This document shows positions 1 through 64,000 of a stretch of DNA of 64,000 bases, piece after piece. The DNA is from a virus, in IMG/VR virus record IMGVR_UViG_3300028948_000703, positions 1 to 64,000 of that record. One strand, 5' to 3'. The notes under the pieces are model-generated. The model saw only the letters and a list, made by a program, of their open reading frames with translations. It was not told where the DNA came from and ran no database searches. Position numbers and translations under genes: made by a program. Each line of letters begins with the position of its first letter. Positions within the stretch are counted from its first letter, which is position 1.

Positions 1-95
1 GCATCTCTTCCAACTAGCTTAAATCCAGGATTTTCAGCTAGACGACCACTACCAGTTTTTAGAAACTTTACGCCTGAATCAATAACTTCGGACAT
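1..95 (-). CDS. 5' end of a gene running off the window; possibly a Clp-like AAA+ protein
   Basis: Translates MSEVIDSGVKFLKTGSGRLAENPGFKLVGRD; LVGRD resembles the Clp ATPase 'xIGRD' motif. Only 31 codons are visible. Confidence 0.35.
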   Translation of the reverse strand, partial: MSEVIDSGVKFLKTGSGRLAENPGFKLVGRD

Positions 96-123
96 GGTTA
101 CATTCTTTCTTTGTTATACCTGC

Positions 124-1776
124 TTAGATCTTAAGCAGGTCTGCGGTTTCTTGAACAACTGGAGCTGCGGCTTCGTCGGCAGTGACAATTCTAGCAGCAA
201 CACTAGCAGCTTCTGATCGAGCATCCTTGGCAACATCAGTTGCCGCAGACAGCGCACCTACACGCTCCTTGAATCGTGTAAAGGTACCTTCAAGGATTTC
301 CTTCTTGGTAGTGATTACATCAGTCCAGCTCTGTAGAGAAGCCAAGCTGTCGTCAATTTCACGAACACGCTGCTCTTCGCTCATTGCACCACGGATAGAC
401 TCTTCCTGTGCAATACGGTTAGTAAGTGCATTCATTCTCTTCATGTTGGACTTGGCAATATTTGCACTCTGACCAATAGCAGCAGTTGACAGAGATGTTA
501 GCGTGGTGCTAAGTCCTTCGGCAACTTCCGCCATAGCGTCAGTATGCATAATACGAGTAAGCTCAACTCCTTCAGCATTGTTGCGTTTCAGGTTACCAAG
601 CTTTTCTTGCAGCTCAGTCACTGCACTGGTGGTCTGCAGAGTATTGCCCTTTTCTTTTTCAAAGGTTTCAATATATGCATCCAAATCCTTAAGCTTCTTG
701 GCACGAATTTGCTTTTCAACTGCACCAATAACTTCACCTTCCTTGGGCAGCAGTGCTTCGCGTCGCTCACGAAGCTTGTCAGTTGCAATGTTACATGCGT
801 CAGTCATGGTAGCATAAATCAATCCAAGCACTTCGCTGGCATCAACCATCTTCAAGATAGATGATTCGTCATTGGACAGTAGGTTACGCATGTTGCCAAC
901 CCGAGCCTTGTTCTCATCAATGAATTCAAGAGCAGAGGTAAACAGTTCTTCCTGCTGACTCCTAACATCAGTGTCCGAAAGGTCTAGGAACTTGGCAACA
1001 ACTTCCTTAGATTCCACCAATTCAGCATCAAGTTCAGACTGCGGAACATTGGCCGTAGCCTTTGACAGCTCGTCCTTGAGTCTGGACAGATTAATCTGAA
1101 TGTTTGCAAGTTCATCGTTATTAAGTGCCATTTGCTTGACAGACGCTGAACGAATATTACCAAGCCAGTTCCTGTCCTGTTCAAGCACAACATTATGCCT
1201 GTTAATTTCCTCTGCGCGATTAACAGCAGTGTTAATCTGATTTTCTAGATCTGCACGAGTCTTGCGAGCTTCGTCAATCAGTGCTTGGTCACGCTTGATT
1301 TCCTTAAATGCATCATAGGCCTTGTCAGTAACCGATAGCTTATAGATAGCACTCAGTACATCTGTAACAGGCTTCAGCTTGACTTCAAATTGCAACATCT
1401 TTTCGTTTAGATCTTTTAGGCTACGCTGAAGTTCAACCTGCGTTTCAGACTGCTGAACCTTGATCATTGCCTGTGCAAGAGCAACACGCTGAGCAGCAGC
1501 ATAGGACTTAACCTGCTCGAACTGCTTCATTACTGCACGAGCTTCAGTCTCAGTCTGCGGCGCAGCAAAGATTGCTGCTAGAGCAGCAGGCTTCTGCTCA
1601 TCCTTAATCTCAGTGCTATATACAGCTTGATAAACTGGATTTGCCTTAATTTCAGCAAAAGGATCTGCCTTGGCAGTTGCGGCAGTCGCAGTGCTTGCGG
1701 CTCTAGCAGCGGCGGCACGCTGTAGCAGTGAATTCTGAGATTTGGTTTGAGCTTGAGGAGCAGATGATGTCGCCAT
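124..1776 (-). CDS. Large coiled-coil protein, 550 aa, function unknown
   Basis: Long ORF with heptad/helical composition. AAGGA RBS and a TTGACA..TATTAT promoter lie upstream (~1820-1848, minus strand). Confidence 0.8.
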   Translation of the reverse strand: MATSSAPQAQTKSQNSLLQRAAAARAASTATAATAKADPFAEIKANPVYQAVYSTEIKDEQKPAALAAIFAAPQTETEARAVMKQFEQVKSYAAAQRVALAQAMIKVQQSETQVELQRSLKDLNEKMLQFEVKLKPVTDVLSAIYKLSVTDKAYDAFKEIKRDQALIDEARKTRADLENQINTAVNRAEEINRHNVVLEQDRNWLGNIRSASVKQMALNNDELANIQINLSRLKDELSKATANVPQSELDAELVESKEVVAKFLDLSDTDVRSQQEELFTSALEFIDENKARVGNMRNLLSNDESSILKMVDASEVLGLIYATMTDACNIATDKLRERREALLPKEGEVIGAVEKQIRAKKLKDLDAYIETFEKEKGNTLQTTSAVTELQEKLGNLKRNNAEGVELTRIMHTDAMAEVAEGLSTTLTSLSTAAIGQSANIAKSNMKRMNALTNRIAQEESIRGAMSEEQRVREIDDSLASLQSWTDVITTKKEILEGTFTRFKERVGALSAATDVAKDARSEAASVAARIVTADEAAAPVVQETADLLKI

Positions 1777-1875
1777 GATTAAATCCTTTTTAGTTTATAA
1801 AACGTGAATATTGCTGATTTATAATAGCAGAAATTAACAATGTGTCAACTGTGATTTTAACGTTCGTCTTTTATA

Positions 1876-2151
1876 TTAAATAATCTCTAATGCAAATCGA
1901 GTAAAACCTTCTTTGGTATAAAAACAAAGACGCCACCCTTTTTCATGATTTTCAAGAACACAATTGTATAGGTCTCGCCATGCTTTATGTATAAAATAAA
2001 GTTGTACCATTCCATACGAAGAATCATCAAGTGACTCGTTGTCACAATGCTTCTTCAAATAACCATTGATATAACAGTGAGCATCAATACGAGACTGTGT
2101 AGTGAGATTATACCACTCCACAGTCCTATAGTAACTAGCTGATGTCTTCAT
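1876..2151 (-). CDS. Hypothetical protein
   Basis: Start MKTSASYY overlaps the end of the upstream gene. Confidence 0.55.
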   Translation of the reverse strand: MKTSASYYRTVEWYNLTTQSRIDAHCYINGYLKKHCDNESLDDSSYGMVQLYFIHKAWRDLYNCVLENHEKGWRLCFYTKEGFTRFALEII

Positions 2152-2674
2152 ACCAATTTTCAGCTGAATTAACATTGCTACTTGCACCGGCAGGCAATAC
2201 AGTGAATCCGGCAACTCGTGCATAATCCAAACTTTCAAAATAACCACACCACGGCGGATTAATTGTCCAGGTTTGGCCATTGTCCTGGCTCAGTACAAGT
2301 TTAGAAGTATAGTCGTCACCACTTGATCCTTGCACCCGCTGAAGATTCCAACGGGCAACATCAAGATTTTTATGCACGCTGATCAACTCTACTCGTGCAG
2401 CGTCGTCGTGGCCAAAACTATCCCCGGTGCTATAAACAGCATAAACAAGGTAAACCTTTTCTCCAGGAGTTACTTCTCCAGGATAGGTAATTGTAGAATA
2501 TCCGTAACCGTCAGCTATGGAAATGCTCTCCAGCGTATGCTCGCTGGCAGTGTTATCCCGGTCCCATTCATCGTCGGGATCTCGCTCACGAGTAACCCAG
2601 GATCGTGAGTGATAGTTCACAACGAGATCAGTGGTAACAGGCTTTGATGCTGGGGGATTTGTCTTTTTTGCCAT
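2135..2674 (-). CDS. Hypothetical phage protein
   Basis: GGAG RBS before MAKKTNP; phage-type motifs YSTGDSFG and PWCGYFE. Confidence 0.75.
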   Translation of the reverse strand: MAKKTNPPASKPVTTDLVVNYHSRSWVTRERDPDDEWDRDNTASEHTLESISIADGYGYSTITYPGEVTPGEKVYLVYAVYSTGDSFGHDDAARVELISVHKNLDVARWNLQRVQGSSGDDYTSKLVLSQDNGQTWTINPPWCGYFESLDYARVAGFTVLPAGASSNVNSAENWYEDIS

Positions 2675-2751
2675 GTGACGAACTCCATGTGGTAAGTCCA
2701 TAGCTTATAACACAACACCGGTGTGCGGTCAACAGATATTGCTAATTCTAT

Positions 2752-3255
2752 CTAAGATTTGTTAGCTATTTTTTTATAGTTACTTACTTTTAGTATCTCT
2801 TTAACAACACCAGGCGCGGATAATTGAATAAGATTTGATTCAATATTTACAAATTTAACCTGTGGTTGAGAAAATCCTAGATATTTAAGATGAGTTGAAA
2901 CTACATATTCTAAATCGAGTATTTCTTCATCGGTTAACGCCTCAACATTTAGATTATAATCAATTCTAGCTATTAAATGGTTGTCAAAATAACCATCGAT
3001 AAATTCTAAAGATAAAACAGGAATTTTTCCTCTGATTAAATAAGAAAAAGGTGCCAACCATGATGTTGTTGCATTTCCTGCAAAATATAAAAATTGAGGA
3101 TATTTTACATTGCTTGCTGAGATTTGGTTAAGATATCTAATAGCATGTTGCCTTTTAAGCTCGTCTTTTGGTGGCGCACTGGGAATATCATCATCCTCTG
3201 TGGTTTCGTTTAATATACGATCTATTAAATCTCGATAGTATGCCGGGGTATTCAT
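2752..3255 (-). CDS. PAYYRD-leader family protein (copy 1)
   Basis: N-terminus MNTPAYYRDLIDRILNETTEDDDIPSAP is shared with 4 other genes; TATAAATA upstream. Confidence 0.85.
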   Translation of the reverse strand: MNTPAYYRDLIDRILNETTEDDDIPSAPPKDELKRQHAIRYLNQISASNVKYPQFLYFAGNATTSWLAPFSYLIRGKIPVLSLEFIDGYFDNHLIARIDYNLNVEALTDEEILDLEYVVSTHLKYLGFSQPQVKFVNIESNLIQLSAPGVVKEILKVSNYKKIANKS

Positions 3256-3287
3256 GCTAAATATTCCTGTTACCTGGAGTTATTTAT

Positions 3288-5120
3288 ATGAGAATTTACG
3301 ATTTTTTAATCGAAGCAAACGTGCTTAATACTGAAGAAATTAAAAATTATCTAGTTGATCTAGCAAAAGACATTCCGGACCCATATAAAAAACAATTTGT
3401 TAAATCAGCATTTACTGATATCACTAACAATGCTAATTATCATACTCCAGTAAAAGAACTTCCTGACAATGCACCTGCCTGGGCAGAGAAAGCCATGTCA
3501 GCAGGAGATTTGGTAAACGCATCAGTTAACAATGAACAAAAAGAACTACTTACTCAAATCATTCATTGGTTAGCAGATATAATTGCCAAATCACAAAGCA
3601 CAGATACAACCGAAACCGCTGTCGCTGACAAAAGAGATGCGGTTAAACAGCTACAGAGTCTAAACAGAATGAAGCTAGAAGACATGCTTCGCCATGAACG
3701 CAGCTGGTTTAGCAGGCAAAAGAATCTAATAAAAGGCGATATCTCAGGTATGGAAAAGGTTGCCGATGTTGGCAATGGCTATGCATGGTTTTTGTTAGTT
3801 AGCCAAGATGCATTTAACAGAGAAGGAAAAGCATTACAAAACTGTATTGGATCAAACTATACAGCACAAAATTGCCAGGCAAGCAATACACAGATCTACA
3901 TATTAAAAAATAAAGCTCTGGAAAGTGTAGTTGCTATGCGTATAGAAAATAATGTCATGCAAGAAGTAAAAGGACATAACAATAGACCACCTGTTGCTGC
4001 ATACATTCCATATGTAAATAAATTCATTCAATTAAAACATATCCAAGTAGGAGCTGGTGCCGAACGAGATTTAATAGGATCTGGTTATGCATGGAATAGA
4101 AAAACCCAGACAATAACACATATAAGTGAAGCATATCCGTATGAATGGGGTCCCGAATTATCAAATAATATGATTTTAGGTAAATGGACTGCATCAGGGG
4201 AAAACTACCTAGCAGGATTTACCGGAAATTTATCAATTCCAGAATACGTACACAGAGAAGGAACTCGCTGGGATCTAGTTAGCAAACGTAATACATATCA
4301 TCCACAGAGAACGTTTTTAATCAGCTATGGTGAAATTCTAGCAATAGGTAATTTACCAAATCCAGACCGTGCTATTTCTCAGCGAGGAATGGAAACAATG
4401 GCTTCGCAGTTAAAGGAAGTGTGTCGAGCATTAAATGTTGTTATTAGTCCAAAACTCATCGGCAGCCTTAAAAGACCTGGTTTAAATCGTTTTGGAATTA
4501 CAGTTGACAATGGAGAAATTAAAACAGACTACGAACTACTCGCAGACGTGAGTGTTATTAACAATCCGGCAAGCATTGCTACAATTCCAGAACCCAGCGA
4601 ACGTTTACAGAAAGTAGCCGTAACAGAAAATCCAAATACACTGTTGATGATACAAAATCCATCAGAAGCAACTCAAATATTAGCTATGACACAGTCAAAA
4701 ACAGTTCATAAACTAATGAACGAGTTTGTTGCTGCACGCAACGGCGAAACACCCAGCGAAATTGTACAACTAGCAGCAGTAGAAAATGATGGTACTGCTA
4801 TTCAAACCTTGGTTGATGCTAGCGAAGCAGTTGAACTAGCAGCAGTAGAAAACGACGGGGATGCAATTATCTATATTGCATACAATCACAGGAAACAGAA
4901 AAAACCTGGTCCCCGCACAGAAATTCAAAATGCAGCAGTAACACGAAGTCCGTCAGCTCTAGGATACTTATTTAGGTATCGAATACCAGTTGAAAACTCA
5001 ACTAAGGTGTTAGCAATCGAAAGCCATCGTGATGACAGCTATGCTCTCAAATTAATTCAAGATGATCTTGAAGAATACAATCAAATGACACCAGAGCTTG
5101 AACAACTATTAAAGTCTTAA
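3288..5120 (+). CDS. Putative virion internal protein: PcfJ-like domain plus DUF4116-like repeats
   Basis: MRIYDFLIE capsid-targeting-like start; EGKALQNCIG..EVKGHNN PcfJ-like motifs; C-terminal PSEAVxLAAVxND repeats. Confidence 0.7.
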   Translation: MRIYDFLIEANVLNTEEIKNYLVDLAKDIPDPYKKQFVKSAFTDITNNANYHTPVKELPDNAPAWAEKAMSAGDLVNASVNNEQKELLTQIIHWLADIIAKSQSTDTTETAVADKRDAVKQLQSLNRMKLEDMLRHERSWFSRQKNLIKGDISGMEKVADVGNGYAWFLLVSQDAFNREGKALQNCIGSNYTAQNCQASNTQIYILKNKALESVVAMRIENNVMQEVKGHNNRPPVAAYIPYVNKFIQLKHIQVGAGAERDLIGSGYAWNRKTQTITHISEAYPYEWGPELSNNMILGKWTASGENYLAGFTGNLSIPEYVHREGTRWDLVSKRNTYHPQRTFLISYGEILAIGNLPNPDRAISQRGMETMASQLKEVCRALNVVISPKLIGSLKRPGLNRFGITVDNGEIKTDYELLADVSVINNPASIATIPEPSERLQKVAVTENPNTLLMIQNPSEATQILAMTQSKTVHKLMNEFVAARNGETPSEIVQLAAVENDGTAIQTLVDASEAVELAAVENDGDAIIYIAYNHRKQKKPGPRTEIQNAAVTRSPSALGYLFRYRIPVENSTKVLAIESHRDDSYALKLIQDDLEEYNQMTPELEQLLKS

Positions 5121-5936
5121 GTTATTAGATCAGACAATCGGATAGTTTGTCCCTGATCAAGCATGTTAAGCACTCTACGTCCGTTATCTGTGATTCGTAA
5201 TTGATAGGTTAGAGCTTTTCTATCAGGGTCTCTAACAGTGATTAACCCATATAAAGCAGCAACGCCATCTGCTGCTTTATCTGATGGAAATGTTGGCAAA
5301 CCTTCAGGGTTATTTCCTAGACCTCGACGATACCATCCACTGCGTCCTTCGCCAGGATGATCATTAACATACTGTAGCATTTTATGAAAATTACTATTTG
5401 GCTTAACTGCTTTTCGTGGAAACATCCTTGCAAATGATGATGTTGCAATTGTTCTAAATTCATCACTGATATCTGGCATAGAAAGAATAACCCACGGCGA
5501 AACACTGATACCATACTTGATCATTTCATCAGATGGATTTTTAATATATTTCAGTGCATAACCTGTATTTTTCACCGCGGCGAGCTTAACAGCGGTCTCT
5601 GGGGTTAGGGATATGTTCAATTGCAGTACCGTCCGTTGATACTGCGGCTAGCTGTACAGCTTCTGAAGGATTATCAAGTAAATTTATATAATGTGGTTGA
5701 AGTTTAACCATTGTAACAGTAACAGCTTCGCTGGGATCGATTATATATTGATAATCACTGGGACGAGCAATAATAGCACGAATCTTATGTTGCTCGCTAG
5801 GATGTTTACGCATCCAGTCTCGTTTTTGTTGATAGCTTTTAAGATCTTTTATTTGAGGCGGAGCAGGAATATCATCATCGTCTGTTTCTGCCAATATGCG
5901 GTTTAATAAATCTCTATAATAAGCTGGCTCGTTCAT
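5117..5936 (-). pseudogene. PAYYRD-leader protein with DUF4116-like repeats, split by a +1 frameshift at ~5601
   Basis: ORF 5586-5936 (MNEPAYYRD...AIEHIPNP) continues in another frame as (P)ETAVKLAAVKN. Removing one C from AAC-CCC-A restores the NPxxAVxLAAV repeat register. Confidence 0.7.
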
Positions 5937-6499
5937 TTGCTTTGTTTCCATTGAAAAAAATCATATATTATTCCTGGTATCTCGTGTCGATCAAATACTC
6001 CAACTAGATGCTCAAGACCGTGGAATTCTTTGGTTAGAAACTTGGCAAATTCTGAGCTCATTACTCTTACTTGGCCATATTCAAGTGCTACAAATTTAAA
6101 ATGTGGATTAATACCAAAATGTTCTAGACAATACCTCTCCATATTTGATATTACTTCCGTAATGATTTCACGATTCGAAACATTATCAATTCGAGTTCGT
6201 TGGTATCGTTCATCGTCGAGATAGATCTTGAAAATGTTGTTAAATACCACCTGTTTGACATGCGACTGTGCAGTTGCAATAACTACAAATGGTTCAAAAT
6301 AAAAGTTAAATTCAACATAGTCATAGTCAGACACAAATATGTCACTGCTCCAGAGATCTTGGTTGGGATTTCTTGCAGAAAGACTGCGATAGAACTTTTC
6401 TTTTTTTAAATCACTTCGACTGGGAGGCTCAGGGAAATCATCTGAGTTTTCCATGATAGAACGTATTAAATCTCGGTAATAAGCTGGAGTATTTGTCAT
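5933..6499 (-). CDS. PAYYRD-leader family protein
   Basis: N-terminus MTNTPAYYRDLIRSIMENSDDFPEPPSR. Confidence 0.85.
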   Translation of the reverse strand: MTNTPAYYRDLIRSIMENSDDFPEPPSRSDLKKEKFYRSLSARNPNQDLWSSDIFVSDYDYVEFNFYFEPFVVIATAQSHVKQVVFNNIFKIYLDDERYQRTRIDNVSNREIITEVISNMERYCLEHFGINPHFKFVALEYGQVRVMSSEFAKFLTKEFHGLEHLVGVFDRHEIPGIIYDFFQWKQSK

Positions 6500-7089
6500 G
6501 TTGTCTTCCCGGTTAATTGTTGAGAAACCACTGCCTTAACCGCAGCAAGATTGTCTTTTGTTAGAACTCGTTCAATACCTTGAAGCTGAGACTCAACCCA
6601 GTCAACAAAATCTCTGCTGGTAACGATAAGTTCGGCGTTACCAGCCCACATGGTTGCAGAAAAATCTGATATTTTTATACCATATATTTCATAGACTTGT
6701 TGAGATAACTGTTGGTCAATCTTATCTTCTATTGACACATGCCAGGCGGTAACTCGTGCACTGTCAAAGTTATCTCCAAACCCAGGCAACCGTGGATACT
6801 CAAAAGTTATCTCCATGTCCGGCAATACTGTAAGAGAGTTATTTTCCACAGAAAAAAGAACGTTAAGATTATAATCAAATGGTTGCATGGGCATTAAATA
6901 TGTACTGCCAAACTGGCGTTGAGCACCTAGAAAATCCTGCCACACCTTGAAATTCAACCCGGGCCTATTGAGACTTCTTTTAAACTTGTCCATCACCAGC
7001 GAATCTCTACTGGGAGGTACTGGAATATCATCATCTGTTTCTGTTAGTATACGATCAATCAAATCGCGGTAATAAGCTGGTTGTTCCAT
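6496..7089 (-). CDS. PAYYRD-leader family protein
   Basis: N-terminus MEQPAYYRDLIDRILTETDDDIPVPPSR; late promoter upstream. Confidence 0.85.
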   Translation of the reverse strand: MEQPAYYRDLIDRILTETDDDIPVPPSRDSLVMDKFKRSLNRPGLNFKVWQDFLGAQRQFGSTYLMPMQPFDYNLNVLFSVENNSLTVLPDMEITFEYPRLPGFGDNFDSARVTAWHVSIEDKIDQQLSQQVYEIYGIKISDFSATMWAGNAELIVTSRDFVDWVESQLQGIERVLTKDNLAAVKAVVSQQLTGKTT

Positions 7090-7131
7090 TTAAATTCCAA
7101 TAAATAACACACATTATCCAAGGATATTTAT

Positions 7132-7731
7132 ATGAAAATTAATGAATTAGCCACAGTAACCGAGTCTATTATCCATGCTATTTGTGAAACTATAACTGAT
7201 GACCCGCATATAAATCGTACCATTGAACACGGATTAAAAAAGATTCCAGAAGAGCTGCGTGTGCCAGTTTTAGATGCACTGGAAATAATCTACATGAATC
7301 AAGAACCTATTACTGTGCAAGACTGGGCAGATCGTCTAGCAGACCTGCATCAGAATCTTGACCTTGGCTCTACACTAAAAACCACAGTTACCGAATTTCC
7401 TTGGCTGATTACCAGAACTGCTCCGCGCACTTATCAATGGCAAGAAAACCTTGATAAAAAGCCAGAAAATCGCAGCGACCACGCCGGCGCCATTGACCTA
7501 GCCAGAACCGTTCTAGCAGGCATGAAAACGCTAAAGACATTTACCCTAGATGAATTAGCTGCATGGGTCAAGCAACAAACTGGAATTCCTCTACAACAGA
7601 TAACTCCATATATTTCACATGTGATCTCTGCATTTCCTGACAAAATACAAAAAACCCAAGGCGGTTACACCTGGACAGATAACCAAACATCAGGAATAGA
7701 TATAATCAAAAATATTGTTGATCGCAGCTAG
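7132..7731 (+). CDS. Putative virion internal protein with two internal winged-helix-like repeats
   Basis: MKINEL..VTE start; duplicated FPxxIxxTxxxxYxW motif; TAAATA upstream. Confidence 0.7.
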   Translation: MKINELATVTESIIHAICETITDDPHINRTIEHGLKKIPEELRVPVLDALEIIYMNQEPITVQDWADRLADLHQNLDLGSTLKTTVTEFPWLITRTAPRTYQWQENLDKKPENRSDHAGAIDLARTVLAGMKTLKTFTLDELAAWVKQQTGIPLQQITPYISHVISAFPDKIQKTQGGYTWTDNQTSGIDIIKNIVDRS

Positions 7732-7734
7732 ACT

Positions 7735-8277
7735 TTATTTTTCCTGCAGAGCTCTGATCAATTTGTGATCAACTTTACCGGCTATACTGTCTATTTCATG
7801 GTCCAGGCCATCACAATGATATTCCAGTGCGCCATCGTATGGACTGCCACCACCATCAACAGGTTTACAGTGAGTATGTTTAAATCCTAGACGTTTCATT
7901 AGATCTGCAAGCATGGTTACTTCATTTTTGGAAAATTCTGTGGTTAGCTGAAATGGACGCGGAGTAACCATCAGAGTAATTACCGGCGATTCTGAATGAT
8001 CATCAATGCTGATTGGTCCAAATATATCACCCAGCCATATTTCTACTAGATGAACACCTGGTGCAATTGCCCGAGGTTGGTCAAATTTCATATGCCAAAC
8101 AACTTCTTCATGATCATTTAGAATCAATCCTGTGACCCAAGGCATATGAACAGAATCTATACTGTATTGTGTTTTTAGTCGGCGCAGTGCCAGATCATGC
8201 CTGCTGGGTAATGTTGGAACATCATCTTCCATTAATATACGATCTATTAAATCTCGGTAATAAGCAGGATCGTTCAC
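7735..8277 (-). CDS. PAYYRD-leader family protein
   Basis: GTG start; MNDPAYYRDLIDRILMEDDVPTLPSR. Confidence 0.85.
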   Translation of the reverse strand: MNDPAYYRDLIDRILMEDDVPTLPSRHDLALRRLKTQYSIDSVHMPWVTGLILNDHEEVVWHMKFDQPRAIAPGVHLVEIWLGDIFGPISIDDHSESPVITLMVTPRPFQLTTEFSKNEVTMLADLMKRLGFKHTHCKPVDGGGSPYDGALEYHCDGLDHEIDSIAGKVDHKLIRALQEK

Positions 8278-8318
8278 AGCTGAGTCTCCACTAAATATAG
8301 GTTTACAGGGGTATTTAT

Positions 8319-9686
8319 ATGAAAATACTTGAACTATTCACCGGCAATCAATATCTCACGGAATATGATACTAAAAAGATACAGGCTCTGCAAAAACTCT
8401 TTGACCAGCGCCGCCAGGATCCATCTAGACCACCAGCACAATCCCCTGTTGATCTGGCTGCTGCCATTGAAAAGATCAAAAAACTACCTGGAGAAACGAT
8501 ATTCTGGCTGGTACATAGATATCTCAAACCCATTGACAACGAATATGGAATACGTCGCTGGGAAGATATAGCCGCCAGAGCCATTCCTGCTATTGAAAAA
8601 TTCACCGAACTAAAACGAAAACCACAGCTGGCGCCACCTTTACCCACACGTGACATCAATCAAATACCAAGTCTATCCAAGCTAGAAGATATTCTGGATG
8701 CATATAAAGAACAAGTGCAAACCAGTAAACAAGCTCAACGACAGCAGGCAGAACAGTCTTTTTATAACACAGGCCGCGCAAAATTAATATACAACGACGC
8801 AGATATTAAAGTGGTGGTTCCACGAACCCCATCGGCCAGCTGTTATTTTGGTAAAAATACTCGCTGGTGCACAGCCAGCCAAGATGACGAAGAAACGTTT
8901 TTACGCTATAACCAACAGGGTCCCTTGTATATAATATTGATAAAAAAGAAGAATGCCAGATATCAATTCCACTTTCCCAGCGACCAATTTATGGACGAAG
9001 AGGACAACACAGTTAATCCACGAGAACTAGCCAACCAGTATCCAGTTTTATGGCGGATATTTGAACCTATCAGCCGAGAAAACCACAGCATTTTACTGAT
9101 CAAAAACCCCACAGAACAAGACCGACTACGTGCAGTAGAACAAGACGGCGACGCTGTTCGATATATAGATAACCCATCTGAAGCCGTACAACTGACAGCA
9201 GTCAAACAATGGCCCAACGCTATTCAACACATAGACAACCCCAGTGAAGCAGTACAACTGGCTGCGGTTAAACATGAAGGAGTGGTGTTAATGCATCTAG
9301 ACAATCCCAGCAATGCTGTTAAACTGGCTGCTGTAAACAATGATGGATATGCCATTAAGTATATAGATAATCCCACAGAAGAGATGCAATTAGCCGCAGT
9401 AAAAAACTATGGCCCAGTGATAGAATACCTCAGTGACCCGTCTGAAGCTGTGCAATTAGCTGCTGTGCGCCAAAACTATCAGGCTATCTATTTTATTAAC
9501 AATCCTTCAGAAGCTATACAACTGGCTGCAGTAGAACACAACGGCGATGCTATACGACATCTTGAGTTCCCATCAGACCGAGTTCAATTGGCTGCTATAC
9601 AGGCATATCCACGAATCTCCAGAGAAATACCATGGAAATTCTCCCCTGCTGTCTTGGCCCAAGCAAGAGCTCAAGGCCTCATCTAA
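8319..9686 (+). CDS. Putative virion internal protein with a 'WCTAS' domain and about 7 DUF4116-like 22-aa repeats
   Basis: MKILELF..LTE start; ASCYFGKNTRWCTAS..GPLY..YQFHF domain also found in 62776-63804; tandem DNPSEAVQLAAVK repeats. Confidence 0.75.
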   Translation: MKILELFTGNQYLTEYDTKKIQALQKLFDQRRQDPSRPPAQSPVDLAAAIEKIKKLPGETIFWLVHRYLKPIDNEYGIRRWEDIAARAIPAIEKFTELKRKPQLAPPLPTRDINQIPSLSKLEDILDAYKEQVQTSKQAQRQQAEQSFYNTGRAKLIYNDADIKVVVPRTPSASCYFGKNTRWCTASQDDEETFLRYNQQGPLYIILIKKKNARYQFHFPSDQFMDEEDNTVNPRELANQYPVLWRIFEPISRENHSILLIKNPTEQDRLRAVEQDGDAVRYIDNPSEAVQLTAVKQWPNAIQHIDNPSEAVQLAAVKHEGVVLMHLDNPSNAVKLAAVNNDGYAIKYIDNPTEEMQLAAVKNYGPVIEYLSDPSEAVQLAAVRQNYQAIYFINNPSEAIQLAAVEHNGDAIRHLEFPSDRVQLAAIQAYPRISREIPWKFSPAVLAQARAQGLI

Positions 9687-9750
9687 ATAACACTTGCAAT
9701 AAGCAGTAAATCCTGCTAGTGTGAAAACATCATGCAAACGAACAGGTACT

Positions 9751-10140
9751 ATGCAGATTGATTTTCATCGACAAAGCCGATTACCACACTGGATACGCTG
9801 TGATCATGTTAGCCGCGATCAACTGATTCAGCTGGATGCTATCCCACATAGAAAATATGCCCTACAACCGGGCCCATACGTAGACGGCAGGCGCCAGGTA
9901 AAAATGAACGATTACACACTAAAACAATGGATTAAACAGTGCATGCCATACTACGCTGCAACTATAGCAGTGACCAAATCCCAGATTATCCACGAAGAAA
10001 TGCAGAGATTAAACATTGACGACTCTGAGTTTGCACTGTGGCGATATCCCAGTTTTTCTCTAAACAATACCGCGCCTTTTATTCTTCATTTTGCCACAAA
10101 AGAAAATCAAACTCTATATAAGCTATCCACATGTATATAA
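9751..10140 (+). CDS. Small-paralogue family member with an N-terminal extension
   Basis: C-terminal HFATKENQTLYKLS matches the family F-x6-7-F/Y-x-L motif. Confidence 0.65.
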   Translation: MQIDFHRQSRLPHWIRCDHVSRDQLIQLDAIPHRKYALQPGPYVDGRRQVKMNDYTLKQWIKQCMPYYAATIAVTKSQIIHEEMQRLNIDDSEFALWRYPSFSLNNTAPFILHFATKENQTLYKLSTCI

Positions 10141-10334
10141 ACCCACAATACCCATACCGAGTAATAATACCAGAACTTAACAATAATTACCTTCAAGCAC
10201 GAATTGCTGTGGATTGGTGCAAGAAGAATACCAACAACGACTGGGATTTACAGTTCTCCAACGACAATTACACAATATACTGGATGTTTAAAGACCCATG
10301 CACGGCAACAGAATTCACACTAATATTCGGATGA
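10131..10334 (+). CDS. ~70-aa paralogue family member
   Basis: YPY..AVDWC..WMFKDPCTATEFTLIFG. Confidence 0.8.
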   Translation: MYINPQYPYRVIIPELNNNYLQARIAVDWCKKNTNNDWDLQFSNDNYTIYWMFKDPCTATEFTLIFG

Positions 10335-10534
10335 GAGAACGATTCCCTTATACAGTACAAACACCAAGAAACAACTATACTCTGACAAGCTCTGCTGTAG
10401 ATTGGTGTAATAATAATGCTGGTGTAGTCTATATGGATTGGGATGCACTGTATAATCTTGATAAAGAAGACATCATAATATGGTACTTTAAATACAAATC
10501 CACTGCAACACAATTCATGCTGACATTCGGATGA
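10331..10534 (+). CDS. ~70-aa paralogue family member
   Basis: Starts at an ATGA overlap; FPY..AVDWC..WYFKYKSTATQFMLTFG. Confidence 0.8.
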   Translation: MRERFPYTVQTPRNNYTLTSSAVDWCNNNAGVVYMDWDALYNLDKEDIIIWYFKYKSTATQFMLTFG

Positions 10535-10714
10535 ACGAAAGATTCCCTTATACAGTACAAACACCAAGAAACAACCCCTCACTGCTATAGAATGTGTAAG
10601 GATAAGATTGGAATGGAATGGGATGCAATGTATTCCACAACAGACAACGACACAATAATATGGTATTTTAAAACCAAATCTGCTGCAACAGAATTGATGC
10701 TGACGTTTGGATAA
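10531..10714 (+). pseudogene. Frameshifted copy of the ~70-aa family
   Basis: The 5' ~45 nt are nearly identical to those of the 10331 gene. It stops after 19 codons, and remnants TAIE, CKDKIGMEW and WYFKTKSAATELMLTFG lie in other frames. Confidence 0.75.
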
Positions 10715-10717
10715 CCC

Positions 10718-10918
10718 GTGATCGATAACTATCCATATAAGATATCAACACCAGAACGGGACACCGATCTAACACGCACAGCAGTAAAATGGTGTGAAAC
10801 CACAGTGGGAGAACCAGATGAAGATTGGATATTGGAGTTTTCTGCAGAAGATGGGTATTTAACCTGGAGCTTTAGGGATCAATCACTGGCAACACTGTTT
10901 AAATTAACGTTTGGATAA
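10718..10918 (+). CDS. ~70-aa paralogue family member
   Basis: YPY..AVKWC..WSFRDQSLATLFKLTFG. Confidence 0.8.
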   Translation: MIDNYPYKISTPERDTDLTRTAVKWCETTVGEPDEDWILEFSAEDGYLTWSFRDQSLATLFKLTFG

Positions 10919-11002
10919 GCGCGCCAAAAAGCCAAAATTCACTGGATGGCTAAAAACCCGTGAAGGGCTGGCTGAGACCCCTAGGTGAAAAAATATACCT
11001 TT

Positions 11003-11884
11003 TTAGCCATTTCTAGCCAGTACAAACAACATATAATCACTGGAATCTGAGAATACATATACACGCTGATGACAATCCGCAAATCTACGGTCAAAGTAGT
11101 GCCATGATTTAAGATTATCTGTGCTATATAGCCACGCTAGATCTAGGTCCATATCATCTTGTATATTTGTCCATGACATACCCCATCGAGCATATTGATA
11201 GGTTTTAGTACATGCATATTCCATGATTAGCCTCTAGCTAGTACAAACGCAGCATAATCATCTAGATTATCAAAGATATATGTACGTTGATAATGATGTT
11301 CGTTTTTATTATCTACATAGTGCCATGAGATTCTAGTATCTAGGTTGTATAGCCACGCTAGATCATGGATTATTTCATCTGATATGGTTTGCCAGTTAAC
11401 AAACTTGAAATTATAGTGTCTAGTATATGTATAAGCCACAGTTACCCTCTAGCTAGTACAAACGCAGCATAATCATCTGGATTATCAAAGATATATGTAC
11501 GTTGATAATGATATTTGTCTGTGGTATCCGTATATTGCCATGAATCTCTATTATCTAGACTGTGTAGGTATGCTATATCCTTAATTGTTTCAGCTGCTAT
11601 GGTTTTCCAGGTAACAAATCTAAGAACATAGTGTCTAGTATATGTATAAGTCACAGTTAGCCTCTAGCTAGTACAAATGCTGTGTAGTCTTCAGCATGTT
11701 TAAATGTATATGTACGTTGATATCCATTACTAACAACAGTATCAGCAAAACTCCATCTATTATCAATGTTAGCCGGTGATCCTGTGTTACGTGCTATCCA
11801 GTCACAATCTTCAAACATACCCTCAAGCATCTGGCCCCAGCTACTATTACCGTTATATAGGTATATTTTGCTATACTTGTACAT
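11003..11884 (-). repeat. Four tandem paralogous genes (11003-11224, 11227-11439, 11442-11654, 11657-11884) ending ..DYxxFVLAR(N)G
   Basis: ~215-230 bp period. The 11227 and 11442 copies share near-identical 3' DNA (ctctagctagtacaaacgcagcataatcatc...). Confidence 0.9.
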
Positions 11885-11886
11885 GT

Positions 11887-12285
11887 TTAGCTGCTTGTGG
11901 GTTTCCCAGGGATCATGCCCATGGCCAGTCTAGTTTTATAGTCGTTGACATCTAGGTCAATTCTAGCAAATTCTGATTCAACTCTGCCTACATGTCCTTC
12001 AGTGTTAATTACCAAGAAAGTTGCGGGAAATTTATACCCAGAGATTAGCGAGGATTCTTCTGTGTATTCAATAACCCTGCATACATCTAACTTGAGTGAT
12101 GATCCGCCACTGTTATCAGGTACAACGACTTCAGCTATTACATAGTCTCCTACATGAGTAGTTTGACCCATGATATCTACTAGAGTGCCGGTGAATTGCG
12201 TGGAAGATCGCACTTCATTGTCGGGATCGTAACCACGGCTGGCCATCCATTTGTGCCAACTAGGAAATAGGCTTTTTTGGGTCAT
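11887..12285 (-). CDS. Hypothetical protein
   Basis: ORF tightly coupled within the operon; not a family member. Confidence 0.7.
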   Translation of the reverse strand: MTQKSLFPSWHKWMASRGYDPDNEVRSSTQFTGTLVDIMGQTTHVGDYVIAEVVVPDNSGGSSLKLDVCRVIEYTEESSLISGYKFPATFLVINTEGHVGRVESEFARIDLDVNDYKTRLAMGMIPGKPTSS

Positions 12286-13345
12286 TGATCTACTATATAC
12301 TCACTGTATCTAAGAGTAAAGTGCACAGCAGATTCTTCACAGTCAAAGTACCAAATATATCGTTGTTCGGCTAGGTCAATTTCTGTTCGTGTAAAATTGA
12401 TATTGTAGAGCACGCATTCACGTCTTATGTTGATGGCGTCAACAATTTGCAATTTGGTTACTATTCGGCGTGTCACAGTAGATTGTTCCAGACTAGTTGA
12501 AATTCCACATAAGATTCTCGATTATCAAACACTATACAAAAATAATCAGTTTCAGAGTCTATTTTTACCATGATATTTTGAGCCTTTAACCATTTTACCA
12601 AACTTTTAAGCTCTGAATATGAGAAGTCATTGATGTGTAGCTGTCTAGAGTAAACCTGGTCCCCGCAGGGGTTTTTTATAGCCATGCTAGTACAAACTCT
12701 GCTGCTGTTTCTTGTGTTTGAAATAGATAAATGATAGCATCGTGGGGTTCAGTGGATATAATTATATCCCAATCCGTACCCAGTGTGCCAACGTGTGCGC
12801 TTAGCCACCGCCATCTTTCTAATCCATGGGAGATTTGACTGTGATCAGGAGGGACTGACACTCTATAGGGAAATTTATCAAGCATTGTGCTAGACCTGGT
12901 CCCCGCAGGGGTTTTTATAGCCATGCTAGAGCAAACTCCGTGGCAGCAGCCTGGGTTTTAAAGCAATAAATCATGATATCTTCCTGCATAATCCATGACC
13001 AATCCAGTGCAAATTTACCCACATGCTCGTCTAACCATTTCCAGATCCGAGATAATTCTGGCCAATACTGTCTATAGCTCAGGTGTACTGTGCAAATAAA
13101 GGGAGATTCTGCTAGAGCCATCGCAGAGTAAACTCCACACAGTCAGCTTGATCTTTAAAAGCATATATAATAGGATCTTGATAACGATAGACGGGCAATA
13201 TATCCCAGCGGTCGCCCTGTTCACCTAGGTTTTTAAGCAGCCACAGCTCTCTTGACAGCTCACGATCCCATCCCATGGTTACACTGTAGGGATACTGCGA
13301 AACCTGGTCCCCGCAGGGGTTTTTATTTGGTGGTTTTTCTGTCAC
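12282..13345 (-). repeat. Five further ~65-80-aa paralogues (12282-12476, 12473-12685, 12676-12924, 12915-13121, 13112-13345)
   Basis: C-termini FDCEESAVHFTLRY, FDNRESYVEFQLVW, FQTQETAAEFVLAWL, FKTQAAATEFALAWL and FKDQADCVEFTLRWL. Confidence 0.8.
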
Positions 13346-13390
13346 TGTTTAAAACCTGGTCCCCGCAGGGGTTTTTATTTGGTGGTTTTT
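13300..13390 (+). repeat. 39-bp direct repeat AAACCTGGTCCCCGCAGGGGTTTTTATTTGGTGGTTTTT, two copies
   Basis: Copies at 13300-13338 and 13352-13390; the core also occurs at 12652, 12894, 54443 and 54465. Confidence 0.9.
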
Positions 13391-13587
13391 TCCAGTGCCG
13401 AGGCAGCATCAAGCTCTGATCTTACCAATTTAAGCACGGCTGAGTGCTCAAGTCGTAGACTCTCTTTGGCTAGAATGACTTGCTCTGGGTGTAGATCTAG
13501 TCCATATTCCTCAATGTGCACGATAGTTCGCTCCAGTGTGGCTAATCTCGTGATCATATCATTGATATATCGTGTGTTAGGTTTCAC
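13375..13587 (-). CDS. Hypothetical protein
   Basis: ORF directly downstream of the 13591 gene. Confidence 0.6.
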   Translation of the reverse strand: MKPNTRYINDMITRLATLERTIVHIEEYGLDLHPEQVILAKESLRLEHSAVLKLVRSELDAASALEKTTK

Positions 13588-13590
13588 GGC

Positions 13591-13917
13591 TTACTCTGTT
13601 TCATTTATGGTTGCCCAGGGTAGAGTAGGTTTGCTAATAGCAAGCTGAGTCTCAATTGCTGATGTTATTTTATTACGAGTATCCTCATTCCATGAGTCTA
13701 TAACCCATGCAGTGACTTGTTCTTCGGTTAGTTGATTGTATGGGGTAAATGGATTTTCTGGATTGTATTCCAGTGTACTAGATCCACCAAATCCGGCTGT
13801 ATTGCCTTGCTCACTGGTACCAGTATATGCCCAGTGAACTGTGATCACTCTATTTTCAGCGAGTTGATCTGTAACACAGTCTATTTGATTGATTTTAAGT
13901 GCATATGTAATGGTCAT
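13591..13917 (-). CDS. Tail-fibre-associated-type small protein (VITVHW..PTLPW)
   Basis: Motifs typical of phage fibre-assembly-type proteins; AATAAATA late promoter upstream. Confidence 0.55.
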   Translation of the reverse strand: MTITYALKINQIDCVTDQLAENRVITVHWAYTGTSEQGNTAGFGGSSTLEYNPENPFTPYNQLTEEQVTAWVIDSWNEDTRNKITSAIETQLAISKPTLPWATINETE

Positions 13918-14464
13918 GGTTAATCTCTTTTTTTCTTGTTAATATTTATTTGACCTAGCTCGGTTACCAATTTCATTTACACTCTGAATGCATAAAATAA
14001 ACATACCTAGACTTGAAGGTATTTTAGCACAGATATTCTAGGTAGATCAAGAGAAATATTTGGCTACACCCTGATATATTCCATTGACTTTTCTATTTCG
14101 AATAAGAATAGGAATTCTGCCGTGCAGTCTGGGCCGAGCCGTATCCCGGGGCTGTGCCTCGCAGAGTCTGTGGCCCAGTGCTGATCTAGTCAGCGAGGCA
14201 AGGCGGTGGTGTAATTTGCATGTATCACACTAGCAGACACTTGATGGAATCGTGTTTGTAGACGGGGCTAGCGTTGATAACAGTGCGAACTATCACAGTA
14301 TCAGCCAGTTGACACATGAAACAATTGGTCCTATTATAGGTTACAGTATAAATCTAGGTGCGGTTTAAATGGGGGTTTAAACCCGGGTTTTTTAGCTTAT
14401 ACGCGCGGTCTATTGTTTGATAGTGCCCGGAACTAGACAGCAATGGTATAGGCGTTATACGCAA

Positions 14465-14682
14465 GAAAAAGCCCAGTGTCCCTGCTGTCAGGTGCACACT
14501 GGGCTTGAGTGATGGTTCCGCTATTACTTCACAAGGTAGGATATACCCTCCATACCAGTGGATATCGATGCCATCTGCACCGGCCCGTTTGTATGGGCAC
14601 CCAGTCTTTTGCCCTGGTTAATGGGCTTTATCGTAGGCACTGCTCCCTACTAGCTGCTAACCACTGGCAGCGTTATCTCTCA
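14465..14682 (-). ncRNA. Candidate ~215-nt multi-hairpin sRNA
   Basis: TTGACA-17-TATAGT promoter (14716-14688); no RBS-led ORF; 7 short hairpins; ends in an AAGCCCAGTGT/ACACTGGGCTTTTT terminator. Confidence 0.6.
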
Positions 14683-14720
14683 CAGTCACTATACTCAGTG
14701 CACGAGACTGTGTCAACAGT

Positions 14721-15494
14721 TTACTTGAACATAGTCTCCGCAGCCAGCGTGCGCCAGTCCGGATCAATCTTGACAATGCTGACCAGCTTGACCACGCTGC
14801 GAATATCCAGCGAGCTCAGGTTGTCTGCATTCTGGCTGAGCCACGCAACCATTTCCACAGCGGTTTGCTTGTTGATACCGTTAACATCCAGGAACTCATC
14901 ACCGAACACAACCTGCGAAATTCGCGTAAGAACATCGCGTCGCGTGCGAATGCCAAGGTCAACATACAGCGCTCGGCTGAGAAACGCCTTGTAATGCGGG
15001 CTCATACCGGTATCTTTCTCACTGGCGCGTGCAAGATCCATATTGGTAATAAAGACCATGCTGCCCTCAAAGTCAAAGCTGCGATCGATACCAGCATCGG
15101 CTAGCACGCGGCTTTCCTTGTTATAGTGCACGTGCCGGCGGCGACCAGTGTCCAGTGCAGCCTTGAGCAGGTTGATAGCTTCCAAGTCCTTGTAGATTGC
15201 GTCAGCATCGTCGATTACCAGCACCTGACCACGCTGACGCGAGTCCCAAAGCAACTGATAAAGCGCAATTGCGCTGAGCGAGCCCTTGACGATGTTGTGC
15301 GTGATCTTGCCTTCGTCTGCAGCGGTCTGCAACACGCTTTCCAGCGTATAGCTCTTGCCACAGCCCGGAGCACCACTGACAATGACACCATTAACGTGCC
15401 CTGCAACAATACCCTGGGCAATCTTTTCGAGCACTGAAAACTTGCGCTTGATACGAAGATTGATATCGCCGATAGTTTCTACAGCGTCGCTCAT
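14721..15494 (-). CDS. P-loop AAA-family ATPase
   Basis: Walker A GAPGCGKS, Walker B VLVIDDAD, sensor FITN, LSR arginine finger. Confidence 0.85.
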   Translation of the reverse strand: MSDAVETIGDINLRIKRKFSVLEKIAQGIVAGHVNGVIVSGAPGCGKSYTLESVLQTAADEGKITHNIVKGSLSAIALYQLLWDSRQRGQVLVIDDADAIYKDLEAINLLKAALDTGRRRHVHYNKESRVLADAGIDRSFDFEGSMVFITNMDLARASEKDTGMSPHYKAFLSRALYVDLGIRTRRDVLTRISQVVFGDEFLDVNGINKQTAVEMVAWLSQNADNLSSLDIRSVVKLVSIVKIDPDWRTLAAETMFK

Positions 15495-15557
15495 TGTGTA
15501 TCCTTAATTGTTTACGTTGAGCCAATACTATATGGATTGTGCCAGAGTGTCAATCCA

Positions 15558-15640
15558 AAAATAAAGCGGGCCTTACGGATTCTTCATCCTGCCCGCGGCA
15601 AACCTTTGGTTGAGTGGCGGAACTCTACTTGAGGTTTGAT
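15558..15640 (-). ncRNA. Candidate ~80-nt sRNA
   Basis: TTGACA..TATATT promoter, a CAAACCT/AGGTTTG stem, then a GCGGGC/GCCCGC-TTTATTTT terminator; no ORF. Confidence 0.45.
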
Positions 15641-15677
15641 TTTAGTAATATACAGGTTTTATCTGGTATGTCAAGTG

Positions 15678-15956
15678 TTACTCAACGTGAAGTCGGTACT
15701 GTCTACGGGTCTTAGTGCGATTGACGTCGCTCTGCACCATTCCCCAGAATGTGATGGGGCCGGTTTCCACAATCTTCACAATATACCCCAGAGACTCCAG
15801 CGCACGCTTGGCTTTTTGGTAGCGAGGCCGGCCCCATCCACGTACCTTATAGCTACGAGCTCCCGACCGCAGGCGATCATTGTAGATAACTGCCCTGCCA
15901 GCCCTGCTTCGCAATTCACGGCTAGCAAGCGTATAATCCAGTTTTATATGTATCAT
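15678..15956 (-). CDS. Small basic protein, paralogue of 16537-16821
   Basis: Shared YNDRLRSG.RSYK / FNDRLKSSGGRSIK..LExxGYxVK..YRxHV motifs. Confidence 0.75.
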   Translation of the reverse strand: MIHIKLDYTLASRELRSRAGRAVIYNDRLRSGARSYKVRGWGRPRYQKAKRALESLGYIVKIVETGPITFWGMVQSDVNRTKTRRQYRLHVE

Positions 15957-16019
15957 TGCGACTCCGTAGGTGTTAGTGATTGGTTTCTAGCAAACCCTGC
16001 ATGTTAATGCAAGTGGTCT

Positions 16020-16469
16020 TTAAGGCTGCCACGTATAGCGCGGGTCATAGCTGCGGTTGATACGCTGAATAGCATCAAACGCCAATTCAGTGCGGCTATC
16101 GCGCGTCAGCACAACCTTGCTGCGGCACTTCATCGCAGTATGCTTGTCACTGTGCCAGGTCTTGCCGTGGTCAGTGCTGTATTCCTTCACATAATAACCC
16201 ACGGGTACATGTCCGCGGCTACGCCTCATCATGGTCTGCCACCACTTGGCACGACGATTGTTATAGGGGTACTTCTTAAAAACCCGGCGCGTCAGCACGC
16301 CAATTGTGGCGTCAGTAAACTTAAAACCGCGCTCCCAGCTACCATAACGGTTGCTACGAGAACTGGTTGACACAGTAACCACACGCCTGTTCAGCATGAC
16401 TTTCTGGCCGCTATAGGTCCTGTACTCATCTTTATTGAGCACAGTGCTCATTCGAGGATACTTAGCCAC
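16020..16469 (-). CDS. Basic hypothetical protein
   Basis: GTG start after AGGAG. Confidence 0.7.
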   Translation of the reverse strand: MAKYPRMSTVLNKDEYRTYSGQKVMLNRRVVTVSTSSRSNRYGSWERGFKFTDATIGVLTRRVFKKYPYNNRRAKWWQTMMRRSRGHVPVGYYVKEYSTDHGKTWHSDKHTAMKCRSKVVLTRDSRTELAFDAIQRINRSYDPRYTWQP

Positions 16470-16536
16470 AGTGTTCTCCTTGATGTAAATGCAATGATCC
16501 CAGCTTAGCACCACACCAAGCTGGGATCAACCGATT

Positions 16537-16821
16537 TTAGAGCACGTGGATGCGATAGCAGTCCCGGCCGTCCGCTCGGATGCGTTGCTTGCCAAGGTTT
16601 ACAAGCTTAACCGTGTAGCCCATCTTCTCCAGCTTGCGCTTAATGGGCGTATAGAACTTCTTGTCTGCGCCCCAGAGCTTGATGCTGCGGCCGCCCGATG
16701 ACTTGAGACGATCGTTGAAGACACATGCACGGTCTCCGTACAGCTTCTTGGCTCGATCACGCACCACGAGCGAAGCAGGAACATAATAAGCCGCAGACTT
16801 AACCAGCGTGTTATCCATCAT
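16537..16821 (-). CDS. Small basic protein, paralogue of 15678-15956
   Basis: AAGGAG RBS; shared motifs as above. Confidence 0.75.
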   Translation of the reverse strand: MMDNTLVKSAAYYVPASLVVRDRAKKLYGDRACVFNDRLKSSGGRSIKLWGADKKFYTPIKRKLEKMGYTVKLVNLGKQRIRADGRDCYRIHVL

Positions 16822-16911
16822 TTACTCCTTGTTGTGTGTTAGTTCGTGGACTATAGCTGAAACCCTGTTAGGCTTCAACCAAAATACTGTTACAGCCATA
16901 ACTATTATGAA

Positions 16912-16980
16912 TATAAATATTGTGCAGTTCACGAGACGGGAATCTCCAACTGCTCTATTGCTAACAAGGAGCAACAGCTT
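16912..16980 (+). promoter_or_regulatory. Late promoter plus conserved structured leader (copy A)
   Basis: TATAAATA then GCAGTT..AACTGC-TCT-ATTGCT..AGCAA-CAGC; homologous to the leaders at 24028 and 56557. Confidence 0.75.
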
Positions 16981-17613
16981 ATGTTTAATACAAAGAAAAT
17001 CTATCATCTATATATTAAAACACATTTAACAACCGGTTTAAAATATTTAGGCCAAACATGTGCAAAAGATCCTCACAAATATAAAGGATCTGGGATATAT
17101 TGGACTAATCATTTAAAAGAACACGGCACTAACTATGCTACTGAAATACTTTTAACAACCAACAATAAAAACGATATAACAGAAAAAGGACTGTACTATA
17201 GTAACCTATGGAATGTTGTTGAAAGTTCTGAATGGGCAAACTTAAAACCAGAGATAGGAGATGGGGGCGGAAAGCCCCCAGTACAAAAAGGTAAAAGATA
17301 TTGGAACAACGGTGTTAAAAATACAATGTCTTTTAATTGTCCGGGACCAGAATGGACCCCTGGAAAGTTAACATATTGTAATAAAGAAGAGCTGTCAAAA
17401 AAACTTAGTAGATTAGCAAAAAAACGTTTAACTAAAAAGATGAGAAACTATCTTAGAAAAAAGTCAATTGAAAACGGATCAAGCCCACCAGACCAAACCG
17501 GCAAAAAGTTTTGGAATAATGGAATAGAACAGACGACTGCATTCGAGTGTCCGGGAATTGGATGGAAGCAAGGAGGACTACCGCGAAAGAAACATATATT
17601 TCGTTCTGAGTAG
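16981..17613 (+). CDS. Free-standing GIY-YIG (Seg-like) homing endonuclease
   Basis: LYIK..TGLKYLGQT..YKGSG..W catalytic motifs; WNNG..CPG..W repeats; antisense to neighbouring genes. Confidence 0.85.
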   Translation: MFNTKKIYHLYIKTHLTTGLKYLGQTCAKDPHKYKGSGIYWTNHLKEHGTNYATEILLTTNNKNDITEKGLYYSNLWNVVESSEWANLKPEIGDGGGKPPVQKGKRYWNNGVKNTMSFNCPGPEWTPGKLTYCNKEELSKKLSRLAKKRLTKKMRNYLRKKSIENGSSPPDQTGKKFWNNGIEQTTAFECPGIGWKQGGLPRKKHIFRSE

Positions 17614-17913
17614 TAAAACTAAACGCACTCTAACATCGCTGCTAGAGTGCGTCAACCAGTTTACAGCGAAGGTGGCCATCCAGTAGTTTCAGCAACCTCA
17701 ACTGCATTCAGCATGCCTTCGGGCAGAATATCAAACACGCCGCCCATGTCCTCGTCATGAATAATGCCACTCAAACAAAGTTCGGCCTCTAGATCCTCGT
17801 TTGACATCTCAGCAAAATTGGTGCGATCGCTGTCGTCCAAGTAATCAGCATCGTCTTGCATCTCGCTGAGTACTCGGATAGCATCAGTGCGTAGGAAACC
17901 AAGTTTCTCCATG

Positions 17914-18249
17914 TTACTTGGAGACCTTATCAATGGCCCGATCGAACAGCTTCAGCACGTCCTTCTTGGAGTTCCGGTCATTGAACCAAACAACCGAAGC
18001 CTTAAACCGACCAGTTCCCGGCAGCACGCTTCGCAGAGCCTTGCGACCTTCGGTAGCAACACCCATGGTACCCATCTCATGCTCGGCACGACGCAGAGCA
18101 CCAATAGCACAGAAACTCTTGGCCTTTGGGCTCTTGACAGTCACTCGCTTGCCCATAGAATCCACAGCCAGATACGCCTTACACCACCCCCGAGCAACAA
18201 TACCACGAGCATTCTTCAGCAGAGTCACTACCTTCGTATTCTTAGCCAT
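17914..18249 (-). CDS. Hypothetical protein (GWCK..FCAIGAL..WFND; DUF6197-like)
   Basis: Motif pattern common in phage accessory genes; GGAG RBS. Confidence 0.65.
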   Translation of the reverse strand: MAKNTKVVTLLKNARGIVARGWCKAYLAVDSMGKRVTVKSPKAKSFCAIGALRRAEHEMGTMGVATEGRKALRSVLPGTGRFKASVVWFNDRNSKKDVLKLFDRAIDKVSK

Positions 18250-18300
18250 TGCAATCTCCTGTTGTATGAAAGCCTAACTTAGCACGTGATCGGCGGTGTG

Positions 18301-18690
18301 TCAATCGTTGTTGTTCTTGCAGAACGTTCCAAACTCCGGCCAATTATCCTCAAAGAGGATTACATCATCATGGGTCTTGACTACCACGCGGTCTCGGTAA
18401 ACATGGTACTCATAGTCCTGCCAGTGATCGTTACCTTCGACATTGTGTAGATAGAACTCACCGTGTCCTTTTTTGAAGTGCGCAACCATCTGAGCAGCCA
18501 AACAGCCCATACCATTGGCAATACGACGAGTCTCGTCATGTCGATATCCGTTGGTAATTTCCTTGATGCTGCTCAAAAACTCCGCAAGCTCAAGCCCGTG
18601 CCCGCTGGGATATCCGTCAAACTGACGATAGAGCTTGATAATCGGCTTGTTGTTGGTATCGTATACATAAGTTAGCGAACGAGTTCCCAT
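18301..18690 (-). CDS. Conserved phage protein (MGTRS..YRQFDGYP family)
   Basis: Related to 19046-19501. Confidence 0.75.
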   Translation of the reverse strand: MGTRSLTYVYDTNNKPIIKLYRQFDGYPSGHGLELAEFLSSIKEITNGYRHDETRRIANGMGCLAAQMVAHFKKGHGEFYLHNVEGNDHWQDYEYHVYRDRVVVKTHDDVILFEDNWPEFGTFCKNNND

Positions 18691-18712
18691 TATATACTCC
18701 TAGAGTTTGATA

Positions 18713-18988
18713 TCAGGCAATACGCCAGACGCGCACGCCTTTACGACCCTTTTCAGTACGATCGCGCACAGACCACGAGCTACCCGGAACAAGTTTGTGA
18801 CCCATGATCACTCCAAACTGGGTGCGACCAGTCTGCTTGTAGGTCTTTCCAGAAGAATAGCCCTTGACAAAGAAGCTATCACCAACCTTCATATGTGCAA
18901 AGGGAAAACGGCTGGTAGAAGGGGTGTTGCGACGCGGAATCTTTGCACTGTTAGGAATTGAACGGTGGTTTGAAATCACAATCTTCAC
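18713..18988 (-). CDS. Small putative DNA-binding protein (FPFxxMxVGDSF..GVRVWR)
   Basis: Motif common in phage proteins. Confidence 0.65.
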   Translation of the reverse strand: MKIVISNHRSIPNSAKIPRRNTPSTSRFPFAHMKVGDSFFVKGYSSGKTYKQTGRTQFGVIMGHKLVPGSSWSVRDRTEKGRKGVRVWRIA

Positions 18989-19045
18989 AGCATTGCTCCT
19001 GTATGTGAAATCCTAATCTAGCATCTAAACTATGAGTGTGTCAAC

Positions 19046-19501
19046 TCACGAAAGATCTGTATCAGCCTTGGTTTCAACAGCGTCCTTGAGCAGCATTCGC
19101 GGGCGGTCCCAGAACGAAACTGACCATTGTCCTTCAGCAAAGAGATAGTTAAACTCTTCGCTGAGAAACTCAAACCCAGCAACATTTCGGCTAAGCTTGG
19201 CACCGGTGTTTTTCTCGCCGCGATCTCGCCCATATGCATTACACATGTGACCATAGAGCTGACGATACTCGTCAGCAGCAGGATTGCCAAATCCCGGGCT
19301 GTCAAACGGATGCTTCTCACCAATCTCTGCACCAAGGCTGCTGATATCACCCAGTGCCATCAGCTCACGGATCTTTGATTCATCCTGATAGTGATTGAGC
19401 AGGATCTTGCCAGTGTGACTAAGGTAGTTGTCCCAATGGCAATAAATGCTGAGCACAGTTCCGTCGTCGTTCATGATACCGATACGTCCACGAGTTGCCA
19501 T
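19046..19501 (-). CDS. Conserved phage protein (MATRGRIG..IYCHWDNY family)
   Basis: GGAG RBS and its own promoter. Confidence 0.75.
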   Translation of the reverse strand: MATRGRIGIMNDDGTVLSIYCHWDNYLSHTGKILLNHYQDESKIRELMALGDISSLGAEIGEKHPFDSPGFGNPAADEYRQLYGHMCNAYGRDRGEKNTGAKLSRNVAGFEFLSEEFNYLFAEGQWSVSFWDRPRMLLKDAVETKADTDLS

Positions 19502-19653
19502 TGCGATGCTCCTAACTTTGTCTTGATGGATTATAGCAGGGGTCGGTTGAGTATTAAACCAGCCTTATTCAGGATCTACCCAGCCCTCATCATCATTCCA
19601 ATCACGATGATCCTGCTCGAATTCATAATCATCACGGTCCATGATATACTCCT

Positions 19654-20100
19654 TTACCAGCTCGAATGATATTCAAAGTAGACGCCATCATACACAGGAT
19701 CCAGCAACTTGTCAATCTGAGTTGCAGTGTACTCTAGATCCTGGAAGTAATAGTCGTCGTATTCGGTTCCGCCAAAGAAGAAACCGGACTGGCTAGGCAG
19801 TAGCTTGCCAGCGTGCTCACGGTTTTCAAGCACCTTTCGGCAAACATCCCGCAGCTCAGCAAGCTGCTCACGGCTTACATCATAGGTACCGCAGTCATCA
19901 CGGCCGTCCTGCACATTGTCCACAAACCACTTGTGGATTTGGTTGGCCTTGCGCCAGTAAGCAGCTTCGCCGATGAGTTGGTTGAAGGTGATGTCAGGCT
20001 TGCCACCAATCGCAGCATTGAGAGCATCAAGCTTCGCCTTGTTGTTTTTATCGTAGGTGGAAATATAAAGACGAGCGTTGAGATACATGTCCAATCCCAT
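19654..20100 (-). CDS. Conserved phage protein (MGLDMYL..YWRKANQIHKWF..GFFFG)
   Basis: Widely seen phage motif set. Confidence 0.8.
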   Translation of the reverse strand: MGLDMYLNARLYISTYDKNNKAKLDALNAAIGGKPDITFNQLIGEAAYWRKANQIHKWFVDNVQDGRDDCGTYDVSREQLAELRDVCRKVLENREHAGKLLPSQSGFFFGGTEYDDYYFQDLEYTATQIDKLLDPVYDGVYFEYHSSW

Positions 20101-20111
20101 TTTAGTCTCCT

Positions 20112-20288
20112 TTAGTAGTCGTCGTTGCCGTAGAAACCATAGTCTTCATCTGACCCATATCCTGCTGATGCCAGTGCATCACCATCGGCCCAGTTATCGG
20201 GCTCGCAGGGTTCATCATACACGTCGGGTTCGATATTGTCAACCACAATGGCTTCAAACTGTTCAAACTCGTCCATCACTTGCTCCAT
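20112..20288 (-). CDS. Very acidic 58-aa protein, absent from the ORF track
   Basis: MEQVMDEFEQ...DGDALASAGYGSDEDYGFYGNDDY; contains no K or R. Confidence 0.7.
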   Translation of the reverse strand: MEQVMDEFEQFEAIVVDNIEPDVYDEPCEPDNWADGDALASAGYGSDEDYGFYGNDDY

Positions 20289-20513
20289 GCCTTGTTATAA
20301 ACATCACGATCCGGAATGTTGTCCAAGAGACTGTTAAGTTCATTTAAGAGCTGCGTGCGACGTAAATCCATTTCATCACGCAATAACTCTTCTTGACGAT
20401 CGCCAAGGTTATTAACATATTCACTTAGCCAGGACCTGGATTTATCAAGCTTTCTCAGCTTATGAGCAATGTTAATAGCCTTGGTAACAGACTTTGATCT
20501 TGATTTCGTCACT

Positions 20514-20771
20514 TCACTGGCTCCACGACTTGCTATGATAGGGACAAATGTCCTGCACCGGACAACTGTCGCAGTACCATTCATGCTCGTGAGTAAGGAT
20601 GCAACCCCAGGGCTTGGCCTCTTCGTCCTTGCTCCACCCCCACTTTACAGGCATGGTATCAGCAATCTTAGTGCAGAGCTTTTGCAGCTTATCCTTGCTA
20701 AGCGTGAGTTCGTGTTGCTGCTTCTTGCGAAGCGCATCGTACTCTTCCTGTGTTAGAATGTACTGCATCAC
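20514..20771 (-). CDS. Cys-rich hypothetical protein
   Basis: YILTQEEY start; C-terminal CDSCPVQDICP. Confidence 0.7.
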   Translation of the reverse strand: MMQYILTQEEYDALRKKQQHELTLSKDKLQKLCTKIADTMPVKWGWSKDEEAKPWGCILTHEHEWYCDSCPVQDICPYHSKSWSQ

Positions 20772-20796
20772 AGTTCCTTGCTTTGTTGTCTGAGCA

Positions 20797-21189
20797 TTAT
20801 AGCAGATTTGGTTCTGCTGTCAATCCGATTTTTTTTAAATATGCTTCTACTCGAGTGTTGCCTCTTGATGAATTACATTTACGACATGCTGCTGCATAAT
20901 TTTCCGGATGATTGCGTCCGCCACGGCTACGAGTTATAATATGTTCAAGCGTTAGGCTGTTATTGCGTTCACGTTCGTTGATCATAGCAGTGCCGCAATA
21001 GCAGCAACGATGGTTCTGTGCTTCGCTAGCACGAGCTCGATAGTAGGCCTTGGTCCAGGTCTTTTGTACAATAACAGCCTTGACCCAAGTTCTCTTAATG
21101 GGTATATATGGATGCTCTGTTTTATAGTGTTCCAACAGCGAACAAAAGCTGGGAATCCTATCTGGCATAGCCGGAGTAGAAAAGTCCAT
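20797..21189 (-). CDS. HNH endonuclease (McrA-type)
   Basis: CCYCG..TLEHI..SRGG..N..ACRKCNSSRG. Confidence 0.85.
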   Translation of the reverse strand: MDFSTPAMPDRIPSFCSLLEHYKTEHPYIPIKRTWVKAVIVQKTWTKAYYRARASEAQNHRCCYCGTAMINERERNNSLTLEHIITRSRGGRNHPENYAAACRKCNSSRGNTRVEAYLKKIGLTAEPNLL

Positions 21190-21608
21190 TTTTAACCCTC
21201 TGCGGGGAGCTTATACGAACTCTTGATCCAATCGCAACCATAATCGTCAGCATCAATCTGATTGCGAAACAGTCTGCGGTCAATCTGCTGCTGGTTAAGA
21301 AAGCAATAGCAGATAAATCCATTCATAGTTTGATCTGGAGCAGGATCAACGAAATAACTTTTATTCGCAGTCTTCAAGGCGAACCCCAATGCTGTCAAGG
21401 AACTCTTCCCAGAGGTACTGATCCTCTATAGCTTCAACCAGCGTGTCTCCATTACAGATTAGCCGGTCGCCATGGCAATTGTTTATGATGTATTCACTAT
21501 ATGCATGGCTAGTAGCCAATTGCTCGATCTGTTCTGCACTGAGTTTAGCCATATGAATGCTCCAATTGTGTGTTGAATTATTTACAACATTTGGCTAGAG
21601 CTGTCAAA

Positions 21609-22283
21609 TTAAACTGTGCCTAGGGCAATCTCATTGGCTTTATTCTTACGCACACCATGTGCAGGAAAGCCCACAATACACTCTCGAGTTGCATGAGCAC
21701 AAAGCTGGCAGCTCTTGCAAGTGACATCGTCACGCTGAGTAGCAGGACATACCACAACCTTACGGCCCTTGGGAGTTACTGTGTTGGTGTTCTGATCCTT
21801 AGCGAGCACCACAGTTACAGGGCCTACACCGGAATCGTAGAGTCGATCTGCATCTGCGAGGTTGTTGGCGCTGAGGTTAATCGTAAACCCGCGTCGGTTA
21901 GCTGAGCAAATCGCACTGATATTCTTCACAGTCAGTGGCTTGTGCGTATAGGTGAAACCACGCCGCCCAAGATTAGCTTTGACCAGTTTCTGTAGAGCTT
22001 TTCGATCGATCTTGTTGCCCATACCGGGCAGATCACCGGCTTGATTATGACGCCACACAGTGCCATCAGGCAGTGCTGCAATATTGTTGCAAAGCTGATC
22101 CCAAGAGATACCAGCATTGTTATCCGAAACTTTCATCCACCAGAACGCCAACGGACCAATGTCAGCATAGCATCCAGCACCCATAAACGGGCAAGAAGGC
22201 GGGCAGGTCTTTTTGCTGCTAATAGTTGTTGGAATGTCACCCGTCTTCTTGTTCTTGCTCTGCGGAGTAAAGAATACGTTCAT
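21609..22283 (-). CDS. Cys-rich conserved phage protein (Gp88/radical-SAM-related-like)
   Basis: NKKTG..TCPPSCP..CYA, RHNQAGD, FTYTH and CPA..TCKSCQLC..FPAHG motifs. Confidence 0.6.
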   Translation of the reverse strand: MNVFFTPQSKNKKTGDIPTTISSKKTCPPSCPFMGAGCYADIGPLAFWWMKVSDNNAGISWDQLCNNIAALPDGTVWRHNQAGDLPGMGNKIDRKALQKLVKANLGRRGFTYTHKPLTVKNISAICSANRRGFTINLSANNLADADRLYDSGVGPVTVVLAKDQNTNTVTPKGRKVVVCPATQRDDVTCKSCQLCAHATRECIVGFPAHGVRKNKANEIALGTV

Positions 22284-22574
22284 GGTGTTCCCTGTTGTTT
22301 AGTACTGCCCAATAATAGCAGATCTAATTAGTTAGTCAATCAAAACTAGCTGCGGGGACCTACTTCAAATAGGTTTTAATATGTTCTGACAGAGTGTTGA
22401 TTCGATCAGCTGCCAGCTGAGCTGACAGCGAGTTATAGAGATTATTAAGCTCTACCCACTGTGTAGACCCCCAAGGAATACAAGCGCGGAGCTGGACAAT
22501 CTTTTCAATTTCATTTTTCAACTTGTCCATGGTAATATCCTTGTTATTCTTAGACATTATAAGCGGTACCTTTG

Positions 22575-23006
22575 CTAGATGTCAATCTCTGAGACAGGAT
22601 CTTCATCTTCCCGATAGAGATTATAGACCTGCACCTGGACTGCACCACCATCCTTCTGCATGATTCGCACACTGTGATTACCAACAGTAAACCAGCATGG
22701 CTCACCTGGGTTAACCACATAGTCTCGCTCAGGATCCAGGATCAGTTCCATAGCAGTCTGCGGGGAGACATTTTCTGCATTTTCAGCAAGCTGCAAGACA
22801 TCTTGCACACCAATTGCTGCTTTGATGATCCATGCTCCACTCATGAAGCTGAGAACCACTACCAATAGCCATCCAAAGAAGGTACCGCTGAATCCCAAGG
22901 CAAACCACAGTGCAGCAAGGGCCAGGCACCAGATTCCGCGGGCAAACATCTGCAGAAAGTTAGTAGGTGTACCAAACCCAATGGTATTCCAAAGATTATT
23001 CAGCAT
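22575..23006 (-). CDS. Membrane protein
   Basis: Two hydrophobic segments. Confidence 0.65.
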   Translation of the reverse strand: MLNNLWNTIGFGTPTNFLQMFARGIWCLALAALWFALGFSGTFFGWLLVVVLSFMSGAWIIKAAIGVQDVLQLAENAENVSPQTAMELILDPERDYVVNPGEPCWFTVGNHSVRIMQKDGGAVQVQVYNLYREDEDPVSEIDI

Positions 23007-23243
23007 TGTTTTCTCCGTGAACCCTCACGCCGCGTATAGGATGAAATGTAGCTACCAGTTGATTGTTGCTGTCGTAGACTGCTGCTTCGAAGCAAACCTT
23101 TCGAGCATAGTCCAGAGCAGATTCCAGGCTTTGAAAGTCATCATGCCCATAGTTAAAGTTCACAAGCCACACTCGATACATGGTAACCTCTGATGCTGCT
23201 AGGTGCACTATAATAGCACACCTAGCCTGACATTGTACATGAG

Positions 23244-23468
23244 TTAGCTAGACGACGTTGAGTTCTTAAACAGGATCCCGCAAAGGACCAACAGACCCCA
23301 TGCCTGGATCCAGCCAATTTCATGCACACCACTTACAGCAGGAATCAGACAAGCATTCCACAGCCACATAACTGGAAATGCCAACACCAGACCAATAACT
23401 ACGATCAGCACCAGCGCAACAATGATAGTGGCAACTGCGTCCGAAATAGAATTCATTTTGATCTCCAA
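23244..23468 (-). CDS. Small membrane protein (MWLWN..IGWIQAWGL)
   Basis: Hydrophobic; common phage motif. Confidence 0.7.
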   Translation of the reverse strand: MEIKMNSISDAVATIIVALVLIVVIGLVLAFPVMWLWNACLIPAVSGVHEIGWIQAWGLLVLCGILFKNSTSSS

Positions 23469-23480
23469 TATAATAAAACA

Positions 23481-23512
23481 ATAAAGCGTGTAGTTTAACC
23501 TACACGCTTTAT
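23481..23512. terminator. Rho-independent terminator-like hairpin
   Basis: ATAAAGCGTGTAG/CTACACGCTTTAT perfect 13-bp inverted repeat. Confidence 0.7.
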
Positions 23513-23521
23513 CATTACGTA

Positions 23522-23908
23522 TTAGACAGCCACCTGCTCAGCAGCCGGGACCTCTACCGGCGTCGCATCCGGCGTTGCAGCAGCCTGCTCCTTGCGAGCG
23601 CGGTGCGCTGCGGAGATCTTCGCAGCCTTGTCAGCCAGCTTCTCGGCTTCCACCTGCAGCGGGCTCTTCTTGCGCTTGTCCGCAGCACGGGTGGGCAGCA
23701 CGCCCTTGATGCCGTTCTTCATCAGGAACGCCATAGCCTGGACCTTGGTCATAGGCGAGGGCAGCTCCATAAACTTGATAGCGCGGTGACCCTTGTGCTT
23801 GAGCATGTTAACCCGGAGGTTAATCTTGCCATTGGTGAAACGGAACGTGTGACGCCCGTTAACAATGCTGGTGCCGGCAATCGTAAAAGTACGCTCGTTC
23901 TTAGCCAT
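23522..23908 (-). CDS. Hypothetical protein, paralogue of 25249-25617
   Basis: RTFTIAGTS..FRFTNG..LPSPMTK versus RTYTIAGVS..FRFANG..LPSPMDK. Confidence 0.8.
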   Translation of the reverse strand: MAKNERTFTIAGTSIVNGRHTFRFTNGKINLRVNMLKHKGHRAIKFMELPSPMTKVQAMAFLMKNGIKGVLPTRAADKRKKSPLQVEAEKLADKAAKISAAHRARKEQAAATPDATPVEVPAAEQVAV

Positions 23909-24027
23909 TTAAGTTCTCCTTGTTAAAGTTAAACAGTGTTTACTACGCTACGCTCTAACTTTTGCGATAATAGCATAAACTGAAACTATCGCAACCAGAA
24001 ACTAAACGGTAACTTGATGATTTTGTT

Positions 24028-24096
24028 AATAAATATGTTTGCAGTTCGCGAAAGTGGCATTTCCAACTGCTCTAATGTCTAGGAAGGAACATCAGC
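24028..24096 (+). promoter_or_regulatory. Late promoter plus conserved structured leader (copy B)
   Basis: AATAAATA..GCAGTT-CGC-GAAA..TTTC-C-AACTGC-TCT..CAGC-ATG. Confidence 0.75.
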
Positions 24097-24729
24097 ATGT
24101 GTATTTACTGCGGAACTAATAATTACAGAAAAATCTACGAAAACCATTTTGGCCCAATTCCGAAAGAGCAAAACGGTAGATCGTATCATATACATCATAT
24201 AGACGGTAATCATCATAATAACAACCCGGAAAATCTCAAGGCCGTTACTATCAACGAACACTATAACATTCATTTTCAGCAAGGCGATTATTCAGCATGT
24301 CTTCGCCTGTCAGCGAGACTAAACATCGATCCTAATACTATATCGGTATTAGCATCTAATGCCAACAAAAAACGTGTAGAGCAAGGCACTCATAATTTCC
24401 TTGACAAAGAAAATGCACGAAAGCGAGCTAGACGAATAGTCAAGGAAGGGAAATGTAATTTAGTAGGCGATAAAAATCCTGTGCATAAATTAGTTGCAGA
24501 AGGAAAGCATCATTTTCAAACTCCCGAGTTTAGTAGAACTCGGGCTTTAAAGCGTGTTACACAAGGCACGCACAATTTTCTCGGAAGCAATAGTAATCAA
24601 ACGCGCCTAGCAGAAGGACGACATCCAACTCAACAAAAAAAGACCTGTGTCCATTGCGGAGTTAGTATGGGATTACCATTGTTTGCAAGATATCACGGTG
24701 ACAAATGCCGTAAATTATTAAACAACTAA
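24097..24729 (+). CDS. Free-standing HNH homing endonuclease
   Basis: YRKIYE.H.GPIP..YHIHHIDGNHHNNNPENL..EH; GTHNF repeats; C-terminal CxHC..H..C; antisense to neighbouring genes. Confidence 0.85.
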   Translation: MCIYCGTNNYRKIYENHFGPIPKEQNGRSYHIHHIDGNHHNNNPENLKAVTINEHYNIHFQQGDYSACLRLSARLNIDPNTISVLASNANKKRVEQGTHNFLDKENARKRARRIVKEGKCNLVGDKNPVHKLVAEGKHHFQTPEFSRTRALKRVTQGTHNFLGSNSNQTRLAEGRHPTQQKKTCVHCGVSMGLPLFARYHGDKCRKLLNN

Positions 24730-25074
24730 TCTAAACTTTTTGATCCAGCTCTTAATAAACTTCTTACCGACATCCAGGCTAACGTACGAATCGGTTTGCA
24801 TACCCTGTTCTGAGTACGAAACATCCTTAGCGTTAAATCCAAGGCTGTCGAGAAGCTTCTTCAGCTCTTTTTCCCACTGGCTGTCCGTGTAGATAAGACC
24901 ATCAGTCTCAACATTCCAGCTTTTGGGAGTAAAATATACGCGAAGCTCGCCAAACTCCTCTTCGTCGCTGAGGTAAGCAAGATTCATGTGCGTGACAGAG
25001 ACTGTGGTTGCACGATTGCTCCAGTACCCGTCACCTACAGTATTAAGCTTCGCAGGCTTTTTGAATTTCAGCAT
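24718..25074 (-). CDS. Conserved phage protein (GDGYWS..GLIYTD..YSEQGMQ)
   Basis: ORF with promoter and RBS. Confidence 0.75.
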   Translation of the reverse strand: MLKFKKPAKLNTVGDGYWSNRATTVSVTHMNLAYLSDEEEFGELRVYFTPKSWNVETDGLIYTDSQWEKELKKLLDSLGFNAKDVSYSEQGMQTDSYVSLDVGKKFIKSWIKKFRLVV

Positions 25075-25248
25075 TTAACTGGCTCCATGTTGTATGTTGC
25101 CATTTTAGCAGCTAAAGGCAAGCTGTCAATTAAATAGATTGGTGCATGTGTATAACATGCTTAGCACCATAACAGGAAGAAGCCACAGCTTCAACACCCA
25201 GTCTCGTATCCATAAAACCGTAAGTTGAAGCTGTAGCTTTATCATGTA

Positions 25249-25617
25249 CTAGACGTTGGCCATCGCCACAAGGTCAGCAGTGTCATCCACGGTGATCTGC
25301 TCAGCAGCAGCAGTGGCACCCGCTTCCACAGTAGCCTCAGCAGTAGCAGTGGCAACCACTTCAGCCGGCGTCAGCGTGGCATCCGTCTTGGCAGCAGCAA
25401 TACCGCTCTTCGGACGAGTAGCCGACATGCCTTGCGCTTCAAGGAACGCAATCGCAGAAGCCTTGTCCATCGGAGACGGCAGGTCACGCAGGTCGATGCC
25501 CGTATGCTCGGCACGCTCCAGGACCTTGGCTCGGGCTTTGAGATCACCATTGGCAAAGCGGAACTTAGTAACGCCGTTGCTGGTGCTAACGCCTGCAATA
25601 GTGTAGGTACGATTCAT
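25249..25617 (-). CDS. Hypothetical protein, paralogue of 23522-23908
   Basis: GAGGAG RBS before MNRTYT. Confidence 0.8.
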   Translation of the reverse strand: MNRTYTIAGVSTSNGVTKFRFANGDLKARAKVLERAEHTGIDLRDLPSPMDKASAIAFLEAQGMSATRPKSGIAAAKTDATLTPAEVVATATAEATVEAGATAAAEQITVDDTADLVAMANV

Positions 25618-25687
25618 ATTTGCTCCTCTAAGGTTGTTTACTAACAATGCCAATATAGCATAGATTTTGGTTTTAACAACCGATCTT

Positions 25688-26167
25688 TTAGGAAAATGAC
25701 ATTAAGGTGACTGCAAATACTGCTATAGTCCATGCAAGGAAAGGATACATTAGCCTACCTGCCCATTTATTAATACGGTTGAAAACAACCAAGGTATCAA
25801 TTGTGCATAATACTAATACCATTGCAATAGAGCAAGCAACAACGATATTGCCCAGCAGTGCAATTGACACCAACCACGAAAACGTTAGGATATGAAGTAC
25901 AATCCACACAGCCATTGGTGCACTATACTGCTCTGCCTTGTGTTTATATACAACCAGCCACGCAGCAATGCTTGAGGCGGCCGCAGCCCATATTCCTAGC
26001 TCGTCAATAACAAAATGAACAAAGGAAAGGCCAATTGCAGATACCAGAGTATCATGCATGGCTAATGTTAGTATAATATTGCTGCCTTGGCAAAAATAAA
26101 TCAGTGCAACAAGGAATCCAAGCTCTCTAACACGGGGTTCACGTACAAACTTAGCAATTTGGTCCAT
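25688..26167 (-). CDS. TspO/MBR-like membrane protein
   Basis: Several TM segments; C-terminal FNRINKWAGRLMYPFLAW resembles the TspO C-terminal motif; AATAAATA late promoter upstream. Confidence 0.55.
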   Translation of the reverse strand: MDQIAKFVREPRVRELGFLVALIYFCQGSNIILTLAMHDTLVSAIGLSFVHFVIDELGIWAAAASSIAAWLVVYKHKAEQYSAPMAVWIVLHILTFSWLVSIALLGNIVVACSIAMVLVLCTIDTLVVFNRINKWAGRLMYPFLAWTIAVFAVTLMSFS

Positions 26168-26352
26168 ACCATATTTATTAAACTATTTGTTCTTCTTTTT
26201 CGGCTTAGTGATTGGTTTAGGTATGATCAGAACGGCTCTTGTTTGGTAGGGACCTTCAGGTTTAGCAAACATTCTGCATACACCTGTACGATTTAGGTCC
26301 CAGGAAATACCGCTGGGAGAAGTATCTACCCAGACGGTAATCTTGGTAGCTT

Positions 26353-26796
26353 TCATTGACAAACCGGGGTCATAATAGCCCGTCCAAACGAATCATAGCC
26401 AAGCACAGCCATAGAACACACTGGACCTGAGCTAATAACACGGGCTGTACCAGGTGAGGCACCAGGAGCAGGTAAAACAACAGTACCATATTGCCCGCTG
26501 GCCGGAGTCTGTGGAATAACAGTAACAGACTGCGGTGCTACAACCGGACGCGGAGCCATAGCACTGCTGATAATGTTGTTCAGCACGCTGGCTCCGGCCA
26601 TAATCCCCGACGTAGCAATAGAGCTGTCATAGGGTCCAGACCCAGGCCACGCACCAGTGACATTGGTATTATAGGTACCAGGGCGACCATAGCCATAGCC
26701 ATAGCCTCCGCAGTAGCCTCCTGCACACTGGGCAACAGCAGCAGCTGGCAGCATAACAGCAGCAATGGTAGCTGCCAGCATAATATTTTTCATCAC
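26353..26796 (-). CDS. Secreted G/P/Y-rich protein
   Basis: Signal peptide ending AVA-Q. Confidence 0.65.
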   Translation of the reverse strand: MMKNIMLAATIAAVMLPAAAVAQCAGGYCGGYGYGYGRPGTYNTNVTGAWPGSGPYDSSIATSGIMAGASVLNNIISSAMAPRPVVAPQSVTVIPQTPASGQYGTVVLPAPGASPGTARVISSGPVCSMAVLGYDSFGRAIMTPVCQ

Positions 26797-26818
26797 AGTT
26801 CTCCTGATACGAACTTGC

Positions 26819-27984
26819 TTAGTTTAGCTTCAGCTCGCGCTTCTTGCGATCGATAAACTTGCGAAGTCGGCGACGATACTGATCCAAGGGCATGTCCTCA
26901 TTGTCGAGGGTGTCAGGAATAAAGAGGTGGCAAGCTTCCTTGTACGTCAGACCAAAGAATGCTTCTCCAGCTTCTTCGCCGTAGACCCGGTCGCCTTCGC
27001 TGTCCGTAAACCAAACTTCACCCTCACGCCATTCCTTGTCCCAGATCAGCTTGAGCCCGCGCTTGCGGAATTCAGGCATGCTGCCAGCCCATCCCAGAGC
27101 ACAGGCAGTGGTACCACAGACATTTACGTCAAGCTTGGTATCCGGATCACCATTGGTGGCGGCCCAGTTACCAAAATAGAACTTCGTGGGCTTAACAGTG
27201 CCCAGAAACGTGTAGAGCTTTTCCAGTCGATCGATATGATGCTTCTTCACTTTGATGCTCCTTGTTAGAACGCGCCTACTTTAACATGATCATCGCCAAA
27301 AATCTTTCGAAAAGTGTCAGCAGGGCCATAAAAGCTCCACTCACCATCACGCCAGCTGCCCTTCCAGTCCCAGATACCGCAGTTCCGACCGCCTGCAGTA
27401 AAGCCCCAACTGTATTTGACCTTGTAGGGATCATCGTCGACATTGGGCTTAAAGCCCAGGATGCGATCGATATCAGTCTTCTTGAGCCCAACCAGCGAGC
27501 CCTGCTTGTGCCCGCCAGCATTCTTATTAGCAACGATCTTCATGGACTGATTCCTTGGTTACTTGATCTTCAGCTCACGCTTCTTGCGATTGATAAAGCC
27601 ACGCAACCGGCGACGATACTGGGCCAATGACATATTCTCTTCGTAATCGCTCCAGGGAATGAAAAGATGGTTAGATTCATCTTCGGTCAGACCAAAGAAC
27701 TTTGCACCGGCGTGTTCACCGAAGAGCTTGTAGCCATTGCGATCAACAAACTCAACATAACCGCTACCAATATCCTTCTCCCAGACCAGCTTGAGTCCAC
27801 GCTTGCGGAACTCAGGCATGCTGCCAGCCCAGCCCATTGCACAGGCAGTGGTACCACAGGCATTGATATTCGCCGTTTCTTCGGATTCCGCAACTGCCCA
27901 TTCACCAAAATAGAACTTGGTGGGCTTAACAGTGCCCATGAAAGCGTAGAGCTTTTCCAGTCGATCGATATGAAACTTCTGCAT
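26819..27984 (-). repeat. Duplicated gene (26819-27250 and 27559-27984) flanking 27265-27543
   Basis: Both encode HIDRLEKLY..CGTTACAxGWAGSMPEFRKRGLKL..QYRRRLR and share long identical DNA stretches. Confidence 0.9.
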
Positions 27985-28815
27985 TCCCAGTCTCCTTGTT
28001 TAGTGTCGGTACTATAGCACAGGTTAAAGATTAGTCAGCCTTTATTTTTCAATCCGCTCAATAAGAGAATTAAATCCCCAGATCACCGCCACTACAATCA
28101 TCAAGCTTGCAGAGGTAATAAGAAATCGAACCATGCCGTCCTGCAGAATTGTAGTGCAGGTATTAGCCGAGAAAAATTCCTGGCAAAAAATCTCTAGCAT
28201 GGTTTGTTCTCCGGCTCAACTAAGATTTTTACTGATCAACTTGCAGATACGTTCACGCTCAAAGTCAGTTGCTAGGCTAAGCAACACACTTTCTGCATCC
28301 ATACCCAGCGCCCGAGCTATATACGTGATTTCTGCCCAGACGTCAACGGGCGAAACGTCATGCCCGCAATAGCCGTGTGGATCATCTGCAAAATCTTCTA
28401 TTTGAGCACTAAGCTTGCTCTGTGCCCAGCTCAGGACAACTGGATCCATGTTATTGCTCTACCATCTTACCGTAGATCTGCTCTTCGCTATACTTGCCAG
28501 TGGCAAAGGCAGCATCCTGGATAGTGTCCATCATATGCAGAATGCCTGCAGACATCTCATCATCTTTGATCACCAACCAAGTCTTCTGTTCACGGAACAG
28601 TTCCCAGTCGATGCTGTCAAAATCAAAGTTTTCCATGTATCACCTAACCGTTACGGTTGCAACCCACACACTCAAGAAGAATCCCACTGCCGCACCTAGA
28701 GCCAGCGGAGCCAGTCGATCACCCGGTACATTGATACGCCAGGTTGCAATGATACCACAAAGCAACGCCAGAATATATTGAACAATGAAAAAGCTCATGT
28801 TACACCACAGTTATA

Positions 28816-28853
28816 GAAAAAGTGCAGTGCTGGATTTTAGGCCCAGCACTGCA
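28816..28853 (-). terminator. Rho-independent terminator
   Basis: TGCAGTGCTGG/CCAGCACTGCA stem with a T-tract on the minus strand. Confidence 0.7.
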
Positions 28854-28862
28854 TGAAGTCAA

Positions 28863-29249
28863 CTAGAGATACACGCGAATGATGTGGCTGCTGAAATCCC
28901 GGCTGACGCAAAGCTCCACGTTACCAAGCTTTTCCAGCGGCTCGTAGTAACGCTTGTTGGCCACTGCTGGGCCAACCTTGGGCCATTCAGTACGATGGAT
29001 CTTCACAGCAGTGAACGGACGACGCTTGTTGCTGCGATGATTGGTGTAGATGTTTTCACGCACGGTGAAGAACGAACGTGCAATCGCCTTCACAGCATCG
29101 ACACGCGCAACATGATCTGCACTGTTAAATGCCGGATTGTCCAGCTCAGCGCTCAAGCTACGCAGCTTGACGTCGATAGCAGCACCCTGAGCCTGCGCAA
29201 CATCACGGGTCTCTTCGCTGTTGATGATGTTAATCTTAAGGTTAGCCAT
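28863..29249 (-). CDS. Hypothetical protein
   Basis: GGAG RBS; upstream DNA (ctccgttgttaactcacgca) is duplicated before 29329-29604. Confidence 0.75.
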   Translation of the reverse strand: MANLKINIINSEETRDVAQAQGAAIDVKLRSLSAELDNPAFNSADHVARVDAVKAIARSFFTVRENIYTNHRSNKRRPFTAVKIHRTEWPKVGPAVANKRYYEPLEKLGNVELCVSRDFSSHIIRVYL

Positions 29250-29328
29250 TTGTCAGCTCCGTTGTTAACTCACGCATTGTAACAGAACTTGGCCAACAAG
29301 CAACCAAATTCTTAAGTTATTTTATTGC

Positions 29329-29604
29329 TTAGACCAGCTTGTGGGCCCGGGTGAGCTGGGCCATGACGTTGTCGTACCCCAGACGCTTGTAAAGCTCGCT
29401 CATAAACGCCGAGTCCTTGTCCTTCTGCGGGCCATACATGTAGACATAGTCCACACACAGGGCCATACAGTTCTTGTTGGTAGCCTTGAAACCTTCAAGG
29501 GTGTCAATATCAGCCCTAACCTCAGAGAACACAGCAGAGAAGATGTTTCCAGCGCGGCTGAGTTCGTCGTTGGTGAGCTTTTGCATAGCAGCAGTCTTGG
29601 CCAT
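29329..29604 (-). CDS. Hypothetical protein
   Basis: Same leader sequence as the 28863 gene. Confidence 0.75.
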   Translation of the reverse strand: MAKTAAMQKLTNDELSRAGNIFSAVFSEVRADIDTLEGFKATNKNCMALCVDYVYMYGPQKDKDSAFMSELYKRLGYDNVMAQLTRAHKLV

Positions 29605-29911
29605 TTATCATCTCCGTTGTTAACTCACGCATAATAGCAGGATTTAGATTTGGATCAACCTAATCCTTAAAGTTGTAGAGTTTCTTGGGATCACAGAACA
29701 TCACCAAGGCAAACAGATGTTGTTCATAGCTAACTTCGTCGTATGCTCGGCTGCGTTCACACCAGTGCTGATCATCACTGTAGACCCACTGAATAATTCG
29801 CATACGCTGGTTATAGGTGCGACGGTTGCAAATCAATGTCCACGCACTGCCCATAATAGCCAGGACCATCAAGGATCCAAAAATGTCAAACGCAGTCATG
29901 CCAATCTCCTG

Positions 29912-30268
29912 TTAGTAGAGCCCCAGATCGCGCCGCAGCTGACTCTGGCCACGGCTACGATATTCGCAGATACGACCTTTCACAGTCATGCTCATAATGC
30001 AGCCAATGATGTCATCACCCCACTCGGGTTCAATGCCACCAAAGCTAGGATGGCCTGTGGCATTTGCAGGAACATATCCGCGCAGGTCCCCGTCCCGCTC
30101 ATCAGCTTCCATAAGCTCGCCAATGATTTTCATCATGCGGCGCTTGATTGCGAGGATGAGCTCTGCCATGGAATCGCCTTCAAACAGCTCTTCACTATGG
30201 ACATAACCCATCACTCCCCACTGGATCTTAACATTAATTGCTTTGGCGTCAGTGTTAGCAACAGCCAT
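29912..30268 (-). CDS. Hypothetical protein
   Basis: GAGG RBS and promoter. Confidence 0.65.
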   Translation of the reverse strand: MAVANTDAKAINVKIQWGVMGYVHSEELFEGDSMAELILAIKRRMMKIIGELMEADERDGDLRGYVPANATGHPSFGGIEPEWGDDIIGCIMSMTVKGRICEYRSRGQSQLRRDLGLY

Positions 30269-30353
30269 AGAGTTAATCCTCTAGTTAAGATCAACATGTT
30301 AGCAGATTGTGCTAACATGTCAATGATCTAAGTCGGTGGTCCCCGCAGCGGTT

Positions 30354-31217
30354 TTAGGCCCGGTCCCAATTAGCCTTTACACAGTTACGAGCACTGCTGG
30401 CCTTCATACCTAGCTGGTTGACAGCCTGACGAAACACATGATCCTGCCCGTAACCAGCAAGCCTGGCAGTGCGAATCAATGCACGCACCTGTTCTGCATA
30501 GCTACCGGTGTTAGCAGCCGCTGCCGGACGAGGACCTTGCACAACAGTGGTCCCCGCAGGGATTGCATAGTTGGTACCTGCAAAAACCGAATCACGTTTG
30601 ACAGGAACGCTGGTGGCAGCAACATCGTGCATCAAGCTCCAGGTTGCCGGGCTCACAGTTGGCCGCGACTGAGCAGCATGGGTGCTGACTACCCGACCGT
30701 TATACTTGACAATATATGCACAGTAACGATCGATGACACCCCAGGATGCCTTACGGAAACGACACATACCACCAGTTTGGATGCTGCGATGGCGACGTTC
30801 ACTGACGCCATATTCCTTGCCGGCGGTGCTGGTGTAGATATAAGTGCGGCCTCGTGCATATTCAATGGTGGTCATATCATGAGTACGCTTGCCGGTGCCA
30901 CCCAGCGCACGACACACGGCTGCCCAACCGGCATCATGCTTGCGACCCAAGCTGGGATTGCGATGGCACACCGTATGGGCGATTTCATGCGGAATGGTGT
31001 CGTCAACCATATCCCGGAAGTGAGCCTCGTCACCAAAGATTGCAGTGGTATTGAGGCGAATGGTACGGTGTCCAATTGCCCAGCCTGCCGTGCGACCTTT
31101 GAGGTCATAGCGCACGATCAGATCGCTGAGATCCATATTGTAGCGTTGCTTGACAATGGCTTTGACAGCAGCAATCTTGTCTTCCACTGCCTTCATGCGT
31201 TCTGCGCGGGTCTGCAT
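30354..31217 (-). CDS. SprT-like zinc metalloprotease with a C-terminal HTH-like domain
   Basis: TAGWA..IRLN..TIPHEIAH..HDAGW..H; C-terminal domain shared with the 39608 and 55330 genes. Confidence 0.85.
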   Translation of the reverse strand: MQTRAERMKAVEDKIAAVKAIVKQRYNMDLSDLIVRYDLKGRTAGWAIGHRTIRLNTTAIFGDEAHFRDMVDDTIPHEIAHTVCHRNPSLGRKHDAGWAAVCRALGGTGKRTHDMTTIEYARGRTYIYTSTAGKEYGVSERRHRSIQTGGMCRFRKASWGVIDRYCAYIVKYNGRVVSTHAAQSRPTVSPATWSLMHDVAATSVPVKRDSVFAGTNYAIPAGTTVVQGPRPAAAANTGSYAEQVRALIRTARLAGYGQDHVFRQAVNQLGMKASSARNCVKANWDRA

Positions 31218-31224
31218 TAAGTGC

Positions 31225-31350
31225 TCCTTGCGTTGCCTGCGTATATTAGCAGATTTATATGGCGGCACAACCAAAAGTTATCCACAGATATCAGTTCTTT
31301 TTGGTTGCAGTAATGTGGTATTCTGCTATTATCACAGAGTTAACAAGGAG
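31225..31350. promoter_or_regulatory. Divergent sigma70-type promoters at the transcription divergence point
   Basis: TTGCAG..GCTATTAT on the plus strand; GCTAATAT on the minus strand; gene orientation flips here. Confidence 0.6.
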
Positions 31351-31357
31351 CAAGCAA

Positions 31358-31891
31358 ATGGACTACGCTACTGCACAGAAGGTGTTTGGTGAGATCAAGG
31401 GTGGTACCTTTGTTGGTATGGACACCGAAACTGTTGAAAAGCTCAAGGGCGGCAAGAAGAATCCGTATCAGGGCCGTGTTACCAAGCGTGTTACCGGCAG
31501 CACTGTGATGGTGTTCGGCAACACTGAGAGCAATGCTTATGAGAACATGGTCAAGCGTCGCCTGGCCAAGGAAGGCAAGGATCCGGAGGACTTCAAGCTC
31601 AGCCCGCGTGCATGGGGTCAGCGTATTCCCGGCACGGCGTTTGTCGAGCACAAGGGCGAACACTATATCGAAGTGATCTTCCTGCATGCCGGCGACGTGG
31701 AGTATTTCCTGGACGGCAAGCCGCTGGATGTCGTTGCAACGGGTGCTGATGCAGCGTGGCTGGAACTGCCCGATACCAAGGTCAATCCGAATGGGCAGGG
31801 TGGGCTCAGCGAAGACTCGCGTGTGATCATTCGTACCTACAAGCTGGACAGCGTTATTGCGGTGCGTGCCAAGGGTGAAGAGCATAGCTAA
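31358..31891 (+). CDS. Conserved phage protein
   Basis: AAGGAG RBS; KNPY.GRV.K..YENMVKRRL motif; terminator at 31897-31932. Confidence 0.8.
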   Translation: MDYATAQKVFGEIKGGTFVGMDTETVEKLKGGKKNPYQGRVTKRVTGSTVMVFGNTESNAYENMVKRRLAKEGKDPEDFKLSPRAWGQRIPGTAFVEHKGEHYIEVIFLHAGDVEYFLDGKPLDVVATGADAAWLELPDTKVNPNGQGGLSEDSRVIIRTYKLDSVIAVRAKGEEHS

Positions 31892-31985
31892 ACTTTGGTG
31901 GGTGGGCAAGAAATTGCTCACCCATTCCTTTTCACGTTGACATAAATATCCTGTTCTTGTATAAATATCGGCAGGAGATATCAAC

Positions 31986-32189
31986 ATGAAGATCAATGAA
32001 GTTACCAAGACTAACCGCGAGGCTCTGTTTGAAGAGCTGGATCGGAACAACGATACCGGGGTTGCTACTGAAAACCTCGTAGCGATTGTAGAAGCGCATA
32101 ACGCTGATGTCTGGGAAGATCTCACTGATGATTACCTAGCAAACCTCAAGAAACAATTGGCAGAAACCAACAATGGCAGTAGCATTTAA
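31986..32189 (+). CDS. Small acidic protein, putative antitoxin with MKINE start
   Basis: TATAAATA at ~31960; overlaps the toxin-like gene downstream. Confidence 0.55.
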   Translation: MKINEVTKTNREALFEELDRNNDTGVATENLVAIVEAHNADVWEDLTDDYLANLKKQLAETNNGSSI

Positions 32190-32541
32190 GATTTCGCCAT
32201 TATTCAAAAAGACTCTTGCTGATCTAGCTGCTCAGAATCCGCGATTAATTGATCGTGTTGAAGCATTTAAAAATTTCAAAAGTCAAAACCCACTGGCTAG
32301 TTTTGGCAGTAGTGATAAACCATTGTCAGGTACAGGATATTTTTCTAAAGCCGTGCCCGGCATAAAACATGCCCATCTCACACGAGATATCAGCATATGG
32401 TACACTGTCAGTGGCAGAGATCCTACCGAATTTAAGCTCTACGGTATGTTTACTCATCATGATACTGGTACAGGTGAGCCTCCAAACTTAAAGAGGCAAA
32501 AATCTGCAGCTGAATGGTTAAAAAATCAACCTTTTAGATAA
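32173..32541 (+). CDS. YafQ/RelE-family mRNA interferase-like protein
   Basis: FKK..DKPLSG..KHAHL.RD..IWY..L.GMFTH resembles the YafQ DHxLxG..ECHI..D..LIY..GSH pattern. Confidence 0.65.
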   Translation: MAVAFKISPLFKKTLADLAAQNPRLIDRVEAFKNFKSQNPLASFGSSDKPLSGTGYFSKAVPGIKHAHLTRDISIWYTVSGRDPTEFKLYGMFTHHDTGTGEPPNLKRQKSAAEWLKNQPFR

Positions 32542-32603
32542 ATTAAGGTTGCGTTATTCCAATTGCCTGTTATAATGCGGACATGGCACAGAGGAAAGCT
32601 AAA

Positions 32604-32729
32604 ATGAAGACTCAGAAGCGTCGCGCTATCGAACTCTTTGCGGCTAACAGCCCGTTCCGTAGCAAGCGTGTGGTCAAGAGCAAGAAGCTCTACACTCGTC
32701 GTGTTCGTTCCAACAAGAAGGATATCTAA
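32604..32729 (+). CDS. 41-aa basic ArfA-like peptide, absent from the ORF track
   Basis: MKTQKRRAIELFAANSPFRSKRVVKSKKLYTRRVRSNKKDI; GAGG RBS and TATAAT promoter. Confidence 0.55.
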   Translation: MKTQKRRAIELFAANSPFRSKRVVKSKKLYTRRVRSNKKDI

Positions 32730-32730
32730 C

Positions 32731-32907
32731 ATGCGTGTTGGATTTGGTCTGTTTGGTGTATTCTTTGCAGTGGTTGCAGCACTCGTTCTGGTGTCATTCG
32801 TTGCCGCTGGATTCCTGTCATACCAGTGCTATGCTAGCGGCGATCCCAACAGTATTGCCTGCTTTATGATCAGCGATCGGCACGAGATCGGCATTCGTAC
32901 CCGCTAA
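32731..32907 (+). CDS. Small membrane protein
   Basis: MRVGFGLFG.., one TM segment. Confidence 0.65.
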   Translation: MRVGFGLFGVFFAVVAALVLVSFVAAGFLSYQCYASGDPNSIACFMISDRHEIGIRTR

Positions 32908-33422
32908 AGGTGCATGATGGAATACGGAATCTTGATGTGTGTCGCTTGGGTGCAATGGCATATTAAGCGGTACGGTCCCTTTGTACTGGGAGCAGTTGCT
33001 TGCGGTGCAGTAGGATACTTTCTCAGGGGCTGGGTATGACATCTGAAGAGTTTAACGCACGTGAAGCAGAGCTTCTTCAAGATGTGCCCATAGAATTTCG
33101 CTCAGCTCTCAGCTATTATGCATATGACAAAGGTCATGCTTATGGGCATGAAGAGGTACTGATCCATCTAGGCGAACTGGTTGATATGCTGGTTCCTTGT
33201 TTTAAACAATACAATAACCGTGTAGGTGTCAAGCCATGAGTTGCCGTGAAGTAGATCTCGATGATGCTGTGGTCGAAGCTCTCTATGAGTACAACTGCAC
33301 AGGTGTTGATTCTGTGCTGAGGCATGTGCGGCGTCGCTTTAAAAATATCAATGACACGCAGGTGCGTCAGTGCTATAACGAGCTACGTAACAAGCAACGC
33401 GAAGTATTTCAGGAGCAGTAAG

Positions 33423-33818
33423 ATGAGCTGGTATAACTACGATCATTGTGATATCAGTGAGTTCATCGGCAAGACGCCCACGGAAATCATCAACGGTTAT
33501 GATGAGATTCGATTCCGTATGAGCGATGGGTCTGAGTATGTGATGGCTCACATCCAGGACTGCTGCGAAAGTGTCTCAGTTGAGGACATTGCCGGCGAGC
33601 TCAATGATCTGCTCAACAATCCGATCACTGTGGCCGAAGAGCGCTCCAACTTCAAGGAGACCGAGTACGGTGATGCTCGGTGGACCTTTTACGAACTTCA
33701 GGGATCGCGTGGTTATGCTACGATCCGTTGGTATGGTACTAGCAATGGCTACTATGGCACCGGCGTAGACATTATGCGTGTATCTGGGCCCAAGGTAGCA
33801 GACGAGCCCAGTTTTTAG
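33423..33818 (+). CDS. Conserved phage protein (HxQDCCESV..WTFY..RWYGTSNGYY; DUF7448-like)
   Basis: Characteristic motifs; GGAG RBS. Confidence 0.75.
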   Translation: MSWYNYDHCDISEFIGKTPTEIINGYDEIRFRMSDGSEYVMAHIQDCCESVSVEDIAGELNDLLNNPITVAEERSNFKETEYGDARWTFYELQGSRGYATIRWYGTSNGYYGTGVDIMRVSGPKVADEPSF

Positions 33819-33867
33819 GTTGACTCAAATCAATTAGTCTAGTAGTTTACATCAAAGGAGAGCAAGC

Positions 33868-34604
33868 ATGAACGCCAATCAGATTACCGATCGTGAGTCG
33901 TACATCAAGTTTCGTCGTGATTGGAAGGCGGTGTACCGCTACGTCAGCGAAGAAATTCGTGCCAGCAAGCGTGCTACCAACAGCATGAACTGGCGTCGCA
34001 ACAGCATCAGCATGGTCAAGACCCATGCACGTGGGCAGGCTGAAACGGCTATGCTGAGCCGGCGTGCCAATGTGCTCATGCAGGAGCTGACCGAGGCCAA
34101 GGCTCGTCGTCCGCTGCGTGTGCAGGCCTAACATGGCCGAGTCGCTGGAATCGCTGCAGGCATATCGCAACAACATGGATCTCCCTATGGAGATCCTGGC
34201 ATCGACTCTGGGAGAACTGGGCTGGAAAGGTGAAGGTGCTGCAGACTGCGATGTGGTAGATGTTGCCACTCGCAAGCTGCGTACCCTGCACGCACTGGTG
34301 CTTGCCGGGGGTCTTAACCCCAAGATGCTTGAAGCTATTATGGGTGAATAACATGATACGGACAATCATCGCAGCGATCGTTGCAGTTGGGTTGGGTGCA
34401 TGTGACAATTCACCCAAGTGCCTAGTGGACGCTAAAGACACCGCCGTGGTCATTGATGTTGATCAGCTCTGTTCTAGCGGTAGGTATGATTGCACCAGGT
34501 ATGACCGACTGCGTATGACTCGTGATGCTGACGGTACGGTCTGTGCCATGCACAGTTATGGCTGGAAGTACAAGGTTGGCGATAAGATCCGCGGACCAAT
34601 GTAA
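33868..34604 (+). CDS. Operon of three small genes (33868-34131, 34133-34351, 34353-34604); the last is a lipoprotein
   Basis: Abutting ORFs; LGAC lipobox in the last gene. Confidence 0.65.
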
Positions 34605-34671
34605 CTAACCTTTTACTCATTGACAGCTAATCCAAATCGTTATAATATCGGCGAACTAACAAAGGAGTAGA

Positions 34672-34823
34672 TGATGAATCGGAAGTTCAAGGGTGTGTGG
34701 AAGACTCCGGGCGGTGGGCTTCAGACTGTGTTCTGTGAAGCCAAGAACTACAATATCGCTTGCCAGATGTTCGAAGCTCAGTATGGCAAGGGCAAGGTGA
34801 TGAACGTCTGCGAGACCCGCTAA
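34672..34823 (+). CDS. ~49-aa hypothetical protein, absent from the ORF track; exact start uncertain
   Basis: TTGACA..TATAAT promoter and AAGGAG RBS; MNRKFKGVWKT..EAQYGKG. Confidence 0.65.
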
Positions 34824-34869
34824 TACAATAAAATTTGTGGTATCATGCTCTTGTTGTTATAATAGGAGC

Positions 34870-35541
34870 ATGATACCCCTTTATTGTGTGTGTACTACAA
34901 ATGCCGAACGTATCAGTCGTATGACGATGCGTTTTACTCAGCTGGGACTATATCACGAATTTGTGCCAAGTCCCGGTACTTGTATAGATGGACATCTTGT
35001 ATGTCTAGACAAGTTTTTAAAAACCGGTGCCGAATTTGGCATAGTATGCGAAGACGATGTTCATATACGTCGTGACTTCCTACAAGAACTACCCATTATA
35101 GTCGAACAATTTAAAAAGCTCAAGCTAGATATTCTTTTGCTAGGATATCTGCTGGATTACCCATTGTTACACCATCAACAACACGATCCCAATTTACCCA
35201 TGTTAGCCGTGCCGTTTAGCTTTCACAACTACGGCTCACAGCTATGGGGTACACAGATGTATCTGATAACTCGCAGTTATGCTGCACAAGTGTTGCATAA
35301 TTTTGGTCCAGCATCTGGGTACAAGCAGCGTGCAGCGATTAATTCATCACTGACACCACATGCCAGTGACCATATAATCACCAAGGATACCAGTCAACGG
35401 GCGTTAATTTGGCCAATGCTTGCAGTGGAAGAAGGTGTGATTAGACGCGAAATAGACACGTCATTGCCTGAGCATCACGCTCAGAACGACTTCCATCAAC
35501 GTGTATTCACTGCTAACTATGATCCAGCGTTGTTTGTTTAG
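34870..35541 (+). CDS. Glycosyltransferase family 25-like
   Basis: C..GH..GIVCEDDV..LGY..WGTQMYLITR. Confidence 0.7.
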   Translation: MIPLYCVCTTNAERISRMTMRFTQLGLYHEFVPSPGTCIDGHLVCLDKFLKTGAEFGIVCEDDVHIRRDFLQELPIIVEQFKKLKLDILLLGYLLDYPLLHHQQHDPNLPMLAVPFSFHNYGSQLWGTQMYLITRSYAAQVLHNFGPASGYKQRAAINSSLTPHASDHIITKDTSQRALIWPMLAVEEGVIRREIDTSLPEHHAQNDFHQRVFTANYDPALFV

Positions 35542-35659
35542 GTTACCAGCTATACCAGATTAGCATTTTTGCGTCACCGTGTTGGTCGTAGATCTTGTTA
35601 TCTACCAGCATCACCACCACTGGGGTAATACTGATCGAAACCAAACAGCAACCAACGAT

Positions 35660-36088
35660 TCATCGAAAGTTCTCCCGTTTATTGGGCAACAGTCCCAGCA
35701 CACTCTTTTCTTCATCAGTGAGCTTGTCCAGCGCTCGTTCTTTAACGTCGGCTAGACGCTGCTTTTCAATCTTGTGTGTTTCAACACGCTCAACCAGCGT
35801 TTCCAGATCGGTAAAGCACCACGGATTGGTATAGTTGAACTCATTGGGATTGAACCACACACGAGCCACAGAGTCTTCCTTGTAGCCCAGGTCTTCCACT
35901 GAGGCTTTTACCTGCACGTCAACTGCAGACTTTTCTACATTGAAGGCAACGGTGTAGTTAAGCCCAAGCTTTTCAGCATTGGCCAGTATTCTCAATGCTC
36001 GAACAGCAAAAGTCTTGTTGGCTTCAACGTCCTGCTGAACTCTTTCTAGCTCTTGAAGACGTCGTTCGTCTCGGGTCAGTCTAGCCAT
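35660..36088 (-). CDS. Hypothetical protein
   Basis: GAGG RBS; C-terminal ALDKLTDEEKSVLGL phage motif. Confidence 0.7.
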   Translation of the reverse strand: MARLTRDERRLQELERVQQDVEANKTFAVRALRILANAEKLGLNYTVAFNVEKSAVDVQVKASVEDLGYKEDSVARVWFNPNEFNYTNPWCFTDLETLVERVETHKIEKQRLADVKERALDKLTDEEKSVLGLLPNKRENFR

Positions 36089-36349
36089 TTTTATCCTCGT
36101 TATCATTGGCACCAATCAACCTTGCAGTAGCCGGGACCTTGACCACAGCATGAAATACAACGGTATGCCCAACAGGCGGCCAGTAAACCTTACCCTTGAG
36201 CAGCATACGAAGATCGATTGGTGCAGAGATTGGTGTGTTCATTCCGCCATTATAGCAAAAAGATTCTAGCTGTCAACTGTGTAATTGCGGTTGATCTCAC
36301 CTGCTACCAGTGTTAGTTTGCGGACTAGAAAATCACCGAGGACGACTCC

Positions 36350-36805
36350 ATGGCAGACTATCATTGCATCAGTGCGTATCAGTTTAAGCCGGTTGTTAAG
36401 AAGACTGCAACTGCAATTCGTCGCTTGCAGAAGCTTCTGGGATTTGAGCAGATTGTCTGCACAGGAATCAGCGGGCAAAGCATTGCGTGGCCGGTTAGCT
36501 ATGTCACTGATATTCCTGTGGCAGTGGTGCGTCGCAAAGGCGAGCGCGGGCATCATGGATACAAGGTAGAAAACTTCGCCAGAGACAAAAGCTATATCAT
36601 CATGGATGACTTTATTTGTTCCGGTGATACCATTCGGCACATGGTACGCACAATTAACAAGGAATATGCCGACGACGGTTCGCAATGTGTGGGTGTGTTT
36701 TGTTATTCGCCCACTGGACGTGAGTTTGTAACTGTTGACAAGACCAAGCTGTTTGTATATGATGCATCTAGCAGAAAGAAGAAAACAGCGGAGACGAAAA
36801 TGTAG
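36350..36805 (+). CDS. Type I phosphoribosyltransferase-like protein
   Basis: PRPP-binding motif IIMDDFICSGDT; TGISG and VVRRK motifs. Confidence 0.8.
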   Translation: MADYHCISAYQFKPVVKKTATAIRRLQKLLGFEQIVCTGISGQSIAWPVSYVTDIPVAVVRRKGERGHHGYKVENFARDKSYIIMDDFICSGDTIRHMVRTINKEYADDGSQCVGVFCYSPTGREFVTVDKTKLFVYDASSRKKKTAETKM

Positions 36806-36869
36806 TAGCACACGCTAGTTTTTATTGATTGAACATATTTTTTGACACACTGTGGTAGTTTAATAGTAA

Positions 36870-37025
36870 CCCCGGAGGCAGCAATGCGGTAACTAAATCT
36901 TTTTTTTGTTGTTTTATGTTTACGATTGGCTGTGACTTTATCATGAAGCACAGAGTTCTCGGGCAGTTAATGTAAGCCGTGGAGGGCAAGATCCGGGGGC
37001 AGAGCTAGAAATAGCTTTGCCTTCC
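36870..37025 (+). ncRNA. Candidate sRNA closed by a CCCCGGA/TCCGGGG stem
   Basis: Intergenic; complementary ends; followed by the hairpin GGCAGAGCTA-GAAA-TAGCTTTGCC. Confidence 0.4.
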
Positions 37026-37474
37026 GTGTTTTTGCATTGACAGTAGATCTGGTTCTGCTAAACTACGCAGCAAACAACGCAGGTTGACGATGTATTATTA
37101 CGTTAGGGACTGTCCTACCACGATCAAGCCCCACTTTGACGCACGTTGGTCACGTGAACAAAAGCTGTGGTGCATACGATCGCCGGTGCCGTTAGCTGGG
37201 TTCGTTCAGCTTGATTACTATGTAGTTCGCGAGTTTTTTAAAGTTAGATACTAAGATATCGGTTGCACTAGAGTCAAACGCTGCTAAAATACTCAGGTAA
37301 CAAGGAGAACACATTGTCGCAGTTGCAGATTGAAGAGAACGAAGATGGTAGCTGGGTGTTGCTGAAGCTTAACAGCGACGGCAATTGGGACGCTGTCAGT
37401 GAGCACGCCAGCAAGGCTGCTGCACGCACGGCTCAGCAGGACTATCTGGTCGCAGAGCAGTACTCACTTCCTGC

Positions 37475-38197
37475 ATGACACGCAAGTGGACTAAAAACAA
37501 GCCCCCAGCGGAGCAGTTCGACACAGAGCTGCTAATGGCCCTGGCATTTGCTGCGTATAGAGAAAATAACAATAATCTATACACAGAAGATGTCGTCTAT
37601 TGCCCTACCACCGGGGATAGACAGGAAGTTGTAACCAATAAAAAACACATGCAACGTCATCTTGCAGGCACAAAAACCTTGCAGATCCTAGACAGCGACT
37701 ATGAAAATGCTCGCAATGCTCGAGATTTTCTAGTTAACTGGTGTGTACTTAGAACACTTCAGGAAGAATTCCTGTCTAATTTTGTTGCGACTCTAAAGGA
37801 ATCTGCAAATCAAGAGAAACATCCTGCGATAGCCTGTGGATTGTTTAGCTATCTTCCTAGCCAGTACTTGAAGTTGATTGCCAAGCAACAGCGTGAAAAC
37901 CAGCTGTTGAATCTTGTTAATACCAGTGCATGGATTGGCACAATCGGGCAGAAAACAGAATTTACAATTACCGTGCTGGAAAGCAAGTACGTTGCCAAAT
38001 TTAACTGTTACCATGTTTTTGGCTATACACCAGATGATAACTGTGTGTCATTCTTTACATCCAACAAGGAATACTGTAGCAGCGGCACCTATTCAGGTCG
38101 AATCAAAAAGCATATCGTTGACAGCTATAATAAAAATGTAAATGTTACACAGTTTACCTATGTCAAACCGGTTGCGGCTGTGATCAACTCTAAGTAA
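37475..38197 (+). CDS. Conserved phage protein with a C-terminal OB-fold-like domain
   Basis: WIGTIGQK..GRIKKH..TQFTYVK. Confidence 0.65.
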   Translation: MTRKWTKNKPPAEQFDTELLMALAFAAYRENNNNLYTEDVVYCPTTGDRQEVVTNKKHMQRHLAGTKTLQILDSDYENARNARDFLVNWCVLRTLQEEFLSNFVATLKESANQEKHPAIACGLFSYLPSQYLKLIAKQQRENQLLNLVNTSAWIGTIGQKTEFTITVLESKYVAKFNCYHVFGYTPDDNCVSFFTSNKEYCSSGTYSGRIKKHIVDSYNKNVNVTQFTYVKPVAAVINSK

Positions 38198-38221
38198 TAT
38201 CTTGCAAACAGGGAGCTGATA

Positions 38222-38560
38222 ATGAGCACAGTTAATCTCAGCGCTATCGCTACTTTTATGGAATCTGGCTTGACATTGGGCCGTAGCCCACTTGAGTGTC
38301 TGCGTTTGCTCAATGAAGCCGAGCTTGAAGCCGTGATCGATAGTTTTCTCAAGGCCAATCGTCCTATGCGTACCATTAAGCTGGGCCTTGCTGTGGAGAA
38401 TAGTGATCGAGTTAATGCTATCAAAACGCTGCGTTCAATTGTTAAAAATTGTAGCCTTCTCGAAGCCAAGAACTTTGTGGAATGTGCCGGCGAGCTGACT
38501 GTTACTGATCAGCAGCTGACTGAGCTGCGCCAAGCTATGGCTCACATCATCGCAAAATAG
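38222..38560 (+). CDS. Ribosomal protein bL12 (L7/L12) C-terminal-domain-like protein
   Basis: RVNAIKTLRSIV..SLLEAKNFVE matches the bL12 KVxVIKxVRxxTGLGLKEAKDLVE pattern. Confidence 0.65.
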   Translation: MSTVNLSAIATFMESGLTLGRSPLECLRLLNEAELEAVIDSFLKANRPMRTIKLGLAVENSDRVNAIKTLRSIVKNCSLLEAKNFVECAGELTVTDQQLTELRQAMAHIIAK

Positions 38561-39089
38561 TTGACTTTTTCGTACTATTTGCTAGTATAAAGTCAGCAAT
38601 GGAGAGGGTGATGCAGACTTGGGAAGAAGCAGCACGAGCAGCAGGTTGGAAGGTTTTTATTGATCTTCCCAGCCGTACAGAATTTCGGCATGATACTCTC
38701 GACGATGATTATGTAACTGATCTCAAGGGTGAAGCTGCTTGGAAAGAACTTTGTGAGTTTATGGGGATTCGCCGATAATGTCTAGGATTTGTTCAGAATG
38801 CCGGTATGCAGTACTGGTCGACTATGGCTATAGCAATTACACCGTAGAAGGTACCAATCTATACTGTGCCAAGAAACTGCACCCCAACGATGGGTTTGAT
38901 CATTGGTATGGGGAAAACAAGGAAGTTCGCTTTGCTGAGAACTGCTCAGGATATGTCAGCGGAGCCCCTGTGCAGGTTGATGTCGATCACGAAGCATTCA
39001 ACGACATGCCCGGCGAAGAGCTTGAAATCTATCAAATGGTGTTTGGCAAACCCAGTTGACGTTTACTAGAAAGATGCTAGTATAGAGTT

Positions 39090-39258
39090 GATTCAGTTTA
39101 GTCGAATGCTCAGGTGGGTAAGCTCTGCAGAGCGAGGCCAACGTGCCGATAAACCTAGGGCTGTAGACTAATATGATAGGTCACCTGTCCAATATGCAGG
39201 AGATAAAGGTTTGATTCCTTTCAGCGGACTTGAGCTTTCGGCTAAACTGAATCTTTTT
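39090..39258 (+). ncRNA. Y-RNA-like / tRNA-mimic RNA
   Basis: TTGAC..TAGTAT promoter; long terminal stem containing GTCGAATG; internal D, anticodon and T arms (39157-39228); T-tract at the end. Confidence 0.65.
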
Positions 39259-39607
39259 GTCATTGACAAATCCGCAGTCTGCGCTAAATTAGCAGTGTGA
39301 ACAAGGAGATCATGATGATCATCAGTGCAGAACAAGCTCAGGCTTACACCGGTCTCGAAGGTCAGCAGGCTTTTGTCGAGCTGGGATTTGACAGCATGGG
39401 CTATACTCGTACCATCACCGACGGTGCCACTGGAGCGACTGCGGTAGTTCTGTATAGCGGTCTTGGCCTGCCCATTGCATATTTTCGCACTACCGACGAG
39501 GCTATCGGGTCAGCGATGCAGAACAACATTGAGGTTTTTAACCTTCACTAAAATTGGTTGCACGAGCTCTAGATCGCTGTATAATGAGCTCAACAACGGA
39601 GCAGCGT

Positions 39608-40027
39608 ATGAAAACCGAAGAACAGTATATGGAAGAGTTCGACGAAGCTCACCGCAATTATGTTGCTGCTCGAGCTCGTGCAGGCTTTCCTTTTAATCCT
39701 CCTGACAAGAACAAGCCCTTGCCTAGCTGGGTTCTGCGGCATGGCGAACGACCCACGTTGACGTTTGTCACTCGGCCGTACTCGGGTGCTGTACCAGCTG
39801 CTAAGAGCGTGCAAAAGCCCGCTGTAGCGGTGGCTCCGGAGGTCGCTACAGTTGTTAAGCCCGAAGCTGGTCAGAGCTTTGCGTCGCAAGTACGTGCAGT
39901 TATTGCAGACGTTAAACCCAAGGGCTGGACACAAGAACAGGTTGTTGAGCACGCGGTTTCTGTGCTTAATATGAAGCGTACAAGTGCTATCAACTGCGTC
40001 CGACATAACTGGGACCGTGTTAAGTAA
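39608..40027 (+). CDS. HTH-like domain protein, paralogue of 55330-55749
   Basis: Both are 139 aa; shared LPSWVLRxGExP and SAxNCxxHNW motifs. Confidence 0.8.
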   Translation: MKTEEQYMEEFDEAHRNYVAARARAGFPFNPPDKNKPLPSWVLRHGERPTLTFVTRPYSGAVPAAKSVQKPAVAVAPEVATVVKPEAGQSFASQVRAVIADVKPKGWTQEQVVEHAVSVLNMKRTSAINCVRHNWDRVK

Positions 40028-41402
40028 AGGATAAGGCTATGTCTAATGTAGATTTTGAAGCTCTTAAGCAGCGTTGTGAAGCCGAAATGAACAGGCATGA
40101 CAGTGTTGGTCGTGAGAAGCGTATGCTGAACTACTCGGGCAAGGACTTTGCACCGGTTTTGGATCCCGAGTGGAATCGGCAGCATCGAGCTGCGCCCAAG
40201 CCCAGGTATACACTGAGCCCTGTTCAGCTGCGGCGTATGCGGAGCATCTAACAATGCGTCGCTGGTACTGGCCCGTTTGCGCGCTTAATGTGGCATTCGC
40301 TGCACAGCCATTTCTTTTTGATGTACCTGCCACAGGTTTTCATGTATTCAATGCATGTGTGGCGCTGCTGATGATCTGGGCAGGTCCCGTCAAACAGGAA
40401 AGCTAACAGTGGCATACATCGACTTCTACGACATTGCAGGGTCCTTGGAAGCTGTCAAGGACATTGCTCACAGTGCAGCACCTGGTGCACTGGTGCGTGA
40501 AGATGGGTTTCAGCGTCAAGGTTATGGTGAAATTCATCGAGTCTATATCACCTCGCAGGATCAACGATCGGCTCTTGATCTTGTTGCTCACGACACGTTT
40601 CTTACAATCTAACAGTATTCGGTTGTGATGTTTCACGTTTGTGCTATAATCGGCACATAGCAAGGAGCTAGGCAGATGTCACACTGGGAACATGGATACC
40701 ACGACGGGCTTAACAACAGGAATCCTGCAACGGCACGCTATCTGCATGATTCAATCCACGATCCGTATGACTTGAATGATTACTGTGCCGGCTACCGAAT
40801 GGGCATTCGGTGTCAGCCTGAAAAGGATCGCTGCATCGAAGGCGACCTGATTGGCAAGCCCGAGAACTTTGAAATTCGCAACTTCAACTAACATCAAGGA
40901 GACTAATCATGGCATTTGTTCGTTCCACAGCTAATCCGCAAGTTGGTGATATTCGCACGCTGAAGACTGATGTCGGTGCTGGACATGGCACCATTCTTCG
41001 TGGTAGCCGTGTGAAGATCATTGGACACAGCTATCGCGGCTGGGATATCGAAGACCTTGAGTCGGGTGAGCGGGTTTACGAGACCATTAGTTTCGATCTG
41101 TTCGAGCGTTGATAGACAACGGAGCAGGGCAATGGCTGGGCAGTTCCTTTACCTGAATATGACGTACGAAACACAAGCGGGAACGCACGTCAAGATGGTG
41201 AAAATTCACAATGCTGGGACTAGCTACGAAACGCTTGAGGACGAGCATGGTGTAAATCGCTATTCTCGCAGAGCTGAAGACATAGGTCGTTGCACCGGGT
41301 CTGCACACGATTACAGCGACCCGCGCAATATCAAACGATCCTAAAAACCACTAGACACGCTACCAATAGTCTTCTAGTATAGGATCAACAACGGAGCATA
41401 TT

Positions 41403-41690
41403 GTGTTCGACGATCTAGAGGATTATGAATCCAACGGTATCACCCTAAAGTTGGGCTGCGGTGCTTGTCCTGAGCAATATGAAGCCTATAACGAGAGTGG
41501 CGACCATGTGGGTTATCTTCGCTTGCGACATGGACGTTTCACTGTGGAATGTCCAGACGTTGGTTATGACCTTGTGCTGGAAGGGCGGCCCGAGGGCGAC
41601 GGACATTTCATGTATGAAGAACGCACACAGTGGCTGGAAAAGGCTGTGACTGCAATCAAAGAATGGATGGTGGCGCATGGAAAAGCGTAA
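41403..41690 (+). CDS. Conserved phage protein (ACPEQY..VGYLRLRHG)
   Basis: Motif common in phages; GGAG RBS. Confidence 0.75.
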   Translation: MFDDLEDYESNGITLKLGCGACPEQYEAYNESGDHVGYLRLRHGRFTVECPDVGYDLVLEGRPEGDGHFMYEERTQWLEKAVTAIKEWMVAHGKA

Positions 41691-42009
41691 GATCTACGAC
41701 GTCAGCACCAATACCGATCTCACTGAAGGCCGCGGCAGTGAGTATGTCAAGCATACCTGTGTGTTGCTTTCTACAGCTATACGACTTGCGCACCGAGGCT
41801 ATGTGCAGGGCAGCGACTGTCCTATTACCGCACGCGAAGTAGACTACGATCCCAAAACTGATATGTACTACGGTAAGATTGAAGTCAATCGTGGTACACC
41901 TGCAGATGTAAAGCAGGAAGAAAAGAGAGATCGGTTGCAATCAGTTCTAGAGCGTGCTAAACAGCTCGGACTAAGCGACGAAGACATCAAGATCATTCAG
42001 GAAAAATAA
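41677..42009 (+). CDS. Conserved phage protein (NTDLTEGRG)
   Basis: Overlapping operon gene. Confidence 0.7.
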   Translation: MEKRKIYDVSTNTDLTEGRGSEYVKHTCVLLSTAIRLAHRGYVQGSDCPITAREVDYDPKTDMYYGKIEVNRGTPADVKQEEKRDRLQSVLERAKQLGLSDEDIKIIQEK

Positions 42010-42214
42010 CATGCCTACGATTTATCGTGTTATTGCACGTGACGATAACAAGGTGCAACAGTTTCGCACTGCCTATGACGTTAGCATCTTCCTCTTGGGT
42101 CGTCGCATCACTGCGTACTTGATCATCAAGAGCGACAATCAGGGCGATCGCCTTATTGCGTGGCCCAGTGATCCCAATATTGAAATCATCGAAACGCATC
42201 TTGAATCCAGCTAG

Positions 42215-42943
42215 CTATTTTCGACCTCTTCTCCATCCATTTATAATATATTGATCTACCAAGTTTTTATTAATCATTCTTACTTGACCATCTTTAATAA
42301 CGCACACGCTGCCTTTTTTAGATTTGCTCATTTTGAGCTTTGATTCGTCGGTATGACATGTTATATGTTTAAAAAATATACGACCCATAACCCATCCGGC
42401 TTCTAAAAAGGGCTCTACCTTACTAGGATCAATATGCTTTGTTTTTTTCTCTGCAACATTTGATATCCAAATAAGACCTTTGCGTGTCTGTGACATTTTA
42501 TCCTTAACGTGATCAGACATTTTCTTACCAACATTTGCTAACCTTACTTTTTCTATAACAGAGCTTGGTTTTTTAACACCTTTTAATGCATTACTTATTT
42601 TTTGCTTATGTTCTTGTGTTTTTGGTGCATTAATGTTAAAAACTCCTTTGATATTTCCGTTTATCCAGTCAGATCTATTCATTACATCTAGTTTACGTAG
42701 GACATTCGCTTCCCATGACAATGCTTCGTTAGCAGTATGAAATGTTCGTCTCACTTCGACGTCAAAACTATCTTTACCATATTCTTTGATTAATTCGTGT
42801 ACTTTTTTGCTTGATGTAAAGTATGTAACCCAAAATGTCGCAGGATTGGCAATGTTTCGTTTGTGTTTTGCTACTTTAACGCCATAATACCGTAGACCAG
42901 TTGGTCGATGTATAATATAGTAAGTGTAAGGAATGTAATTCAT
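42215..42943 (-). CDS. Free-standing GIY-YIG homing endonuclease with NUMOD3-like repeats
   Basis: YTY..TGLRYYG..YFTSS..E..L..N; HKQKIS, KMS and GWRRGR motifs; antisense to neighbouring genes. Confidence 0.85.
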   Translation of the reverse strand: MNYIPYTYYIIHRPTGLRYYGVKVAKHKRNIANPATFWVTYFTSSKKVHELIKEYGKDSFDVEVRRTFHTANEALSWEANVLRKLDVMNRSDWINGNIKGVFNINAPKTQEHKQKISNALKGVKKPSSVIEKVRLANVGKKMSDHVKDKMSQTRKGLIWISNVAEKKTKHIDPSKVEPFLEAGWVMGRIFFKHITCHTDESKLKMSKSKKGSVCVIKDGQVRMINKNLVDQYIINGWRRGRK

Positions 42944-43318
42944 ATGAAACCTCTTTATCATGCCCAAGCGTCCGCACGTAGATATGGTGGAACGGTAGAG
43001 TGTTATTTACCTTTGCACAATTTCTTTGACAGTTCCAAACAGTGTTTGGCGGATGTTAGGCATCGTGCTATTCTGCACTCCAGCTTTGGTATCTTTCTGC
43101 TAGAACGAGTCTTTGGAGAGTATATCACAAATTCAGCAGGTCGTCGAGTTTGTGTACGTGATATTGGCGAAGAGCATGTCATTGAGGATCTGGGCACCAT
43201 TCCCACTGTGGAAAAATGGCTGCGTAATCTGCCCATTGAAGACTGGATGACCAGCGCACGCCATAACAAGATCATCAAGACTACGCATATCAGTTTCGAT
43301 GATGTCAAGGTTGATTAA
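42944..43318 (+). CDS. DUF6915-like protein
   Basis: PLYHA.SARRYGG..Y..LH.FFD.SK..RHRAILH..GE.HV.EDLG.IP. Confidence 0.7.
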   Translation: MKPLYHAQASARRYGGTVECYLPLHNFFDSSKQCLADVRHRAILHSSFGIFLLERVFGEYITNSAGRRVCVRDIGEEHVIEDLGTIPTVEKWLRNLPIEDWMTSARHNKIIKTTHISFDDVKVD

Positions 43319-43333
43319 CAAGGAGCAAAATTA

Positions 43334-43756
43334 ATGACGAATACCCGCAATCTACTTTCTCTAGTTCAGGAATATGACGCCAAGGTCAAGGCCATGCGTG
43401 AAGAGCTCAGCAACGAGTTCAAGACGCAGTTCAAGACCATTAGCACGGAGATTTTCTCCAAGTATCCTGAAATCCTCAAGTTTGGTTGGACTCAGTACAC
43501 GCCCTACTTCAATGACGGTGATGCCTGCGTTTTCCACTACAATGATATGTATGTCTGCACGGATCCTGAATCTGCAGACGGCAGCGTCTATGACTGGGAA
43601 GACATGTATAGCCTCAAGAATAAGTACCCTGAGCTTGCAGAGTTTGAAAAGGTTCTGAGCTCCAGCGAGGACATCCTGCTTGCTATGTTCGGTGATCATG
43701 TTCAGGTCACTGTGACGCCGGCTGGAATTGATGTTGACGAGTACGAACACGACTAG
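43334..43756 (+). CDS. Conserved phage protein (WTQYTPYFNDGD..FGDH..EYEHD)
   Basis: AAGGAG RBS. Confidence 0.75.
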   Translation: MTNTRNLLSLVQEYDAKVKAMREELSNEFKTQFKTISTEIFSKYPEILKFGWTQYTPYFNDGDACVFHYNDMYVCTDPESADGSVYDWEDMYSLKNKYPELAEFEKVLSSSEDILLAMFGDHVQVTVTPAGIDVDEYEHD

Positions 43757-43768
43757 TATATTGCAGGT

Positions 43769-43872
43769 ACAGCGGAGGTTGCGTTTACTACCAATTAACG
43801 AAAACACGCTGTCAAGCCGTTAGGGACCGCGGGGAAGTAGCTGAAAAGGCCTTCCAGAGTGTCCCACTTTTT
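43769..43872 (+). ncRNA. Candidate ~100-nt sRNA or attenuator leader
   Basis: TTGACG-17-TATATT promoter; ACAGCG/CGCTGT and GGGAC/GTCCC stems; T6 tract. Confidence 0.45.
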
Positions 43873-43880
43873 TAGGTGCA

Positions 43881-44234
43881 ATGATGATACTGGCTTGTTG
43901 TCCATTCTGCGCTGCTGAACCCCCAAATACCATTGTAATCAACGAAGTTAGACGCTTTTATAGGGTCTACTGCAATGGTTGTGGCAGTGCTGGTCCATTT
44001 GGTGACACCGAAGAGCAGGCCAGTGAGCTGTGGAATTTGTCCAGTAAACAGCGCTCTCAAGCATTCGCCGAAGCAGCCAAGATAGTTCGCAGTGAGATTA
44101 CCAGAGTTCAAGATCTCTGTAAGTTCCCAGAATCCACAGATGTAGCCACAGAGCGTCTTAGATTTGCAGTTTTGGGTCGCGTTGATGGCCTTGTTATGCT
44201 AGAACGAGCTATGCTAGATAAGGTCGTAAAATAG
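43881..44234 (+). CDS. Lar-family restriction-alleviation-like zinc-finger protein
   Basis: CPFC..VYCNGCGSAGP..A.ELWN. Confidence 0.7.
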   Translation: MMILACCPFCAAEPPNTIVINEVRRFYRVYCNGCGSAGPFGDTEEQASELWNLSSKQRSQAFAEAAKIVRSEITRVQDLCKFPESTDVATERLRFAVLGRVDGLVMLERAMLDKVVK

Positions 44235-44284
44235 GTTCAAAATGATTGACTTATTCTTGGACACGAAGTAACAATCAAGTTACA

Positions 44285-44790
44285 CTGTTGATAGCCTTGC
44301 TCGGGCGATTGAGAGAGCAGCTCACCATTGGAATAAGAATGGGATGCATTTGGGCAGCAGCAAGTCTGATATGCACTAACCTACTGACGGTAGGATGAGC
44401 AGGCACGTCCTCTGCATATCTGGATAACAAGTCAAATAGGCTTGTCGAAGCACGTATAAACCGCAAATGGTACTTGAGATATGGAGGCGGTAATCTCACA
44501 TCAATGACATCGCATGGTAGTGTTACATCTGAAGCTATACGACGAGATGAGCAGACTTTAGCATAATCGGGAGGAAATCATGACAGCCCCGTTCCTGTGT
44601 GACGCACAGGTTGCGAATAGCAGATGAGGCAATTAAAGGACTCGACGAACGCAAACTTTAATTTACACGATTGACTGGACACAGTCGTCGTGTGACTTTG
44701 GATCTGACGAATGCAATAGAGTTGGTGAAGCAAAGTGAACCGTTAGGTGAAACGGCTGAAATCAACAGATGAACGTGAGGTTCATCTCAT
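44285..44790 (+). ncRNA. Large ornate structured non-coding RNA (~485 nt plus a 3' hairpin)
   Basis: TTGACT..AACAAT promoter; complementary ends CTGTTGAT/ATCAACAG; nested long-range helices and many hairpins; no credible ORF. Confidence 0.75.
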
Positions 44791-44826
44791 TTGACTGCAA
44801 ATGAATAGTTTTGGTATAATATCTAG

Positions 44827-45351
44827 ATGTTTACCATCATAAAACCCAAAACTTACTCTGACTCTCGTGGTTGGTTTAGAGAGACATATCAATGCCAACA
44901 TATGGAATCACTGGGCATATATAGCAGTTTTGTCCAAGAGAATCAATCCTTATCATATCAAGCAGGCACTGTGAGAGGTCTGCATTATCAAGCACCACCA
45001 TATGCACAGTCCAAGCTAATATCTGTGCTAGCCGGCAGTATCTATGATGTAATCATTGACATACGCCGGAATTCTGCTACATATGGGCATTGGACTGCAT
45101 ATACGCTAACTGTAGAGTCAGGTGAACAGCTTTACGTTCCCAGCGGATTTGCACATGGCTTTTGCACGCTGGAACCCAACACACGCATACAATACAAGGT
45201 AGACCATGTATATCATCCTGCCAGTGAGGGTGGTATTTCATGGTGTGATCGTGACTTGAACATCCCGTGGCCAGTATCTATGGCTCAAGCAATAGTGTCA
45301 GATCGAGACGCTGCGTTGCCGACGTGGAACAACTTTATAAGCCCATTTTAG
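44827..45351 (+). CDS. rmlC: dTDP-4-dehydrorhamnose 3,5-epimerase
   Basis: DSRGWFRE, QENQSLS, RGLHYQ, GFAHGFCTL and YKVD motifs; apparently leaderless after TATAAT. Confidence 0.95.
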   Translation: MFTIIKPKTYSDSRGWFRETYQCQHMESLGIYSSFVQENQSLSYQAGTVRGLHYQAPPYAQSKLISVLAGSIYDVIIDIRRNSATYGHWTAYTLTVESGEQLYVPSGFAHGFCTLEPNTRIQYKVDHVYHPASEGGISWCDRDLNIPWPVSMAQAIVSDRDAALPTWNNFISPF

Positions 45352-45359
45352 GTCTGTCA

Positions 45360-46250
45360 ATGCTTTTGATATTTGGTAAAACAGGACAACTAGCGCAATC
45401 ACTGGCCGGCCTCGCTCAATCGAGCAACATTCCAGTAACTGCAACTGCACGAGATACAGTGGACATCACCGACAAATCCAGCATAGAGTCTGTGATCAAG
45501 ACCGTTCGTCCTAGATTAGTCGTCAATGCCGCGGCTTATACAGCAGTAGATCTTGCAGAGACTGAGCGAGACCAAGCCGAACAAGCAAATACTCTAGCTC
45601 CGGGTCTCGTAGCAGAAGTCTGTGCAAATTCCAAGGTACCCATGATACATATATCAACTGACTATGTGTTTGATGGCTGCAAACTCAAACCTTACATAGA
45701 AAGTGATCAATTGTCCCCTGTGTCAGTCTATGGCCAGACAAAAGCAGCCGGCGAGGCACGTGTACGAGATGCTCTTGAGCAGCATGTGATCCTTAGAACC
45801 AGCTGGGTTTACAGCAGATTCGGACGAAACTTTGTTAAAACTATGATCAATCTTGCTGCAACGCAACCTGAAATATCAGTTGTTGCAGATCAAACAGGCT
45901 GTCCCACAGCAGCTGACGACGTATCATCCGCTATAATCACTGTATATCAAGCTATGCAGCAAGGCATCACAGCCTGGGGAACATATCACTTTGCTGGCAC
46001 AGGCATCACCACATGGTATGATTTTGCAGTGAGAGTCATTGACGCTCAATCTGCTATAACAGGACATTGTCCTCAGATGCGACCTATCTCTTCCAGAGAA
46101 TATCCCACTGCGGCACAGCGACCACAGAACTCAGCATTGAGCAGTGATTTGTTTGCACGGAAATTTGGCTATCGTGCTAGGCCATGGCATCTTGCAGTTA
46201 AACAAACAGTTGATCAGCTATTAAAAGGAAAACACAGTGACATCACTTAG
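45360..46250 (+). CDS. rmlD: dTDP-4-dehydrorhamnose reductase
   Basis: GKTGQL, NAAAYTAVD, HISTDYVFDG, YGQTK and LRTSWVY motifs. Confidence 0.95.
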   Translation: MLLIFGKTGQLAQSLAGLAQSSNIPVTATARDTVDITDKSSIESVIKTVRPRLVVNAAAYTAVDLAETERDQAEQANTLAPGLVAEVCANSKVPMIHISTDYVFDGCKLKPYIESDQLSPVSVYGQTKAAGEARVRDALEQHVILRTSWVYSRFGRNFVKTMINLAATQPEISVVADQTGCPTAADDVSSAIITVYQAMQQGITAWGTYHFAGTGITTWYDFAVRVIDAQSAITGHCPQMRPISSREYPTAAQRPQNSALSSDLFARKFGYRARPWHLAVKQTVDQLLKGKHSDIT

Positions 46251-46947
46251 CGTCACCTGCATTGAAACTAGACATTATCAACGCTCTGCTGAAGCTGTTC
46301 AACGCACTATAAGCTGTTTACCTGCGGGTAGTGTAGACTGTGTTTATTGGTTTAGCAATGCAGATTTTCCAGTGTCATTGCCTGGCATTGAGATTATACG
46401 CATAGACACACCATGTTTTACTCACTTCATCGACGATATCAATAGACTTTGTTTACGTATAATTCCACGTGTTGTCACCACAGATCACACAATAGTTGTT
46501 CAAGGTGATGGATTTGCCGTGAATGGCGATGCATGGGATCCCTCATTCCTTGAGTATGATTACATAGGTGCGTGTTGGCCTTGTATGTGGGACGGACCAC
46601 ATTCCATAGTAGGCAATGGAGGATTTAGTCTACGAAGTCAGCGTTTGTTAAAAGCTCTTAGAGAAATCAATGCTCGCTGGCAACTCAGTGACTGGGAAGG
46701 TGATCCTCGATTGGATCAGCGTGATCATTATGTGTTGAATCCTGACAAGAGTCTACCAGAAGATATTCTCGTTTGCCAGTGGTATAGACCGCAGCTCGAA
46801 GCTGACTATGGTATTAAATTCTGCCCAGTTGAGCTAGCAAACAAGTTCAGCGTTGAAAGCATTCATCCAGTTACAGAATCTTGGCTAGGCAAAAGCTTTG
46901 GATTTCATGGTGTTACTGCTGCACCTTATTATGGTGTTAGCTTATAG
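46237..46947 (+). CDS. DUF5672-like (glycosyltransferase-associated) protein
   Basis: Q.DGF..YDYIGA.W..VGNGGFSLRS..ED..FS.E..FGFH. Confidence 0.75.
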   Translation: MTSLSVTCIETRHYQRSAEAVQRTISCLPAGSVDCVYWFSNADFPVSLPGIEIIRIDTPCFTHFIDDINRLCLRIIPRVVTTDHTIVVQGDGFAVNGDAWDPSFLEYDYIGACWPCMWDGPHSIVGNGGFSLRSQRLLKALREINARWQLSDWEGDPRLDQRDHYVLNPDKSLPEDILVCQWYRPQLEADYGIKFCPVELANKFSVESIHPVTESWLGKSFGFHGVTAAPYYGVSL

Positions 46948-48945
46948 CTACCAAACGAACTCACTATATAGCTCTCCAAGCTGTTCTGCAAGCTCAATGT
47001 GTTCTTGTATCAGCTGACCGCTTGAGCGAGCAATAGTTAATGCTTCTGCTCGGCTGACAAACTCATCACGGTCTGTAATAAATCCTTCTTCGCCATAGGA
47101 AATCCTGCATAAGCTATAACCCATGCTCAGCAACAGCCAGATTACATTGTGATGACGAGAGGGAGGAAGAATCCAATGGACTTCTCCATCTCGTGTTTTG
47201 ATTGCAGCAGCTTTAATCTGCACTAGCGCAGAGTCCAGTCCATGATAATAGCCACGGCTTTTGCACTCATTGCCAGAAAGAAAAACCAGTAGGCAATCCT
47301 CTCAGCAGCTACTGGTTTTTCCCAACCTCTTGCAATAAAGTAAAAAGCGGCTGCAAACGATGTTAGATAGCCGATGATGTATGTAATTGCTTCAAGAGAA
47401 GTCATCGTGGTCCCCGCAGCTATTTGTTGAGCATCTTGGCCAGCAACTTGCTATCAAGCTCGGGCTCGCTCTTGAGCTTAAGGCTGATGCTTTCACCGTG
47501 AGCAACTACAGATCCGTCATCTTCGACGCGAACAAAGCCTGCACGCTCCGGCTTCCACTGCCCGATAATCAGGGCCATGCTGCCATGCTGCACGTGATTA
47601 GGGAAGATAACAGGCACATAGTTGAGCCCAGTATCAAAGATGATGTATTTGGCATCTGTGCTAAACATTTGGTCCCCGCAGCATATTACTCAAATACTAT
47701 ACTACTTGAGTACTTGGATTTCAACCACTGTATAAGACCAGTTTGCTTCGTCTGGTTGACGTGGCATTGCGTTAATTTCCTCAACCCAAGACTCAGCACG
47801 CTCCTGAGTTTCATATGCAAGGATAGCTCCGTCCTTAACAGAGCCACGCCAGCGTTCAATTACAAATACAGTCTTATACATGGTCCCCGCACTAGTCTTC
47901 GTATTCCGCACGCTTCCGTTGAAGTTCGGCAATCTGCTGGTCGATCTTCTCTCGTTGACGTGCACGCGCTTCCACACGCGCCCGCTCAGCATCCTTTGCC
48001 ACATCATTGATGTTCTTGACGTTGATCTTAACGATAGACCCACCGCCGCCCCACTGCCAGAACCCTGGCATAATTACAGCAGTAGCGAGAATGTCTTTGA
48101 GTTTGCCAGCATACACGCCAAGATTGGGCTGATGATGATGCCCACCGAGATCACAGTTGGGATCTTCACCACGGACCTGCCACAGCCCTTCCTCATCAAG
48201 CTGATGCTTTTCCATAAGGGACTTGTATGCGTAGGTACCGCGATACTTGGCAAGTGCTTCCTGAGAATTCATGTTGTTTCTCCTTGTGTTACCGGATATT
48301 AGACATAATCCAAGTGGGTTGCAAGCTGTTTCTTGAGAGTGTCAATTCGTCCTGTCAACTCCTGAAACATCTTGGAGTATTTTTCGCGAGTGTAGTAACC
48401 ACTCTGCGAGGTAAGATAGGAGTAATCCTGGTTCAGCTCACGCAGCTCTCGCAGCAGCGACATTGCGTAAGTCATAGAATGGTCCATGAGAATCAATCCT
48501 TGTATAGATAGCTTGCAGCCAACTCCAGTGCGGTGATACGGCTAATACGCATGTATTGTAGCTTCTTTAGATGCTCAAGTCGAGCACGTTTTTCCTTGGG
48601 CTTTTCCTTCATTGCCTCGCGAATGGCTTCTGCATTCTCTCTGGCAACGTTGAGATGCAGACGCGCACGGCGACGAAACTCAACTCGATCTTCCAGCATT
48701 GTTTACCCCTTGATATACTTGTCAACGTCCAGCAAGGCCTTGATCACACCTGCATGATCATTCTGACGCATGGGTTTTGACACATGCTCTACCAGCATGT
48801 CAAGCATTGCGGCATCACGCTGCCGCTTTGCCTCGCTGCGCTGATTTTTGCGCTGACGAATTTCAGCCTGGCGTGCGAGCTCAGCTTTGCGCGGATCAGG
48901 AAAACCCTGCGCCTTGAGTTCAGCAATGGTGGGATACTTAGCCAT
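46948..48945 (-). CDS. Minus-strand operon of about 8 small hypothetical genes (46948-47223, 47223-47405, 47420-47668, 47702-47881, 47892-48272, 48299-48496, 48493-48699, 48703-48945)
   Basis: Abutting ORFs downstream of a minus-strand TATAAT promoter at ~49055. Confidence 0.65.
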
Positions 48946-49403
48946 TTGCGCCTCACAGTTTGGTAAACCCGGTGGGTGCTGCCCCCACTATCCACCGCTT
49001 AAAAGGCGGTTGCTTTTGCTGCTAAGCTACGGGTTCTTTAACAACGTTCCGCTATTATACAGACTTGCCATCTAGAGTCAATTGATAGTTTATGGTTGCA
49101 TGTTATCGGTAATATGTTATGATAGCTAAAGCAACGCAAGGAGCACGTAATGAGCACCAATTCTCCACTGATGGTCGATCCTCCCGAAGGATGGCGATAT
49201 GGCTTTCCCAAGGCCTACTTTAAGAACCGTGTGGGTTCCGATCGTGAACTGCGCTCGTGGCTTCTGCACTATGGCTACCCTGCCAAAATGATCGATAGCC
49301 TTGGTCCTAAGATGCGAGGCATTCGTTTCATCGGCGGTGAATAATACGTTGACTCTTAGATAGTGTTGATATATGATAATCAGACATTAACTAGGAGTGT
49401 GAC

Positions 49404-49805
49404 ATGACTGTAGACTTCAAAGCTAAGATTGAAGAGTTTGTCAAGGCTAATCGCAAGGTTTGGCCCGAGTGGCCCAAAGCGGTAAAGCCAAAGCGTCGTA
49501 ACCCCAGGCATCGTCACAGAGATCAGGTTTACTGGGTGTACGATAATACGTTTAGCTATGACCAAAAACTCACAACCTGGTTGTTATACGACAACGAAGT
49601 GCTTGAGATTGATGGCATTGAGAATATGGGTGTGGTAGATGGTCCGGAAGGCGAAGAGGGTCTCTGGGAGTGCTGGGATTCACATTATCAGCTAGCTAAC
49701 AAGCCCGGCAAAGGTGTAAGACTGCGTGAAGTAACGGCCAAGGAAGCACGTCGCCTTTGGCTGGGTCGGCTTTGCAGCGACGATAATGATGATGAATTTA
49801 GTTGA
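49404..49805 (+). CDS. Hypothetical protein
   Basis: TTGACT..GATAAT promoter and AGGAG RBS. Confidence 0.7.
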   Translation: MTVDFKAKIEEFVKANRKVWPEWPKAVKPKRRNPRHRHRDQVYWVYDNTFSYDQKLTTWLLYDNEVLEIDGIENMGVVDGPEGEEGLWECWDSHYQLANKPGKGVRLREVTAKEARRLWLGRLCSDDNDDEFS

Positions 49806-49854
49806 CGGGCTATTACCAATAGCGTATAAAGCTCAGCACACAAGGAGCTAGACA

Positions 49855-50733
49855 ATGTTTGCAGATTTCCTTTTGGTACCCGGCGATCGAGTGGTCATAA
49901 AGATGGACCCGGAGGCCCGTGCATGGCGTGGCGGACTGCCCGATGGCACCCAGGGAACTGTGGTTGGCAAGGTGAGGTATCGTCGCTATGCCACTCGTTA
50001 CGGCATCGACACCTACAGCTTTGCTCAGCCTGGCATCTACGAGCTGGACGGTGTGCCGCGGGTCAAGTGGGACACTGGTAAGATTGACACTGTGAGCACC
50101 TACGATATCGAAGCAGTCGACACCAAAAAGTTCGAGCAGCGTGTGGAAACCCAGTATCGCTCTGCTGTTCGTGCAGGAGAAGATGGCAAAGAGATCGAAC
50201 ACCGGTTCCGCAATATGGTGAGGCTTGGTGATCTGCCCGATGCCAAGTTCTACGAGCTGGATCGTGTTCGTGTGTCGTGCTTTAACGATACGGGCACTGT
50301 CAAAGAGGTGATGTATACCTGGGCGCTGAACGAGCAGACCGGACAGTGCAACGATGAACGTGGCATGTGCTATCGCGTCGATCTGGACCGCGGTGGATCT
50401 ACTCACGTGCATGATACTGAGCTTGAGCTGAAAATGCGTGGAAACATGTATAATCATCTCCATGGGCTTCCTCTAGAGTTTGTTGACATCCGCGAGGAGA
50501 TCAGCTGGGCCAAAGGTCTGACGCAGATCAAGGAAGTTCGCAATCCTGCTAATCAGCTTTACAGCTGGACCAAAGAATCTGCTCTGGCTGCGGTGGAGTC
50601 TGGGCTGGGAGACTGCATTACTGCTGGTAACGGACTGTTTGGTAGTGGCCTGCATGTTTCCGTGTGGAAGTGCAACGACAGCGATCTTGGACGGCGTGCG
50701 CGGCTGGCAACTATGCGTGGTTTTGGCCTTTAA
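49855..50733 (+). CDS. Hypothetical protein with SH3-like/KOW-like segments
   Basis: PGDRVV..GTQGTVV..VKWDTG; AAGGAG RBS. Confidence 0.7.
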   Translation: MFADFLLVPGDRVVIKMDPEARAWRGGLPDGTQGTVVGKVRYRRYATRYGIDTYSFAQPGIYELDGVPRVKWDTGKIDTVSTYDIEAVDTKKFEQRVETQYRSAVRAGEDGKEIEHRFRNMVRLGDLPDAKFYELDRVRVSCFNDTGTVKEVMYTWALNEQTGQCNDERGMCYRVDLDRGGSTHVHDTELELKMRGNMYNHLHGLPLEFVDIREEISWAKGLTQIKEVRNPANQLYSWTKESALAAVESGLGDCITAGNGLFGSGLHVSVWKCNDSDLGRRARLATMRGFGL

Positions 50734-50792
50734 TTGGTTGAACAACCAGATCAGCTAGTGTATAAGCTAGCAGAACGAATTAGGAGCCAACA

Positions 50793-51116
50793 ATGAGCTT
50801 GGATGTTTATCTGAATGCGGTGCGTCCGACTACGGTCTACACTCGGAACATCACGCACAACATGGGCCGGATGGCTGATGCCGCGGGTATCTATCAGCAT
50901 ATCTGGCGGCCCGAAGAGCTGAACATCAAGACTGCTGGCGAGCTGATCGAACCCCTGACAGCGGGTCTGGCTCGCCTCAAGGCTGATCCTGCGCACTTCA
51001 GCCAGTTCAATCCTGCCAACGGCTGGGGTAACTATGAAAATCTGGTCGAATTCGTTGACGAGTATCTGGATGCGTGCATTGCTAATCCGGATGCAACAAT
51101 TGAAGCCTGTCGTTAA
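50793..51116 (+). CDS. Conserved phage protein (MSLDVYL..NITHN..NP.NGWG.Y)
   Basis: Common phage motif. Confidence 0.75.
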   Translation: MSLDVYLNAVRPTTVYTRNITHNMGRMADAAGIYQHIWRPEELNIKTAGELIEPLTAGLARLKADPAHFSQFNPANGWGNYENLVEFVDEYLDACIANPDATIEACR

Positions 51117-52916
51117 AAGGAGATAACATGACCAACGAGAACGCTCAAGTCACCGCCTGGACCATTGTGGGAGTTGCGGTCTGTGCTGCATTTGCCTTTA
51201 TGATCCATGGCTGTGTTGACATGGTCAAGTCCAGCGATCAAGTCGAACTCCAGAAGCACGGCTTTCTAACCGGCGGTATCTTTGTAAAAGTGCGAGTCTG
51301 AGGTTCCTATGAATGATCTAGTTAAACTAGCATACGATACCGGTGCTGCATATGCCAAAACCATGGGCTATCGCACCATTGGCATGCAGGATAATCCCTA
51401 CAATCCAGATGACGAAATTAGCTTGCGAAAGGCTTGGTTTCGAGGGTATAGTGACGCTTGTAGAACTGCTGAAGAGGGCTAATCATGTTTGGGTTTCTGG
51501 TCGGTTGGGGTGTGTTCTGGCTGTCGCTCTGGATTACGTTTACTGTCCTAGGTGCACTAGCAAAAGAAGACAACATGGTCGGTGCCGGCATCATACTTTC
51601 TGCCATTAGCTTCTTCTATCTCATAGCTGTGCTCATCGGTAATGCAGTGAGCTAGATCATGTATCCCAGATTTGAAATGCGTGTGCCGCGTATCAACTCA
51701 CAGTCTGCAGAAGAACGGATCACTCTGCAGTGTCTTCCCGACAACCTGTTTGAGCTTGGCCTCTACAACGATAACACTGCTGTTACTGACAGTTTTACCT
51801 GCACTGCAACTCTCAACCTTGAGCAGCTCGATACACTGATCAAGGAACTCACGGCAGCACGTGACATCAGAATTCGGCAGGTTCTCTTGGAACGGTGGAA
51901 GCATATTCCTGACATTCTCTGAGATATCGCTTGCATCTAGCATGTGTTCTGCTATGTTACACAAATGAACACTATTCAACGTCTTGAACTAGCTGAGAAT
52001 ATTGCTCACCTCTATGGTCGGTGGCCTGAGTTCTCCAGGATCTACAGCGAGTATCGCAACAAGCACCGTGTCTTGGACAGCACTGAAAAGACCTTGCATG
52101 ATATGAACCTCTGGGAAGATTATTGCAAGGTGTTGGTCACTCGTCAGCAAAAATAAAGGTTGCAGCTGGCAGCCAAATCTGCTATGTTGCAATTGTAAAC
52201 AACGGGTGATAAAATGCTAAAGAGCATACCGATAATCACAATTTGGAGCATTCCACGCACTGAGCCGTTCCGTCTCAAGAAGATTGTGGTTACAAGCCCG
52301 CGCGGCAAGATCTGGACCTTTGACAGCGAAAGTGATGCTCGCTGCATCTTCCCTGATAGCTGGGACCGCATCAAAGCTGGACTGTTGGGTTACACTGTCA
52401 CAGGAGTGTGAACATGAAGCCTACTATCTATCGTGCATGGATCAATCAACCCAGCACCGATCAGCCCCTTCATGCGCTGCATGGGCTACGTTGCATTGCA
52501 GAGGATACTGGCGGAGCAACTGTTCGTTTATGGTTTGCAGAAGGCGACATCCATTCAATGGAAGCTCTGCGTACATGTATTAGCAGAATAAAGCTTAGTG
52601 AAGCCGGTTGACCCAAACAATCTAGACGCTATACTACCAGCGTTAACAACGGAGCGCACAATGCAGCTTAAGACCGCAAACGAACTGAACATGCAGGCAG
52701 CTATCCAGCAGGGTCTGGGCACGCACTACATGCTGGACGAGAGTGACAACTGCGGGCTCTGCGGCGAAGATCTTGAGGGTGCTGTGAGTGAAGTGCAGGT
52801 GGCATCGATCATCAACGACACGATCGAAACCAATACCTGTACGGTCTATACCGATGCTGCCGGCGTGATGCGGGTGGCCAATCCGGACGAATTTGTGAGG
52901 TGCTTTGGCTAGGCTG

Positions 52917-53183
52917 TAGCAAGAGAGCTTTATTGGGCCCCTGTCGTTTAATTGGAATAGGACGCCGTGCTCGATTTCACTGCCTGACATGGCTATAGTA
53001 TTGATCATACCAGTGGTTGATTCTCTGTAGGTGTTGGGTAAAGATACTGTGCTGGTACACAGGAGAGCATTGGTATGCAGGTTCGAGACCTGTCAGGGGA
53101 AGCAATAAAGGTAGCCTGTGCGTGATGTAACATACAGGAGCAACTAACCCGAGGCGTCTTCACCACTACGCCTACTCTTGCTA
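52917..53183 (+). ncRNA. tRNA-shaped RNA with a ~90-nt insertion in the anticodon arm, nested in closing stems
   Basis: Acceptor CCCCTG/CAGGGG, D-arm with GG and T-arm GCAGG-TTCGAGA-CCTGT; outer stems CTTTATTG/CAATAAAG and TAGCAAGAG/CTCTTGCTA; no CCA. Confidence 0.65.
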
Positions 53184-54143
53184 GAGAAATACTTCTTTAA
53201 AACGTTGCATCACTGGCCATGGTGCAAACTGCTGAATTCGATCAGACCAAGTAGCCTGCGAACCCAGGTCTTTGATATTCATGAGTTTTTCCTTGACAGT
53301 GGATTCACTATAAAGTAGATTGCTATTGTTGAGCAACACTTGATGATTTTGATCATGGCCGCCCTCCCAGGCTAGAACGGGCTTGTTCAAGGACAATGCT
53401 TCGGCAATTGCAAGGCCAAATGATTCGCCTCCAGATCTAGCATGTATCATTGCATCACAGCTGGCAATAAAGTTTGATTTTGCTTGAGGGCTGTGTATTT
53501 CAGTGAGAAACCTAACCTGCGGATGTGATATCCAAGGTTCTGTGCCAACAAAAACAAAAGTATAGTCTTGCCGTGCTGCTAAGACTTCGGTGATCGCTTG
53601 TTTGACAAATGGGATATCAAAGGTATAATATCCTCCCATGCGTCCAATTACAGTATTAGACTGTGGAATTCCCAGTATCTCTCGATAGTTGTCAGTGACA
53701 CTGGGCAGCGTGACCATGTGAGGCACCCAGGGAATTGCAGCAGAATGTCGTTGATTCATTGTTAAAGCCAGCCATTCACTGATATAAGCATATCTGTGGC
53801 CGTGCGGATTGTAGTATTGAAATACAGCATGAATCGCTGTGGCACAACCCGGCGCAACATAGTTGCCATTGCCAGCATGTATCATGTATAGGAGATCTGG
53901 CTTCTCTTGATCAACAAGTCTTGATAGATCATCTTGGCCACAGTGTGATAAAACCTTGAATCTACTCTGCAGAGATTCTAACACTGCAGGTTCAGTACCA
54001 AGATCCTTTGCATATGCAAACGCAGTATCATAGCATATAATGCTTTGGTTTCCAAGTAATGATTGATTATATGTGGCATAATCTCTAACAGCTACGGTGG
54101 TACCTCTATATGATAATGTGTTGGTGTGAAACAGTATTTTCAT
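53181..54143 (-). CDS. GT-B fold glycosyltransferase (GT4-like)
   Basis: MKILFH..RGT..; CDAMIHAR..GESFGLAIAEA..KPV (E-x7-E motif). Confidence 0.85.
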   Translation of the reverse strand: MKILFHTNTLSYRGTTVAVRDYATYNQSLLGNQSIICYDTAFAYAKDLGTEPAVLESLQSRFKVLSHCGQDDLSRLVDQEKPDLLYMIHAGNGNYVAPGCATAIHAVFQYYNPHGHRYAYISEWLALTMNQRHSAAIPWVPHMVTLPSVTDNYREILGIPQSNTVIGRMGGYYTFDIPFVKQAITEVLAARQDYTFVFVGTEPWISHPQVRFLTEIHSPQAKSNFIASCDAMIHARSGGESFGLAIAEALSLNKPVLAWEGGHDQNHQVLLNNSNLLYSESTVKEKLMNIKDLGSQATWSDRIQQFAPWPVMQRFKEVFL

Positions 54144-54208
54144 TGTAATGCATTATATGCAATATAAAATCGGTTGCATAATTGGATAAACACTTTATAA
54201 TCGAACAC

Positions 54209-54364
54209 ATGAACAAGAGCATCAAGCGTTATCTCAAGTGCGGACCCGGTGGGCGACGCTGTGTCTGTTGCTTTCCTGCTCCGGGTAGCCGCGAACGCAA
54301 GTTTGAGTATCGCCGGGCCAAGCGTAAGGCTCGCCAGCAAGCGTTGCGTGATCAGGAGCAGTAA
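54209..54364 (+). CDS. Leaderless basic Cys-rich peptide, 51 aa
   Basis: TATAAT 7 nt before the ATG; GPGGRRCVCC..RRAKRKARQ. Confidence 0.7.
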   Translation: MNKSIKRYLKCGPGGRRCVCCFPAPGSRERKFEYRRAKRKARQQALRDQEQ

Positions 54365-54520
54365 ATGGATCCTATTTTAGTGATTGCAACAACCGCAATT
54401 GCTATGCTAGTGTTGCTTGGATAAAAAATAGCCGGATAGCTAAAACCTGGTCCCCGCAGCTCAAAAACCTGGTCCCCGCAGGGGTTTATAAAACACCAAT
54501 TATCAGTGAGAGATTAAACC

Positions 54521-55009
54521 ATGGCCCTGCTCAATCGTCGAAAGTTCCTGTTTCGCTCGGCTGCAATTGTCACTGCCAGCAACTTGATGCCTGGTCACAG
54601 CATTGCTCACCTGCTGGAACCCACGCCTCGCGAAGTGATTGTTGCCAACATGAAGATAATCCAACGAGAGCTGCAGGCCAACAGCATGAGTGATCTCTCA
54701 GCCACAGCACTGAGCAATATTGATGACATCATTCATCGGGCTGTGAACAACATCTGTTCGGTGGGTGTGGACCGACTTGCTACACCCAGCAAGGAAGATG
54801 TTGCTCATGTTTTCAATCCTCGGCACGAATGGTATCGCAGTGATGTGGCCAGCAACTTTCGTGATGTGCCCATTGATGTACTGCCCGTGCATGCACTAAA
54901 GACAGTGCTGGGCAAGTGGAAGGCTCCAGTTAACTCTCAGCACGAAGAGTTCAAGGACGGTTGGAAGCAGTTTGTGAGCAAGTATGTCAACACACTGCCC
55001 ACAATGTAG
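54521..55009 (+). CDS. Hypothetical protein with a twin-arginine-like start (NRRKFL)
   Basis: ORF of 162 aa. Confidence 0.65.
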   Translation: MALLNRRKFLFRSAAIVTASNLMPGHSIAHLLEPTPREVIVANMKIIQRELQANSMSDLSATALSNIDDIIHRAVNNICSVGVDRLATPSKEDVAHVFNPRHEWYRSDVASNFRDVPIDVLPVHALKTVLGKWKAPVNSQHEEFKDGWKQFVSKYVNTLPTM

Positions 55010-55095
55010 CTTGCACTAAAACAAGAAGTGCGCTAGACTTGCTCACATACTAGCGCACTTCTTGCCAGATGTAAAATAAATTTACACCATCTCTG

Positions 55096-55230
55096 CACGG
55101 CGTGCCTCGGGCCTATTCACAACCTTTTGCTGTGATTTTCGTCACGGCGTGCCTCGGGCAATATCACAGTGCATTTTTGTAGTTTTCATCACGGCTAGCC
55201 TCGCAGTCACAGCTGAATTTTTTTCTGCGG
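55096..55230 (+). repeat. Degenerate 47-bp-period repeat (CACGGCGTGCCTCGGGC core), three copies
   Basis: Cores at 55096, 55143 and 55190. Confidence 0.75.
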
Positions 55231-55329
55231 CTGGCGAACGAATTCATTTTTTTTGCACCTTTTTTGGTAGACTGCTGCTAGCAATGTGCTAAGTTCACAT
55301 TGTTAACACAAACACAAAAGGTAGTGCAA

Positions 55330-55749
55330 ATGATCAGCAACGAGCAAGCAATTGACGCCATGATGTGCAGCTTCGAAAAGTACGCCGCTCTGCGTGCTGA
55401 ACTGGGCTTTCCGCTGCCCAGCAAGGTCAACAACAACCTGCTGCCGAGCTGGGTCCTGCGTGTGGGTGAGAAGCCCAAGACGGAATGGGTCATGCCTAAG
55501 CGTGCTTCGCAGCCCGTCCAGCCCGCTGCTGAGACTGCAATCGTCGAAGTCAACGCGCCCGTGCAAGTCGCTGCAGAGCCCACTGCTGCAAAGCTCGACA
55601 GCTGGGCCGCGCGTGTGCGTGCTGTGATCCGTGCAGCCAAAACGGAAGGCCAGACGCCGCAGCAGGTGCTCAAGCACGTGGTGGAAAGCATGGGCATGAA
55701 GGAAAGCAGCGCTCGCAACTGCATCAAGCACAATTGGCTTAAGGTGTGA
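55330..55749 (+). CDS. HTH-like domain protein, paralogue of 39608-40027
   Basis: Shared motifs, see the 39608 gene. Confidence 0.8.
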   Translation: MISNEQAIDAMMCSFEKYAALRAELGFPLPSKVNNNLLPSWVLRVGEKPKTEWVMPKRASQPVQPAAETAIVEVNAPVQVAAEPTAAKLDSWAARVRAVIRAAKTEGQTPQQVLKHVVESMGMKESSARNCIKHNWLKV

Positions 55750-56488
55750 GGGGAGGCGCAAGCTTCTTACACTGGGAGAAGTGATACCTAAACATAGCGG
55801 GTCCTTTTCCAAGCTTATTACAGTGAGGGCACTCATAAACACGCAAAATGTTATGAGTGCCCTCCATCATGCGTTTTTGATTCGTCTTCCTTGACACTTC
55901 ACCGCCGAGAAAATTATGCCGTCCTTCAGCTACTAGACGCCTGTGTACTTCACCGCCGAGGAGATGATGCGTGCCTTCCTCAACACGCTTCCTTTGTAAG
56001 TCGCCCCCGAGAAAGTTGTGTGTACCATCCTCGATACGCCTCTTGTTGGCCTTCTTAACGTGTTCTCCGCCCTGGAAGGGATTTGTTCCGTTTTTAACAC
56101 GTTGCCGTGCATGATCGCCTCCAACAAAGGGATGTGTACCGTTGGCTAACATCTTATATACAGGATTTCTCTCCCTAATAAAAGGATGAGTTCCGTCGTC
56201 TATGCGCTTTTTTGCGGAAAGCTTTGCTATTTTTGATTTTTCTTCCTTGCTCATACCTAGCCTGGACATCAATCGCATAGCTGCGGCCCAGTCGCCTTGG
56301 TCAAGATGTATTTGAAGATGATCCTGTATTGACACAGCTAGCAAATTGCTTATATCGTTGTTTGACGGGTCGCCATCAATGTGATGTATATCATAAGTCC
56401 GACCTTGATCGTCCTGTGGGATAGGGCCGTGATGCTGTTCATAGATTTTTCTATAGACACGTGATTGACTTCTAGCATAAGTAGTCAT
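55739..56488 (-). CDS. Free-standing HNH homing endonuclease
   Basis: YRKIYEQHHGPIP..YDIHHIDGDPSNN..NL..H; GTH(P/N)F repeats; CPHC; paralogue of the 24097 gene. Confidence 0.85.
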   Translation of the reverse strand: MTTYARSQSRVYRKIYEQHHGPIPQDDQGRTYDIHHIDGDPSNNDISNLLAVSIQDHLQIHLDQGDWAAAMRLMSRLGMSKEEKSKIAKLSAKKRIDDGTHPFIRERNPVYKMLANGTHPFVGGDHARQRVKNGTNPFQGGEHVKKANKRRIEDGTHNFLGGDLQRKRVEEGTHHLLGGEVHRRLVAEGRHNFLGGEVSRKTNQKRMMEGTHNILRVYECPHCNKLGKGPAMFRYHFSQCKKLAPPLTP

Positions 56489-56557
56489 AGCTGTTGTTCC
56501 TCTAAAACAATAGAGCGATCGGGAGTTCCACCGCCGCGGATCGCAACATTATTTATA
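56489..56557 (-). promoter_or_regulatory. Late promoter plus conserved structured leader (copy C)
   Basis: TATAAATA..GCGATC-CGC..C-GATCGC-TCT-ATTGTT..AACAA-CAGC-T-ATG. Confidence 0.75.
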
Positions 56558-56592
56558 ATGGCCTGTGCTGATTTTCTTAAATTAAATTTGCC

Positions 56593-56810
56593 GTGAGTGA
56601 TTGATTCTAAGAACTTCAGATCCAATCCACACGAGTATCCCAAACCCTACGTGTTGATTTTAAGGAGTCCATAGTCAATCCTCACGATCCCTAAGTAGCC
56701 GTGTCTGTTGATTTTAAGGATTCCAGGAAAGATCCGCACGAACGCATCTGAAGACTTCTAATGAATGTTAAGATAATCCTTAACCCCGGCTATTGATTCT
56801 AAGGATCTCG
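56593..56810 (+). repeat. Phased TTGATT(C/T)TAAG repeats, four copies (iteron-like)
   Basis: Starts at 56601, 56654, 56708 and 56793; ATCCnCACGA follows the first three. Confidence 0.75.
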
Positions 56811-57314
56811 ACTAGCCTACAACGGCTAGATTAACTGTTGACACACTTCCAAAATGCACTATAATAAAAAAATGGACGAGTTGATCACAGCCATTGTTTT
56901 TCAAGCTGTTTACATGCAGGACAACGGCTGCAAATATGCGGCTCGCTTGCCTTGCCAGCAAATCACTGACCCTGAATGGGGTAATCCAGAGTTTATGAGC
57001 GAAGTTACCAGAACGCTCTATCAAGGAAGCTAGCCATGCATTGCTATATGATCATTGAACATCTTGAGCCGGATCAACACAAGGGACTGGGAACCATGCA
57101 CAGCATTGGCACAGTGTTTGCCAGCAGTGACGAGGATGCCATGCAGCAGATCGTTGATCACTGGGGAATCAAGGATCCCATGCGAGACCTCAGCGATAAC
57201 TGGGCTGTGGAAAACCGGCAGTTCTCAGTGGTCAAACTGGTCCCGCCAACAGCGGCAATCAAGATCAAGTAAAATCGGTTTACAACACATGTGCCATTGT
57301 GTATAAGTAGTTAG

Positions 57315-57488
57315 ATGAAAACATACGGACTCACTGATCGATCCCTGCGCGGATGCTGTCCTGGGCATGATAAATTCCCTCGAGAGAGCTATAATAACCG
57401 TCGCTCTAAGCGGAGAAATCGTCTAACAACTAAGATAATGCGTAGACGGCAGCGTCGTATTGATCGCCGCGCCGCTAAAGCCAGCTAA
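57315..57488 (+). CDS. Basic Cys-Cys peptide, 57 aa, absent from the ORF track
   Basis: MKTYG..GCCPGH..RRRQRRIDRRAAKAS; leaderless after TATAAG. Confidence 0.7.
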   Translation: MKTYGLTDRSLRGCCPGHDKFPRESYNNRRSKRRNRLTTKIMRRRQRRIDRRAAKAS

Positions 57489-57493
57489 CATCA

Positions 57494-57646
57494 ATGAAAG
57501 CCTACGGACACAGTCGCAAAGACAAGCTGGAATGCCGGTACGGATGTTGCACTGGCAAAAGCGGCGCAAAGAAGAATTGCCGTCCTGTAGTTGACAAAGC
57601 CCGGCGAAAGCGCGCACGGCGTGCAGCTAAAGATACCCATGCATAA
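57494..57646 (+). CDS. Basic Cys-Cys peptide, 50 aa, absent from the ORF track
   Basis: MKAYG..CRYGCC..KARRKRARRAAK; paralogue of the 57315 gene. Confidence 0.7.
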   Translation: MKAYGHSRKDKLECRYGCCTGKSGAKKNCRPVVDKARRKRARRAAKDTHA

Positions 57647-57809
57647 TCAACATTGCCTTGACTATTACCTCCACATGCAGGAAGAGGCAGGCGATGTCTG
57701 CGACCTAGATCATCAAACCATGTGGCAGGATTTTTGGTTTGACGAACAAGAATCGGTTGCAAAATTCTAAAACTCTGTTAGTATAGCACACCGTTAACAG
57801 GAGCACACC

Positions 57810-58028
57810 GTGGCCAAAGAGCTCAAGGTTGGTGAGCGGATCAACACACAAGAACTCAGCTATGCACATTTTACTGTTGCCGCTGGGTCAACGATTCAAC
57901 TATCAATGTACTCAAACAGCGATCACGAGCCTCGCAAGATCGTCACAGCTACTCTGGAATACGACATTGATATCTTTGAAGACAGCCGCGTGCAAGTCCT
58001 GATCACAGACATCAAGAACGCAGATTAG
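57810..58028 (+). CDS. Hypothetical protein
   Basis: Promoter and AGGAG RBS. Confidence 0.65.
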   Translation: MAKELKVGERINTQELSYAHFTVAAGSTIQLSMYSNSDHEPRKIVTATLEYDIDIFEDSRVQVLITDIKNAD

Positions 58029-58029
58029 G

Positions 58030-59100
58030 CCAAAGAAATCGGTTGCAGAGTATTAACGAGCTGCTAATATAGCGCTTGTACACAGTTGCACACAACTTGA
58101 CCCGCTGATGTTGAAAAGCACAGCGGGTTCTTTTTGACCCTGAACTGCTCGTGCTGCTAGGCCTAGAGCTAGCCTATCAATACCCACACGACTAGATAGG
58201 CCAACAGTCAAATGTCTCCCTAGCCGTGGCTGAGCTTATATGGCATCCTTGATATGTTCTGCATGGCTTGACAAGATTCTATTGATTTCATCTAGGATCG
58301 TGTCTAGATATCCGGAGGTATCCATGGCAATCTAGCACGGTTATAGAGGGTCAAGTCAGCTTATCTGAGAACATTAGTCTAACTCGTGCTGGGCTTCTTG
58401 GAGGTATTCTAGGAGAAACACTGTGGCAAGCATTGATCATGCTGCTGTATTCTAAGGTTCTTCGACTTACTATGCACGATAATAGCCTGATCACACTCAG
58501 CTTTGTGGAGGTATTCTAGGAGAAACAGTGAGGCAAACGATATAGAAGCCTATTATAATCCTGAGCCGTGCTGGCTTATCCGGAGGTTCTGAACAGGTTT
58601 AATACGACATAGAGGACCTTAGACTAACATAGCCTGCCGTACTAGTGCCAATCAAGTCCGCTATTAGACGTGCACACGGTACATAAAAAGCTCTTGTACA
58701 CCGGCCAACTCTGTGCTATAGCTATAATGGAACACAGGGAAATGAATGCCTATGCTGGGCTCTTATACCTACCTTAAACATGTGCGTAAGTGCAGCACGA
58801 GTAGCCGTGCTGTGTACCCACAGGACTGCGCCATGCACCCAGGGGCTAGCAGTAGCGCAAAGCAACGGAGTGAGTTGCGGCAGAAAACTTTTGCCGTGCA
58901 GGTCGGAGAAGGGTAAAGAGACAGAGAGGTCGAGGCCGCCGTGAGGGGTTAAGAAAAAAGAAAAACCGGTATATAAACTATAGCTTTATAGTATACAATA
59001 TGTAATATAGCGTAGACTCACTATAAAAATCTGGTTTTTTGCCTCCTTAAAATCCTGAATTTTTTTTTCGAAAAGATTTTTGCATTTACAGCCTACCCCT
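58030..59100. other. ~1-kb non-coding, repeat-rich block
   Basis: No ORF of 60 aa or more; 22-bp repeat at 58399 and 58506; many GCCGTG/CACGG motifs; AT-rich palindromic right end. Confidence 0.65.
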
Positions 59101-59135
59101 CTAGATTTCTTCTTATTGTTGCATATAACTGTTAT

Positions 59136-60077
59136 ATGTCAAAGCGTAAATGGTCGTGGCAGCATAGGCATTTTATCAGCTCACGTATGTCTAAGCGTGA
59201 TTTTCATCTTCTACGGAGATTCTGCAGTGAGCATTTTGGCCCCGATCTTGGTGATTTTAACAATCGTTGGGATTATACTGGTCTAAAGCGTGTTAGTCAG
59301 TATCACGGACATGAATATCACAGTGTACAGCTATTTTTTCGTACGTTAGAAGATCTAGTGTTGTTTAAGCTAGTATATAACCCAGATGAAATCTATGGCA
59401 AATCGTAAATGGTCGTGGCGTTATAAAATTTCCATGGGTCATCTTAACAGCGATCGTATGACTAAGCTTAGAGAGTTCTGCGATGAACGGTTTAATAAAG
59501 ATTCTTCTAGGTATGATTTTAGCTTTGTTAAACGTAGACTAAATCCCACCAGTTGGTTTCCACGCTATTACTATTCCCGAGTAAAAATCCATTTTAAGGA
59601 TCATGAAGATCTAGTGTTGTTTAAGCTAACTTATACCGAGTAAATGTCGCTTATTCGTGGTCAACCTAATCCGTGGGTCAAAGACTATCCTTATAACTGT
59701 GAAATCTTGGTTATACCCTGGGAATTGTGGACTTGGATTGACTCTAATCTAGCAGTTGATCAATGGTGTTGGGATATGATATATGATTTCACTGAAAACA
59801 CAAATTTTGTTTGGTTTGGGTTTAAACGACAAGAAGATTACGTTAGGTTTTGTTTAACATGGATCTAGCAGTGGAATTTCAGTGGTCTGCGACTTGCGTA
59901 TATGGTGGGGAAGTATCTGATCGTGCCATTGAATGGTTGGAGAATAACATGGATAACAATCTATACTTTATAGATTTTTTACATGAATCACCTACAAGTT
60001 GGCATCCTTCGCATGTTTGGTTTGGATTTAGGTCCAGAGAAGATCTAGTACGGTTTCAATTTTCCTGTGGGGGCTAA
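59136..60077 (+). repeat. Four ~75-90-aa paralogues of the 9.7-13.3 kb family (59136-59408, ~59395-59643, 59644-59868, ~59859-60077)
   Basis: C-termini FRTLEDLVLFKL, FKDHEDLVLFKL, FKRQEDYVRFCLTW and FRSREDLVRFQF. Confidence 0.8.
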
Positions 60078-60381
60078 AACTTTTTGCGTGGTGGTAGATT
60101 AGATTTTAAAAAATTTTTAGCAAAAAAAAGTTTTGAATTATAATCTATAGGCCGGTTATAAAATTGCAGATTGAGAAAGTTGTATTGATTAACAAGCTTG
60201 GTAAATTTTCCGCATTATAATATGAAATTAACTACATAGTTAATAACGGCGGAGCGTTGGCTTCGCCAACTATTTCTGCAAGGTTGCGGTTTGGTTTTTG
60301 GTTAAGTGTGCCTTGCCAATATCATAGATTTCTGTCAGTGTTGTTATCTATAATTTATTATAGTCTGATAAATACGCTATC

Positions 60382-61086
60382 ATGAGAATACAAGAATTGC
60401 TAGAAGCTAAACCATTATCAAATGGGTATGATGTTGAACACTATGGTGTTTGGACAGTAGAAATGAGTCAACATCCAGTTAGAATGCCTGCTATTACCGG
60501 TAATACTGCACAATATGTAGCCAAGGTTACACACAAACGCACTGGAAAAATTGAAATAGCTGCAGGATCAAGCCAAAGTGAAGCTAGAGAACGTGCATTA
60601 GGTTTAGCCACAGGAGTTAAGGCTGATGATCCTACATATGATGCCGGCCAATACGATGCATTTACAATTGATTTCAATGCGGCCTTTACACGAGAGTATT
60701 GGAATAAAAACAGCAGTTCCTGGTATAGATTTTCTCATGAAGGTGATCAAATTTTACTAATAAGGGCCAGTCAAAATTATGCTCAGGAATTTGGTGAGGA
60801 GCTGAGAGAGCTGGGATTCTCCCGTGCTATAATACGTACTCAACATCGTGGTATTGAGTTAGCAACTCCGCACCTTGGATTTAGTCTGGGTGCACAGCAG
60901 TTTCGTCGCACGGGGTTATCAATTAAAACACGTTACATGGTAAAATTTGAATATCTTGACAGCGATAAAAATGAAGTATTTTCAACGATGGTTCACAGCA
61001 GAGTTCAAGGAATTGAAGGTCCGGGAAAACCAGAACTATTAAAATTTCCTGCATTTTCTACCAGTGGTAGTTATAAAAATCTATAA
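60382..61086 (+). CDS. Putative virion internal protein
   Basis: ATAAATA upstream; MRIQELLE start. Confidence 0.65.
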   Translation: MRIQELLEAKPLSNGYDVEHYGVWTVEMSQHPVRMPAITGNTAQYVAKVTHKRTGKIEIAAGSSQSEARERALGLATGVKADDPTYDAGQYDAFTIDFNAAFTREYWNKNSSSWYRFSHEGDQILLIRASQNYAQEFGEELRELGFSRAIIRTQHRGIELATPHLGFSLGAQQFRRTGLSIKTRYMVKFEYLDSDKNEVFSTMVHSRVQGIEGPGKPELLKFPAFSTSGSYKNL

Positions 61087-61135
61087 TTTTTTAAATCTCT
61101 TTACAATTATATATTGTCTATGCTAACATAGAAAA

Positions 61136-61357
61136 ATGCACAAGTATGAATTCAGACCTAGTAAACTAACCTATTATCCATATCTCTGTGTGCCCATTCG
61201 ATCAAGAATGGAAGAAAATGATGTTCAGCATGCATGGTGTCAACGTATGTTTGGTTCAGAAGGTACTAGAAATTTAGGAAAATGGTACGGGGGTCTTCTG
61301 GGTTTTTATTTTTCCAGCCGTGAAGATGCAGTACAGTTTATGTTAGTCTGGGGCTAG
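61136..61357 (+). CDS. ~70-aa paralogue family member
   Basis: YPY..WC..FSSREDAVQFMLVWG. Confidence 0.8.
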   Translation: MHKYEFRPSKLTYYPYLCVPIRSRMEENDVQHAWCQRMFGSEGTRNLGKWYGGLLGFYFSSREDAVQFMLVWG

Positions 61358-62760
61358 TACCCTTGAATTTTTGTAATTTGACTGTCAATTCTGGAGAAAT
61401 ACTCTTCAACATTGGATCTGGCTTGTGCGTAGTTCATGGGCTGTTGATCATGATTCATCACAGCAATAGCACTGTTGCCTGCCATGGGTATGTTTTTAAC
61501 ACCGACTAAATTACCAAGATATTGATTTAACAGTGCTGCGATATTTTTTAGAGTCGTGTTATAGTAGTAATTGTTGATCATATCACCAGAGCCTTTGTTA
61601 AACCAGCCATCTGATCCAATACCCCAGAACGGATACCATTGACCCGCAGCAACATCTGCTTTGCCTCCGCGACCAGTACTGCAGTAAAAAGGTACAGTAT
61701 GCCCATTTAAGTTTACCACTACAATTGGTCGTTGTTCCAGATTGACTATAAATGTTTTACCGCCGTTTACTGTGGGCATTAGTACAAGACTGACGTGATC
61801 AATTAGTTTAGTGAGTTTTGCAGCTAGAGCACGTTGTTCTGCGGATAGTTCTTCATATAAAGATTCATCAGATGCGAAACGATCGTCTAGCCATTTGTTA
61901 TTAACAAGAGCATACATTTTTCCTGTAATATTTTGTCTATCATCTGTCCACAGTATAAAATCATCTGGTAATGAATCTAAATCTTCTGAAAAATCTGAAT
62001 AGCCACTGGCAATATTATTATTAATCATCCACGGGACTAGTTTATTATACAATTTAATTCTACTAGAATCCTTGTCATTTGCTATAAATGCTATAATAGA
62101 CGGTTTCTTTCCAGAGATAAATTGTTTCATTGCAGATACAAATGTTGAAAATATCTTGATAGAATCACCTTTGCCTGTGATATCTTGCTGGTCGTCTACA
62201 TAAAAATTTACCAATGCATATCTAATTTCTGGATCCCACTCAAACTCAATTTTAAATATTCTATTATCATCTAATACAATTTGCTTTGAAAATTGTTCGC
62301 TTCCTTGAGAAACTTTCCATCTTTTTGGCAAAGTATATGGTTTATTAAATATTTCATTTATAAATGAATCTTCTTGCGCATTCTTTCGACCACGACGCAT
62401 GTTTAATTGCCAACGTGCCAGTTGACCTTTACGGCCTTTAGCTTTTGCTGCTTTTTCTAGCTGTGCTATCGTGGCATTTTTTAGAATACCATGACGTTGA
62501 CTGTCTCCCGGTCGTCCTGGTCCTCGACCATCTGCAAAGTTTTCGTCTATGGATTTATTTTTATTGCGTATATCTTTTAACTGTTGTTTTAATCTGTGTA
62601 ATTCACCAGCATTGCTTTCGGTACCTGATAATTTACGATCATAGAGTATTTGCCTGATACGTGTTAAAATTTGTTTTTCTGTGGTGTATGTATATGAACT
62701 ATCTTCTTGAATGTTGTCAAGTATATAAGAAGATTCAGAAATAATGTCCGCAATTTTCAT
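61354..62760 (-). CDS. Putative multi-module virion internal protein
   Basis: MKIADIISE start; internal I/L-x-E junctions separate modules of different composition. Confidence 0.65.
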   Translation of the reverse strand: MKIADIISESSYILDNIQEDSSYTYTTEKQILTRIRQILYDRKLSGTESNAGELHRLKQQLKDIRNKNKSIDENFADGRGPGRPGDSQRHGILKNATIAQLEKAAKAKGRKGQLARWQLNMRRGRKNAQEDSFINEIFNKPYTLPKRWKVSQGSEQFSKQIVLDDNRIFKIEFEWDPEIRYALVNFYVDDQQDITGKGDSIKIFSTFVSAMKQFISGKKPSIIAFIANDKDSSRIKLYNKLVPWMINNNIASGYSDFSEDLDSLPDDFILWTDDRQNITGKMYALVNNKWLDDRFASDESLYEELSAEQRALAAKLTKLIDHVSLVLMPTVNGGKTFIVNLEQRPIVVVNLNGHTVPFYCSTGRGGKADVAAGQWYPFWGIGSDGWFNKGSGDMINNYYYNTTLKNIAALLNQYLGNLVGVKNIPMAGNSAIAVMNHDQQPMNYAQARSNVEEYFSRIDSQITKIQGY

Positions 62761-62775
62761 TTTTGTTAAATCTTT

Positions 62776-63804
62776 TTATGTTTGAGTAGGCGGAGGAGTT
62801 TCAGTTGCCGGTGGTGTTTCGTTTTCTGGTTTCTTAGTTGCAGGTCTCTTTTTATCTGTCCAATAATCTGATAGCCTGTTTAATTTCTGTATTTCTGCTT
62901 CAACATCGTAGATTTTTTTCTCAATTCCAGATTCTTCTCGAGGAGCTTCAATATCGTTTTTATGTGCACGAAGTCCTGCTACAAGATCAGTGTATAGATA
63001 AGGAAATCTTTCTTTAATTTGTTCCGCTGAAACTTGCATATCTAGAGGATTTTTAAACTGATTACTTGCTGCATCAAATTGAAACTTTTCTGGTAGTTCT
63101 TTTTGTGGTTTACCAAATGCATCTGTTCCTGTATAACTACGTTGTTCAGCTGGGACCATTCCAAAAATTGCACCAGCTTTACTGTACCTTTCCCAGTTTC
63201 CTGGATCTGTGCTACTAGCAGTGCAAAATGTTGCTCCTTTGCCAAATGCGCAAGCAGCTCCGCGATTTTGTAATAACCATATTTTATAATCTGGATTATC
63301 AACAACCAATATACTTCTTTTATTTTTAATTATAGCATTAAGTACTGCATCTTTTCTTAGATCTTTTAGAATATTGTCATAATGTGTTACAAGATAACGA
63401 TGTAAATTTTTAACTCCATTGTACTGAGTTAGTTCTTTGTGATTAGAGTCTAATAGATTACGATTTCTCAATAACATAAAGTCTCTAATAGTTTCAGGAT
63501 ATTCACCGGTGATATCTTCCCAGAGATCATTACCGTTAGCATAGCATTTAGCTAGCCACATATGATTTTTACCATCTCTTACCGATATAATACCATGTAC
63601 GCCTTCTGCTTCAATTCTATCAAGTTCTTTTACAAACCATGTTGCAAGATCAAGATCTGTTTTAGTACGATCTCTACGTATGTTTACAGGAACTGTACGA
63701 TCAAACCGTACGTGATCGGCTATACGAGAAACTAGCTGTTTATTAGCTAGTACATTTCGAGCACCTGCTGTGTCTTCTGTGAGGATTACTTCTAATATAC
63801 GCAT
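62776..63804 (-). CDS. Putative virion internal protein with a 'FCTAS' domain
   Basis: MRILEVILTE start; AACAFGKGATFCTAS..KFQF is homologous to the 8319 gene. Confidence 0.7.
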   Translation of the reverse strand: MRILEVILTEDTAGARNVLANKQLVSRIADHVRFDRTVPVNIRRDRTKTDLDLATWFVKELDRIEAEGVHGIISVRDGKNHMWLAKCYANGNDLWEDITGEYPETIRDFMLLRNRNLLDSNHKELTQYNGVKNLHRYLVTHYDNILKDLRKDAVLNAIIKNKRSILVVDNPDYKIWLLQNRGAACAFGKGATFCTASSTDPGNWERYSKAGAIFGMVPAEQRSYTGTDAFGKPQKELPEKFQFDAASNQFKNPLDMQVSAEQIKERFPYLYTDLVAGLRAHKNDIEAPREESGIEKKIYDVEAEIQKLNRLSDYWTDKKRPATKKPENETPPATETPPPTQT

Positions 63805-63810
63805 TTGATA

Positions 63811-64000
63811 TTAATACCATATGTTAAATTGGTCGCTATCATCTATCTTATCAAGGAAATTATACATAAACTCCTTCATTGCCGACGGTTTGCGTTGCAT
63901 TAGATCTTTAACAACTTCTTCTTTATCTTTAGGTGTTGTATAACTATCAACTGTTTGATTTGCAATAGTTGTTAATTTGCGTAGAGGAGTTGTTGCCCAA
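63811..64000 (-). CDS. 3' end of a gene entering from the right
   Basis: Open frame ..KDLMQRKPSAMKEFMYNFLDKIDDSDQFNIWY followed by a stop. Confidence 0.55.
   Translation of the reverse strand, partial: WATTPLRKLTTIANQTVDSYTTPKDKEEVVKDLMQRKPSAMKEFMYNFLDKIDDSDQFNIWY

Follow-up and report, generated by a model that had tools for sequence, protein, structure and literature searches.

What is the short leader that three endonuclease genes of one phage have in common, and on which strand does it do its work? The window considered here, meaning the whole stretch of DNA that was analyzed, comprises 64,000 nucleotides of a 116,272-bp contig (an IMG/VR virus record with 40% G+C). An earlier note on this DNA had reported one architecture upstream of genes for unrelated homing endonucleases of the GIY-YIG and HNH families, and had read it as an undescribed, portable RNA element that acts in the endonuclease mRNA. 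CheckV put the completeness of the contig at 28%, so the phage must be large, and the big open reading frames (ORFs) of the contig have only weak relatives, which occur in jumbo phages. We conclude that the host of the cassettes is an uncultured large freshwater phage.

The cassette, its spread and the genes behind it

The window contains three copies of the leader, here called A, B and C, and all three have the architecture that had been described (Table 1). Each presents, in the same order, an ATAAATA box, a gap of about 5 nt, a bulged hairpin, the sequence TCTA, a second hairpin that contains the Shine-Dalgarno sequence, the sequence CAGC, and the ATG, with the cassette measuring about 85 bp. 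In all three window copies, TATAAATA or AATAAATA lies 4 to 5 nt 5′ of the first stem, and the box-to-stem distance is mostly 5 nt throughout the family. The Shine-Dalgarno sequence, a GGAG or GGA within the loop and 3′ arm of hairpin 2, was seen in the last hairpin of copies A, B and C, as claimed. The compensatory changes listed in the earlier note (GCAGTT/AACTGC versus GCGATC/GATCGC, and GAGA/TCTC versus GAAA/TTTC) are likewise all present, and the inner stem of copy C carries a single C·T mismatch.

Table 1. Positions of the leader copies, their predicted parts and the downstream genes in the window
Feature	Position	Strand	Remark
Leader copy A	16912-16980	+	
Copy A, late-promoter-type box TATAAATA	16912-16919	+	Its complement forms the U-rich tail that follows the antisense hairpin
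Copy A, hairpin 1	16924-16953		Outer stem of 6 bp, CAC, inner stem of 4 bp, loop of 6 nt and a bulged C; first base of stem 1 at 16924
Copy A, TCTA, hairpin 2 and CAGC	16954-16978		Hairpin 2 at 16958-16974; Shine-Dalgarno sequence AAGGAG at 16966-16971; read on the minus strand, an unbroken 8-bp helix with one G·U
ORF A, 210 aa, predicted GIY-YIG-fold endonuclease	16981-17613	+	Codons 2 to 4 without a good inward box
Cassette A as a replaceable unit	16881-17620	+	Box, leader and ORF A
Leader copy B	24028-24096	+	
Copy B, box AATAAATA	24028-24035	+	
Copy B, hairpin 1, TCTA, Shine-Dalgarno hairpin 2 and CAGC	24041-24096		Hairpin 1 at 24041-24070; first base of stem 1 at 24041
Copy B, inward box TATTTA	24102-24107	-	Codons 2 to 4; TAAATA on the minus strand, 5 nt from GCTG
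Copy B, predicted antisense RNA of about 70 nt	24027-24096	-	Ends predicted
ORF B, 210 aa, HNH_3 endonuclease	24097-24729	+	Pfam
Leader copy C	56557-56490	-	
Copy C, box TATAAATA	56550-56557	-	
Copy C, hairpin 1, TCTA, hairpin 2 and CAGC	56490-56544		Hairpin 1 at 56515-56544; first base of stem 1 at 56544, minus strand
Copy C, inward box variant	56477-56483	+	ATAAGTA on the plus strand, one mismatch to the consensus
ORF C, 249 aa, HNH_3 endonuclease	55739-56488	-	Pfam

A strict regular expression run over the 116,272-bp contig returned three true copies only, and covariance model R1, which was built from nine copies, found the same three on the contig with E values of 6e-18 to 9e-20. In IMG/VR, the strict pattern yielded six more copies. 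A looser pattern, in which all stem positions were left free, yielded at least 121 matches in at least 119 stretches of IMG/VR; among the matches listed, both stems were formed in 101 of 121, and nearly all of the listed two-stem matches had an upstream box, a Shine-Dalgarno hairpin and an ORF beginning M-x-I-Y or M-Y-L. When 596 Gb of genomes from bacteria and archaea were scanned with the same pattern, both stems were formed in one of the 120 matches. The cellular genomes thus serve as a chance control, and the element therefore belongs to phages. When R1 was run on the window plus 99 loci, at least 93 copies were found, 88 of them distinct, and R2, run on 26 other sources, added 23 copies, of which 16 were new and distinct. 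Together the two models account for at least 104 distinct copies from IMG/VR loci, among which compensatory changes are abundant, and each of five larger contigs carried between one and six copies.

Pairing was maintained in 94.9% of cells in the 88 distinct copies, a figure uncorrected for shared descent, and double changes were found at 13 of the 17 pairs. The covariation score was 0.613, compared with 0.144 after shuffling (0.613 was reached in 0 of 500 shuffles) and with at most 0.051 when partners were slid. We conclude that the layout of the three copies is confirmed far beyond chance.

Two leaders were compared by blastn with 50,697 phage records and gave chance matches only, and megablast of the locus returned nothing. 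Three phage records reached through a protein relative were searched with R1: Pseudoalteromonas phage vB_Psh_XG4 gave a single copy (E = 7.6e-9), and cyanophages S-SRM01 and S-N03 gave none. The vB_Psh_XG4 copy (L249:1413-1494, which is PP712099.1 56127-56208) is the sole one found in the record of a cultured phage, and it is divergent, having TGTA for TCTA, CACC for CAGC and no clear boxes. The record is unannotated, and the phage was named in no paper in a literature search. As to the surroundings of other copies, one cassette locus (L047) contains a permuted tmRNA gene at 1214-1601, and another (L024) contains an array of about 20 tRNA genes at 8619-13467 as well as a weak hammerhead-III match at 11662-11699 (E = 0.021, under the gathering score).

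ORFs B and C matched Pfam family HNH_3 with E values of 7e-11 (42.0 bits) and 7e-13 (48.4 bits), respectively, the cutoff being 24.8 bits, and a second search, made on the contig, bore these assignments out. For ORF A, no nuclease domain was found in Pfam or PHROGs, and a sequence and profile search of the PDB returned nothing. An AlphaFold model of ORF A had pLDDT values above 90 over residues 1 to 90, and when the N-terminal domain was used in a fold search of the PDB, the top three matches were to the GIY-YIG catalytic domain of I-TevI (probability 0.99, 0.99 and 0.89; TM score of 0.61 to 0.65 on the target; E = 0.04 to 0.24), with about 95 of 97 columns aligned. The family of ORF A has this N-terminal domain in common, and some relatives also carry NUMOD3. 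We conclude that ORF A, which the fold search alone placed, is predicted to have the GIY-YIG catalytic fold, so that both endonuclease families named for the window are represented in it.

Pfam domains in 79 distinct downstream ORFs were NUMOD3 (35), SegE_GIY-YIG (11), HNH (9), HNH_3 (7), HNH_5 (6), GIY-YIG (3) and LEM-3 GIY-YIG (2). The covariance-model search and tabulation of downstream genes that had been proposed as a check thus place GIY-YIG or HNH/NUMOD3 nucleases behind the collected copies and bear out the claim that the leader is portable and travels with unrelated endonuclease families. Ten further copies precede ORFs of fewer than 60 codons; nine of these ORFs are closed by a stop codon and are probably decayed genes, and the tenth runs off its locus. 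The two-hairpin cassette is absent at two or more other endonuclease-like genes of the contig (42215-42967, minus strand, and about 101.2-101.4 kb) and is therefore not universal. The gene at 42215-42967 encodes NUMOD3 and a seg-like N terminus and has a GTAAATA box upstream.

The cassette also appears to move as a block. In a related phage from wastewater run X3, whose DNA contigs are about 90 to 97% alike, 848 other letters stand in the place of positions 16881-17620. Other X3 contigs join the leader to different stems or, right after position 16978, to a different ORF. We conclude from these junctions that the cassette behaves as a replaceable unit and that the leader is a recombination joint.

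Outer and inner boxes, and the strand that folds

The ATAAATA sequence occurs 32 times in the contig, and 19 of the 32 occurrences lie no more than 100 nt upstream of a start on the same strand, compared with 7 that face the wrong way. Among those upstream of starts are back-to-back pairs near 3281, 7100/7125 and 8312. The late promoter of T4-like cyanophages is given as NATAAATA (PMC2984593). We conclude that ATAAATA, judged by its placement, behaves as a promoter element in the contig and that it matches the cyanophage late promoter.

A second box points inward. Of 82 copies, 57 have T[AG]TTTA 4 to 6 nt 3′ of CAGC, the distance being exactly 5 nt in 41 of them, and on the opposite strand this sequence reads as (A/G)TAAATA followed after 5 nt by GCTG, mirroring the outer ATAAATA, which is followed after 5 nt by GC. 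The inward box is made from codons 2 to 4 of the nuclease gene. In 39 of 39 distinct ORFs beginning M-x-I-Y, codon 2 ends in T whatever residue it encodes (background, 34%) and the isoleucine codon is ATT (background, 44%). In ORFs beginning M-Y-L, the spacing is kept by 1 or 2 extra nt before the ATG, and in a few copies the ATG is shifted upstream with the position of the inward box unchanged. We conclude that, as read from these codons, the inward box is evidently under selection at the nucleotide level.

Among 100 copies, with shared descent uncorrected, 74 had both boxes, 9 had only the outer box, 9 had only the inner box, and 8 had neither; both boxes are absent from G+C-richer variants. 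Convergent candidate promoters, recognized as sequence boxes, thus bracket the translation initiation region in the 74. The inner box took the variant form ATAAGTA in 13 of 77 copies (12 as A·C and 1 as G-C) and was missing in 17 of 100, copy A of the window among them. The inner box therefore appears, from its sequence, to be weaker than the outer box.

On the gene strand of the 88 distinct copies, the cells that departed from Watson-Crick pairing were A·C or C·A in 68 cases and G·T or T·G in 3, and the 16 replication copies gave 10 A·C and 1 G·U, for a total of 78 versus 4. Since an A·C on one strand is a G·U on the other, the strand antisense to the endonuclease gene is the only one on which wobbles have been tolerated. 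The mean minimum free energy of the core was -19.5 kcal/mol for the antisense strand versus -14.1 kcal/mol for the sense strand, and the antisense strand was the more stable in 97 of 100 copies. Moreover, RNAalifold analysis of an independent MAFFT alignment of 36 of the 87 distinct-core copies (every second one) gave -22.79 with 19 pairs for the antisense strand versus -15.72 with 17 pairs for the sense strand. The invariant opposition of A and C between TCTA and CAGC became, on the antisense strand, a G·U within a continuous 8-bp helix (G·U in 35 of the 36 rows), and the alternation of CGC and CAC, apparently a bulge when read on the gene strand, became either a G-C pair (27 rows) or a G·U pair (9 rows). 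When the window leaders were folded as sense RNA, they were no better folded than shuffled sequences (z scores of -0.95, +0.14 and -0.37). We conclude that the selected fold is that of the strand opposite the gene, and that this strand has the stable stem-loop of IS10-type control.

The same data bear on the interpretation that had been placed on the leader at the outset, namely, that the fold acts in the endonuclease mRNA. Were both hairpins to act there as a 5′ untranslated region (UTR) element, the 5′-terminal hairpin could stabilize the mRNA and the mask over the Shine-Dalgarno sequence could limit translation or bind a protein. Such an element would agree with the location of the Shine-Dalgarno sequence inside hairpin 2 in nearly all copies, with a predicted mRNA start at the first base of hairpin 1, and with the hairpins that mask ribosome-binding sites in endonuclease genes of T-even phages and Aeh1 (PMC3014915, PMC2988022); the mirror fold is, besides, necessarily adopted by the sense RNA to some degree. 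It is unlikely all the same, given the excess of A·C over G·U on the gene strand, the invariant A·C mismatch and the window sense leaders that fold like shuffles, and it leaves the fixed synonymous sites in codons 2 to 4 unexplained. A fold owed to the mRNAs of neighboring genes was rejected, as cassettes are not always opposite their neighbors: relative to the upstream neighbor, 45 had the same orientation, 42 the opposite orientation and 6 no neighbor, a count made with crude, greedy ORF calling, by which half of the endonuclease ORFs went undetected.

Proposed antisense control and the alternatives to it

Because the conserved fold fits the strand opposite the gene, the most likely explanation is a short antisense RNA that restrains the nuclease. 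Specifically, and with middling confidence, we propose that convergent late promoters give rise to the nuclease mRNA and to a cis-antisense RNA of about 70 nt over its leader, in the manner of RNA-IN and RNA-OUT of IS10. In T4, late transcription begins about 6 nt 3′ of the box. The two late promoters would converge at a distance of about 75 bp, such that transcription from the outer box would begin the nuclease mRNA with the first base of hairpin 1, and transcription from the inner box would begin the opposite-strand RNA at GCUG. At the 5′ end of the antisense RNA there would be a hairpin of 8 bp with a loop able to pair with the Shine-Dalgarno sequence, then an 11-bp hairpin bearing two bulged G's, and finally a U-rich tail, most often ACUUUUAU..., that is the complement of the outer box. 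The antisense RNA would be fully complementary to the mRNA leader, Shine-Dalgarno sequence included, and pairing between the two, begun by loop contacts, would lower the translation or the stability of the nuclease mRNA. We infer the firing of both boxes, the starts and ends of the RNAs and the repression by pairing.

The three window copies would suit antisense control to different degrees: copy B fits in full, with a good inward box, copy C has an inner box with one mismatch, and copy A has none. The antisense RNA may therefore not arise at every copy. Counting against the model, the inner box is variant or missing in part of the family, and the terminator scan reported below called no antisense hairpin in copy A or B. 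With two promoters that would belong to one and the same late class, the logic of their timing is, besides, not obvious. With regard to the loop contacts, a YUNR motif was found at position 1 of the hairpin 1 loop, on either strand, in 54 of 88 copies, compared with 10.4 ± 3.0 after shuffling, and the same hairpin 1 loops occur in both orientations. U-turn loops are described as typical of sense/antisense pairs, in either partner (PMC6562991).

Parts of the region were present as contigs in two metatranscriptome runs of one study, and one such RNA-library contig spans the copy B leader (23984-24194). The contigs carry neither strand nor transcript ends and may reflect DNA carry-over, and for that reason nothing is drawn from them or from the parts that they leave uncovered. 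Contigs of both runs (16742-16909) end at position 16909, 2 nt before the copy A box, possibly as an effect of assembly.

A wider form of antisense control is doubtful but consequential. The cassette might be a self-contained sense/antisense governor that is swapped among unrelated homing endonucleases at the leader, with an antisense RNA whose action extends in trans to sister or rival cassettes having matching loops. If such action in trans were true, it would mean copy-number control within a genome and cross-silencing between coinfecting phages, and selfish nucleases would then compete at the level of RNA as well.

The tail of the predicted antisense RNA is U-rich, with 7.0 U per 12 nt where the box is present and 5.6 U per 12 nt in the 16 copies without it, compared with 3.5 expected, which agrees with the antisense model. 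That the tail is U-rich even without a box raises the prospect that the antisense hairpins and tail are merely a terminator, an insulator that shields the upstream gene by stopping backward transcription from the inner box or from neighboring genes, with no regulatory pairing involved. Free-standing endonucleases must suit the transcription program of their host, a hairpin inside T4 mobE terminates transcription (PMC2988022, PMC2790892), and about half of the cassettes (42 versus 45) are opposite to the upstream neighbor, all of which an insulator would accommodate. An insulator is nonetheless improbable as the sole function: a nuisance inner box could be removed by synonymous changes and yet is fixed, neither the second, 5′ hairpin nor the YUNR loops are needed by a terminator, and a simple scan for a terminator consensus did not call the antisense hairpins of copies A and B. 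The tail opens with AC rather than with a clean run of U.

The strand bias by itself would also fit a structure in single-stranded DNA, as G·T is the mildest mismatch in DNA hairpins. Here the template strand would fold during recombination-dependent replication or homing and mark the 5′ edge of the cassette, a proposal in keeping with the leader as a recombination joint, with the exchange of cassette A as a block, and with loops in both orientations, such as might come from template switching at hairpins. We regard a DNA structure as quite unlikely, since the structured strand follows the orientation of the gene and not that of its neighbors, and since a promoter-like inner box, a U-rich tail and YUNR loops are features of RNA; moreover, we know of no step in homing that requires a hairpin. 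Nothing was found to favor the DNA end-structure that the earlier note had offered as its own alternative.

Lastly, the two 7-nt boxes, which are exact inverted complements and co-occur, might pair in a read-through transcript and mask the start codon, with late transcripts lacking the 5′ box and being translated, which is the logic of T4 gene e and I-TevI (PMC3014915), but this is highly improbable, as seven A-U pairs would give very little stability to a helix that closes a 65-nt multiloop, and as a closing helix the boxes were rejected because complementarity stops at 7 nt, with flanks pairing at chance level, and because real compensation is lacking at the variable position (A·C 12 versus G-C 1).

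Relation to known systems

Described RNA families were searched for in Rfam 15. At the gathering threshold, the whole window gave two tRNA matches, both located elsewhere; copy A, searched at E values up to 10, gave chance-level matches only (E above 2); and in eight further cassette loci, searched at E values up to 0.1, no match fell over any copy. Since neither strand matched an Rfam family, identity with a ribozyme, riboswitch or leader already described was rejected, and nothing points to the riboswitch or ribozyme that had been suggested. Nor was such a cassette described in the literature searched, including the text consulted of PMC2988022, PMC3014915 and PMC2790892. Of the original interpretation, then, portability and novelty stood, and function in the sense RNA did not.

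The controls described in the T4 literature are of three kinds: masks on the sense strand whose hairpin encloses the late promoter, repression of its own gene by I-TevI, and a terminator internal to mobE (PMC2988022, PMC3014915, PMC2790892). Like I-TevI, I-TevII, I-TevIII, segB and mobE of the T-even phages and Aeh1, the cassette genes have a late promoter of their own, here predicted, and a Shine-Dalgarno hairpin (PMC3014915, PMC2988022). In the T-even and Aeh1 masks, the promoter is inside the hairpin and late transcripts escape, as these sources describe them, whereas the box of the cassette is upstream of both hairpins. It is this position of the box that sets the cassette apart from the T-even masks, as the earlier note had maintained, and the cassette fold is, in addition, selected on the other strand.

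In IS10, RNA-OUT is a 69-nt antisense RNA over the translation start of the transposase (PMC5006887). Like IS10/Tn10 as described there, the cassette is a mobile element that encodes a DNA-cutting enzyme downstream (PMC5006887), and as predicted here, convergent promoters would flank the translation start and a stem-loop antisense RNA of about 70 nt would cover the ribosome-binding site. Unlike IS10/Tn10, the cassette has a phage host, boxes of the T4 late type and a two-hairpin RNA; that RNA would span the 5′ UTR in its entirety, and the module is common to unrelated nuclease families.

The nearest phage precedent among the sources consulted is CfrI of cyanophage S-PM2, an antisense RNA of about 225 nt, described as having no known function, opposite a homing endonuclease gene (PMC2984593). 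As would be the case for the cassette, the antisense RNA of this T4-like phage faces a homing endonuclease gene that is free-standing. Compared by description, CfrI differs in connecting the endonuclease gene with psbA, and it has not been presented as a structured module that is conserved and portable. The cassette is further reminiscent of type I toxin-antitoxin systems such as hok/Sok, in which a cis-antisense RNA, with YUNR loops in either partner, restrains a harmful product (PMC6562991). Unlike in hok/Sok, the product is a site-specific nuclease on a selfish cassette and not a small membrane peptide, and nothing indicates a postsegregational logic in the cassette. By analogy, we would class the system as cis-antisense control of a mobile element's nuclease.

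To our knowledge, restraint of free-standing homing endonucleases is known for a few T-even cases only, all of them sense-strand masks. The cassette would solve the same problem in another and much more widely distributed way, as one portable RNA module common to GIY-YIG and HNH genes across many uncultured large phages. Its strand signature is clear, and the antisense RNA of about 70 nt is a directly testable prediction. For annotation, the cassette adds a new family of structured RNA, and it may serve as a marker for endonuclease cassettes and their boundaries in phage metagenomes.

The window also differs between programs in its tRNA content. The two Rfam tRNAs lie at 39160-39225 (plus strand) and 48964-49036 (minus strand), and ARAGORN reports neither. 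On the plus strand at 53021-53101, ARAGORN, but not Rfam, called an odd tRNA whose anticodon has two bases.
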